The notes beneath the pieces are model-generated. The model did not search any database and was not told the origin of the DNA. It was given only the letters and a program-made list of their open reading frames with translations. A DNA stretch of 64,000 nt from Kondoa subrosea (Eukaryota): NCBI GenBank assembly GCA_039545335.1, contig BCIN01000001.1, forward strand, positions 2,167,129-2,231,128. Reading direction: 5' to 3'. Positions 1 to 64,000 of this stretch are shown piece by piece; position 1 is the stretch's first letter, and each line of letters begins with the position of its first letter. The translations under genes were made by a program, and so were the position numbers.

Positions 1-2073
1 ATATTGACGCATGACGAGGCAAAGAAACTCACCCTGCGATCTCATCCTGCCCGCTAGCGCTTTCTTCTCCTGTCTTTGATCCGATCCGAGGAATGAGTCT
101 TCCGAGTAAAGCTCGCAAAGCCATCGTAAACTGTATACTATTGAATAAAGACAAACGCATGAACAGAGCGCTCACATCACTTGGCTGATAGTCCACCTGT
201 TCAAGTTGATCAATTTCGGAAAGACTTGCAGCCGCTTCGAGGTTGACGGCCAATTCGTGCAGCGTCAGGAGTTTCTTCGCACTCACTCAATCGGATTCAG
301 CTAAAATAGTACGTGGAAGTACCTTCTCTCTAGCCCTCGATTCCAACCAGAGCCTCTCTTCGGCACGCAATTCTTTAGCAGTCGATGCGCGTTGTTTCTC
401 AATCTGCTTCAGCTCGGTCTTTAGCTTCTTCTGCTTGTTGCCAACTCCTGAAGCCGTGCTTTGATTTGTCTTGGGAATAGGCTTAGCTCATTAGGTCAAT
501 CATGATTTCAGCTGACCCACATCGATATGCAGCAACTTGCCAGCGGAAACCGTGAATGCAGTGAGTGTTTTCTTCAGTCGAGTATATTCGGTTTTTGGCA
601 TCTTCGAATTCGAAGTACTACTCACTTGTGGTCAGCACAAATCCAATTCAAGTCAGTTTAATACCGACAGAGTGTCCTCTTCTGCATCATGGAGTAAATC
701 CACCACTAGGCTTTCAAAATCCTCATCATCTTCTTCCAAAACGGAAGCTTTACGTTTGCCTTTGGTCTTCTTCGTGGTAGCGGTAATCTCATCATTCGAA
801 CCGAGGACCTTCTTCTTCGCTGATGCTTTGGATTTGGCTTGTGCCTTCGCCTTGACAGGTGGTTTCTCTTTGACAACTGATCTGATTGAACTTTTAGAAG
901 TACTAGCTGTAGCCTGAGCTTCAAACTGGACATCAGGCTCTTCTTGATCAAGTTGTTCTTCAGTGACTTCAGATATAGGCGATTGCAGCTTCTTCGGTCG
1001 TCCAGGTTTGCGTTTAACAGCTATCTCCTTCTCTTTCGATGTAGCAACGGGTTTTTGTGAGGATGCAGGTTTAGACTTTGACAAAGGATCAGCTGGAAGT
1101 GCTTTCTTTCGCTTGACGACTTTTGGTACGAGAACCGGTTCTTGTGCTTCTTGATCTATTTCTTGGTCCACAATGACATCAAACACACTTTCAATGATTT
1201 TACCCTTGCCTTTGCCCCTCGCGCCGGATTCACTGTTGATGCTGGAATTCTTCGACTTGTTCGCATCGCTCTTCTTGCTGTTAGCAGAGACTCCTTGCTT
1301 TGTTGCAGCTGACGCAGGTATGCTGGATTTAGAGGTATCTGGAAGCGCAACAGCGGCGGAAGCTAGAGCAGGAGCGGTAGAAACAGGTAATTTATCGTTA
1401 GCCTTGCTTTTGGCAGGCGATTTCCTTCTTGCGAACCCTTCTTTTGATTTCTTGTTGGCGGAAGAAACTTTACTGTCCACAAATGGACTTTGACTCGTCT
1501 GAATATCCTCTTCTTCCGCGTCTGCAGAAGCAGGTCTCCGTATTGTACTCTGAGAAGATTTGATAAAGAGCCCTGCTTCACTTGCATCTTTGGAAGCGGA
1601 ACCGTTAGTAGCTTTAGGCTTGAACCGCTTCTTTGGTATGACTGAATCTTCTCCATCCGAACTTTCATGAGCGCGTTTCCTTTCAGGTGAAGGTCGAATA
1701 GTCAGAGTTTGGTTTGTAGCTGTCATCGTAGTTGTAGTAGTTTGTGTAAAGAAAGCCATTTGAGAGGGGAGAGTGAAAGCCGCCTCGCTGAAGAATTGCG
1801 AAAGATGGGTATGTCAGATGATACTCCCGTACAAAGACGAGATTGAGCGTACTCTCTGTTTCCTCGACGACGAGCTTCCTTTTTCTCTTCCCTAGTAAGT
1901 ATTCGACCGGGCGTAGGCACCTTGGGCAATGCTGAGGCAGCTTGCGCGATTTCATTCATGCTTGGGACCTTCAATGGAGACGGCGAAGGGGAGAAGACAG
2001 CAGCATCGCCAGGTTGATCCCCTTCAGGTGTACCCTCTCTCTGCTGTTCGTTCAGCTCTTCCAATCTTGCCAT
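1..2073 (-). CDS. Uncharacterised multi-exon protein: long K/S/E-rich disordered N-terminus with AT-hook, C-terminal coiled coil; 3' end runs off the window
   Basis: ATG at 2073. Intron 1852-1788 (GTACGC..CTGAC..CAG) joins ORF 1723-2073 in frame to ORF 653-1759. AT-hook KRKPGRPKK. Later exons give KLKTELKQIEKQRASTAKELRAEERLW. A further GTGAGT donor lies near position 31. Confidence 0.7.
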
Positions 2074-2233
2074 GATCTCTCAATTCTTGAAGTAAACAAT
2101 CCGCTCCTCACGCTGAATACACGCAGCTCTATCGCGCAGGTTCGTGGTGAGAGTCTTGTGGCAGCCTTCGAGCACGAATCCAGGTGCGTCTGCTTCACGG
2201 TTCTGGTTCAAGTCAAACTTCCATCATCCCTTT

Positions 2234-3581
2234 ATGCAGAATCCAGTACTCGAGAGCGCTCGTTACGTCGCTGCAGTATGTGTGGCTCTTTTGTCGTTAG
2301 GACCAATCTCAAGAATCGCAGCACACATCACTCGTCACACTCTGTCCAAAAGGAATCAGTTCTGCTGCAGAAAGTCTTCTCCCTCATTGCTCCTCTTATG
2401 ATCTTTCGACTTGGCAGACCGAGCCATTGAATCTATCACCCTCTATTCATGGCACTCCTTTCTTCCTGAATTGGATCTTCTTCGTTTCAAGTTTGAATTT
2501 CTCGTTCTGGAGTGAACTCGATCAGAAGCAGCGATTTGGCATACTTTGGAGACAGGGAATAGATGGAAAAGGTAGCCCTGATCTAGTAAGGCATACCGGC
2601 TATGCTTCATTACTGGCCGCTATTGCTAGAGGTAAGTCGGATTGGTTTAGGGAGATTGGGCCAACGCCGTCGAGCAGCTTTGGAAGAAGGCATACCAATT
2701 ACGACACCTGCTTTCTATGCTACTTGCGATGAGAACGTTATCGAGCATGTCTTTCGATCGGATACAGACGAGCAAATTCCTTTGCTAAAGGAACGGATAC
2801 GGATATTGCGCGAAGTCGGATCAATTCTGCAAGAGGTATGGGATATCGCTCGGCGGATACCTATACTGAACGTCTACTAGCGTTTTGATGGGTCTTTTGA
2901 GAATGTGGTTAAGTTAGCGAACGGATCAGCAATGAAGCTCGTGCATCTTCTCGTGGAAAACTTTCCAAACTTCAGAGATGAGAGTACCTTCGAAGGAAGC
3001 AAAGGTGTGCCAGGTGTCATCTCCAGGCAACTTCACTGATTACCGTGGTCTGAAGTTTTCATATGGAAACGAGCTCAAATATGTGTTGCTGAAGCATGGT
3101 ATGTCATCAGTGATGCTCAAGAATACACTTGGAACGCTGATTACTTTGTCAGGGCCGGACTACAAGGGAAGGCGCCGTGTAACTTCCAGGACATCGGATC
3201 CTTGTCCATGTTCGCGGATTACCGAGTGCCCCAAATACTGCAAGAGCTGGGTATGATCCAGTATTCTGAGAAGATCATGTCTCTATTGCATTCCACGGCT
3301 TTGATCCTGAACGGGTCGCCGGAAGAAGGTGAGCCAGCGACACATGCGAGACTAATTCCTGACCTGTTGTTGACGGCGAGGTAATAGTATCGATTCGTGC
3401 TCTGAGTATTCTGGCAGTGGAAGAGCTACGCCTTTGTCTGCAAACACTCATCGAATCGCGTTCACCGGGTCAAGAATCGCCGAATGCAATAATTCTAGAC
3501 TTTCTGTTGTGGACTTTGGCGAAGAAAAGGGAATCATCAAGTGCTCTACCCCATCATCGGACCAGATCCATATATTACTAG
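2234..3581 (+). CDS. QNG1: Queuosine salvage protein / queuosine-5'-phosphate N-glycosylase (DUF2419, C9orf64 family)
   Basis: Spliced motifs MQNPVLESA, LNFSFWSE, GYASLLAAIARALEEGIPITTP, FPNFRDES, WKRAQICVAEAW, MFADYRVPQIL, DFLLW and C-terminal PHHRTRSIYY*. Confidence 0.93.
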
Positions 3582-3628
3582 TCCTATTTCTTGTAAATAT
3601 TGTTAGTGCGATTTCTTGACCTGGTACA

Positions 3629-4201
3629 ATGACTTCACTGTTCAGTCAAATACCTTGCTGGAGGACCATAGCGTCCCTCAGAATCACAGTCAGATCAGCA
3701 AGCATTGCTTCTGATTCTGTGCAGCGGAAGATTGTCCAGCAGATACCACCAACGTCAAGTACTTGTATTCACCAATCACGCCCAGAATTACAGGCTGATG
3801 ATAAACTCGCAGAGGAATATGGGACGCCTTCTGAACTTTTGGCATCACTCAAGCGTGATTTGGAGAAACTGTCAATAGCGAATACCGATTGGAAATCGTT
3901 ATTCAGTTTGAACAGGGAAACGTTGATAGAGAAGGTCCGTCAGAACGATCATTAATGTCTATCTGTGTCCTTTTGCTCAAGTAATGTTGAAGGAACCCAG
4001 CATGGACTGCCAGACACGTCGCTACCTTTTAGAAAGTTTGCAGAAATATCGTCTAGGTCACCATCCAAGCAAGATAGCGAGGGCAAAGCCAAAACCCAAA
4101 AGGATTAGAGGGTTAGTCTACTACAAGCTTTCATCTGGTACTCTGATCTAATACATTGTTACAGACATGGCCCAAAGCGACCGGCTGAAAGCAAGAAATA
4201 G
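3629..4201 (+). CDS. FYV4: Mitochondrial small ribosomal subunit protein mS41 (IGR-motif protein)
   Basis: Basic presequence-like N-terminus; LLASLKRDLEK..DWKSLFSL..RRYLLESLQKYRLG..KPKPKRIRGHGPK after removing three short introns. Confidence 0.7.
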
Positions 4202-4535
4202 CTGCAATTTAATCTCTTTGTTCTCGACGCTCTACCTTTGTCGAGATTGCTGCCTAAAATGCTCTCATACCGTTTCGAAAGATCGTTCTGCTGATGAGCA
4301 CAAGTCAAGTTTTGCTACGCAGGAGACTTGGGTTGCTTGTCAGTTGCTCCAGGATGCTGATGAAGATTGAATGGTACGCAAGCTTCGACAATTTTACTCA
4401 GTGAGAAATTTGGAGTGTCTTGAAGGCCAATATGCATCTTCCTTATGTTCGTGGTCTCAGCGATGTAGGAGGCAAAGAGGGGTTTCACGATTGGCGAAAC
4501 GATAAATTTTCGATACTCATGTGTAGTCCTACAAA

Positions 4536-6058
4536 TTATCGATTATGCACGCTATCGTCAGTTCCGCGCTTCAGGTCTTCAACCACCTTAGCAATTTCGT
4601 CCGACATTTTCAGCATCTCTTGCTCTGCAGGAGAGTGTAAGATAATGCCTCTCTTTACGCATCTACTTTTTAACACATCCAACGGCTCTCGAGCCATCGT
4701 CAACATTTCCGTAACACCCTGAAGCATTTCCAAATCCAGCCGAGTGGAAGCTTTAGCTCCTTGAACTGTCTTTTCATACATCGAAACATCAGGGGCGTAT
4801 GTGAGATACTTTAGATTCTTCATATGCTTGTTAGCTTGCAGGAACTTGGCAATGGTATTTGGTCCTAAATGGTCGGGATGTTCAGTGCCGAATGGATCAG
4901 TCGAATCAAGTCCACGTAGAGTCAGCTGAGTGATACCAGAAGGAAACATAAGCCAAATCGTGGCTGGCAAGGTCTTTGCATTGATCGATAGTTGTCTGAC
5001 CTTGGGACATCTGAGTAGAAGACCGACAAGTCCTTGTAGCTGAAGTTCCTTTGCTCGGTCTATATACTGCATCAGTAATAGCTCAGGGCGGAAGACTCCC
5101 GTTTACCTGGCACATCTAAGCTCAGAGTGGTCAAATTGACAACACTGTTGTTCGAAATATACTTGAGCCAGTCCAAAGCATAACTTGGAATAATCAATCT
5201 CAATTCTTCCAAACGACCGTTGCCGCACAACAATTCCCTTTCCATGACATCTTCAGACCACTGGAATCGTCTCAAATCAAATGATCTAATTTGACTAGCG
5301 ACAAAGGTCTGAGACTTCTGCTTGTGATTTCGATGTTGAGGATGACGGATAGTGAGGGAGTCCATAGCATCGACGATATCAACGGGTTTATGCATGTGCA
5401 ACTTCTCAGTCGTCCATTCCATCAAGCGAAATCTCTCAAGCTGAGGGAAATAAGCTGAAATGTTCTGAAATGGAAGACATAAAGGGGAAAGGATGGCATC
5501 GACCAAAGTAAAAGATTGTGAAGAGATGATCGAAACGCGGCAAATCGGAAAGGCTGAATAATGTCTTCCAACACCTGACCAGCAATAGTGATCTTTTGTA
5601 CATGATTCAAAGCGGCATAAAGAGTCGAAAGAGTCTCCAGCGGTATATTCTCGACTTGACCCTTCTTATTTTCTCGGCAAAAGATGGGTCCAACCATTTT
5701 ATAATGTCTGACAGCACCAACTTCATCGATATTCTTCATCTCGACGGGCAGACAGATGGAGAGCTCAATGCAATGCTTTGCAAGTTTGGCATCACGGGAT
5801 ACTGTGTCGGTGAACAGCTCTAAAGACGACACCGACTTAAGAAAAACGTTCTGATACAACAGTTGTTGCCTGAAATAGTTCCTTGAGAGCACAGCCTGTT
5901 CTAAAGGAAGCCACGAACCCAACAAGTCTAAAATCTTGATCAACATAACAAATACTGTCGCGAAGGTATGGCAGACGATGGCGAGCCTGTCCGAGTTTCG
6001 AAGCATTGTAGACATCGTCCACGATCTTTAGCAGTACGTGATGGGGTAGGGCGACCAT
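4536..6058 (-). CDS. F-box-like / leucine-rich-repeat (RNI-like) protein; contains an unexplained frame change near 5481-5493
   Basis: MVALPHHVLLKIV..ICYVDQDFRLVGQQLLYQNVFL (F-box-like after intron GTTCGT..CAG); LRR-like segments FPQLERFRL, LEELRL, NLTTLSL, CPKVRQLSI. Intron GTAAAC..CTGAT..TAG near 5105-5060. Confidence 0.6.
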
Positions 6059-6453
6059 TGCGGAGTGACTAGTGACTTGACAGGTCCAAACTGTTTGGAA
6101 GCAAGTTCAAGTTTTGCAAATTGTTGTCTTGCCAAGCCTGCATGAGTTCCCTCGTAACGCTGGCCCTTGGCGTCAGCGGCGTCGTACACTCATGCCACCG
6201 AAACGCGAGCAGCAGCAGCAGCAGCAGGAACAAGCAAAGAAAGCGCACGCTAATACCTATCCAACTGCCGGATGAGATTTAGAGATCGCTACCTTTCGAA
6301 ACTTGGCTGTCTTCAGCTATTCAACCGCAATCTGACTCCTGAGGCCACACCCCACATTTTCGAAGCATTAATTTCGCGTGAAGACATGTGAAATCATTTC
6401 ATCAACTACTCTCGATCACCCCGTCTTTTGCTCTCAACCCCCACATCATCAGG

Positions 6454-8674
6454 ATGTCCAAAATGCGCGACATGGTCGATCAACTGCAACTGTTCCAGAT
6501 ACCTAGTGCAATTGAAATCGTTTATATAGTTTCCATCGCTTTTGTTCTGGTAGTAGCTGTGCTGGGATTGCAAGTGTTCTATAACATCTTCATTTATTGG
6601 CCGTATTTGTCGCCAACGGCTTATTTGCCCGGACCTGCTCGCAATAGCTTCCTTGTATGCCAAAACCTTTCCCAATAACACCTTTGGTCACTGACACTCG
6701 ACTTCCTTGACTGGATAGAAAGGCAACGCAGATGAAGTCTTCTCCAATCCTGATGGACCAACGGCTTTCTTCGTCAGGATGCATGAAAAATTTGGTTCGG
6801 TTGCAAGATACGCTTGTGTGCGATATCTCGGATTCAGCGTACAAAAATACTGACGCTCTCCCCAAGTGTTCGCTGGCATGGACAGAATTTCCATCATGGA
6901 TCCTGCCGCATTAACCAAGATTCTGGTCAGCGAGCCATACAATTACCCAAAACCTGTTGGTTCTGCTCTAATGCATCACAACCACAGCTGACTTGTCAAC
7001 GTAGGAGAATACTCGTGTAACTCTTGGTCGAATGGTGGGAGAAGGACTCTTACTGGCTGAAGGAGGTTAGCTGTTTGAACTAAAACTTCTTCATTTCAGA
7101 TTCATGGTCTGCTCTACAGACGATCACAGGAAGCAGAAGAGATTACTTGGATCCGCTTTCAACGGACCAAATTGTAACGCTATGCTTCCGATCTTTCAAG
7201 AGAAAGCGGAGATGTTGAGGTTGAAATTGACGGAAACTGTGGAAAAAACTGGACTGGGTAAATCCGTCGAAGATGTCGCTCAATGGACTTCAAAATGTAC
7301 CATGGATATCATCGGGTCAGTTCTGTTTCTTTGTTTTGCGCTGAACAGTCTGACAACGTGCAGAGCTGCTGGACTTGGAGCCGAATTTCGATCGCTCGAA
7401 GACGGAAATCATCCTTTAGCCAAAGCATTCGCAGATCTATTTGGCGATTCTTTGAGCAGCACCTTGAGCAGAATGATTCTTTTCTTGAGCATGAAGTTTC
7501 CACTACTTGCTCGCTTGCGTACGATCTATATCTTTCTAAGTCTACATGTCTAACTGCATTCGTATAGCAACTGAAACGACGAGGAGAACGAAATTCATCA
7601 GTTATACCGTTCGAACTGAATCGCAGAAGATTTTGGCACTGGCGAAGGAAGCTGCGAAAGCTGGTGATGACTCTGGTCGCGGAAAGGATCTGCTCAGCTT
7701 GTTGGTCAAAGCAAATGTTCATGCAAGTGACGAGAAGCACAAGCTGGACGACGAAGAAGTCTTGGGACAGTCAGTTGCATTGTTGAGCTGTACTGAACTT
7801 GACTTAAATTGGTGATATCAGGATGAGCACCTTCATCTTAGCTGGCTTCGAGACAACCGGTACCGCGCTCGGCTGGGCTTTGTATGAGCTGGCCAGAAAT
7901 CCGCAAATGCAAAGCAAGCTTCGGAATGAAATTCGTCAAGTCAAAGCAGAGCAAGGATTGGATTCAACCCAAAGACTATCGGTTGAGCAGCTGTCGACTT
8001 TGCCATATCTGGACTGTGTTACTGTAAGTATTCAGACAGCCTGGCGAACCTTCGTCTGATGTCTCTTGCAGAAAGAGGTTCTTCGGTTGCGTGGTCCGGT
8101 CAGCTTGACAATCCGAACATGTGCAAATGATGCGGTGTTACCCTTATCAAAACCTCTAACGCTTCGAGATGGTTCGCAAGTGGAGCAACTGACATTGAAG
8201 CAAGGCACCGTAATAATGATTCCCATAGCGTCGATCAATGGTTGGCTTTCGCCTCTTTCTGATTGCAGCATCAATGCTTACAGCTCATTCCACAGTCATG
8301 AAAGACATCTGGGGCCAAGACGCTGAAATCTTCAGACCTGAAAGATGGACGGACGACGTTTCTGACGCGCTGGCTGAAGGAACAAATGGGTTCACTCTTT
8401 GGTCACATTTGTCTTCCTTCCTAGGCGGAAGTAGAGGCTGTATCGGCTACAAATTTGCACTACTGGAATTCAAAGCCATTTTGGCAACGATTATCGAGAC
8501 TTTGGAATTCAAAGAAAGAGATGACAAGCCGTACATCATCAGCAAGTCTTTCATTGTCACTGTGAGCGTTGTTCCGCCTCGCGATACGCAATGCTAATCT
8601 TCCATCAGAAACCATACATTAAGAGCGATCCCACTTACAGTCAGCTGCCTCTGAGCGTGTCAATGGCCAATTAG
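6454..8674 (+). CDS. Cytochrome P450 monooxygenase
   Basis: N-terminal TM anchor and PGP hinge; I-helix FILAGFETT; ExxR (KEVLR); PERW; heme signature FLGGSRGCIG; about 9 introns. Confidence 0.95.
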
Positions 8675-8795
8675 GGGGAAGGAGGGGCAAGGCGGCAGGA
8701 TCCTGAGTATTTTGTAAAATAGCGCCTCCCATCTTGTTCTGTCGCTGCCATTTTAGTGTAGTCATCTATATATCTTTCGCTGTTGACGATGAACG

Positions 8796-10201
8796 ATGCG
8801 ATTGCTATTGCTGCTGGTCAAGATAGCAGGGTAGGCTCGTAATGTTAGTTCGATCACGAATATCTAATGGTCTCTGATACAATATACAGAACACTTGCTT
8901 TCATCAGAGAAGCTCACAAGACTCTGAAGCAACCTTTGACGCGAATACGACGTGCTAAGGTAGCGAGAACTGCTGGAACTTCATCGGCCCTGAAAGTCAA
9001 ACAAAGGCAAAGGGAATTGAAGCAAACTATCAAGGCGTTTATCGTCTGGCTGCTGATCCTGCGATGCGAATTACTAACAACGCCAATATGCTGGATTGTT
9101 CCCTTCTCGGATGAGATTAAACTTTCCTGCTTGTTGTGGTTTCTCATTAGTAGATCTATCGTACGTTGATCTGCCTTCTGCGACTTGTCAAGCTCTGATA
9201 ATCTTTCGTAGATCGCGCCACAGATTTATGCGGCAACAATTGAGCGAGTTCTTCGCCCGTATGAACATACGATTGACTTCACCTTCGACTTCGTCTCTTT
9301 CTTGGCCTCATTGATTCCGACAACTTTCTTCTGGTCCCTTTCTGCTACCGGATTATGGAAAGATGCACCTTCTATCACGCCAGAAGAGGAAACCCAAGCA
9401 TTACCAGTCCGAGCACTCAGAAGCAGGCCTTCTATCGCTCCAAGCTACTTTCCCGGTACAATACCTCTTACACCGGCCTGTCGTCCTTCTTCGTTGTTGG
9501 ATGTCAGACCTACTTCACCTCAGGCCATTCATTTCGGTTCAGATACAATCACTCGAAACCCTCCTCATTGGTCTCAAGCCAAGTCTGCTGCACTTGAATC
9601 TATCTGTCCTTCTTTCCCCTCGCTCGATCATGTGCCCGACATACCCCCTTCCCTGCCAGTCCTAACAGATCCCCTTGAACTGTCCACCCATTCACCCGAA
9701 CCAATGCCCAAACCTGCCACTATAAGCAAGCGTACAGTTTCAATGCAGAAGAAACCTTCTTCTCCTGCTATTGTCAAAGACCCCAAGGCCAAGACTCGAT
9801 CAACAGCGTCAAAGACTTTGACGGCAAGATCGAAAATTTCACCTAAGAAAAGGAAAGCAGTATCAAAAGATCCAGAGTACATAGATGAAGATGAAGGCGA
9901 AGAAGGACTGGACCTAGATGTCGATAAAGCGAAGAACTCAAGAGGAAAGAGGAAAGTTTCGCAAATAGAGGGGGAAACGGAAGTCAAGGACGGCCCAAAG
10001 AAGGCGAAGTTAAAGAAGAGCAGTATCTCTGAAGAGAAAGGAGCAGCAACTACGAGACCAACTAGATTGCCAAGAGCCACAGGCAAAAAGGCTCAACTGT
10101 CTGTTTCGAGCGAGATGAAAATCGGGCCTGGCGTAGCAAAGGGTTCAGCGGTTGCACCTGGATTGAACGCGAGAACGGTGAGAACTCGGACTAGAAGCTA
10201 G
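8796..10201 (+). CDS. HVA22/TB2-DP1 (REEP)-like membrane protein with long basic disordered C-terminus
   Basis: MRLLLLLVKIAG|TLAFIREAHKTLK..TIKAFIVWLLIL..CWIVPFSDEIKLSCLLWFL..IYAATIERVLRPYEHTID resembles the HVA22 pattern; followed by a K/S-rich tail. Confidence 0.5.
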
Positions 10202-10533
10202 ACAAGCTCTTAGTTACGAATGGTTATCTTGACTGCTTACCTCGACGCCCCAATTTCTCTGAGCGGTGCAAGGCTGCCTACGAGTTGCACAACTTTAACC
10301 ACTGAAATTACTACAGACAGCAAGAATCCCTTGAAGATCGGTCTTTCTGTGATATACCCAAATTCCCAGCCTAACGAGTCGTTTGGCTGTGTTTTGTTCA
10401 AACTACCACTGCGCTGGTGCTCGATAGATAGCGCTAGATCACTCAATACAGCACAAGTAGCTGCCTGAAGTGGTCATCTTGAGCTACATAACCTAATTGG
10501 GTCAAGTTACTCGTTGATCAATTAATTTGCAAC

Positions 10534-13500
10534 ATGGCAACTAACGAAGCTGACGTGGTGTGGGCCCTGCATCCCTTCGAAGCAGAAAATCCGTATGTGC
10601 TGCAATGCAAGGACAGTAGTCTTGATAAGCTAAACGCATCTGAATGTCAATAGGGATGAAATCTCATTTGCTGCTGGCGAGCCTATTATTGTGATAGAGC
10701 GAGATGACATGTTTGGAGATGGCTGGTGGCAGGTCAGTAACGTAAAGTCAGTGGCCTCGTCGGAAGCCTGAATCTATCTTGTTGTAACAGGGCCGCAATG
10801 TTTCTGGTCAAACTGGACTGTTTCCTGAATCATATACTACTAAGACGAAAGCTATCAGAGCTCTCGCACCTGCTAGTGGACCAAAAGTCTCAACGGTCTC
10901 TACAATTTCAGAAGGATCAGAGCCTGGAGGAACCATGATGCAATCTACGCTGACTGAAGTCGAGGAAGCTATCCAACAGCAACAGCAAGTCGATCTTCAA
11001 CCGTCTACAACGCGAGAGTCCCATGCTGAGGATCGATCAGATGCTAGATCTATTCGTTCAGTCAGGTCTACGAGATCTAACAGATCTACGCGTTCCAAGA
11101 AGAGTCGAAGAATGGTTCAAGACGATGGGGCGAGCATAGCTTCTCTGGATCACTCTGACGCCGAAGAGCCAGAACGCAATTACCCCAATGCACGTACAGC
11201 TTTAGCTGCCAAAGCTAAGCTTCAACTGGAACAAGCTGCCTTGGCAGCGAAAGAAAGGGAAAGAGACAGACAGCTGGAAGACGAGCGATACAGACAGAAC
11301 AACCTATATACCGATTCTCCACCCATAGAAGGTCTCGAATTGTCGGACGAAAGCGACGCGGACGAAGATCCTTTCAGTCGATCGACCAATTTCGAGAGAA
11401 TGTACAACAATCAGTCTTTGGCTGCAGATTCTCTCGCTGCGCGAACAAATTCCAAGCCTCAGCAATCTTCGTCTTCCTCACCTTTCGCGCGAGATGCGGA
11501 ACGATTTCCTTTACCGAACTCTCCAGCTCCAGATGCGAATTTTGCATCTCAGCAAGCTGCACCTCCAGCTTCTCCTCAACCTGCACGTAGTCACTCGCCC
11601 TCACCATCCCTCAACTCACGGCGATCAAGAAAATCGTTCGACGCTTCTGCACTTCCTCCGGTGCCTCCAGTCCCTGCCGTGATCGAACAATCTACCCAAT
11701 CTCCATCTCGACCGCAAAGCTTTACTGATGGCATCCGACGCTCGTTATCACTATCTCGAAAATCCTCAAGAAACAGCTTAAAAAGTCGAAGAAATTCGGT
11801 CGCGAGCGTCAAACGACCCAGCTCGACTGCTTTGGTCGATCAAACTAACGTAGATGAAGGCCAGACAGTTACTGCAGATGCAGAATCTGCCGAAGCGCAA
11901 CCGCTTGCTAGATCTAATTCCATACCAAGGACCAAATCTGGAACGTTCTCTTCTGCGCTTGTGCCCCAAGCTGATATGGTACCATCTTCTTCTCTGTCTC
12001 AAGAAGAAATCCCTCGCGAGGAATCTCGACCCGCAATTGCTGAATCCTCGTCATCCAATATCAATAGTGCTACATCCCTTCAATCGCCTGCAGAACGCTC
12101 ATTTCCATCTCAAGTACAGCAGATGCCATCACAAATACAACAAGTACAGCCTCAAGCCCAACCCCAGATGCAGCAAGTACAAGCTCAATCACAGCCAGAA
12201 AGAATTCCTCAATCTCTCTCACAAACCATCTATCCTGGAAACGATCCAACTCCTTTGTCTTCCCCGGCTACTGCAGCAACCTACTCTCGACCAGGTAGTC
12301 AAACTGGATATACTCATACTGGATATGGTAATAGCATACGAACACTCGACACTTCCCCCAGAAGCAGTGTCGGAGCCAAAGCATCCGCCGATCCTAGACA
12401 ATGGACTGTTGAGCAGGTCATTGATTGGGGAAGATCGAAAGGATTTGATGCTTTGACTTTGTCAAAGTTTCAAGGTAAGGCCATTGCAAAGAAAGTTGGC
12501 GATAGCTTAGCCTGTGACTTCTGCCTAGAACACGAGATTTCTGGAGACGTGCTGCTTGAGATGGACATCAATACACTCAAAGAGATCGATTTGCCAGCTT
12601 TCGGTCGACGCGTTCATATCAATAACGGGATCAAAGAGCTCAAGCGCCTCATTGAACCTGGCTATACTCCCTCGTCCAATAATACCATGTCCCAATCTCA
12701 AGCCAGCTATATGCAATATCCACGCGATTCGCCTGCTATGTCCGGTTATGAGCCAGATACTCCTCAGTCTCGAAGCGCTTTCTCTCCTTCAGACTCATTT
12801 TCGCCGAACCCGAGTCAGCCAACAACTTCAAGCTTCCCTCCTTCCATTATGGGCGTAGCTTCGTCACAAGCATCAGTGTCGCCTGCACCTTCTTCAGAAG
12901 CGCCTCCTAGGCCCAGCACAGATAGCTCAAAACTACGGGGTCTAGGTCTAGAGAGTACCAATTCTGCTGGTATGCACAGATCGAACACAGATGTAAGTCT
13001 CATGTTGCGATTCTGCTGATTAGTAGCTCACGAGTTTGCCAACGCTTACAGCAAGGACCTGCTCGACCGAAGACCAGCATGTCTGCGAGCGTTATATCTA
13101 GTCACAAGCGGAGCGCGACAGAAGGGACGATGGACTCTTTCATGTCTGCTAATGGCGATGGTCTCGGTAATGTCGACGAGGAAGCTGAATATGGCGATCG
13201 CAATGCTGCAACTGATGTAAGCATTACTTGATTATTGCAGTTGAACGCATCTGATGGAATAACAAGACCGAACTGTTACGGAATGACAGCAGGAAGAAAC
13301 TGGTCCGAAACCAAAGTTCTTCAAACTCGATTGGCTCTAGGCAGCGTACCTCTACCGAGCCCGAAACAGGTAAAACGAGTCCTTGGGGTAGTAGACCATC
13401 CGTCAGCGTGCCGACTAGCCCTGTTGCTCGCAACTCTTTCGCCAAAAAGAGTGGCATGCTCATCAGCCAAACATTACGCAGTCGCAAGGCTCCTCCAACT

Positions 13501-15023
13501 TCTCCTGGGTGAGTAATATTCACCTCTGATCGCTTATATCTGACCTTGTTCGTATACAGTCATTCTCGCCAGCAGTCTGAGACCGAACGACCGAACAGAG
13601 GAAGTTCACGTCGGTCTTTCTTTGGCTTCAATAGCACCACCAACGCTCCCACTAGTCCTATTCTCAATCGTCCTCGAATCTCTGTACCGGTCGGCTCGGA
13701 GAGAAGTCCGCCTACCCAGAGCACGCCTACCATGCAACAAGATAACATCATCATGCCTGCAAAGCAGCTGTCTGACGAACCCGAACATCATTCCGCTATC
13801 ATTTCACCTGATTCTGGAGAGTCGGTCAATCCGTTGAAGCGTATTGGTAAGCCAGATCTAGATGGATATCTCAAGAAGAAGAACGAGCGATATGGAAACT
13901 TCAAGCTTCGATATGTTGTTCTGAAAGGGACGCATTTGTACATCATGAAAGGACCCGATGTATGTAGTCCGATGGATACTTGTGTTGCCGAACTAATCTG
14001 AACAAAATAAAATAGGAAAAGAAGATCAAAGGCTGGATTTCACTTGCTGGCTACAAGATCCTTCCCGACTCAGACAGCAGCCGTGGTAACTACGGCTTCA
14101 AGATGCTCCACAACAGCTCACCTGCACACTACTTCGCCTCGGATAATCCGTTGACCATTCGCAAGTTTATGAAAGCCCTGATGAAATCATCCATTACTCG
14201 AGATTTGAAAGGTAAGCTGACACTCGTACGAGCTTTTCCGGCGCTGATGCGCTCTCTTCTAGCTCCTGTTGTGGCTTCGTCCAATATTCCTACCATGACA
14301 TTAGAAGAAGCTCAATCCATGTTTCCTCCACCACGGCCACCTTCTCCTACTTCTCGCGATCGAATGCAAAAAGAAAGACTTGGCGGAACAAATCCGAACT
14401 CGCTGACACCCAGAGATGCTGAAATTTTGACAAGTTTGACGAAATCAGCACCACCTTCAGCTCCAGCTCCGCCCAACAAGTCTGACAAGCGACAAAGTCT
14501 GTTCTCGAGCAGTTTGGCTTCCCTACGACCATCAAGCATTCGAGGAGATAGGCGATCGATGATGAGCATCAGCGATCACGGCTCTCTGGCAGATGCATCC
14601 TCGCCCGACACAGCAGCTTTCCCTCAACATACGCAAAATATGCGCGAGCTGAAAGTCAATCCTGACGCTGAACTTCTAGACTGGGTTAATTCCCATCTCA
14701 CGTCGAGCACACCCAAAGCAACCAATTTTAGCACCTCTTTCCAGTCGGGAGAAGTCTTGACTAGATTGACGGAAGATCTTTCGGCTCGTTACAAGGCAGA
14801 ACTGCAAGGCGTAGATCGGTTCAAACTTCCAGCAGGCAGCCACGACAGTTTTGGTCATGTTGACGCTCTACTGGACTACTTCGATTATCTGCTGGAACTT
14901 CACGTTGATACGCAAGACGTTGCTGTTGCTGAAGTGCTCAGAGGGGACTCGCCTCAAATTATCAAGCTGGTGAAGTCAATCCGTAATCACTTTGAGCAAG
15001 GGCAATCCGAAGTACTGGTATAA
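10534..15023 (+). CDS. BOI1: Boi1/Pob1-type polarity scaffold (SH3-SAM-PH) with C-terminal CH-like domain
   Basis: SH3 WALHPFEAENP|DEISF..GDGWWQ|G..GLFPESYT; SAM PRQWTVEQVIDW..EHEISGDVLLEMD..FGRR; PH DGYLKKKNERYGNFKLRYVVLKG; tail LLDWVNSHL..FQSGEVLTRL. Confidence 0.9.
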
Positions 15024-15279
15024 TTAATGAGCGAAGTTATAGCAATGTATATAGGAATAGAGTGTTTAATAGGCAGCATCGAGCATTCGGTAGTACGGTC
15101 CCACGATATTCGACTTCTGGCCGAATCGATGCTCTTCTTGAGCAAACTTGAGCTTTCGATCAATTTTTACGCGTTCCCACTCCCGTTTCAATTGCCTGGA
15201 GCTGCAGTCAAGTCAGGATCCGCGGACACTCTCTGCAAACGCGACTTGCTCGCGTCACTCACTGATCTTCCTTCTGGCT

Positions 15280-16968
15280 ATGGTTTCTCGCAAAGTCCTG
15301 CGAGTATCTGCAGCGCTCTGCACCTCATTCTTCTGCTACTTCATTGCTTCAAGAGCTGGGCCAGCCTGGCAGTCGCACTTTCGGAGGGCGAATAAGGACA
15401 TGACATCGAGTTTGCGTACTCAGCTTGAGTTGCCTTCTGTGACTCGCTCTAGTCATGACGAGAAGTGTGAGCTGATTTGCGTCTCGTTTCTGTTCAACAA
15501 AAGTTGAGATGAAGGATGATAGTCATCAGCTATCTCCCACACTCCGGTTTCAATAATCAGGTATAGACATATTGCGTCGATTTACGCTATTTCTCATCCA
15601 ACCTCATCATTCCCTTGCAGCGAATATCACTCATGAATGCCCTCTTTCTGGCGGAGAAGTTGAATCGCACCTTGATTATGCCATACGTGCATATGGGCCC
15701 TGCCCAGAATTGGAAGCTCAAAGACAAGCTGCAGAAAGATCTGGATAAACACCAGATTCTACTGAGACGCTGTCACTCGCACAATGTTAGCGCAATTACT
15801 CGAGGGACTAAAGAATGTCTCGCTCTGGAACAGCATGCTCGTAGGTCGGGTCGACCTTATCCTACTTCGCAATACTCATAAACACTGACAGTATTCAGCT
15901 GGTCCTTTCTCGTTGATTTGACAGCAGCTCAAAGCACTGTCCCACTCATCCAACGAGAAGACATTTCTCGATCATGGCTGACCAGTCAACAAGGTCTAGA
16001 CTTAGCGGAAAAAGACATATATCGATTGGCAGAAGAAAGCAAGTATCACTTCCGGCTCTATGCAAGTCCAAATTCTACTGATTCATTGGGCAAATTTGTT
16101 AATCGCTTGAACATCGAGGAGCTCGCTACGCCGGCGATGCAATCTTTTAGGCTGCTCGAATTCGGTACCCTTTATGGCACAAACAGAATTGATATGCATC
16201 AAGCCACTCAAGGGGATCTTGAACGCTGGCAGTCAATCGAACGGGCAATGGTCTTCACAAACCCGCTACTTGTCGATATAGCAGATAGGGTAGTTCAGCA
16301 GATGAAAGCTGAATTCGTTGGGCTGCATCTGAGAATCGGCGACGGAGAGTTCGAAGAAAGCGCAGCCCAGAACTTGAAGCAGATACTCAAGCAAGTGATG
16401 AAGTCTCTCTTAGGAGCGGCAGATTACGAGGTCGAACATCTGCTGAAATCTCAGCCTTCTCTGTCCATGGTACCACGAGACTCAGAACCGCAATGTGCAA
16501 AGCAGCATATAGAGCCCAGTTTGAAGGCCTTGAACAAGCTGTAAGCTGCACCAGTGCTTCGGGACGAGGCTCACATTATGTAGTATCTACGTCGCAACAG
16601 ATGCTCATCCGCCTCGATCACATCCATTACTACAAGAGTTGTTCTCTTGGCTACCTTGTTCAATGGTGCTAGATGAATTTGCCCCCGTTGTACCGGAGCT
16701 GCAGCATATGAAGACGATCCAGTCTGCAGAAGAGGGCGTGCTCATCGGAAGTAAGCGACAATCCTAAATTTCTCTTTCGTTTTGACTCCAAACAGACTTC
16801 CTCAATCCATTTCTCGATGCTATGGTCGCAGCTCGCGGCTTTGAAGTGTATGGTACACCGCACTCCACTTACTCATCGTGAGCTCTTGCCTGTGATTCTG
16901 CCAATCGGTTCTGACATTCGCTAGCTTTGTGACGACTACATTACACGAGCATTATACTCATCCTTTAG
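15280..16968 (+). CDS. O-fucosyltransferase-like (GT-B, O-FucT family) type II membrane glycosyltransferase
   Basis: N-terminal signal anchor; YLPHSGFNNQ|RISLMNALFLAEKLNRTLIMP; FVGLHLRIGDG; IYVATD; GTPHSTYS. Confidence 0.8.
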
Positions 16969-17612
16969 ATGTAAAGCACCCTCGGCGCCAAATGCGTCAT
17001 GGCGACAAAACCTCTTATGATTCGATTGTATAAGCTACCTCCAGGAACATCCACTTCTGTTTGCTCTTCTTCCTTCGACCAGCGAATCTCTCAGTAAATG
17101 TCTACAATACGAATGCTCATTCTGTTTGTGTGGATTCTGGTGAGGGCGTCTTGCATCACGGAGTGAAAAAGTCAGCGAATTTTGATCTGTAATGCTGTGG
17201 GCTATCCACGAAGTATTGCAGTCAGTTATTTCCGCTAGCCTTACCATGAATTACTTGACATCAAAAAAGCAGGTTGCTAAGAGCAGTATCATGAGCACGT
17301 CGGCTTTGGCGAACTTCAATATAGATGGATTTCAATAACATCGAAACCGACTGCCCTAAACTGCTGGCGAAGATCTCTCCTCTGAGATTATCAGGAAAAA
17401 GGGGCCAATACCTGAACACATTACTCGAGTAGTAGAAGCATTCCTCCCAAATTGAGATGCGGAAATGCATGCCAGACGTGTTACTAAGAAATTTGTGTGG
17501 CGCTTCTAGCCATGAATCACATTTCCAGATCGTTACGCCTCAGTAGATCTTTTTCTGAGGACACATTTTTCCCTCATCGCCATGCATATACACCTCATTT
17601 CAATCAATCCTC

Positions 17613-19113
17613 TCATAGTCTGGGTTGAGGTTCAACTGACAACAAAAGTTAGTAAAGCAAAGGCAACGACTCTGATGGCGTACTTTCGCCCAGGCTATGA
17701 ACAAAACAGCATCAGTACATTGCATAATGTAAGAAAAAGGAGAAAACACACTAGATTTGCCCATCAATGCCCGAAGAAAGTAGAATTGGTTGAGCTGGAT
17801 CAGGTGAGAATTCACAAGCTATGACTGTTCCTTTATGACCAGGTAGCTTGTATTGAATCTGTGCTGATTCAACTTGCCAAATCTGTGCACGGTGAAGGGA
17901 TTCGATAAGCTACTTAAAGCTAATATTGAGAACAGACTACGAACTGTTACTGTGCGATCTGCTCCACCCAAGGCAACCCTATCGCCTGAAGGATCCCAGC
18001 ATGGCTTGCGTAATTGGGAATCGAATCCTGCTGGTGCGCCCATCAAAGTCCGATATAATCGAGGCGATTGACCTGGAGCATTTGATACAGTGGGTGCGCT
18101 GTCAAAACCGATGAATTTCAGCGCGAGACAGTGCCGAAGTCAACAAGACTGACAACGGTCTGATATCCCAGATTTTCGCAGTATTGTCGAAAGACGACGA
18201 AAGCAATTGCGCGCCGTTAGGTGAGACAGACATGCCAGCGATCGTGTCGGTATGTCCCATCAGAGAATAAGCGATTGCTCTTTTCCTGAGATCGTAGCAA
18301 TGAATTGCGTTGTCCAAACCACCCAAGAAGACTTGTTGGCCATCCGCAGACCATTTTGCTGAAGTGATAGGGTAACCCAATTCAATCTCTTCTATCGGAT
18401 CTTTTGATTCCACATTCCAGATTCTAGCTGTCCCATCATCTCCAGCGGAAAGCAATAACTCTCTTCCTGTTCCTTTGACGCAATCTACGGAATTTAACAC
18501 CCTGTTGGCTGCTGATCGGTGCCGCCGAACAACAGATCCAGTGTTGAGATCAAAGGTAGAGATAGTTCCATCTGAACAGCCAGCGAAGAGATGCTTGGAA
18601 GTAGTTAAAGGTGAAAATTGTACTGTAGTGAAAACAGCTTTGCTGCTTGTTGAGCGAAGAACACCATACTGAGCCGTATAATTAGCGGTGCAGCATCCAA
18701 CAGGTAGTCATGCTCACATTTTCGCATGCGCCATAAACATTCCATAAACCTGAGTAAAACATCAGTTACGCAAAGCGCGATAGCGTTCGAATCAGCTCAC
18801 ATATCGTCCTATCTTTCGATGTACTGGCTATATGCTCTCCGGCCGGGTCAAATCGAGCATCCAAACATTCTGCCTGTCCTTGGACTTGAGCATGCAGGCA
18901 AGGCAGAGTCAGAAAATGCAGACTCACAGTGTGGCCTTGCAAGATCATAATAGGATGCTGCAACCCGCTCGTTCGCCTTATAGTAGATACGACACCCTTG
19001 CCTCGTGCGTCTTGACCTACGACCAATTGCTGCGTTCCTTCCTCTGGCACCTCATCTACTCTCGCCCTTTTGGCTAGAGCAACGCTGTCTGGCGGTCCTC
19101 GCTTGTTCGACAT
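17613..19113 (-). CDS. SNRNP40: U5 snRNP 40 kDa WD40 protein (Spf38/Cwf17)
   Basis: RTSGLQHPIMILQGH N-terminal motif; WD repeats (SAGDDGTARIWN, GHTDTIAG, SFDNTAKIWDIRP, YKLPGHKGTV); end IYLGEIEPQPRL* via an 11-nt exon. Confidence 0.9.
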
Positions 19114-19249
19114 GCTTCTATGTACTTTACGAGACGAGAATGAGGGTATAAAGAGGGCAGCACGCTGTACAAGACCAAGCTCGATAAATGGCAAAATTCA
19201 AAGCGCTTGCTCTCGTACAATCAATCAATCAACCAATCAACTCAATCAA

Positions 19250-19760
19250 TACGTCTCAGCAGTCTTTGCATACAGGACATCTCTTCTAGTGTGCGGATGC
19301 TGGTTCCCAAGGGCTAGGTTCCCTTCTGCAGCGAACACCTGACCAAATTTTCCTTCTACATACTCTTCTTACTATAGTCGCGATGGTTCCCAGCTCTCCG
19401 TCCGATCTTGAGGCTAGGTACCCACCACCTCGACGTCTTCTATCATCGTGAGCCTGCACTGCTATCCGGCAACTCGATAAGATTGAAGTAAGCTACACAT
19501 CTTTCTGTCTGCTTTCCTCTTGCCCACTTCGCAATGACGACAAATTATGTGACACGACGGAAAGCTCTTCGTCTAAACGAATTGAGCAGAATGTCGACTT
19601 GTAACGTTTCCTATTAGCCGGACGCGAATTCTGCACAGCGTGCTTCTACCTGTACATATCGAGCTGACTGTTTCGTGTGCAGGTTCTTGTAATTTCTCTC
19701 TCCTTTAGTGGAATAACGGCGAAGTCTCGATCCGATCAATAGCGTAAAATATAAGACAAT
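19250..19760 (+). ncRNA. Putative spliced non-coding (or micropeptide-only) snoRNA host transcript; ends approximate
   Basis: TATA-like TATAAA near 19147; intron about 19290-19377 (CTGAC..TAG); second intron from GTGAGC 19448 or GTAAGC 19488 to CAG 19682 (branch GCTGAC 19663) carries the snoRNA. Longest spliced ATG ORF is only 22-24 codons (from 19383). Confidence 0.55.
19528..19628 (+). ncRNA. Intronic box C/D snoRNA guiding 2'-O-methylation in LSU rRNA near helices 90-92 (equivalent of yeast 25S A2934)
   Basis: Terminal stem TTCGC (19528-32)/GCGAA (19624-28); box C ATGACGA 19534-40; box D CGGA 19619-22; 14-nt guide ACGTTTCCTATTAG (19604-17) complementary, with one G:U, to conserved LSU CUAAUAGGGAACGU. 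Sits in an unusually long intron about 40 nt upstream of the branch point. Confidence 0.85.
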
Positions 19761-19794
19761 GCAAATTTAGTTTGAATCAAACACACAAGAGTCA

Positions 19795-22052
19795 TTAGAC
19801 TGGAGCCAAAACAGAAGGCATAAACCCCGTGACTACTTGATCAGACTCGTGAGATGACATAGCATCTTGCGGCGATTCCAATTTTGCAGTCTTTGGCTGC
19901 TCACAAAATAAGCATAGTACATGACAGGATGCTCGACTAACATCTTCTGTCGATGTTACTGTAGCTCTATTGTCTTCGCGGCGTTTCTTCTTAGCTGGTA
20001 GACCGTAGGCGACAACTTTTTGGCCGCGATCATCTTTGAAATGAAAGACGTTCGTTCTTTGTCCTGCTCGGGCTTCAGCGCGACTTTCAGTCTCGCAAAC
20101 ATTCACTGACGCAACTCCGGCTGACTCCATATGTCTGGCTCTTCATCTGACTCATAGAGTACATCTCGCATCTCATTCAGGTCTACTTTAGTTCGATTAA
20201 AAGTTCCTGTCCGAATGTAATCAGATCACCTTCAGCTTTTTGCCGTATAGTTACTGACGTCTCAAGCTTTTATGTGGCACTTGATTTCGTTGAAGCATGT
20301 GAGTATCCCAAAATTGCTCGTCTACAGCAAAACAATTTAGCTTCAAACAAAGGATAATGGCTAAGCTCACCTTCCGCCCACGGTTTCACATTGCTGTTGA
20401 CTGAACACAAGTACGCATGCGGACCTCTTATTTGCTCTGGAGGTTGAAATTCAGGCGCGACGGAGGCAGAATCTTCTCGTTCACCAGGTGTAGGGTGTGT
20501 TCGCAACCCTGCTCGTCTGGAATTCCCAGGCGTACCTGTAATCATTCTTCATCTCTTTCTGTTGATCGGACTCAAATGCAGACTGACCTCCACCTGCGTT
20601 TAAGGCATCTTCCGCTGCTGCAACATTTTCTTTCTTCATCTTGGTAGAAAAGTCTGCTCTAGCTTTTTGCGCAGCTAAGCCGAAATCGACTTCCGGTGCA
20701 GGATCTACATTCTCTTGACTTGTATCCACTCGGTTTAACGTAAATGGAACAGACACTTTTTCGCCTGATTGGAGATCGGAAAGCACATCGGGGTGTTCTA
20801 AGAAACGATGAATGATCCATAGCAGAGCATTGGCTTTCTCTGCTGATGGAATGCTGGCAGAAAAATGCAGTAAGCTCTGAGGAGCTTGACCGCTCCCACC
20901 CACTCACTCATTTGGCCAAAAAAGATCCATAGTCTCAAAACCTGATGGCATGAAACGACTTGTTACCAGCTGCCCAATTTGATCAGCAACAGACATCAAT
21001 TTATGCATTCTGACTCACTCCAGTCTCGGCAAACATAATGAAAAGTAGATTGACGACCGAAGTACTAGGTCTTCTGCCTCTAGACTGGACATCCGAATTA
21101 GCTGTGAGCGAGAGATTACGTGAATAACGTAAAATACTGAACGTACAGCAGCTAGGGCGATTCCCGACAACGTCTCCGGTGCATCTTTGGCTTCTTGCGG
21201 AAGCAAAGCAGCTTTCAGTTGCGATTTGAGTCTAGGTGCATCTTGCAGATTCTTTCGAGAATATTCATGCATTTGCATAGAGGGTAAGGGGTGATAGGTT
21301 CGCATCGCCGTTCGCATTTCTGGGAAGACTACACATAGGATCGGACGCGATCAGATACGTCTGACACACGTTGCGATCCAACTTACAAGCTATTGTGGTG
21401 TTGATGCGACCGACATTGACCAATAAACATAGCTTGGCGAAATTCAAAGCGAAATCTTGACTTTCTGCCATCTTATCTCTGCCATCCTGTAGTAAGTATA
21501 GTTGGCTATGTAGATGGAAAAAACTCACTTGATAGATCGAGTTGCTTTAGTTGAGTTGGCTATACAATCCAAATACAGTTCGGCGAAAGACCACATTCGA
21601 TTGGTAGGGAAAAGAGGAGCAGAAGCAGAAGAATATTGAGGTGGAGTAAAGCGATAAGTACTGTTGCTGAACAGATGGGCCAGGAGATCCATCTGGATAT
21701 CCTTCCGCCAAAGAGGTTCACCTGTGACGCAACAAATAAGAGGGACAAGCAGGGAGGAAGAGGCGAAGATATGTACCATCTGGTTTCTTGATAGGCCATA
21801 AAGGAGCGAGCGAATCTTGGGCGACTCTATATCCATCTTCAGATTGGCACCTTCGACCTGGCTCGACACGTACGGGTTGGACTTGCCCTTTCTGGGAGGA
21901 GCCCTGTTAATATGACAGAAATACAGGCTCAGAGACCGCCTGTAACATGTAGGAAGGCTTTGAAGAAACAAGGATTAAAACAAGCAGTATCGCGCGAGGA
22001 AAGACGATAGGACAGACGGAGGCAGATGAATAGAAGATGAGATTACGTACAT
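19795..22052 (-). CDS. IES1: INO80 complex subunit Ies1
   Basis: GEPLWRKDIQ, LLVNVGRINTT, FPEMRTAMRTYHPLPSMQ, LQDAPRLKS, ENVDPAPE. Start codon split AT|G by intron 22050-21904. Last exons run through ORF 19795-20130. Confidence 0.85.
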
Positions 22053-22157
22053 GCTGCAAGGTTGTGAGCTATTCCAGCAGCTCTGGCTGTGATTGTATCA
22101 AACCAACCTTGTTCATTATCGTCCAATTTTATTTACTACAATAGCTCAAGAGGGAAA

Positions 22158-22634
22158 ATGGTCAGGTGGTCTGATAGCTTACCCCTGTATGGAATCTTAT
22201 CTGTCAAATCTTGCAATGCAACAGGCCAGCGATTTGCGATATACGAAGAATCAGCAAGTGGAGAGTCTTCACGCCAGATTCGTAGGCACAGGCCATGCGG
22301 ATCTAACCAAATAGTTTGTCTCAAGGGCTGTCCGCTCTACCTTGTATGCTGAATTCACGCAGTGAATGGCTCTCGCATCAGCATCGCGATACTTATGCAT
22401 CTATTGTTGGACATCCACCTTTGTTGAATTACCTTGCCTGTGCTGAAGGAGAAGCTTCTGGACGAGTCAAATTTGAGCTGGCGGAAGTTAGTCTTTCCGT
22501 ATCATCCGAAAATCATATAACTTATGCTTGAGCAGAAAATGCTGCAGCCATGCGGTCAGTCCGCTCACATACGACGGTGGAGAATGTCTAACAGAATCGC
22601 AGGTCCCCCGCCGAAAAGAGAGGACGAAGATTAA
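22158..22634 (+). CDS. SF3B5: Splicing factor 3B subunit 5 (SF3b10/Ysf3)
   Basis: ATG|intron, then RFVGTGHADLTKY|EWLSHQHRDTYASIVGH..RVKFELAE|KMLQPCG|PPPKREDED*. Confidence 0.93.
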
Positions 22635-22706
22635 ATGGCATTGAATCGCAAATGTACTACTAGATGTTAAAATCGCATGCAAGGGTATACTTCTATTCTT
22701 CTTCTT

Positions 22707-23648
22707 CTATCCCAATTTCATGGCATTTGCACCGGAGAGCCATGGTTTTGCAGGTTTTGCATCCTTCTTTTGTGGCTGAGGTTGAGGCTGTTTCTGCTTA
22801 GGCGGCTCAGTGATTCCTTTTTTGAGCTTCTCCTTCTCCCTCTTGTCTTGCTTTTCCTTTTCCTTCTTCGCTCTCTGATCACCTAATCGTTTCCTAGCAT
22901 CCTCAATCTTGCTTGTCCTCTTTTCTCCTTTCCCACCACCGCCAGCTGAAATTTCTACATTGATCTTCCTCTTCTCGATCAAAGAATGATGCAATCGTAG
23001 GGCAGATTGCAAAGCTCCGGCGTTTGTGAACTCAATGAAAGCGCAGCCTTTAGATTTTGCTTGATCTGCTTCAGGTGTAGGTTTTTTGCTGAGAAGTCTG
23101 ACAGAAGGTTCTTGCCCTACATAATATATCAATATGACGTTGTGACCGGCAGAAGAGACAGCTGAGAACTAACCACATGCAGCTGCAAAATGTGCTTTAA
23201 GTACTTCTGCTGTCGCGGTATAAGGTAGATTGCCTGTACAGAGTCCATCAGCATACAGACACGACACAGTAACATGAGACTAACCACAGAAGCATATGTA
23301 ACGCTGCCGCGAGGGCTTCTTCTTCTTTGCAGGCTCTCCGACATCATTTGCATCCCTATCGCCTTCAACAGCTGCCTCAGGCTCTTCTGTCCTTTTCCTC
23401 TTCTGCCCCTTGCCTTTCTCTTTGGTCTCTGGCTGAACCACAAGGTCCACAACATCCTCAGCAGCTACGCCATCGCCTTCATCTAAATCGGCCTCTGGCA
23501 AAGCTTCAATGTTCTGCCTCAGTGCTTTCCTCGCTTTGCCTGCTGATCGCTTCTTTGACGCTTCTGAGCCACCAGAAGCAGATCCATGATGCGCTAATGC
23601 TTTTTTCTGCTTCTTTGTGAGTTTTGCGGCGGGCTGTTCAGCGGACAT
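22707..23648 (-). CDS. NOP6: Nucleolar RRM protein Nop6-like
   Basis: KLTKKQKKAL N-terminus; RRM RYICFCG|NLPY..KSKGCAFIEF..RKINVEISAGGGG; basic tail. Confidence 0.8.
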
Positions 23649-23954
23649 CCTCTTGTTTTGTATGGCTGCGCGAGAAATGTATGTATCTCCCTGATGCAAA
23701 TGACAGTTCCTGGCCCTTTACTGTTCTGTCACTGTTGAGCCTGAGTCGGGCGAATAGTTTAGAGACAAGCTTTATTTTGCGAAGGTTGCCCTGTCCCATC
23801 TGTTTGCTTGCTCGCTTCGCTCTCCTCTCGCCGGTTTCTGTCAGGTGTTTCACTGTTGTCCAACAGCCTCCCGCCTTCCCAGCTCTCGAGTCTTCTAGCA
23901 CACTCAAGTTCTTCCAAATCTTGCAGAAAATTTTCGACGCTTAAGAATCCAAAT

Positions 23955-26060
23955 ATGGTTAATACTACAGAGCAGCCCACTGTGAAACCTGTTGTCGATT
24001 TAGAAAGCGTCAAAAAAGCAGCCGCAGCTGCATTATTTGGACCTGTGCAAATACAAGGTTAGCGGATTTTGACATTTGAATCCAGAGCGGCATCTCACGT
24101 AATCTGCCCTTGTTATGCGCATATACAGAAAACGATGAAAGAGCTCAAGCGGAAGGCCCTCAAGGAGTGACCTTGAATGGATCATCTCCTCCGCTACCAG
24201 CTGCAGGTTACTCTCAGACCGGTGAAACTTTTGTTGGCGTACCTCCTTCTCAAGTCGTTCCAAACACTGCTTTCCCTTCTCTTCCGCCTCCTCAAGTAGC
24301 AAAGACTATTCCTTGCAGATTTTGGCCTTCGTGCCGTTATGGGGTAAGCTTCAGTGCCCAAGTTGCCGCCGAGAGCCGTACTCATGTATATGTATTGCAG
24401 GACGAATGCGCATTCGCTCATGATCCTTCTTTGGCCCCTGCAACTAGTCAAGCTCACGCAGGACCACCGTCTGTTCCTGCTTTACCTACCCCACAAGACT
24501 CACCTGTTACAAGCAGTCCGGCGCAGATGATGTCTCAGCAGCAGCAAGCCCAGCAACAACAACCCGTTCCTCACATGATGGGAGGCTTTTATTATCCTTA
24601 CCCAGCACCAAATGAAAACATGATGGGACCTATTCCCCCAATGCAGGACTTCTACCACGGCATGTCTTCACCTCCCCCTTTCCCTGTTCATCAACCTTTC
24701 TACTACCCTCATGCTCCTCTTCCTCAATTCCATAACCAACCTCATCCTGGTTATGTGTATCCCGCTTACCCAACTACTCACCAGCAGCAGCAATGTCAAG
24801 TTGAACGACTGGCTACTTCTCCTCCGACGCACAATGGAATACCTACAGCTCCTCGAGCTCAGCAGCAAGCTCAACAAAAGTTGAATCAATCCCAATCTGC
24901 TGATGAAATGCCTTCGCACGTTAGTACTTCTATTATTCATTGAAGGCCCTGCGCTAATTACTGCTGTAATTTGGCAGAATGGAGGCTCGCCAGACCAGCA
25001 TCAACAGCCTCAAGAAGGCGATTATACTTATTTCCAAACCAATTCTACAGAAGCTTTGATGGCTGCTTCTGGTCTGCCAACTTCTAAAACACCGAACCAA
25101 CAATCTCCTTACCCAATCAACTCTATGTCTTCCTCTGCTAATCGTCGAGCAGCTTCTTTACCCGGATCTACATTTGTTTATTCTCGCTCGCCAAATAATT
25201 CAGCTTTCGCTCCTTTATCAGGTGGAGGAGGTGGGAAGATGAAATTTTCGCATCCTAGATCGGCAATGCCCTGCACTTATTTCCAAATCAACAAATGCCG
25301 AAATGGGGATTCATGTCTTTTCGCTCATTACCTATCCGACGGAAGCGATGCCAAACTTCAAGGCAAGAACATTGTTGGTCCAGATGGAACAGAGGGAGAT
25401 CCTTATGTGTTGGAAAACTTCAGGAAATCGGATGCGGCTAGGAAAGAGAGTCTGAGGTTTGAGAAATTAGCTGGTGGTGGTGGTCAAAGAGGTAGACAAG
25501 AGACTTACCCACCTTTCCGATATTCCAATGGAAATGGGATGAAGGAATTGCCTAGAGGAAGATTTTCTGGCTTGAACGGAAATCAAGAGATGGCCATTAA
25601 CGGTTTTAAAGAACAGCAACAAGTCAAACCTACTCTTTTACCTCATTCAGCTGCAACCACGAGAGCTTCTTCAAACCAACGCATTCCAAACGGTGCTGAT
25701 TTCCCTGCTTTGGCTGGTCCTACTACCCCAGTCTCTGAGAAGCAAGCCGACTTCCCTTTTACTAAATCGGACAAGAGCGAAGACGCAGCTGCTCCTGTTT
25801 TACCAGAATCGACACTTACTGACTCTACTCCAGTGGAAGTCACTACGACTGAACAATCTAAAGCAGCAGCGGCTACTAACAAGCTCTCCTTTTCTTTCGC
25901 GACTGCTGCCGCTAGAGGAGCTACTGTTCCTCCTCCAGCTCAACAGCAACAACAAAAGAAGACTCGATCAACCTCGCAACAGATCTCTCATTCACACGTT
26001 TCCCACTCCGAGCACCACGGTAATCAAGAGAAGACTCCTATGCAAGTTGCCGTCGCTTGA
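23955..26060 (+). CDS. Low-complexity protein with two separated CCCH zinc fingers (probable RNA-binding protein)
   Basis: CRFWPSCRYG|DECAFAH and CTYFQINKCRNGDSCLFAH; P/Q-rich linkers; three introns. Confidence 0.8.
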
Positions 26061-26563
26061 GCTTGGTGTTTGATCAATGCCAATCTGTTCTTCTATTTGG
26101 TCATTTCTGTCAACCTGTGATTATTTGCCTCAAGTTGAAGTTATATGAAGCGTAGGTTAAGACGTAGTGTTCAGGTCCTGATTTGCAGGCCCAGTCGTTC
26201 CCGATGCATTCAGGTTGTATGTCAACTCCTTGTATTATCTTAGCACGTTCATTACTATCCTACTGTTCTGCTTCTACTGACCATCGATCACTCAAATTAC
26301 TCCATTTCCTTTATCCTGATTTTGGCCTTGTTCTTCTTGCGCTCCATACATGTCATACACGCCATCTTCATTTCGTATCTTTCCCTTGAAAACGTGATTA
26401 TAGTGGAGGGTTATGGCTCTAAGCATTCATCGACTGAAAGAAAATTGCAAACATGCTACTCGTAACCATTCTACAGCAAACTAAATAACGAAGATGTAAA
26501 CTTTGGTCTATGCAAAGGAAAAGTGTCTGAATACTATTATAGATTGTCCTTGTTCAATTTGTT

Positions 26564-29127
26564 TCACGCCAATTCCGCCAGTTCTTCAGGTAAAGACCCT
26601 GTATATGAATAGTCTGACCCAATCGTCTCGTCCGAAACATGTCTTTCTTTGCCTGTTGCTTCTGAAACAGACGGCAAACCTTGACTGGCTGATGAACGGG
26701 GCGCGACGGGGAGGTTGGGGAAATCTTTATCGACCAGCGAGGCATCAGAGATTGATGTAGACATATTCATGTTATCCATTGAAAGACTGGGTGGAAGTGG
26801 GATTGATTGCGGTGTTTGATGCTGGTCTTCTATAACCTCAGCTAATAGTGATGGTTCGGAATGATCCGTCTCGGCGTCCATGGCATCGTGATAGATTGAA
26901 ATATGCGAAAGTGGTCGATCAGACATACCGAAATCCGAAATAGAGGTGGAAGCAGGTAAAAGAGAGTGACGTTGATTTGTTGGCTCTTGTATCATCTCTA
27001 TTACTGCCTCTTGAGCTTGTATCGGTTGCTCGACATGTACTACTTCAGCTTGCATCGGAGGAGAAGGTAGGGGTCTCGCCGGTTCAGCTGCCCGAGCTTG
27101 GTGCTCTTCAACTCGAGCAGGGGGCGTAGGTAATGGCCTTGATGGAGCTGAAATCAAAGCATCAGCAGAAGAGCCAGAGATTGGCTCTCCAATAGGAGTT
27201 GAAGGTCGACTACTGCTGATCAAAGTAGTCGCGTCGCTAGGTTTCGATACGTGTACCCGAAGTCCTTGCATGGATGTTTGATCTGCTTCTTGCTGCTGGA
27301 CCTCTTCGAAATCTTGCGTATTCCTAGGAGCACAAGGTAAAGGAGCAGAAGGTAGTGAAGGCGAGTAAGTGGACGCAGTAGCATGATTACCATCTTCTAC
27401 CACTTGTGCATTCGATGCATCGAAAGATGGAGTTGGCGAGTTAGGTGAAGCAGGTAAGTCTGACCATTTCTTGGGTCTGACTGATTTGAACGAGATTGAG
27501 ATTCGTTTGCGCTCTTTGAGTTCCTTTTCCTTCTTCTTAGATTTTGTTCCTTCTTCTTTCGGTGACACACTTCTGGTGCTCCCGTTCTTGGTAAGAGCAG
27601 ATGCTACTGCCTTTAGAGATGCACGCGAAGAAGATGCTCGGAGATTTATGGATCTTTGAGGAATTGGTTGTTCAAGCTTGATCTCTTCTGCTTTATTTTC
27701 TGGTTGAGAAGTAGGGGAAGGCAGAGGAGAGACTCCTTGTTGGTAAGAGGACCGACGCTCAGGTAAATTCGTAAGCTTGGGCTGACTTTCTGAATCATTC
27801 ATTTTGTTATTTGATCGGACCGATCTAATGGTATTATATTGAGGTTGATCACGTGAAGGCGAAGGACTAGCAGCTGGTTCATGTGGTAAAGAGCTCGACG
27901 ATTGGGTGAGGGTTGTTTCAACCGAAGATGAAGCAGCGGAAGATGAGCAAGAATAGGTAAGAGGCGGTGTTTTCATGGGAGCTTCAGTAGACAGTTCTCG
28001 CTGTGCTTCTTTGGGTATCGCAGGAACGGCGGGTGTTTTGCCAGTTCGAAACCAGTTAAAGAATTTGCTTGACTTGCTCCTTGACCGAACGTGTGTGCTG
28101 TCCGCATCCGATGCCTTCCAATTATGCATGAGTACGTCATTACTCTTAAGGAGGCACGCGGGACCTACTGAAACAGCATTGTTCATCTTTGACTTCTTCG
28201 GCGATTTCGGCGCTCGTGGTATTGCTTCACTGCTACTAGCTGCTCTAGGTCTCATCATTGGCCTTTGTGCTTCCCTGATGTTGTGCAATTGAGAATCCGA
28301 TTGACTGAGTGGACTACCCATTGATAGCACATCCAGACCGTTGCAAGACTTGCTTCTTCGCTTATCAGCTTTCGAAGTCAGACCATATGATCGAGAACTG
28401 GAGGCTGAAGGTGCAGCTGATGTAGCTGGAGAAGAAAGACCGGTCTTCTCTGACCACGGGACAGGTGAAACAGATCTTAAAGAAGGAGACGTAGATCGGG
28501 AGCTGCCTGCTGCTGGTAAATTGGTGAAGCTGCCTGTAGGTGAAGCTGTGAAGACAGAATGCCGTGAAGAAGGTAGAGGAGGTGGTAAAAGTGCATCATC
28601 TGTCATCAAGAGGGTCAATTCACAAGAATTGCTGACTGTGCAAGAAAACTTACAAGGTGATGAAGACGTGAAGCTGTAGCCCCATGGATCAGTCAAGTCC
28701 AATCCAGCTATCGAGTTGGGGTTAATATCTGTTGAAGGTGTAGAGCGCATAGAAGGTCTTCCGCCGAAAGTTGATAAGGGTCGTGAATGCTTCGAAGCGT
28801 CAGAATTAGCTTCCGCTTTTATGTACATCCGCCAACTAGACTCACTGTTGATACTGTATCCGACTTATCAAAGATCTCTGATCCCAAACGACTCCTCGAT
28901 CTCCCAGACCTCATTGATCCAACAGTAGAATAATCATCTCTCATGATTGATTTCCCGTTGCCTTCAATACCAGGGAATTGGTTGAAGAAGAGCAGACTTG
29001 ATTGCGACTGCCGGTACTGCTCCTGCATAGCTCGGGTTGACATGGAGTTGGTCATTCTTTGCTGTGGAATTCGTAACGATTCAGATGTGTCGTTTGCTGG
29101 AATCTGATGTTCATATGTTGCTGCCAT
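26564..29127 (-). CDS. Uncharacterised S/P-rich disordered protein
   Basis: ORF 28819-29127 joins the 754-aa ORF through intron GTGAGT..GCTAAT..AAG; no recognisable domain. Confidence 0.7.
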
Positions 29128-29763
29128 GTAATAACTTGCGAAGCCAAGCGATCGTTAAGACAAAGAAAAGCAGTACCTAAGCGCAAATTTGTCAATCGAA
29201 CTCAAAGCCAATCAATAAGACCGGGTGCCTTGGGTTGCGAAGTATGCTATTGTACTTGTTTGCGAGTCGTCCTGGATTGATGGCTCGTCGTAGAAGTCCA
29301 GCACAGACCCAGGTCTGCGATTTGACAATATTGTCACGAGGTGCACTGTTTTGTGTTGGATTTACCAATGGGGCGTCCAAAGAAAGGAATCCGCCGGTCT
29401 TGCCGTACTTCTTGCTCTCTCCAATGCTGATGCTGGGTATAATTCTGTTTGAAGTTGGCAACAGCGGAAGAACCCCCGAGAAAAACAAGCGAGCGGCACA
29501 GGCTTGCTTTGCCGGCTTTGGGGTGAATTCGTCTTGTGCCAAGGGCTCAGCAGCTAGGCTTGATTCACAGTAGTAGTAGTAGTCGCGTGTAACAAGGATC
29601 AGAGTACTTTGGAAAACTGAAACATCAAGTTCGACTCGGTTCGAATTGTAACCTCAATGTGATCCGTTGATCCATATTCTCCTGCTACGAACGTCGTCTC
29701 ACTACACTTACTTGCCCTTGATAGTCGTGAACGATCTTGAAATGCAGATAAATTACAATTGGG

Positions 29764-31140
29764 CTAGGAAACTAGAACGAATAGTAACTGTCAAGCAAGA
29801 GTTTGTTTCAGTCACATACGTGAATGCAGTAATCGCTACTGACGAAGAAAATGATCATGACACCGAAAAGCTTGAGCATCATCGCTCGATTGCCGGAAAT
29901 ATTAGTGTAGTATCTGTAGGAGATCGGTCATCTTCCAGTCAGTTTGCTCAGGTCCGACAGCGCACCTAAGCAACTCTCTTTGAGCACCTCCGACATTGTT
30001 TGCAATATCTGAAGTATCCGCGTCAATGCGTTGGACCGTTTCACCTTGCTGAGCGACCATTTGCGCTAATTGAGAGAAAATCTGGCCCAGCTCCGCTATC
30101 GTAGATTCGATGGATTCAATTGCTGTAGATCGCGAGGCAAGATAGTTGTCCTGATGAAGGCATTGCATGGTATAAGTATAACGTACACCCGGAGCGGAAT
30201 TCAAGAACTGACATCTTGTTCCACTAGGGACATCTGCTGGAAGCCTCCATCTTGACCTCCTCTTCCAGCTTCCATATTACTTTGACCCATGTCTAAGGCC
30301 AGGAAATCGTTCTCTTTGCCTTTGCCCTTAGAATCCGGTACGTTTCTACCTCTCATGCCTGATAAAGAAGTAGAAGCTCCAGTTTGGTGTGACGACATGT
30401 TCGTTGAGTACAAGGGCGAATCTGGTAACGATTTGCGAGCACGAAGCTCTTAGTCGATCAGTCAATTCAATCACACCAAAAGATTAAGCGGAAGAAATTC
30501 ACCTGAAGCAGGACCATTAGGTATTGAAGAAGGCATAGAACCTGAAGTTGCTGAATTCCCAAAGACTTGACCTCTTTCTCTACTCGCCTTCATATTCTGC
30601 GTTCTAATTTCCAAAACATCCTTGAATCCAATACTTGCGTTAGCTAGTCTGCCTTGTAACATCATGACTACGTTGTTGTTGTGTTCTTCTAATGGTTTCT
30701 TGCCTTGCGTGGGTACTGTAGAACGAAGTGTTTGTAATTGACCGATTTGCTGATTCAGTGAAGCGATATCTCTCTTGATGATATAAGTCAATTCTGATAC
30801 TTCGACCGGCCTGTCATCGAACATAGTCTTCCTCTTCGCGACTTTGAAGCACATCCCAATCAGCTCCGTGTCATTAGGGCATGCAAGGTAGCGCACGTAG
30901 TGCTAGCTTTTCCAGCTTGGCTGTAGTGGATTGCAAGTCTTTGGAAATTTGTAGAGCATGTCTAGCGAATTCAGAGCGTTGCGAACCAGAACTAGAAGCG
31001 TCTTTGCCTTGGAGGAGTCTTTGCTTGGACTCGTTTTGTATGGGATTGCTGGTTAATCGGAATCGTTCTACAGCTGCTAGGAATTCCGGCGTCCTGTTGG
31101 TTGCGCGGAGGCTCTGCTGCACAGAGTTATAGCTGGACAT
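29764..31140 (-). CDS. SED5: cis-Golgi t-SNARE syntaxin 5
   Basis: NRTPEF N-peptide; AKRKTMFDDRPVEVSELTYIIKRDI; SNARE motif RSTAIESIESTIAELGQIFSQLAQMVAQQGETVQRID; C-terminal TM. Confidence 0.95.
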
Positions 31141-31289
31141 TTTCGTGGTCTAAGAGCAAGCACCACCTCGAGACTCGAGTTTACGTCGCACTTGACGTGA
31201 ACGAACTACTGTTCGTTGAAGCTTTGAATATAACCTAGGAGCTCGCTCTTCTTAGCGTAATGAGGCTGGACTCTTGATCCTTCCGCTCT

Positions 31290-34200
31290 ATGGCAATGTC
31301 GGGAATTATGGATGCGCCGAAAGGGTCGCCAGAACCGCCTTCTCGTACTCACACCTCTGTCGTACGAAGAGACTTCATCAAACCTCGCGTAACATCAGAA
31401 GGAGCGCCTCTGACAGACAATGAAGACAGCGATGATGTCGATGAATTGACAGATCAAGAAGGTCGAAATCCTGAAGCCGAGGACGACATCATGGAGGCTC
31501 CCGTGCTACAGCCAATCAGAATCTCCTCTGTGCGGCGAAGAAGTAGCCATTCACCTACTAGGAGTCGTTCTTCTGTTTCATCTATACAGCTCAATGCCAA
31601 TGCCCAATCATCAGATTCAGCTGAAGGCAGATCAAGTCCAGTCAAACGTATCGTGCCAATCAGCCGAAGCTCTACAGATAATATCCCACGCAAACATCAC
31701 CAAGTCTCCTTCCTTCCTCCGCGACCGGAAAACAAACGGCGACGCACCAATTCTACTCCGCTCTTGATACAAACAGCAAGACGTTCTGGTTCTCAATCTC
31801 CAGAGCTACAAATGTCCTCCAAGTCGGCCAACAAACGGCTTTCGCATCCCCTTCGCTCAGAATCAGCTTCATTACCTCAAGCTCAATTTGATTATACGGA
31901 AGTTACTCCCACTTTCAGACCCTCTGATCCAACTCCTTCCACTTCAGCTAATACACAATATCAACCGGAAGAAGCAGAAGAAATATCTATAACGCGAGAT
32001 TCAGTCCGATCTCGTCGAGAATCCCGCCGCAAATCCATTCTGAATCCGACATCTCCGCCTCCACAATCTGATAACACAGTAGTCTCACAAGATAAGCTTC
32101 GAGACTTGTTAGCTGGAATCGATGTGAACGCCGCATTGGAAATGGTCAAAACTGTACAACAGACTCAAAGAGAAGCAGCTAAACAAGCTGAACAGCTGAA
32201 ACTGTCCTCATCCGCTTCTTCTAGATTCCCCATCAGCCGGAACGAAGATGATATTATCTTAGGCGAAGTACATCGAAAAAGTCCAGAATTGGAGAAAACG
32301 AGGGAGAGAAGGTTCTCTATTGCCAGTTCTTTGGAAGCTGCCAAAAATAAAAGGAGAAGTCGAACGAAGAGTGGGAGTTCATCGATGAGCAAAAGTCATT
32401 CGGTCGCTAGCGTTTTTGGTTTGTCGTCACATCGCAGTGAAAGAAAGGCTAGAGAAGGGTTGGAAGAGCCAAGTTGGTTTCAGGGTGGTCAACGAGTCTT
32501 CGAAGGTAAGCCTCTGATCGATCTGTTTGGGTAAGGCGTGTAATTTTTGACCAGAATCCATGCATCATGTATTCACCGTTCTAAGCAACACAACGCACGA
32601 TAGAGCAAATACAGCAAAAGATAGTCTAGAAGAACGTTATTTGCCTGTATATGAAGCTCTTTCGCTAAAATCCCAGATCCCATCCCTTCTGGATGTTGCT
32701 CGTTGGCGTCAGAATCAAGAAGTGCTGGCGAGATCGTGGCCGAATCCCATGATATCTAGTTCCAGCGGCTTATCTGTCGACTCTTCTCTCGCTAAGTCTG
32801 CCTCTCTTCTGCATCGTTCAGACACGGTCAACAGCGCAGGGTATTCGGATGGTTCATCTGCTCCTTCACTCAATCAGCAAAATCCAATCAAGCCCTCCAT
32901 TCAGCAACGGCAGCATCGCATCAAACGCAAAGACATCGCTAAAGACCGATCTGTATGGAGCATATCACCTCACCAGCTTACCGAGTTCTTGAGTGTTGCA
33001 GCGGATCAGCAAATGCCAGCGGAAGGGATTGCAAATGGTTCAGTGATAGACCTTGCCGAAACAAGCCAAAACAACAAAGCGAAACTTATGCCAGCAGCTC
33101 AAATCGATTCCAATCATGAAAGATCAAATTCTCTTCGATCTGTTGCTTCTCGTTCCTCGGCCGCTGCAATGAGTGGTAAATCTCCTCGCTCTATCATGTC
33201 CTTGCGACAGAACAGATCTCCCCGCAAAATGCTCGAACCTATTTCCACTTCACCAAATCATCAAATGTCCTTTTCTGCTTCACCGACTGGTTCGTTGGAG
33301 CAGACTTGCGAGTCGCCTTCGAATCTCAACTCCAATGCTACCGTGACAAACAAAGTTAGAAAGATGAACGGCTCCGCCATACCTCAAACCCATTCTGACG
33401 CTGAATCATATTTACCTTCTTCGAGACCAATGGAGAGAAGAGGATCAGCTTCGACTGATGCTTCTGATTTCTGGAGTCCAGAAACTAGTGATGCGGATCG
33501 GGGAGCTGGACCATCACATCGTCACGTTTTGAGCGGAAGAAGATTAGCCAATCGATTAAGAGGAAGAACCAGAACGCATGATGATTCTGATTCGCTACAT
33601 CCTACTGATCATGAAGAGGAACGACACAGGAAAAACGGGTTCTTGGCCTCCTTAACCAACATTCATGGCGGATTGTACGATTCTACACCATTGTGGAAAT
33701 CGCCAAAGATGGATGGCCAGAATTCTTTGAAGAACAGCCAAGCTTTCTCCACATCTGTACCATTAGATCAACCGCCGGATCCCTTCGCTGATCAATTGCC
33801 TTGGTCAATGATTTTGGGTTTGGATATCAGCGGACCTGTTTTCCCCGCAAAGCGTAGACCTGTCCCGAAGACTGTAGAAGATGTTCAAGCAGTCTCTGAG
33901 CAGGAAGGGTCAGTACATGAGCCATTGCACAGTAACGAGTTCGATCTGATTTGGGTATAGTCTCGCAAAGGATATATCTGCCTTTCTCAAACGTACAACA
34001 GATCTTGAAGTCACTGGTCCGGCAGCTATAAGACATCATCTTGAACACTTGCAAACGCAAAGCATGCAAACCAAGATGCTTTCGCGGCAATCAATCAACT
34101 GTCAGACCGCTCAAGTCCAGCTCTGTTCTAATCTCAAGGAAGAGATCTCTCGCTTGCCACTCAACATGGACTGTAGGTCTTTTCATCGCAGAAGGGACGG

Positions 34201-35018
34201 AGAAGAATATTCGAGCGATATTGGCAGTGAGAGTGCTGAAGCTCAATCAGATGATGATGAACGCGGGACGCCTCTAAGCTCTACGACACGACATAGAGAT
34301 CCAAGGAGACAAGCTTCCGCTGGGTCGCCTTCTACACCTGCATCAGCTTCGACTTTTGCCACACACAGTCGTCGATATACAGTAGCCTCGAGTAATCGAG
34401 CTGAAGGTCTCAAAGATCGATCTAGTCGTCTCCAGGTAGATCTTTTGCCGGCCATCCCAAAGAAGATGGAAGGTCTTGAAACCGCTGTCAAGGCTGCTGT
34501 TTCTCGATTCGAATCGTTGCAGGGAAAGCAAGCGGATTTGGTCGAGCGGATTGCGGCGCAAGTACAATTGGCACAGAAGATCAACAGAAGGGTATTGGAG
34601 AGGAAGACCAAGGTGTGTACATGCATTCTGCTGATGTAAGATTCTAATACTTTTGCGACAGATTGCCCTTCCAAGTATTAAATCTTCTGCAAAATCCCCA
34701 GAGTCAGCTTTCATGGCTGCTCTATGGTCTTTTTGCGGCTTCTGCATCTCCTATCTCCTTTCTTCCGTCGGTGTCCTACTGACCGGCCAATTTTGGATTA
34801 TATTTGGATCTATGGCCGCAGCTATCTGCCTGTCACGTCTCTTCCTAGATTGGAAACAAATGAGTAACCCTCTCCCATCAGGCCCTTGTCCATATTTTCT
34901 TGTCGGTATAGTTGTCTTTTCAGCTCATGTCTATTCCCGGTCATGGAGATTCTCTGCAACAAGTGTCGTGGTTGGTTTCGGCTGGTTGCGCGTATTCGGC
35001 ATCATAGACTTTCCATAA
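31290..35018 (+). CDS. Large uncharacterised protein: disordered, coiled coil, hydrophobic C-terminal membrane segment(s)
   Basis: Four long co-oriented ORFs joined by canonical introns (GTAAGC, GTATAG, GTGTGT); C-terminal hydrophobic stretch. Confidence 0.7.
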
Positions 35019-35127
35019 TGTGTCGTGAATGTACAGCAGCATCAGGCACTTCACTTGTAGCAGCCATCCTTTTTAGTGTGCGCGACTGGATTAGGTGTCG
35101 ACATTCTCGTACTACTGAACAGATCCC

Positions 35128-36626
35128 ATGGCGTGCGCTCTGCCTCTTTCGCGCCAAAAAAGCAATTATTGACATGATGACAGATTCAGCTTTAGCAAGC
35201 CTGCAACGCCATTCTCGTTTGGAAGTCCAGCTGGAGGTAGTACATCACAGCCTGCTGCTTCTTCTCCCTTCAGCTTCGGAACGAAGCCAGCTACTCTAGC
35301 TTCTACCTCGACTCCAGCATTTTCTTTTGGGTCAGCTTTCAATTCAAGCTCTTCAGTCTTCTATACGCTTAAGTCTTGTACAGAGCACCAGCTCCAACCG
35401 CAGCTAGCACCGGAGGACTATTTGGATCGACCCAAGCACCAGCTAGCTCAGGCTTATTTGGTCAGACTCAGCAACAATCTCAACCTGCTCAGCAACAACC
35501 TGCATCGAATCCATTCGGCGCTAGTCAGCCTAGTACAGGCTTATTCGGTCAATCTCAGCCTGCTCCTGCTAGTAGTGGATTGTTTGGGAGTCAACTTCAG
35601 CAAGGAGGTCTGTTTGGAAGTACATCTCAACCTCAACAGCAAGCGCAGCAACAGCAAGCACCTGCGACGGCACTTTCGAAAAGCACTAAATTTGAAGAGT
35701 TGCCTGAAACTGTGAAAAAACATCTGCAAGAGTTTCAGTAAGTCGTCGGCGTCTCTTCCGCTGTCTCGTAGCTTTCGGGTTGACGAATCTTCGCAGAACC
35801 AATTTGGATGCGAAGAAAGCTATAGCCGAAGAACTAAGTAATAAGGATCTGGGCGATAGCTTATCGAAGACTGCTATACGGATACGAGAAGTATTATCCG
35901 TGCGCTCTTTGTCTCTACCGTCGCTGCAATCCCTTGAAATCACCTCTGCAGGACTTCAACAACCTGCTAGCAGTTTTGGATTCTGCTAAATGGTCATCCG
36001 ATGAAGTTCAAAAACGTTTCGAGAGTGATCTGCAAGATGTTTGTCAAGCAGTGAAGATTGTCGACAATCATAAAGGCTCGCAATCTGCTCCAGTAGTCAA
36101 CACAACAACAAAAGGTATTGTGGATTCTGCCTTTCCTTTCAAGTGCGTCCAGAACGTGCTTAGCAAAGTCGACTTAGTTTAGATGGACGATACAGATATT
36201 TCAAACGGAATGCTGAAGATTTGGCTAAGCGGATAAAAATGTATCAAGATACGATTGATGTGAGCTTTCGGCTGCTCCGTCAATGCCAAATAGAGTGGCT
36301 GAATTATGTCTCGTAGCAAATACAAAGTCAGCTAGCGCATCACGATCCAGATCATGTTAAAGGTAAAACTATCATAGCTGATGGCTCTTTCTCGCTAATC
36401 TGTCATGACAGCTATTGTACCGACTCTTAAAGCGCAACATGCATTAGCTCTCTCGCTTGCAGCCAATATTGCCAGCGTACATGATGATTTGGAAGAAATG
36501 AAACAGGTTTACAGAAGGTTATGGCAAGAGAAGACCGGGCATTCAGGAGTCAGGGATCCGTTTCAAGAAGCCGGTATAACGAATGCGCCTGCTGTGACGG
36601 GACAATTGCAGACTCTGAGGATATAG
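35128..36626 (+). CDS. NUP49: GLFG nucleoporin, Nup49/Nup58 (p58/p45) family
   Basis: MA|FSFSKP..FSFG, repeated GLFG, TKFEELPETVKK, coiled coil, AIVPTLKAQHALALSLA..RDPF. Confidence 0.8.
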
Positions 36627-36794
36627 CATACGATAAGATGATCGTTAGATTTCGCAATGAGATCTCAGGGGGTCGCAGGTTCTAAATCATTCTATATGCA
36701 TTACAACAAGCGTATAAATATGGATAAACAGAACATGAGCTATGTATGCAAGTTTGGGCGAAGTGAACAGGAACAAGACAAAATGTTTTTGACA

Positions 36795-37824
36795 TCAAGC
36801 GATAACTTCTGCTTTGTCCTTGGCGGCATCCTTTTGCAGAAGAGCTGCTTCTCTCTGCTTCTTGGCGAAGGCTGCCTTCATTTTGAAGTAGTCCTTGTGC
36901 AAACCTGCCAATATAATGAGTCTCTATTGCTTTTTTACGACAACGTCAGACTCACCACATTCAGTTTTCGCTCCACCAGCCCAGCGACCTGCTCTCTCTC
37001 CTGCATCTAGCCCAGCATCTTTTGCTACAGCTCCGTTGCTTGCTTTTGTGCTATGCCAATCTCCGACTGATTTGTAACCTTGATCAAGGAGTGTGTTGTA
37101 AGGAACGTGGTTTTCGTCAATATAAGATTTTGTTTGTTGGAAAGACCAGTTGGCTAACGGGTTGATCTTCAACAGACCGGTACTGTCTACTTCAATAATT
37201 CTGAGGGAGGAACGATCTCCACCTTGCGACCGGCGACGGCCGGTGAAGACTGCTGCTACGTTGAGTTCTTGATACGCTCTTTGTGCAGGTTCGACCTAGA
37301 AGTAAAAGGACAATGTTATCAGCCCAATCCTTCATGCGCATAAAACCGGCGGAGAGACAAACTTTAACTAAATAATCATAAGAATCTTCGTCCCTGGTCC
37401 ACAGCTCACGGCCGTATTCAGCTTCGAATTCCTGTGTGGTGGAAACCTTGGGAGGTGTGTAAACATGTAGCTTGACGCCATATTTTCTCGAGACTTGCTC
37501 AGCCAGAGCCAAAGTTTCAGGGAAGTGATACAAAGTATCAATAAAGATGAGAGGGACGAGATGTTGAGGAGGAAGACCTGGTAAAGCCGAGCGTTGAGAG
37601 ATCTTGGAAATCATATCCGTTGCAGCTAAGCCCGTAAGACCGAAGGCTGTCGTTTGGTACAAGCCTGGGACATGATGAATTGCCCATTCAATGATAGCTT
37701 GCGGTTCGGCTTCTGCCAATTGTTCGTTTGCTTGATCAATGGCATATTGCGAAAGAACAGGGTGCAATGTCGAGGTCGACTGGACTGGGAGCTGTTCTTC
37801 GACAAAGGCTTGCGAAAAGGACAT
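36795..37824 (-). CDS. MET16: PAPS reductase
   Basis: LYQTTAFGLTGL, FIDTLYHFPET, TGRRRSQGG, KINPLANW, GYKSVGDWHST, ERAGRW, KTECG|LH. Confidence 0.96.
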
Positions 37825-38242
37825 ATTGGCAGGGTGAGGAAAGGGAAGGGGGGGAAAGCTGCACGCTTGGTTTTATGAACAAATGATTACAAAGGTGGTG
37901 ACTAAGAAAACGATGAAAGCAGAAATTGCGTGCTCTCGTAAAAAAAAGGCCGAGATTTGCTTAGTAAGCTGAACTAGCATTTTTCTTCCCAGTGAGCGAA
38001 GAGCCCAGTAGCCTGTGATCACAGGACCGCACTATACAAAGAAGAGCACATGATCACGAATGCATAGATGAGCCTGACAAGGTACAAATAAAAAGTAAGC
38101 ATGCCCTGGTATACGTCTACCCAAAACCGTGAAACCAAAGATGTACAAGATGAATGTGTATAGCGTATAACCATTTTACATCGAAAGAATGTTGCACTGA
38201 TGATGAGTTGTCTTGTCCTTTTGTTGTTGTTTTTTTCCTTGT

Positions 38243-41200
38243 TTATGTACGAGCTGCTTTGGCAGCATGATAGTCTTGAAGATAGTTGGCGACGGTATCT
38301 TTCAGCATGACTATGAGAGTGAATGAATTTTCACTCGAATGTACGCGAGAAATCAAAGGCATACACGCGGTAAAATCATCAAAGTCATTCTTCTTTAACA
38401 CGATATCGCAGAAATTGTTCCAAGAAGCAGATGTAAGCTGCACTGAATGAGAAACATACATATTCAAGAGGCATGACACAAACCTTCTTCAATCGACTGA
38501 GATCAAATAAGCCCGCTTTGATCAGCGCATCAGCAGGAGCCCCACCGAGACCGTCGCCTAGAATACGCTCAACATGCTGTTCATGTTCATAGGACATTGC
38601 TTTTACCTAAGCTTTCGAGTAGGTTGCGCACATCTCGACCAACTCTCGACTGAATTTGAGCAGGAGGTTCCAGAGCATACTTTTGTTGAGCAGGTGCACC
38701 GGGGTCTGAAGGTGGAACGGGTATAAGAGCTGGAACGGGTACAGATACAGGAGGGGCGAGACCGAAGTGAAGTAAAGCGGTTGCAGCACTTGACCTCGCA
38801 GAGTCTTCATTTTGTCTGCAGAGACAATTTAGGCAAGCGGATCAGACAGTACTATGCGGACATACGGGATGTAAGATGTGCTCGGAAAGGGCAAATGGAC
38901 TTGAGGTGAATCCTCTACAGCGATTGTCTTGGGGGAAGCCGAAAGTGAACGACGCTTTTTGATGACTGGAGAATGAACGAGAACACAGAAAGCTGGATCT
39001 TCGTTAATCTCCTCTTCCTCTGGTCGAGGACTGCCTTTGGATTTGTAGGCAACATCGGCGGAGTGTGTGCGATCTCGCTTCAGTGATCTTTCGGAAGTTG
39101 AAGCAGATGGAGTAGAAGATTTGCGAGGACGACCTCTTTGGCGCTTAATCTCGGGCACTGCATTGGCAGCAATGCCGCGAGCTGGTCGAACTTCTTCAAA
39201 GTCTAGACCATCCTCTTTTGCATCGCGCTCTCTTTCCCCAACGACGCTCTTCAAGTCCAGCTTGTGCAGGTCGTAAGCGGTAAAGCCGAGGCTCGGTGTA
39301 GTAGATTTGCGCTTGGTCCGTTGGTTGTCAGCTACATCATCTGGCTCTTCTTTCACTTGAGCCTGAGCTTTGACAGCAGCAGCCTCTCGCATTTGCTTCT
39401 CCAGCCGTCTGTGATGCAGAATGACGATGGAAAACAAACATCGAGAGATCGACTCACTCAGTCTCCCAATCTAATCTACCTTTTTGGTATGGCGCATCAG
39501 CGATAGGAGCAATTCGACTGCTCGAAGCTCGAGGCTGATTTGGACCACTATCAAAACTGCTGGCTACTATGAGCGAGCTGACTTACGACATAGCCATCAC
39601 TCTTCTTGGGCTTTGTAGCAGCAGCATTTATAGTAACAGACGGAGTCGAAGCGCGCGGATGATGATGCTTGGATCGGAATTCAGTCACTCGCCTATCTTC
39701 CGATCAGGATTCAGCTATCGCGTGGTCGTCGAGGACTGACCAGGAGTTATCGACCTCTAAGTAAGAAGCAAACACTTTCCATTCGCAAGCTGGACCGGTT
39801 TTGTTATACTCGCAGACCAATTTGACGTCTCCATTTCGATCTTCTTTAACGGTAGCAGTATAGCCAAACTTTTCCGCGGATCGAATCATGGCCTCTTTTG
39901 TCGAATAACGAGAGCCGACGCCCATTGCGATAGTAGAGGGAGCTGGACCTTGCCGCAGAGAAAGACCAGGTAAAGAGATGGTGTTCTTCTCGATGGCGGT
40001 AGTTGCAGCCATGGAAGGTGAGCGACCTCGAGGCTCTTGAGATTGAAGGACACCGAGAGTGGCTTGCTGGGCAGACTTTTCAGCAGCTTTTGCGAGAGGG
40101 ATGTCCTCGTCTTCTGATTCGTTTTCACCCTCTTCGGAATATGCATCTTCCATGTCGGTATCTTCCACTTGTTCTTGCTTGACAGCCCTCTGCTCATTAG
40201 GCTTAACAGTCGAGAAAGTATTGAAGGTATTTGTATCGCCGCTTGTATGCGAGCCTGAATTTTCTGAGCGAGTGACTTCCCTGCCAATTGATGCGTAAGA
40301 AGCCAACAAACAGATCGACTCCCACAGTATCTCACCATCTATCATTCTGCCAAGTGGCTCTGACCTTCAAATTCGCTTGACAAGGCTTTTTGGTGCACGA
40401 TAGCTCGACATAAACCTCACGATTACCAGGCCTAGCTTTTGTCCTAGCTTTTGTATTGCCGTTGCTAATCGCTGCACGACAGCCTTGACTTTCAGCGGTC
40501 TTTCTCACCATGTAAATGAAGTCGGCCCTTTCGTCATAGATATCGCCCAGATGAGGCATGCAATCTTCGCCTACTGCACGCGTGATATCGTCTTGCGGGG
40601 AACCGAGGCCTCTACCAGCTTCTGCCAAGTTATCCTCGTCAGTCTCCATATCGCTACTCGTGTCATGAGTCTTCTTGGGACTACCTCGATCCCGAGCCGG
40701 AGACTTGAGTTGTGGAACACAATTTTCAGTGGTGTTGTCATGCTGGTCTACCTTTTGATTGACCTCCCTGACCGTTATGACCTCAGCGCAGCACTCAAAA
40801 GCAGATTGCAGCCTTACCAGTAGCCCTGTTTCGGCTGATGAAGAGCCTTGATGAGGAAAGATCTTTTGCAGGGCTTTTGGTTGCAATGAAGAACTACGTA
40901 GCCGTTTCCATTTCCTTTGCCGGTGTTGCGGCTATCTTTGATCTTCAGAGTGCAGCCTCTGGCATCCGCAACTCTTCTGGTAACCTTTTCGAAAGCTGCA
41001 CGGGATTCGAAGAAGTCGCCAATGTTCGGCATTTCTTCTGAATCTCCTGAGACAAGAGTGACAGAGATGGAACTTCCTTGTTGCTGCGCTGCTACTGTGG
41101 CGAGCGCTGTTCCTGAAGCTATAGGCTGCTCAATTGAAGAAACAGTTGAGAGTGGAGAAGAATGTCTTGAATCACCTGAGGGAGCTCTGAGGTAACGGGA

Positions 41201-41899
41201 ACCAGTATATTCAGCGGAAGTTGATCTATTGGTCAAAGCTGATGTATCAACAGTGCCATCGCTTGCCCAATCGTTGACAGGCTCTTCATTTTTTGCAACG
41301 GTTGGACCTTGATCAGGTGTCCATCCTTTTGGACCGATAGGGATAGGTGCAGCAGAGTTGGGAGAGACGACTTCTTTGTTCTTGCGAAACTTGAGACCGC
41401 CGAGACTGAGTTTGGCTGGTTTGTTAGTGACCGCAGCAGCATTTGAGACAGCTGGAACAGTTGGAAACTGTGTCAGAGCTGGAGTAGAGGTTGTTCTAGC
41501 GGCGAAAATTGAAGTGAAAGGATCAGAACCAGAGATGTTACGTGATGTTACGTGAGGTGCCTTGTCGACGAAAGCGGCCAGCTGAGAATGTAGATCCAAA
41601 GACGCTGGTATGGCCTGACCTTGACCTGCTTGAGTTACTCTACTGTCCATCTTCGATACAAAACCACTGGATTGGTAGCTTGAAGAAACGTTTGTGCCGA
41701 CTTCGTATTGAATTGAGAGACTTTGAGCTGACGATACGTCGGTAGTATTCAGCTGCTCGGAAATCCAGCTGTCGCCTTTCAATTTTGCAAGAGAACTAGT
41801 CTTGCGTGCGTTTGGTAAGGAATCGAAGAAGTCACTGGCAATCGGCCTTCGAGCTTTCCCTGGCGGATAGACTTGCCCAGAGGGAACAGATTCAACCAT
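38243..41899 (-). CDS. Putative transcription factor with three MuDR/FAR1-type (WRKY-GCM1 fold) DNA-binding repeats, AT-hook and SAM-like C-terminus; no transposase core
   Basis: Repeats IGDFFESRAAF..CNQKPC..YW|EV..QH, LGDIYDERADF..CTKKPC..RW|EV..SH and VGSRYSTKEAM..CEYNKTGPACEWKV..SW|RVTEFRSKHHHP; AT-hook RQRGRPRK; tail VRNLLESLG|DGLG..ADALIKAGLFDLSRL. Confidence 0.75.
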
Positions 41900-42131
41900 T
41901 CAGAGAGCCAGAAGCCCTCCTGAAAAGCAACTTGGGAAGGAAAGAGACCAGCGGGCGAGAGTCGAGTGAAAGAAGGTCCGTGCGCTTGATCGGCTCAGAA
42001 GCGCTGGCAGCAGTCCGGTACATCGAGCGTCACTACGGCGCTCATGTCCTCGCGCCTTCTTCCTGAATAATTGATGAACCAAACCAAGAAATAATCGTAA
42101 ATTAATTTGTCTGTCTAACCGTCATGTCCAA

Positions 42132-43969
42132 ATGCTAGAGTACCTGTTAGCGCTGCTAGAGTACTATCTATATCAGCTCTCTAGATTAGACCGATTCCTG
42201 GGCCTGCGCGCTGTCTATCGCAATGTTCGTGATGTGCTCAATTTAGCTGGTTGTATTCCAGAAGAGGACAATCTCTCAGATTACGCAGAAGAGTCAGAAT
42301 CCACCTTACACGATATGTACAAAGAAGAAACGGAACAGCAGCTGCTTTTGGCTATGGATGAGCTTTCAAGTGATGTGCAAGCCAATGGTCTTTACATTCC
42401 TGGACTGGTCAACAATGGAGCGAATTCTTGCTTCTTGAATTCTACTCTTCAGGTGCGCTCTACCTGGCATTTCTGTTCGGCTTTTCACTAATAACAATTT
42501 CAAGTCTTTGGCAACAATAAGCGGGTTACTTGTCTTCCTTCACACAGTCATTGCAAGTTGCGAAGATCCCTCGCTCATCTCCACCACCATCGCATTGAAT
42601 GATATGCTGATAGCGCTTGCAACACCTTCTTCGAGTCGAAAAGTACTTCGACCTATTTCTCTCACCAATTCGTTGGCTCGCTCTTCTCCTTCTCGAAGAC
42701 AGCTTCTCAATTCAGATCAACAAGATGCGCAAGAGCTACTGGTTATGCTTCTTGCTGCGGTCGAAGAAGAAGTGCTCAAACTTGAAAACACAATAGCTGA
42801 ATCGCAATCAGCCGATGCAAGTGAACGTCTAGGTTTATTGTGCGCGACTCATCCAACCAAATCATTTGCTCCTGTACGTATCATCCAGTATGTTGAAGCA
42901 TTTTGCTGACAATACATATTAGCCTATGCCGCGACTGCAGTTTCAGAATCCATTCCAGTCGACTATGGCACATCGAATTGCGTGCCTTACTTGTGGCTAT
43001 ACTGAAGCAATACGTATACGTCCGTCAGATCAGCTGACTTTGACAGTACCAAATTTGGTGCGCTGTCTTTGCCTACATGCTTGTAATGTGAAAGCTGAAT
43101 GGCATTCAGCGAACATGCAGCTTGCAAGATATCTTGAGCGAGTCTACTACTTTGGAGATATTGGATCAATATTCCTGTCGTCGCTGTGCATTGCAACTTA
43201 CTAAATATCGACATCAAGAAATCATCACCGCAGCGAAAGAAACAGCCAAAGAAGGGAAATTGACAGACTCCAAGAAGAAAAGGCTGAAAGTCATTCAAAA
43301 GACTGTTGATCATTTGCAAAGCTTGCTTGAGGGCGATGTGCAGGGAGATCTTGGCGAGACCAAGCTGGATAGGATTTTTAGGACAGCCACGAAACAAGCA
43401 GTCTATTCAAAGGTGAGCTAGCCAAAGCACTTGATCAGTATATGCTGATCTGAATCATGGCTTCATAGCCAGCTTCCGTGCTCGCCTTTCATCTGTCGCG
43501 CTCTACTTCGTACATTCGAGGTATGCCAGTTCGCTCAAATTGCGTCGTCACTTTTCCCGAATACCTCGACTTCGACCCGTACTGTCTTTCACCTCAACTG
43601 CCTACGCGTCCAGCTACTTCGATGACTTACGGTCAGAAGGAAAGCGGAAACATGCAATATCGCCTTTCGTCTGCCATCGTCCACTACGGAACACATAACT
43701 TTGGCCACTACATCACGTATCGACGGAGAACCGCACATAGCTCTTCTTGGTGTAAGTAGTTTGATCGAATTTCCGCTGCATTGGACTGAAATCGTGCTCT
43801 AGATCGAGTGTCGGACGAAGATGTTCACTTGGTAGATCTACACGAAGTGTTGCATTCCAATCCTGTCCTGCTCTTCTATGAAAGAGTTCGATCTGGGGAA
43901 AAGAGAGAAGGTGTGTCGGAAGGAAAAGGTCGCATCGTAGCACGTCAATCTACTCCCAACCATGCATAG
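42132..43969 (+). CDS. Ubiquitin-specific protease (peptidase C19, USP30/Ubp1-like)
   Basis: Cys box PGLVNNGANSCFLNSTLQ; QQDAQEL; CxxC pairs; His box YRLSSAIVHYGTHNFGHYITYRR; VSDEDV; LLFYE. Confidence 0.92.
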
Positions 43970-44063
43970 TATACCTCAACAGAATCACATGATGCCCTAT
44001 ATATGTTGACTATGAAACAACCTTTTCCAAAATCGTGTATGTACATGAAAGTTCCAAAGCACA

Positions 44064-47000
44064 CTAAGCTCTAAGCAATCCGTGCTCTATCAAGAGCTTC
44101 TCGTACATCTGTCTTTGATACCTTTCGTTTTGCAGCATCCGCTCCATTTCAGCGGTTGCCGCTCGCTCTTGTCTGACGAAGATCATCAATAAACGCGTCG
44201 TATATGTAAAACAGAAGGATCTTACCTCCTTGCCTGCTTCTCAGCCTGATGCGCTTGCTTTTCCGCTGCCAATTTCTTTGCGAGCAATCCGATCTCGCTT
44301 TCATCAAAGGCTTGCGCCAGATCAGTGAGCTCCTCGTCATAGCACTGACTCGTAGCAATAAGAAGTGGTAAACGAAGCAAATAATGTCCACGAACCTCAA
44401 GAGCAACGTCGGCTTCTTCTCGTAACGTTACTATTTGCTGCTCATATTGAGCCTTCTGGTCATTGAGGGTAGACACTTGTACAGCAGCCGCTTCCAGCTG
44501 CTTTTTCAAAGTATTGATGTGAATATCAATTTGACCTCGTTCTAGTCTTGCGATATTGACTTGGTCTTTTGCAATGTTTAACTCCTTCTGAGAAATCTCG
44601 GTTTGTCTATAGGCCATTTCGAGCTGTTTGGCCAAAAGAGCTGTTTCGGCTTGTAAGCGTTCGATTTCCGATTGATACCGGTCTACAAGCGCCGCATCGA
44701 TAAGAGAAGGAGCTCTGTCCGCTGAAGATGGTTGGCGTATACTGGCTTCCTTCTGTGAGGGCGCGACCACATCCTGCGATCACTTGTAGCGACTGTAGAT
44801 CGACAGACTTGAACAGAAATGGCTCACCTCCATCTGTGGCAGATCTATACAAACGGGTGACCTAGGAAGAGAGAACGTCGACCGAGCATCATCTATCTGT
44901 CACATTAGATTGCGGTCCTGCAGGAGATAAGAATAATGTACCGCCATCTTCCATTAGCTCCTCTGCTTCATTATCTTCGTCCCCACTTTGACTCAACTCC
45001 GCTGTCAGCTTGTGAAGCGAGTGGAAAGAGCCGGAGATATATTGCCGACGCTGAACCTTTCTCTCTTCGATCCTTATCTCTGGTAGCACTTCCACTTCCG
45101 AAACATCTTTTTGAGGAGGTACCCGTCTTCTGGAATCACCCGAGGTACGCCTTGAAGCGTCTCGTACTCGATGAGATGACGGTACACGCGATTTGCTTTC
45201 GGTATTGGAGCGAACAGATCCGCTTGGAGTTAGGCCAGGCTTCTTGCGTACTAATGGTTCTTCTTCAGGATCAGAGTCCAGCCTTCGCTTACTTGTTGGC
45301 GGTAGGCTGATGGGTGATGGCAACGGTCGATTGAAAGAAGAAGCGACCGAACTCAAGGGTCTTGGACCGAGAGGCGATCTGGGTTGAGATAAGACCGGTG
45401 AGAAAGGACGAGGTCCAATAGGTGATCTGGAACGAGCAGGAGAAGACGCAATGACTGTTCGATCTCCTTCGTCTTGATCTGGAGGAATCCCGAAAGGTCG
45501 ATACTGAGCTGGAGACGAAATAACTGTGCGGTCAGCGTCGTGATCATCTGATTGCTGAGAATATGCATAATCCATTGCAGAAATGGGCCGCTGCGGAAGT
45601 GCCTCTGCTTCTGTACTTATCAGAGCTCGTACTTCTTGTATCTCGCTGGGCTCACCACGCATTGTATGAGCGACCTCGGAGAATGATTGAGCACGAGCCA
45701 AACGCCGCCCTCGAATAGACTCTGTGACTTCAGGTGATCGAAGGTTTTCCATCCTATTGCACCAGTGATTGGGAGACGCCTGTTCAGGTGACCTAGCAGA
45801 TTGCCTGAAGGGGCTAGAGACAGGCGATAGAGGTGGAGAGGAAGCTCGGTCGTAGCCATCTCGGCGCGATTCGAAAGTCGAAGTAGATATAATCGTTCCG
45901 TTTCTGTGTATCGAACCTGATCGTTGCTTTCGATGACTCTGGCTTTGAGTCCTTTGTCTTGTATTTGTATTTGAAACCGGTAAGCGTGGCGGAGTGTCGA
46001 AGTAACCAGCTTGCAAACCTGAGGCAATCTTTAGCTAGTGGCGATTTGGATCAGCCGTGTGCGTACCTTCCTGGGCACTCAAGACGACAGCCTGGATTAT
46101 ATTCCGTGCCTCGACTATCTTGTTCGACTCCCGGTATCGCATGTCGAGCCTTGCTCGTGCGAAATTGCAAATCAAGTGAGGGCTTGCTCCGTCCTGGAAG
46201 TCAAGAGACGGAGCATGCGAGCCGAAGACCAATGCCAGAGGACTCTGTAACAGCATGAGCTTGTCTCACGTATTTGATAGGTGTTGTAATTTACCAAGGC
46301 TGTGTCTTGGCATTCAGCAAGATACGTTTCCTTTTCCCATACTGTTGTGTAGACCAAGACAGCTCTTTGCGCAGGTGTAAAGTCCATTTTTGCTACTTGT
46401 AGAAGATTGGCTAATGTAGTCTTGCGGACCAATGAAGCTTCAGCAGGCAGAGTGCAAACTTTGTTGATGGCTTGCATATGCCAAAGATTGTTCAAGAATC
46501 GGACTTTCTCTTGATTCAGATTGTTGCCAGGTAAGAACATCACAGTCATGCGTCGCCTTTTTCGCCCAGTCCAATTTGCACTGAACCCTAAAGGTTCAAC
46601 TTCGAGGTAAAGTTCCAGGCCTGAGTACATATAGTCTGTCAGTCGGTCCAAATGAAGAGCGAGTGATACCAACCTTCAGAACCTAGATCGGCAGCTAACA
46701 CGAATTCAAGCGGAACGTGACCACGGAAAGCTAACTGTTGCTTGACGGTTTTTTTGGTTGCTGAACCGCTAACGGCAGGAGTACTGCTCAAGCTCTTGAC
46801 CGACTCAACTAATCTGTCCATATCGTGGAGACCGATAGCTTCTCTCCCTCTGGTTGGAAGCTTAGAGTCCCTTTTCAGTATTACTAAAGCATCATTGAAG
46901 AGGATCAATGTGCATTTGTACGGTCGATCTGAGGAAGGCCATAGAGCTCTAGAAGGTGTCCTGGACTGATCGATTGGCCAATCTTCTACATCTATAGAAT

Positions 47001-48152
47001 CTATATATATTCGGTTGCTGCTTTGTAAGGTGCACTGACGAGAGGATACTCAAAAGGCATATATTAAGGTGTGAGGAAACATACAGGGAAATCTGACACA
47101 GCGATCTCAAGACCAGCGAAGACAGCTAATCGTTTATCTTCTTCAAAGGCTGAGAAATTGGCGATTTGACGCAGCTGAGCAGTTATCTGCGCAAAGAACG
47201 GTATGTTGATGTCTCTTTCATGACAGTATTTCTGCATATCTATGAATACGGTCAGACATTGAGGTTTCAGGAGGGAATCTGGGCTACCATCGATAAGTAG
47301 CTTGTATTTTGGCAAGCGTTGGTAGGGCTCTGAAAGTAGGCCGTCCAGGCCGATCCCATCATTGTAGTCATGCAGACTTTGCTGCTTCATTTGCTGCAAG
47401 ATGCGAGTCAGCACAATACCAAGCCGTGGCCATTTGCATACAGTTGTATAGGCTCGATAGGCTAGCTCCTTTTGAAGTCTCTTCTCTATCTGGGAAGCTG
47501 CAGCATAGCCATCTAAATACGTCTGATGTAGTGCAGTGAGGGGAGATTTGAGCATATTCAGAAACTCTTGAGCCCAAAGTGGATGCTGTGATTCTAGCAT
47601 TGTGTACAGCCGTTTGTGAGCTTCCAATAGAGCGCCGATATTACCGAACACTTTTCGAACTTCATAGGTCGACACGCCTGCAAACTTGATCTTGAGCAGA
47701 CCAGGCATCCATTGCTATCTCTTAGCAATCAGCAACGCTTTTGGAAGGGAGCTCAGGCAGCTCACGCTCGTCATCATCTCTAGTCTACGAATGTACTTCT
47801 CTTCCGATTCCTTGAGTTCTCTCCATTTGTTGCCCATTTCCGTCAAAGACTACACAAGCTTGTTTCAGCATACAGTCGGGTTGCCAGTGCAATGTGACAG
47901 AAACTGACGCGATTACCGCCAGATTGTGGAGGAGCCACACTTGGGACAGCTTTGGCTGACTTCAGTCCAGTCTTGATATCGCGGTCGAGCACATCTCCAA
48001 GTCGTGCAATTTGTTCTGATGCATAGGTGAGCTCAATACATCAGAGTATCCTAGCTGTAGCTTCGCTGAGATCTACCTAGAGCGGTCTCGCGAAATTCTG
48101 ACGGCAGATCCAAAATCAAATCCAAGTGGATAGCTTTGCGAGCTTCGCTCAT
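44064..48152 (-). CDS. Dbl-homology (RhoGEF) domain protein with PH-like region and C-terminal coiled coil
   Basis: ESEEKYIRRL, VFGNIGALLEAH, LLSEPYQRLPKYKLLI, ILFNDALVILKR; proline-rich linker; coiled-coil tail. Confidence 0.8.
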
Positions 48153-48325
48153 CTTGAACAGACTATGCGTGTAACGCGCAGGAGCGCAGCTTTATACGGC
48201 TCTGGAGAGCAGCTGGCCGCACGCTCTATTGAGTTGTTCGTGGAAGGTAGAAGAAAAAGTAAACAAACAACGATCTCAGTCGGTAGCAGTGAGAGACTCG
48301 AAGTCAAACTTCAGTCAAGAATGTG

Positions 48326-51200
48326 CTAATCCTCTTCTATCCCATCGCCTTCATCGTCGTCATCCTGCTCTTCATCCTCCTCCTCCTCCTCTTCGCCCTG
48401 ATCTTCCATATCAAAGAAGTCGAGCTGTCGATGCCCATTGCCTAGAATACAACCTATTCGTCTGCCTCTTCGTCCGTTGAGAGCAATCTGTTGAGGTGCA
48501 AGAGAAGGTTCGAGGGGATGATGACGGGTGAAGGTCAGTTTTCCAGCGTTATGAGGTGTCTAAGCTGGCCATGAGCCTTTGCGCTAGCTAGAAGGTGATG
48601 ACAGCGAGCCAAAGCTCACCGAGGTATTCATTATAGCTTCAGAATCAGTCTCCGGCCAGTCCAACTCGGCGTACTTGATTGTTCCAATGAAAGACTTGGA
48701 GCCTGATTACATCTGTTAGCTTCCGGACTCTCCAATTCGTGAGAAGAGTTTCACTTCGCCCGGGACGCAGAGTCTGCGCAAGAACCGCGATTTCTGTGTC
48801 ATCGAAAAAGCCAAACTCGATGATGGAGAATTTGTCGGTTTCCAACGTGAATGTTGGATACGACATTAAAGCCATCTCGTGATCTCGATTAATTGAGCAA
48901 AGCCAAACTAGCGTACCACACTGTTAATCGGTTACTACTTTCGAAAACGAGGCGCTTACGCAAAGAGGGAGCTAGATTTTGCCCTGTTTTCCCGGCTGTG
49001 TGCACGCAGACGGTACATAGTCCGTCGCCAGTCTAATAATGTAGGTTAACACAAGAACGCTCAAATAGCTGGACACTTACCGAACGCATTGCTAGCTGTG
49101 AAGGATCTAGTTGACCTGTTTCGAACTCTCCAATTTGGCGTACGGCATCCGCTTGTACCGTGCCTAGCGTGCCCTCCAGTGACGATTGGAAGAAGTGGCC
49201 CAGGTCAGCGGTCAGTGCATGTATATCGTTGATTAAGCTAGTCTTAGTATTGGCCGGTGCGTTGTTCTTTGGCAAAGGCTGTTTGTTCTGAATGAGCTCT
49301 TTGATCTGCTGCAAGCTGACTTGCTGAGGTCGAGATTGCCGCGAAATTGATACCTTAGCTTCCACCTCAACTTGAGACAAGTAGCGAGCGGTCTCTACGA
49401 GCCGCATTTCGCATTGCAGATACTTAGAGATGAAGATGGGATCATGTGTCGAGCTGGACTTGACTTCTGTAGAAGCTTCTTTTGCAGCGAGTACTTCCAT
49501 CTCTACGCAAATGAGGTAAACCTGATCCTAGCGTGAGCTAGATACTGCCGCACCATAATGTATCCACTTGACAAATTCGACGAAGTATCGTTCCTCCTCA
49601 GCGCAACTTGTCTGTAAACGAGTAGCAGTCATCAAAGCTTGTTGCGTAAGTCTGATGTGGCTTTCGATGTCCTGTGTCCTCAGTTGGAACCCTTCCAAAT
49701 AGCATGGCTTGCACAGGGACCATCCGCGAATTTCCTCAAGCCATAGGATGATTCGCTCGAGCGACGGAACAATGCTTTGATAAGCTGCAGACCGAATGAA
49801 TCCAGTTGCTGCTGTGAGCGATGCTTCCCATTTAGACAGTGTCTAATTCACAATGTCAACCAATGAGGTTTTGCCTCTTGAGTGTTGGCAAAAACACACT
49901 CTTTCGGTCGGCTTTGATGCTAGGTATTCCTTAATGCCAGGTGATTGTCTACCGGTAAGCAGCATTTGCATAAGGTGCCTTGGAATGCTTTGACTGCCTG
50001 TCGTATACGTTAGCTCGAGCCGTAGGAGAGCATTTCAGACCTGCGTACCATCCCCATGCGAAAGGACGAGATTACCCATCCGCTCGAACCATTTCTGTCC
50101 AAGCGAGGTAGCTTCATCCCATTGTTTGACTGCTTCTTGCAAATGACCATAGATCCCGTCGAGCAAGACTCTAATGGCTGTTGCAGATCTAGCTAGCAGG
50201 CGAAGAGCGTTAGTGGGTAGCGGTAAAGAATAGGTTACGAAGTTGAGCGTTTCGACAGAAGAGTTGATGCTCTTGTACAGTACAGCAATAGTAGTAACAG
50301 CTTCTGGATGTAAAGAGGGAAGGATTTCAGTCGCTAGCACAGTTGCAGTCTTAGCGATCTTGAGCTGGCCCAGATATAGAGTGCCTCCTAGATACAGCGA
50401 TACCTTGCCTGAACTTTCATCTGCTGTCACGAGAAGAGAGGAATCAAGCACATCTTCGGACCAAATTCCGCCTTGAATGATAGTTGATGGTGGAAGAGAG
50501 GGAAAAGATGGATAGGCAGCATGTACGCAAATAGTCGACTCTTTCTCAGTCTGGCTGTTAGGGATGGCTGCTGCGACCGTAGTCGCGAAACCTTCAAGCA
50601 GAGGATTCAGGCCGTGCTTGTTGGTCTTCACAGGCGCTCTGTAGTTGGTTTAAGTGTACTGATTTGCGATAAAAGTAAAAGGAACTCGCGTTTGGGTAGT
50701 CTGAAATACAATCTTCTCCGGTAGAGCGGGCAGATGGTCAATCAGATTTTGTGCATGTGTTTTGGGCGGAGCAGGGTGATGCGCAAGTTCGTGCCATTGG
50801 TAGGAGCTGAGGCGCCTTCGCTTGTTGGAATACTGCTCTGTACTGCGTGTAACCGCCGTACAGCTAAGTTCTGCGCCGGAATGAACGGATCTTAAGGATA
50901 GCTTGTCTTGATGTATCAAGCTGAAGTATTGTCCTGACTTCCTCTCAGAGAGAGAAATATCTATCGCGACGTGGGCTGACCATCTGGACTCCATGCAAAT
51001 GCTTCAATTGGCTCTTTGACTTGCAGTTCCCAGATCTTGCCGCTTTCCTGCCCTCCCACCCTCCACAGCGAAAACTTGCTCTTGTTGGAGCTCGTTAGCA
51101 GCACGACATCCATTGTCGGGCATGGCGAAGACTGATGCAACTCAAAACCACCACCTTCTACAGAAGGGAGAGTCTTTTGTCCAAGGGAAGCAAACGGCAT
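48326..51200 (-). CDS. APC4: Anaphase-promoting complex subunit 4
   Basis: N-terminal CPTMDVV..SLWRV..IWE..AFAWSPDG (ANAPC4 WD40-like); central helical region; FGFFDDTEIAV; NGRRGRRIGCIL..LDFFDME and acidic tail. Confidence 0.8.
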
Positions 51201-51383
51201 CTCTAGCTCGGCTTCGGACTCTCGGGGCACAGCCAAAGGCACAGTCAGCAGCGGGTATTGCTTGTATCGGATCTTCGACGTATACAAAAACGGGTGATAT
51301 GCATGAATGCATTGAATGATTACGTAAGACACGGGTGCACATAAGCAGAGCTAGGCTGAAGCATTACGAGCGCGAGCCTACTC

Positions 51384-52820
51384 CTAATCCATTTCAATGT
51401 CAATTTCTCCACTAGCTTGAGCTTTTTGCAATGTTTCAATCATGAATCGCTCGTGACATGCTATAGCAGCCTTCATTACGTCCCTTTGACCTGCAGAAGG
51501 TACATGTCTTAGAAGCGAAACACGCTCTCGCGTGCTTTGCTCACCTTGCCTGTAAATATCGCACATGACCTTTACCTCAGGTCTGCACACAGAGTGTTGC
51601 TGGCTATGATTACTTATTCCAACATTATCGAAGAGTTTCTGCCGTTTCCCTTCCGTCTCGGAACGCGTTGATGTCTCTTCACCAATATGGATGAACAATG
51701 GACGTGCTTTATGCTCCAGCATAGCACCAAGTTGGTCAAGCATGCTCAACTCATTTGGCCAGCTGATAAAGCCCAACACCTCTTCTACTTTGTTGGATTG
51801 CGCCGCCTTCTCTGCAATGTCATTTATCTCATCTTCGTCTGCCAAATAGTATCGCATTTGAGCGAGCAACGACATTGGTAGAATACCATCTCGGCAAACT
51901 ATGTGTCTTTCTGTATTGATGCTCAGGTGACTGAATAGAGCAGTCGGATCTGTTAAAGTACGATCTGAATTCGGCGCAAGTCTGGGTTTGCCCAATTTGA
52001 GGGCGAACAAATCCGCCGGATTGCTCTCGATGACGAAGCCATAACCAAGAAGAAGCTCTTCATTTGATTTTGGGCCGTAATTATTAAAGCATTGACAGCC
52101 AGCCGAAAAATCTTGTTCAGTGACTAGAGTGAGCCGATCAGCTTCTTTGAGCCAAAGTACTTTTGCGGAAGGATCATGATTCAGGCTGTCGACTGCGGGG
52201 AAGAGTATAGGCGTTGCATTGTCTTGATCATTGTCGATTAAGGAGGAAGGAAAGGCACGAGAACTGATAATTGAGCACGCCCAGCAATACTCAGACCAAG
52301 ACAAGACGTATTCACCACCCAATTTGCCTTGTAAGAGCTCATTGACTGCTTGCAAATCCTGGCGCCATTCGTTCTCCCGATCTATTGCAGCCCCGTACAA
52401 ATTTGTACCTGTCAGCAAATTGCGCTCCTCTTCATTGAACTCCAAGGGCGTCATGATTTGACTAGGTAGCGATTCGATATAAGCCACCCATCGAGATTGG
52501 AAACCATTGCTTGTGGCCGTGTGCCTGCCAGGCTGAGAGCGCATGATAGCCAGGGTAGTTGCAGTTACTTGTCTGTTCGACAGTACGGACAATGAATCAT
52601 CCGGGAGGCTGTAGAGGGAGGAAAGAACGTTTCGACATGCGCTTGGTGTAATGGCTTCACTGTACAGACAAGAGACTAAACGACTTCCAGACGCCAGATT
52701 ACAGGAAGAGAACACAGCATTGCCTGCGCCGGACGCTTGGAGGTACAGAGAGGGATGAAAAGGGCTGTTAAACGCAATTCCGAGCGGTGTAGCATTGCAT
52801 CCAGAAGTGGAACTTGTCAT
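51384..52820 (-). CDS. SET-domain lysine methyltransferase, Rubisco-LSMT/SETD3/Efm1-like
   Basis: WVAYIESLP, LLTGTNLY, WACSIISSRAFP, LFPAVDSLNH, FNNYGPKSNEELLLGYGF; first in-frame ATG at 52820. Confidence 0.9.
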   Translation of the reverse strand: MTSSTSGCNATPLGIAFNSPFHPSLYLQASGAGNAVFSSCNLASGSRLVSCLYSEAITPSACRNVLSSLYSLPDDSLSVLSNRQVTATTLAIMRSQPGRHTATSNGFQSRWVAYIESLPSQIMTPLEFNEEERNLLTGTNLYGAAIDRENEWRQDLQAVNELLQGKLGGEYVLSWSEYCWACSIISSRAFPSSLIDNDQDNATPILFPAVDSLNHDPSAKVLWLKEADRLTLVTEQDFSAGCQCFNNYGPKSNEELLLGYGFVIESNPADLFALKLGKPRLAPNSDRTLTDPTALFSHLSINTERHIVCRDGILPMSLLAQMRYYLADEDEINDIAEKAAQSNKVEEVLGFISWPNELSMLDQLGAMLEHKARPLFIHIGEETSTRSETEGKRQKLFDNVGISNHSQQHSVCRPEVKVMCDIYRQGEQSTRERVSLLRHVPSAGQRDVMKAAIACHERFMIETLQKAQASGEIDIEMD

Positions 52821-52870
52821 GGCCGTTGCGTAATAAAGCGTTTCGAAGTTATGCAAAAGATCAGTATATT

Positions 52871-54959
52871 CTATAAGATGTCCGCTATTCGCTCTAGCTT
52901 GACATCTCCTATCACAGGCTCTTGCTTGAGCTCAGTTTGAGCTTGATCGAAATTTGCTTCACGCTTGTTGAGTGTCTGCTTTTGCACCTCGCCTTTATCT
53001 ATCATTTCCACTTCAATGTCTTCTTCTTTGACTTGTGATACGGCCGACGAAAGTTCTTCCTTTTTCGGTACCGAAGTGAACTCATGTCGATCTTTGCCTC
53101 TCTTCCTTTTCGACAGCAGTTCTTTCCCAGTAGGTCGAGCGCTAATAGGAATCTTCCCCCAATAAAGTGTCTCCTTCTCGCCTTCGAAAATCTCGATTGT
53201 TATGGGCGATGCACCCTCTTCCAATCCGTCTTGACCTTCTTGGCCCAATTGCGCGCAGGTCGAGCACGCCTTTGCAGTCATAATTGCTCCTCTGCCTTGG
53301 AAATACATTTTGAGCGCTACAGCAGCGCCAGGTGTACTTGTTCGAACATGAGCCTAATCTCACACCCAGTGATTAGCAAAAAGGCAGTCTTCATATCCGA
53401 GGGCTTACGGAATCTAGGCCAGGTTCAAAATCCACATAGACGACATGGTCTTTCTTCATAGCGCCAACGGCATCAATCGCATCATCAAATAATTTCTTCA
53501 ATGTGCTCTTGTTACTTTTCGGATGAACGTTCTTCACAAAGCATACAACGCCCTTAGGGTAAGTTGATTCTGCTTCCTGAGTTATCTGAGTTTCTCTTGT
53601 CCAAGTTTGATCACGCGCGGATTTCCAATCTGAGCCAGAACTGCGTTTTGGGGAGGGTGATCGAGGACGTCGTGATGGTCGCCAATCTGAATCAGAACGT
53701 CCTTCCTTTCTTGATGAAGAATAACGATCTGAGTGATCTCGGTCGCGGTGAGAAGTAGAGTATGAAGATCGCGAGCGCTCTTCATGACGTGACGTAGATA
53801 CTTCTACAGGTTGAAGATTGGTTAGAGCGCGCTGATAGGAGAGGTAGTCTGCTTTGAGCTTGTTCCATGCGGTTCTGCGCGTGGAGTTTGAGAATCAGCA
53901 CATAGCTGAGACCCGGGAATCTTTATACGCACATTGACATGCATCTAAGACCAGCACGTCTCGCTTTATCTTTCTCACTGAGTTCTGTCGTTCCGTCCGC
54001 ATTTGTCTCGACCTTTTCTTCAGCCTCTTCGTCACTTTGTTCATCTTCTGACTCGGCTATATATGTCCGTTCCCAGGACCAGTCCTTCTTGCAAATTTCT
54101 ACAGCTTCATCATTTCCTAGTATAGCGAAACAAAATCCCTTGAATGATCCACCACCCTCAGGTAATTTGGTGGCTTTTTCTAGCCCTTTGTCTCCTTTCC
54201 CATCTATCGTATTCGTGCTTTTTATGCATGTAGTAGTATTTGCCTGATATAGAAGAGGAAAACGAATCGTCTGTATTTGTGTGTTGAGCAGACTAGAGAG
54301 ATATGTTCGGGCTGATGAAGGAGTAACACAAGAAATTGGATACAGCGGTAGATTTTCGAAGTAGAAGACCCGACTAGACCAATCTACTTGTTCAGCAGGC
54401 GCTAGTGCTAGTTTTCGCTTGATCTTGAACCCGCTTTCATCGAACTGTAGGCATGTGAGGTCGTACTCAATACGGAAGCGAAAGCCGTACCTCTACTAGA
54501 TCCGATTGAAGATCTTGCAGAAGCATGATTTCACCCATTGTAGTCTTGTACGCAGCAATACTGGGTACTTGCAGTAGGTTTGAAATATGCAGCCCTGTAA
54601 GTATGCAGCTTAGACCTAGCAGAGCACAAAACAGATCATCGCTCACATCCCCCTTCTGCACTCGTCAGTCTCTCCAGCAGCTCAGGTGACAATGACAGAG
54701 CCCAATCGGATAAGCTTGTTTCAATAGCAAACAACAGATCCGCTTGACGAGCTGTATCAATAACATGATCATCAACAGCAGGAGCTATTGATAGTGCAGC
54801 AGCTGGCTCTAATGTTAAGAGAGTATCACCTTTTACGAGATCATTTGTTTGCTCTGGTATCGCCGAGGTGGAAGCTGTTGGAACCTGTGTTACACTTGCA
54901 GCTGCTTTGGGCGTTGCCTTCTTGACTTTCCGCGGCGCCAGAGCCAATACACTGTCCAT
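52871..54959 (-). CDS. LARP7: La-related protein 7 family (LARP7/Pof8/p65): La motif, RRM1 and xRRM
   Basis: La-like LLFAIETSLSDWAL; RRM1 RVFYFENLP..FKGFCFAIL..AWNKLKADYLSYQ; RS-rich linker; xRRM YPKGVVCFVKNVHPKSNKSTLKKLF..YVDFEPGLDS|AHVR..EGEKETLYWGKIP. Confidence 0.82.
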
Positions 54960-54995
54960 CTTCGATCGTTGCTCCCAAACAGCCAACTTCAGTGT

Positions 54996-55573
54996 ATGCG
55001 TCGCGGTTTCTTGCGCTCAGAGCAAGCTCGCATCAGAGCAAGAAGAACTTTAATTGGCACACTGCAGATCCTTTGCGCAGTCCATCTCTTTCACCGCCAT
55101 GTAGCTGAAGTCAGACCAACCGGCGGTAGTTCAATGTCTCCAACTTTCTCTTCATCAGGCGATTTCGTTCTAGTAGAAGCTCTGTCACTTCGGTTTCCTT
55201 CACTCAGACCATTGGCAAGAGGTGATATCGTCACATTTGTTTCTCCTCTTGACGCAAAAGTATCTGTGTGCAAGAGAATTGTCGGTCTGCAGGGCGACAA
55301 GGTTTATCTCGATCCGGAAGTAACACATGGCGACGATTGGATCAAAGTACCTAAAGGGCACGTCTGGGTCTTGGGCGATAACTTGGAAAGCAGTAGGGAT
55401 TCAAGGATGTATGGGCCGGTATCGCTGGCTTTGTTGAGAGGAAGAGTAGCTGCACAAGTGACCCCTCCGCTTTCTCTCCCTCCTAGTTGCTCATTTGATT
55501 GTAGATCTTTCCTTACTGGCGCACCTTTGGAACGATTCCGAGTTACGAGCACAAAGTTTTGCTGAAATCGTAA
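54996..55573 (+). CDS. IMP1: Mitochondrial inner membrane peptidase subunit 1 (peptidase S26)
   Basis: GSSMSPT (catalytic Ser), RGDIV, CKRIVGL (catalytic Lys), VPKGHVWVLGDN..SRDSRMYGPV; final intron 55458-55504. Confidence 0.9.
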
Positions 55574-55935
55574 CATGAAGCGGTCGAAGCGAACTTATGG
55601 TCCAGGACTATAATCAGCTCCAGTAAATGGGCGCTCAGCTTTGTGCGTGCCTACCATTATATCATGCCATTGTTCTAAGAACACGGACGCCATGGCACAG
55701 GCATTACAGCGTGATATCAATGAAAGGAAAGCTTGTCTCGAACTATTACTAGCTCATGTCACAGGCAAGTCAGTCACGCGTGGTCCTGAGCGGTAGTGAC
55801 AGGTGTCAAAGACAGCAAGCTCATTCAACAGAGTAAACCGTACGACTATAACCTCTCCCCAAGAGATGAAGGCAGGCTTTCAGTGCGGTCCAAACCTTTA
55901 TTGTAATTCTATGATACGCATTGCATACCGTCTAA

Positions 55936-58091
55936 TTAATGATGAAATAGCCGCAAGTTAGTAAATGAGTAGAAGAAACCCTCTTCATCAGCCGCTTTGA
56001 TGACAGCATCATCCATAACACTTCCGCCAGGAGCAGCAACGTATTTGACTCCCGATCTAGCAGCTCTTCTGACATTATCGGAGAAGGGGAAGAAAGCATC
56101 GCTAGCCAGAGCAACACCTCTCTTGCTCAATTCTTTCATCCATCTCTTCTTTTCAGACTCTTCAAGTCTGGTGGGTACCGCTCCTTCCTCAAAGAAAGCC
56201 TCCCATTCCTTCCTCTCGACAGATCCATCTTCTAGTTCCCAGACTTCTCCAGTAGCCCATAGATCCGTCGCATTGGCTTTATCAGCTCTTTTAGTTCCCT
56301 TTTTGAATTGGAATGCCAAAGCAGAAGGATGATGACGCATCCACCATGCATCTGCTTTCCCTCCTGCAAGACGAGTACAGTGGATACGCGATTGTTGACC
56401 TGCTCCTAGACCAATGACACCACCTCGAAGAGCGTAGCAGACGGAGTTTGATTGTGTGTACTTCAGAGCAATGGTAGCTACTAGCAGATCAGTCAGAGCC
56501 TGAGGCGGTAGCTAGATGATATTGTCAGCAATATGAAACATGACTGAGTAAATACTGCTTACCTCTTGGTTCTGAGAAACAACATTCTTGAACAATTCTG
56601 CAGTGATGACTGCATCATTTCGACCTTGTTGCAATGAGACGCCGTACACTTGTCTGGTTTCCGATTTCGCTGGCACGTAAGTGGGATCCATCTGCCAATG
56701 ATAGATAGTAGCTCAGCATGAGGCTGATTGACATCAACTTCACCAACCTGAAGCACGCAATATTTCCCATTCTTCTTCTTTCTCAGCAAATCCAAAGCTT
56801 CAGGTTCATATCCAGGAGCAATCACACCATCCGAGACTTCTCTACTGATGAGCTTCGCAGTCGGTACATCGACTGTGTGACTGAGTGCAATAAAATCGCC
56901 AAAACTAGACATTCGATCCGCTCCTCTTGCTCTAGCGTAAGCTTTTGCCAATTGTGACAACTCGCCCACCCCTTTGACATCGAACACAATCTCTTCTTCC
57001 GCTGATAATGGTTCGGAAGACCCTACGGCTACACCTGCTGGTGAAACATGTTTGAAAGAAGCTGCTGCAGGTAGAGAAGGTGTGAATGCTTCTGATAGTT
57101 CTTTGACTAGAGCCCAAGAGTTCAAAGCGTCCAGGAGATTGATGTAGCCTGGTGAACCGGAAAGAACAGAGAAAGGTAATTTGCCTTCAGTGACGAAAGC
57201 TTGAGCGGGCGCTTGATGTGGATTGGCACCGTATCGCAATGTAAGTTGTTGAGCATGTTCTCGTAGAGGCGCCTTCTCGGACGCAGCAGCAGAGGGGACT
57301 ACATCAGCTGAAGCATATTGTTTTCGGAAATAGTTTGAAATAGCGGTATCGTACTCTGCTGTGTGGGTGAATGCTTTTAGAGCTAGACGATTGCGAAAAT
57401 CGGCAGTGATGCCATTTGCATAGGATGAGATGTAGACAGGGTAATCAGCAGGGTCGCAAAGAATCGTCACTCTGTCAAAATTCAAGTAGGAGAATTAGTC
57501 AAAGTATCTGAATTCATAGCAGTACCAACCTTTCGTGATTTTTTGCAGCTGCTCGAAGTAAAGTGACACCTCCAATATCGACTTCCTCGACCGCTTCCGC
57601 TACACTTGGTGCCGGAGTTTTCGAGATGCATTTCGAGAAAGGGTAAAGATTGCACACGACGAGACTGATGGGACTGATCTTCCGAGATGCTAGATCTGCC
57701 AAGTCAGAGGGTGTTTCTCTAGCCAGAATACCTAATGTTCCGTATCAGCTTGCGAAAGATGCATGTGCTTTGCAGCATTATTCACCCCCATGAACAGCTG
57801 GATGAAGCGTTTTTACTCTTCCTCCTAGCATTTCAGGAGCGCCAGTGATAGAGGAGACATCTCTGCATAAAGTGGAAATAAACAGAGCATGAGCGAAAGT
57901 TGATGCAGCTGTGGAAGGGCGGACTTGATATCCAGGCCAGAATCTCGAACAGCTTTCGCGGTACCTCCTGATCCGATCAAGGAGAAGCCCAGTTCCACCA
58001 AGCCTTTGGCCAAAGTGAGCAATTCAGATTTATCGCTGACAGACAGTAAAGCAATAGGTTTGATCATTTCGTTTCCGTTCGTTGTAGACAT
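55936..58091 (-). CDS. ADE17: Bifunctional AICAR transformylase/IMP cyclohydrolase (PurH/ATIC)
   Basis: [65 protein letters not shown]. Confidence 0.97.
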
Positions 58092-58198
58092 GGTTATCTG
58101 CCAATAACCAGAGTATCTGTTTCCAATTGAACGCCGTGTAGGGACAAGGTGATTTTTTGCGAAGTGCCATCTACCTTGTACAGCCAAGCAGCAACAGA

Positions 58199-59966
<1,768 letters not shown>

Positions 59967-60023
59967 AGTCTGGAAACCAAAAATGTACAACGATGCTCGA
60001 GCTCTTTAAGCGACCACCAGCCC

Positions 60024-61893
60024 ATGGCTTCGACTTCTGGAGCAGAGAGTAGCGGAACAGCTGAGGTCTTGAACATTGTACACGAGGCTACAGCACCACA
60101 AACGGCAGCAGAGGACATTTACACATTGTTATTCAAGTTAGCTCAAGAGTCAAGGATCGCGGGACGAATGCTGATAAGAGAGTTTAGACATGCTGGCAAA
60201 CAATATGAAATACAGGCTGCTGCCTCTGATTGTCTCTTTGATCTGAAGGCAAGTCCGCAACTTGTAGCTGTTTCTCAACCTATCTGATAACTATCAAAGG
60301 CATCTATATACTCCATCATTGGCGTGGCGCCTGATCGTCAAAAGGTAGACGCTCTCTGTCAAATGCGTTGCCTGCCTGATGTCGGACGTAGATCATCGGT
60401 CTCACTAAAGGAAAGCTTCCGAGCGATGATCTGGCTCTATCTACTCTCGATCTAGCTAAACATAAAGGGTTCATGGTTATCGGAACGCCCGAAGACCAAG
60501 AAATCAGACGAGCATTAGATTCTCCGTTCGCTGTCTTTCCGCTTTACGAGGTGGAACGCTGACTTTCTCAAAATAGCGATATACTGAATGACTGGGATTT
60601 GGCTATCTCGGATGCACTGAAACATACACCTCAGCTTGACCAGGTCTGTGTTACACAATCTCTCGAAATTTCATTGACAGGACGTAAAGCGAAACAAGCG
60701 GAAGATTGCTGAAGCAGCTGAGAAGCTTGAGCTCAATATCATTAATGTAAGTTTCACTTTCACATCAAGGTACTCTGCTGACTCCCTTGACAAAGCCTCC
60801 TCGTCCAGGTCGCAAATGCCTTGGTTAGTCGGTCCTAAGAGATAGGGAACCTCCGTTCTAAAGTGCTTGCTTGGGAAAAGTACTAGATATCGACTATACG
60901 TTACTCGACTGTAAAAGGTGCGATCAAATGATGTGTGGTTATAGAGCATAATTGATGGAAACTACAGCTGGCAAGATAATTCCGTTGCGACCATTGACTT
61001 CGTTCGCCCTTTCGTAAGTCATGGACTTTCAGTCCTATGCTAGCTTACTACGAGGTCAGCTAGATGACTTTCTTTCTGCTGTATACGCTGCTGGATGGGA
61101 TTTACTCATCTGGAGTCAAACGAACTGGCGCTGGCTTGAGACCAAACTGATCGAGATGGTAAGCAGAGTGTTTCAATTTCCTACTTTACTCATATGCGAC
61201 TGTTGACTGCAGAATATGGTTGGTGAGTCGAAATCATTCTCTCAATAAATCGAGATTGACAGACGCAAAGGTGGTGATCATAGCCGCTACTTCGTGACGA
61301 CTGTTCTGGACAAACAGCCTATGTTTGAAGTGAGCCGTTCTCTACCCTAAATTGTCGCATGCTAAAGAAGATCTAGGTACTATCATATCGATCTGGTAAA
61401 TCAGTCAAGCATGTAAAGAGATTTCACTTCAAGCTCTATTTGAAGCTAACGCTTTAGATAGCATGTCAAAGCTCTGGAAGTGATTTGGAAGAAGTACGTT
61501 ACCTTTATTCGCTACAACAAACAGCTGAGGTGTGCTAAAGGTTCCCTGAAGCTTATGGTCCTCATAACACTCTGCACGTAGATGACCTAGGGAGGAATTT
61601 CGTGCTCAACCCGAAGAACGGTATCAAGGTTCGTTCAAAAGAGCTTCTGCTTTATCGAACTCAATCTTTGGCTTAGATCAGAGCTTTCAAAGGTACTTGA
61701 AAAGGCACCTCATTGAAAAAGCCAAGCTTATCTCCTCTGGTGGTTTGTAGACGCGAACAAGAACCGCCATGACCGAGAATTGAAGCTTCTTACCCATTAT
61801 TTAGTCAAGAACGCCGATGTGGCTGATGTAAGAAATCTGCCGAACGAGACTTGGCGCGATGTAGCCAAAGCTGAAACAGAACGCAAGCAATAG
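60024..61893 (+). CDS. UBLCP1: Ubiquitin-like domain-containing CTD phosphatase 1 (HAD IIID)
   Basis: UBL: GVAPDRQK|IIGL..FMVIGTPE; HAD motif VLDIDYT; IWSQT; VKALEVIW; HVDDLGRNFVLNPKNGIK; DRELKLL. About 13 introns. Confidence 0.88.
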
Positions 61894-61976
61894 TAATGGG
61901 CTTTCGGTGATGTCGATATATACCCTCAATGTGGAATCTATGCATGCAATATATACAGTGATCATACAGATGATAC

Positions 61977-63139
61977 TTATCGTTGGAAGACAACCTTAGC
62001 TCTAAATTCGCGAATCAGAGCAGTTCGATATGAGAGACGGAAATGACCGACCTTGGATCGTGACCTGCTGCTCTTGCTTTAAATCTCGCAACAACTGTCT
62101 CATCACTTGCTGTTTGACGCGTATCGCTTTGACCAAGTGCAGGAACCATTTCGAAGCCATCAATTTCTCCTCTTGCTGCTGCTTCCTTTGCCAATCTCAA
62201 AGTTTCCGCATCGCTGATCATTGTATTGTTTGCATAATTGCTGACAATAGGAGCGCGATAGAATCTCGAAGCAGCGTAGTTATCAGCTTCCACATCTTCT
62301 CTTCTGATTTGTCGAGCTGCATCTGCTTGCTGTTTTTCGAACAGAGCTCGTTTGGCCTTTTCGGTCTCTTCAATGTTCTTCAGTCGGTTATCTATACCGA
62401 GGTCAATTTCTGGAATAGCGGTCAACATTGCTGTTGATAGAGTAACATTGCCCTCTTGTATCCTGCAACAATGAATACAATCAGACTTGCCGCTGGAATA
62501 GTATAAACATGCACTTACGGTCCTTTCTTCTCGCGATACTTTTCCGCAATCACGTAAAGCTCATCTCTAGGGTCCAACTTCTTGATCTCCTTCTTGGCAT
62601 CGAAATCATCTGAACCAGAACCTTGAGCTTTCCTCCGTTTCTTGAGCTCCTCTTCAATGAACGCCATCATATGTTTATCCACATCGACTACATTAGTCTG
62701 TTGAGTGAAATTGGAACTTTGAACCAATTTCTTAGTCAAAGCAGCTGATCCATCATCCTCCTCATCTACATCTTTCTCCTTTGACCCAGATACTCGCATC
62801 CCAGGCACCAAACGTTTCTCTTCTTGTCCACCATCAGCGTCATCATCCATATGCTTGCGTTTGAGAAGAGGTGATTCGCCAGCATTGAGTTTAGCTGAAT
62901 CTATCCCAGCAGCATTACGTTCTGCTGCTTTCAGTTTACGGAGAGCGAGCAGATCAGCTACTGTAGATCTGTACTGGTCCTTGTTGGTTTGGATAACTGA
63001 AGCATTCTCTTAGCAAAACTTACTCTGATTCGTCCACTTGTTGATTGATGAACTCGTTTTCTGCTTTGGTACGAATACCTTGGGGTCGTTTGCCCTTCTT
63101 CTTGAAGCTCACAGCAACGGGTATCTCCTCGGTGGTCAT
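61977..63139 (-). CDS. TLS1: C9orf78/Tls1 (Hep_59) spliceosome-associated protein
   Basis: NFTQQTNVVDVDKHMMAFIEEEL, MLTAIPEIDLGIDNRLKNIEETEKAKR, ASDETVVARFK. Confidence 0.9.
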
Positions 63140-63264
63140 ATGTGGTTTACGGTCAAGAGCAACAATATTAATGACTCAAGGAAAATAAAGGACTGCTCAA
63201 TACTAGTAGTCCAATAATATCTCTACCAATGTATCTCCTTGTACTTCCCTCCGTAAAACCAAGC

Positions 63265-64000
63265 TTACATGACCCACTTAATGACGCCTCGATAAGTCGA
63301 GTTCCCTTCATCCCTTACAGCAGCTAAACCTCTCTTCCTCCCACTCATCTCATAATTGACCAACATCGCATCCGGTCCCATCATGGACGTATCCCCTAAT
63401 TCAGTCAACATCGGATAAACGATCTTTGGTTTCTTCTTCTTGTGAATCTTTTCCTTGTGACTTTCTCTCAATGCACCATCACCCTCTGCTGGAATAGGTG
63501 GAGTAGGCAAACCGAAATCCAGAAGAGGAGGAGGTAATTCATCTTCATCCATTCCCATGCCATCTTCTTCTTCATTGTTTGCGATAATAGGAGGAATAGA
63601 AGGATTTGCTTTATTGTTTGCTGCTGATCTTCTTGATGCTGCGTCGTTGGATGCTTGAATAAGATTACGAAGGGAAGCTTCTACTAATCGTGTCGTTCGA
63701 ACTCGATCATCGTGTATTGATTTCGATGCATTGCCTTCAGCTGAAGAATTATCGATCAAAGAGCTTTCAGGGTAGACCTGTACTTCTGATCAGTTTTCCT
63801 TGCCCATGTAAGCAACGTCAGGGCTCACAGGAGTACGCTTCCATGAATGCTTAGGCGGTAAAGGTGGAAAGAAATCAGGTTGAATAGGTAATCGATCATT
63901 CAATTCTAATTCCGCTTCCATTGCGTCTTGAGGCAAAACTAAAGGCATCTCTTCTTCTTGTAGAGGTTGCAGCCGTTTTATTGAAGTATAAGAAGGAATT
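63265..64000 (-). CDS. TAF8: TFIID subunit 8, C-terminal part (5' end outside window)
   Basis: TAF8_C-like PDFFPPLPPKHSWK followed by RLVEASLRNLI. Confidence 0.7.

Follow-up and report, generated by a model that had tools for sequence, protein, structure and literature searches.

Aft1/Rcs1, Aft2, and Candida Rbf1 are host factors derived from the DNA-binding domain of MULEs, and each contains a single finger with an insert of 20–70 residues between its cysteines. The MuDR/HxC type of finger (Pfam DBD_Tnp_Mut, PF03108) combines an N-terminal helix, a short Cys spacer, a Trp before the last strand, and His-based ligands, and it ends in HxC. In Yarrowia, derivatives of Mutyl contain three to four WRKY-GCM1 repeats and no transposase, and stand-alone copies are found in Ustilago and Cryptococcus (Babu et al. 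2006, PMC1702500); AT-hooks also occur on MULE proteins (PMC1702500). MULEs in Basidiomycota, as well as the DNA-binding mutB frame, have been noted (PMC6446971). The mod(mdg4)/FLYWCH proteins of animals, which have a POZ domain, carry fingers of the same superfamily in tandem (up to five) or exchanged by exon swapping (PMC1702500). Among plant proteins, one study describes two FAR1 domains in Arabidopsis FRS7 and FRS12, a FAR1 domain alone in FRF1–4, and a repressor complex in which FRS7/12 work with an AT-hook protein (PMC6000157).

Gene A of the fungus Kondoa subrosea encodes three putative fingers of this superfamily. It shares the helix, the spacer, the Trp, and the His-based ligands of the MuDR/HxC type, but it lacks a DDE core and a SWIM finger, has three copies of the domain and an extra helical tail, and its fingers, with ends of H-x6-C, a single H, and HxH rather than HxC, fall below Pfam detection. 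Like the transposase-free Mutyl derivatives, it is fungal and has several fingers per protein; those forms are parts of elements, however, whereas gene A is a single-copy, nine-intron gene in a housekeeping context, with short-spacer fingers, a common intron, and a family-specific tail. A preliminary description of the locus called its multi-repeat architecture unrecognized, but the Mutyl derivatives with three to four repeats and no transposase had already been reported (PMC1702500). If gene A is read as a host factor from a MULE domain, it also resembles Aft1/Rcs1, Aft2, and Rbf1, but its cysteines are 4–8 residues apart and there is no sequence match to these proteins. From the insert-containing family as a whole (Aft1/Aft2, Rbf1, FAR1) it has the strand-4 Trp and not the 20–70-residue insert. 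The FRS7/FRS12 and FRF1–4 proteins are likewise host regulators with duplicated or stand-alone Mutator-derived domains, but they are plant proteins with FAR1 domains of the insert type and without a gene-A-like tail, FRS7/12 being classed with the FRS proteins that bear a transposase core (PMC6000157). Compared with the mod(mdg4)/FLYWCH fingers, in gene A an exon border cuts through the finger.

Structure and Genomic Context of Gene A

The window, i.e., the 64,000-nt stretch of contig C1 analyzed here, consists of fungus-like DNA (about 47% G+C, introns of about 50 nt) from the Kondoa subrosea assembly of 27 contigs and 18.9 Mb; coordinates below refer to the window unless a contig is named. 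Gene A (38243..41899, minus strand) has its start codon at 41899 and its stop at 38243 and encodes 1067 aa in ten exons (41899-40818, 40767-40336, 40280-39741, 39692-39587, 39534-39458, 39408-38866, 38815-38607, 38557-38484, 38437-38365, and 38310-38243). In this model, whose splice sites are predicted from the DNA alone, the nine introns are all GT-AG and 46–55 nt long, and the spliced frame has no internal stop, which agrees with the bounds and the intactness given in the preliminary description. A DNA search of the genome returns one match, gene A itself.

The setting among housekeeping genes is also as first described. Gene A lies between a PAPS reductase gene (MET16) and a ubiquitin hydrolase gene. 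The former is in tandem on the same strand, and the 418-nt gap from the gene A stop to the MET16 start codon (37825..38242) contains no terminal repeat, so that the 3' end of gene A faces the MET16 promoter. The latter is divergent (head-to-head), separated by 234 nt (41900..42133) that likely serve as promoter and also contain no terminal repeat. No link from gene A to MET16 or sulfur regulation was found, and a Cbf1-type site is absent from the 418-nt gap. Downstream of MET16, a frame at 35173-35741 (plus) appears by eye to be FG-repeat nucleoporin-like and has no Pfam match.

The N-terminal region (aa 1–289; 41033..41899, minus) is rich in Ser, Pro, Thr, and Gln (combined fraction 0.38), probably disordered, and has no Pfam match of weight. 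Low-complexity linker makes up about two thirds of the protein. An AT-hook-like motif (aa 834–843; 39117..39146, minus) is located within a basic low-complexity linker. AT-hooks grip AT-rich DNA, and the AT-hook proposed earlier is borne out as far as its Arg-Gly-Arg-Pro core, present at aa 837–840, although the Pfam AT_hook score of 15.7 bits stays below the cut-off of 17.4.

Three Related Finger Repeats

Proteins of the WRKY-GCM1 superfamily have a four-stranded core, with an N-terminal helix in the MULE families, two Cys at strands 2/3, and two His (or His and Cys) after strand 4. Finger repeat 1 (R1, aa 290–377; 40719..41032, minus) is predicted to consist of a helix and strands and contains C339-x4-C344, W361, and H370-x6-C377. 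R2 (aa 431–516; 40247..40559, minus) contains C485-x4-C490, W505, and the single H516, while R3 (aa 621–696; 39659..39934, minus) contains C661-x8-C670, W685, and H694-x-H696, its C-terminal stretch reading H694/H695/H696. These residues match the three repeats and ligand states reported previously: only R3 has a full C2H2 set, R1 ends in H-x6-C, and R2 has one His. HxC C-terminal ligands are found in none of the three. The spacers of 4, 4, and 8 residues are short, as in the MuDR/HxC type, the strand-4 Trp is kept throughout, and in every repeat a Leu precedes the first Cys by two places (L337, L483, and L659), in line with the hydrophobic residue described there for the superfamily (PMC1702500). 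All three repeats are net basic and keep the hydrophobic core positions.

Relatedness among the repeats is above chance. R1 and R2 align with z=22.5 (0 of 1000 shuffles as good), and R3 is the more distant repeat (7 of 1000 shuffles against R1, 17 of 1000 against R2). When proteins of genes A–D (the paralogs are described below) were used as queries against their own genome, only self-matches were returned, except that R1 retrieves R2 over the whole genome (E=2e-8, 34% identity).

The predicted structure of R1 is helix-strand-strand-strand (pLDDT 61), and Aft2 is a tied top fold match for R3, with fold scores of the repeats that lie within the range of common arrangements. The nearest Atlas clusters are MuDR/HxC-type WRKY-GCM1 DNA-binding domains. 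Pfam DBD_Tnp_Mut, for which more than 25 bits are needed, matches none of the three repeat exons, each scanned without its last strand, and Foldseek and sequence searches of solved structures gave nothing significant. A putative Mutator-type DNA-binding domain is the best assignment. The preliminary description named Aft1, Rbf1, and FAR1 as Mutator-derived factors; the short Cys spacer found here is that of the MuDR/HxC type and not the insert of those proteins.

An Intron in the Trp Codon of Each Repeat

Introns 1 (40768..40817), 2 (40281..40335), and 3 (39693..39740), all on the minus strand, lie at equivalent places within the codons of Trp361, Trp505, and Trp685, the first residue of the last strand in each repeat. 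Because all three are phase 2 and in the Trp codon, exons 2 and 3, of 432 and 540 nt, are symmetric, and each runs from the last part of one finger through a linker into the first part of the following finger, which would be the expected trace of duplicating an intron-bounded unit. Over 66 codons, R1 and R2 differ with pS 0.83 and pN 0.44. As synonymous sites are saturated, the duplication is old, with the frame kept open since then.

A Family of Finger Genes

Gene A is one of at least six predicted finger genes in the genome with a common intron position. The family size, with paralogs B–F, is a lower bound. The independent domestication proposed for gene A therefore needs qualification: a host gene with putative Mutator-type domains is supported, but gene A is not a lone case.

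Gene B (C1 1357131-~1358830, plus; 509 aa) has two fingers and no tail. It was recovered with a C-x4-C-P pattern, which gave 74 matches versus 32 in the control; 68 were translated, and six were dropped owing to a stop inside the match. Its first finger has a canonical HxC end and a Trp-codon intron, although the search pattern had another target, and the exon of its second finger scores 13.6 bits against Pfam DBD_Tnp_Mut. Gene C (C3 ~462029-459200, minus), which came from a chance-frame AFT match, has one finger and a helical tail that lies past an in-frame stop and needs a putative intron. Gene D (C3 458951-~455443, minus; 1091 aa, splice sites predicted) was found with an acceptor-side pattern for which all 27 matches were inspected; it has two fingers, the second degenerate, an Arg/Ser-rich stretch, and a tail in common with gene A. 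Genes C and D form a tandem on the minus strand (C3 ~455400-462050), D directly downstream of C at a distance of about 250 nt. Genes E (C3 ~1746965-1745718) and F (C1 ~1447060-1445855) each have two fingers, of which the second has an H-x-H end, and the 5' end of F may be damaged. These two emerged when 30 loci plus four more stretches were scanned among the 91 matches of a Trp/acceptor-to-His pattern, and their fingers were identified by eye in printed frames rather than in spliced models.

The Trp-codon intron is found in nine of the 12 fingers of the six genes, including all four of E and F. For D, E, and F, the search pattern itself contained the acceptor side, so B is the only wholly independent case. 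A profile of the five B/C/D fingers matches the gene A protein only at the places of R1 (11.0 bits), R2 (6.4 bits), and R3 (18.6 bits), with 0, 4, and 0 of 1000 shuffles as good, and against a profile built without its own gene, each of these five fingers still outscores all 500 of its shuffles. Pairwise finger scores are below 6 bits, R1–R2 excepted. With an eight-finger profile, the finger exons of gene F reach 9.9 and 8.1 bits, the best values among 107 segments (0 and 3 of 500 shuffles as good), whereas those of gene E, at 6.0–6.4 bits, are no better than a chance segment (6.6). The proposed membership of E is based on motifs and on 69–77% DNA identity to F over three stretches. In the first finger exon (45 codons), E and F differ with pS 0.74 and pN 0.17, compared to a pN of 0.33 in the linker-rich exon, which indicates that the finger is under constraint. 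E and F are old duplicates on different contigs, with saturated synonymous sites and a conserved finger. Paralogs B, E, and F are nearer to the canonical Mutator finger pattern.

Further patterns (16 matches; 30 of 114 scanned; 30 of 32; 4 of 4) added no finger gene, an HxxRNE pattern had 220 genome matches versus 230 in the control, and a cluster of pattern matches on contig C5 and candidates on C8 contained no finger. Separately, some pattern matches are identical or near-identical pairs (C4 1274227 and 1279398; C4 27140 and C6 1326481; C10 507505 and 533579), which point to duplicated or repeated segments. Contig C5 also contains, at ~1075000-1085600, two similar frames of about 500 aa in opposite orientation about 8 kb apart (L172 ~1000-2500 and L173 ~1240-2600), F-box-like by eye.

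A C-Terminal Domain Common to Genes A and D

The protein ends in a hydrophobic, probably helical domain of about 80 aa (38243..38634, minus). Its coding sequence is spread across four exons, and it is homologous to the gene D tail (score 55, z 7.7, 0 of 5000 shuffles). As gene D came to light through its finger, the search did not select for the tail match. Retaining intron 9 weakens the match to a level at which 85 of 5000 shuffles are as good, and this drop supports intron 9. The tail of gene C matches neither that of A (1374 of 2000 shuffles as good) nor that of D (927 of 5000) and has no usable match in the Atlas; a candidate tail in gene F is at chance level, and no tail was seen in B, E, or F.

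The SAM domain has a five-helix fold and forms a head-to-tail polymer; by eye, the helical pattern of the gene A tail resembles SAM. A profile built from six SAM domains of the Kondoa subrosea genome, for which all six left-out controls beat 300 of 300 shuffles, gives the tail 0.2 bits, with 116 of 1000 shuffles as good, though a six-sequence profile may miss divergent SAM-like folds. Pfam SAM does not match the tail, scanned as exon pieces. What remains of the SAM-like tail of the preliminary description is a conserved domain in common with gene D, and polymerization of the tail on chromatin, for which SAM identity was the premise, finds no support in this test. The tail is better described as a helical domain that is specific to the family and so far uncatalogued.

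Two SAM domains elsewhere in the genome were noted. One is C-terminal (28 bits; C3 1334479-1334628, minus; L094), and one belongs to a gene at 10788-13019 (plus) in the window (SAM_2 match at C1:2179656) that resembles Boi1/2.

Searches beyond the Genome

Against 1.84 billion representatives, R3 returned 10 matches, with four unrelated repeat proteins among the matches listed; in none of the 10 does a single stretch exceed 7.4 bits against the model, and they were rejected as relatives. In a protein collection, neither the 11 candidates for the R2 exon nor the 7343 candidates for a six-piece alignment included a match, and R3 had none among short proteins. Four loci in metagenome contigs were likewise rejected, one being a 12-residue match within a short frame, and none of 68 candidates in viral contigs was a match. 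No relative outside the genome was found in these collections, a weak negative given their uncertain fungal coverage.

Host Gene or Transposon Remnant

Between the flanks of 418 and 234 nt, no exact match, inverted or direct, is longer than 8 nt, and 118 and 135 of 200 shuffles, respectively, do as well. Pfam MULE, Transposase_mut, and SWIM do not match six exon-scale pieces covering most of the gene A frame, in which the 1067-aa model leaves no room for a DDE core. These results agree with the preliminary description, which saw neither a DDE/MULE core nor TIRs and named a multicopy locus with TIRs/TSDs as the finding that would speak against a host gene. No candidate emerged from searches of the whole genome with DBD_Tnp_Mut, MULE, FAR1, and Transposase_mut, and SWIM gave one sub-threshold match; these searches are weak, because those for the DNA-binding domain also missed the known fingers.

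The observations support gene A as a host gene rather than a transposon remnant, based on its single copy, the lack of TIR/TSD and DDE core, its nine introns, and its tight housekeeping context. We consider it highly improbable that gene A is an accessory gene left stranded by a non-autonomous Mutator element, now dead, and not yet under host selection. Transposase-free Mutyl derivatives with three to four repeats are described (PMC1702500) and the paralogs are dispersed over two contigs, but a stranded gene fits poorly with one DNA copy, nine introns, and short flanks to housekeeping genes, and with 1067 codons that stayed open while R1/R2 synonymous sites became saturated. Very unlikely, too, is that the repeats are some other small helix-plus-sheet domain with a convergent likeness to Mutator fingers. 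The lack of a Pfam or solved-structure sequence match and the fold scores typical of common arrangements would fit such convergence; however, the ligand pattern, the Trp, the N-terminal helix, and the Leu before the first Cys fit the published description in all three repeats, paralogs B, E, and F come nearer to the canonical pattern, and the Atlas agrees.

Possible Functions of Gene A

We favor, with moderate confidence, the interpretation that gene A is a host gene for a nuclear DNA-binding regulator with three MuDR-like, short-spacer WRKY-GCM1 fingers of Mutator-type transposase descent. The ancestor would be a finger whose Trp codon, ahead of the last strand, already held an intron; after losing the transposase core, it would have founded a family in this lineage whose genes carry one to three fingers, and in gene A the intron-to-intron unit would have been duplicated twice. 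In the predicted protein, the first strands of each finger are predicted to read the major groove, as they do in WRKY4 and GCM1 (PMC1702500). R3 would use a full zinc site, which R1 and R2 may have changed or lost, and the AT-hook may add a minor-groove grip. The long disordered linkers and the helical tail could recruit partners, making the protein a transcription or chromatin regulator.

The target may also be transposons themselves: the fingers would continue to recognize terminal or subterminal motifs of the Mutator type, and the family would block or silence cut-and-paste elements, with the tail recruiting or assembling a repressive complex. Binding to element ends is the ancestral job of the domain (PMC1702500, PMC6000157), and an arms race would fit paralogs that diverge fast, mostly below 6 bits pairwise, around a constrained finger. 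We regard this role as unlikely, given that the genome yielded no autonomous MULE candidate (in weak tests), that SAM identity of the tail is unsupported, and that the characterized MULE-derived factors regulate host genes (PMC6000157). A chromatin scaffold is unlikely too; here the fingers would have given up sequence reading, the protein would be held in place by its AT-hook and basic linkers, and the repeats would contact protein or RNA. It would account for the loss of the canonical ligand set in two of the three repeats, the likewise degenerate second finger of gene D, and the large share of low-complexity linker, but all repeats remain net basic with their hydrophobic core positions retained, and metal loss is compatible with DNA binding, as the NAM version of the domain binds DNA without metal (PMC1702500). 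A more speculative extension, which we judge quite unlikely, is that the fungus built its own fast-evolving set of Mutator fingers by shuffling an intron-bounded module, as a counterpart of KRAB-zinc-finger proteins or mod(mdg4), with fingers that read transposon ends or other repeats and a tail that assembles a silencing complex. Given the symmetry of exons 2 and 3 and the position of each cut in the Trp codon, skipping of exons could fuse the front part of R1 or R2 to the intact His pair of R3, and the resulting isoforms might have new specificity.

Implications

In gene A, a part of a transposon has probably been reused as a gene regulator. This route is known; the literature searched, with few subscription journals covered, contains no paper on the family, the Trp-codon intron, or the finger-plus-tail layout. 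If our interpretation of gene A as a nuclear DNA-binding regulator is correct, the family would show how, within a small fungal genome and unnoticed by Pfam, a transposase domain expanded into a set of regulators specific to the lineage, and the common intron would record both the shared origin of its members and the route by which the repeats multiplied. The graded loss of zinc ligands, together with a new conserved tail, would then be a test case for the gain of host roles. The family would also lend weight to the view, already in the literature, that fungi can draw new transcription factors from solo Mutator fingers as raw material.
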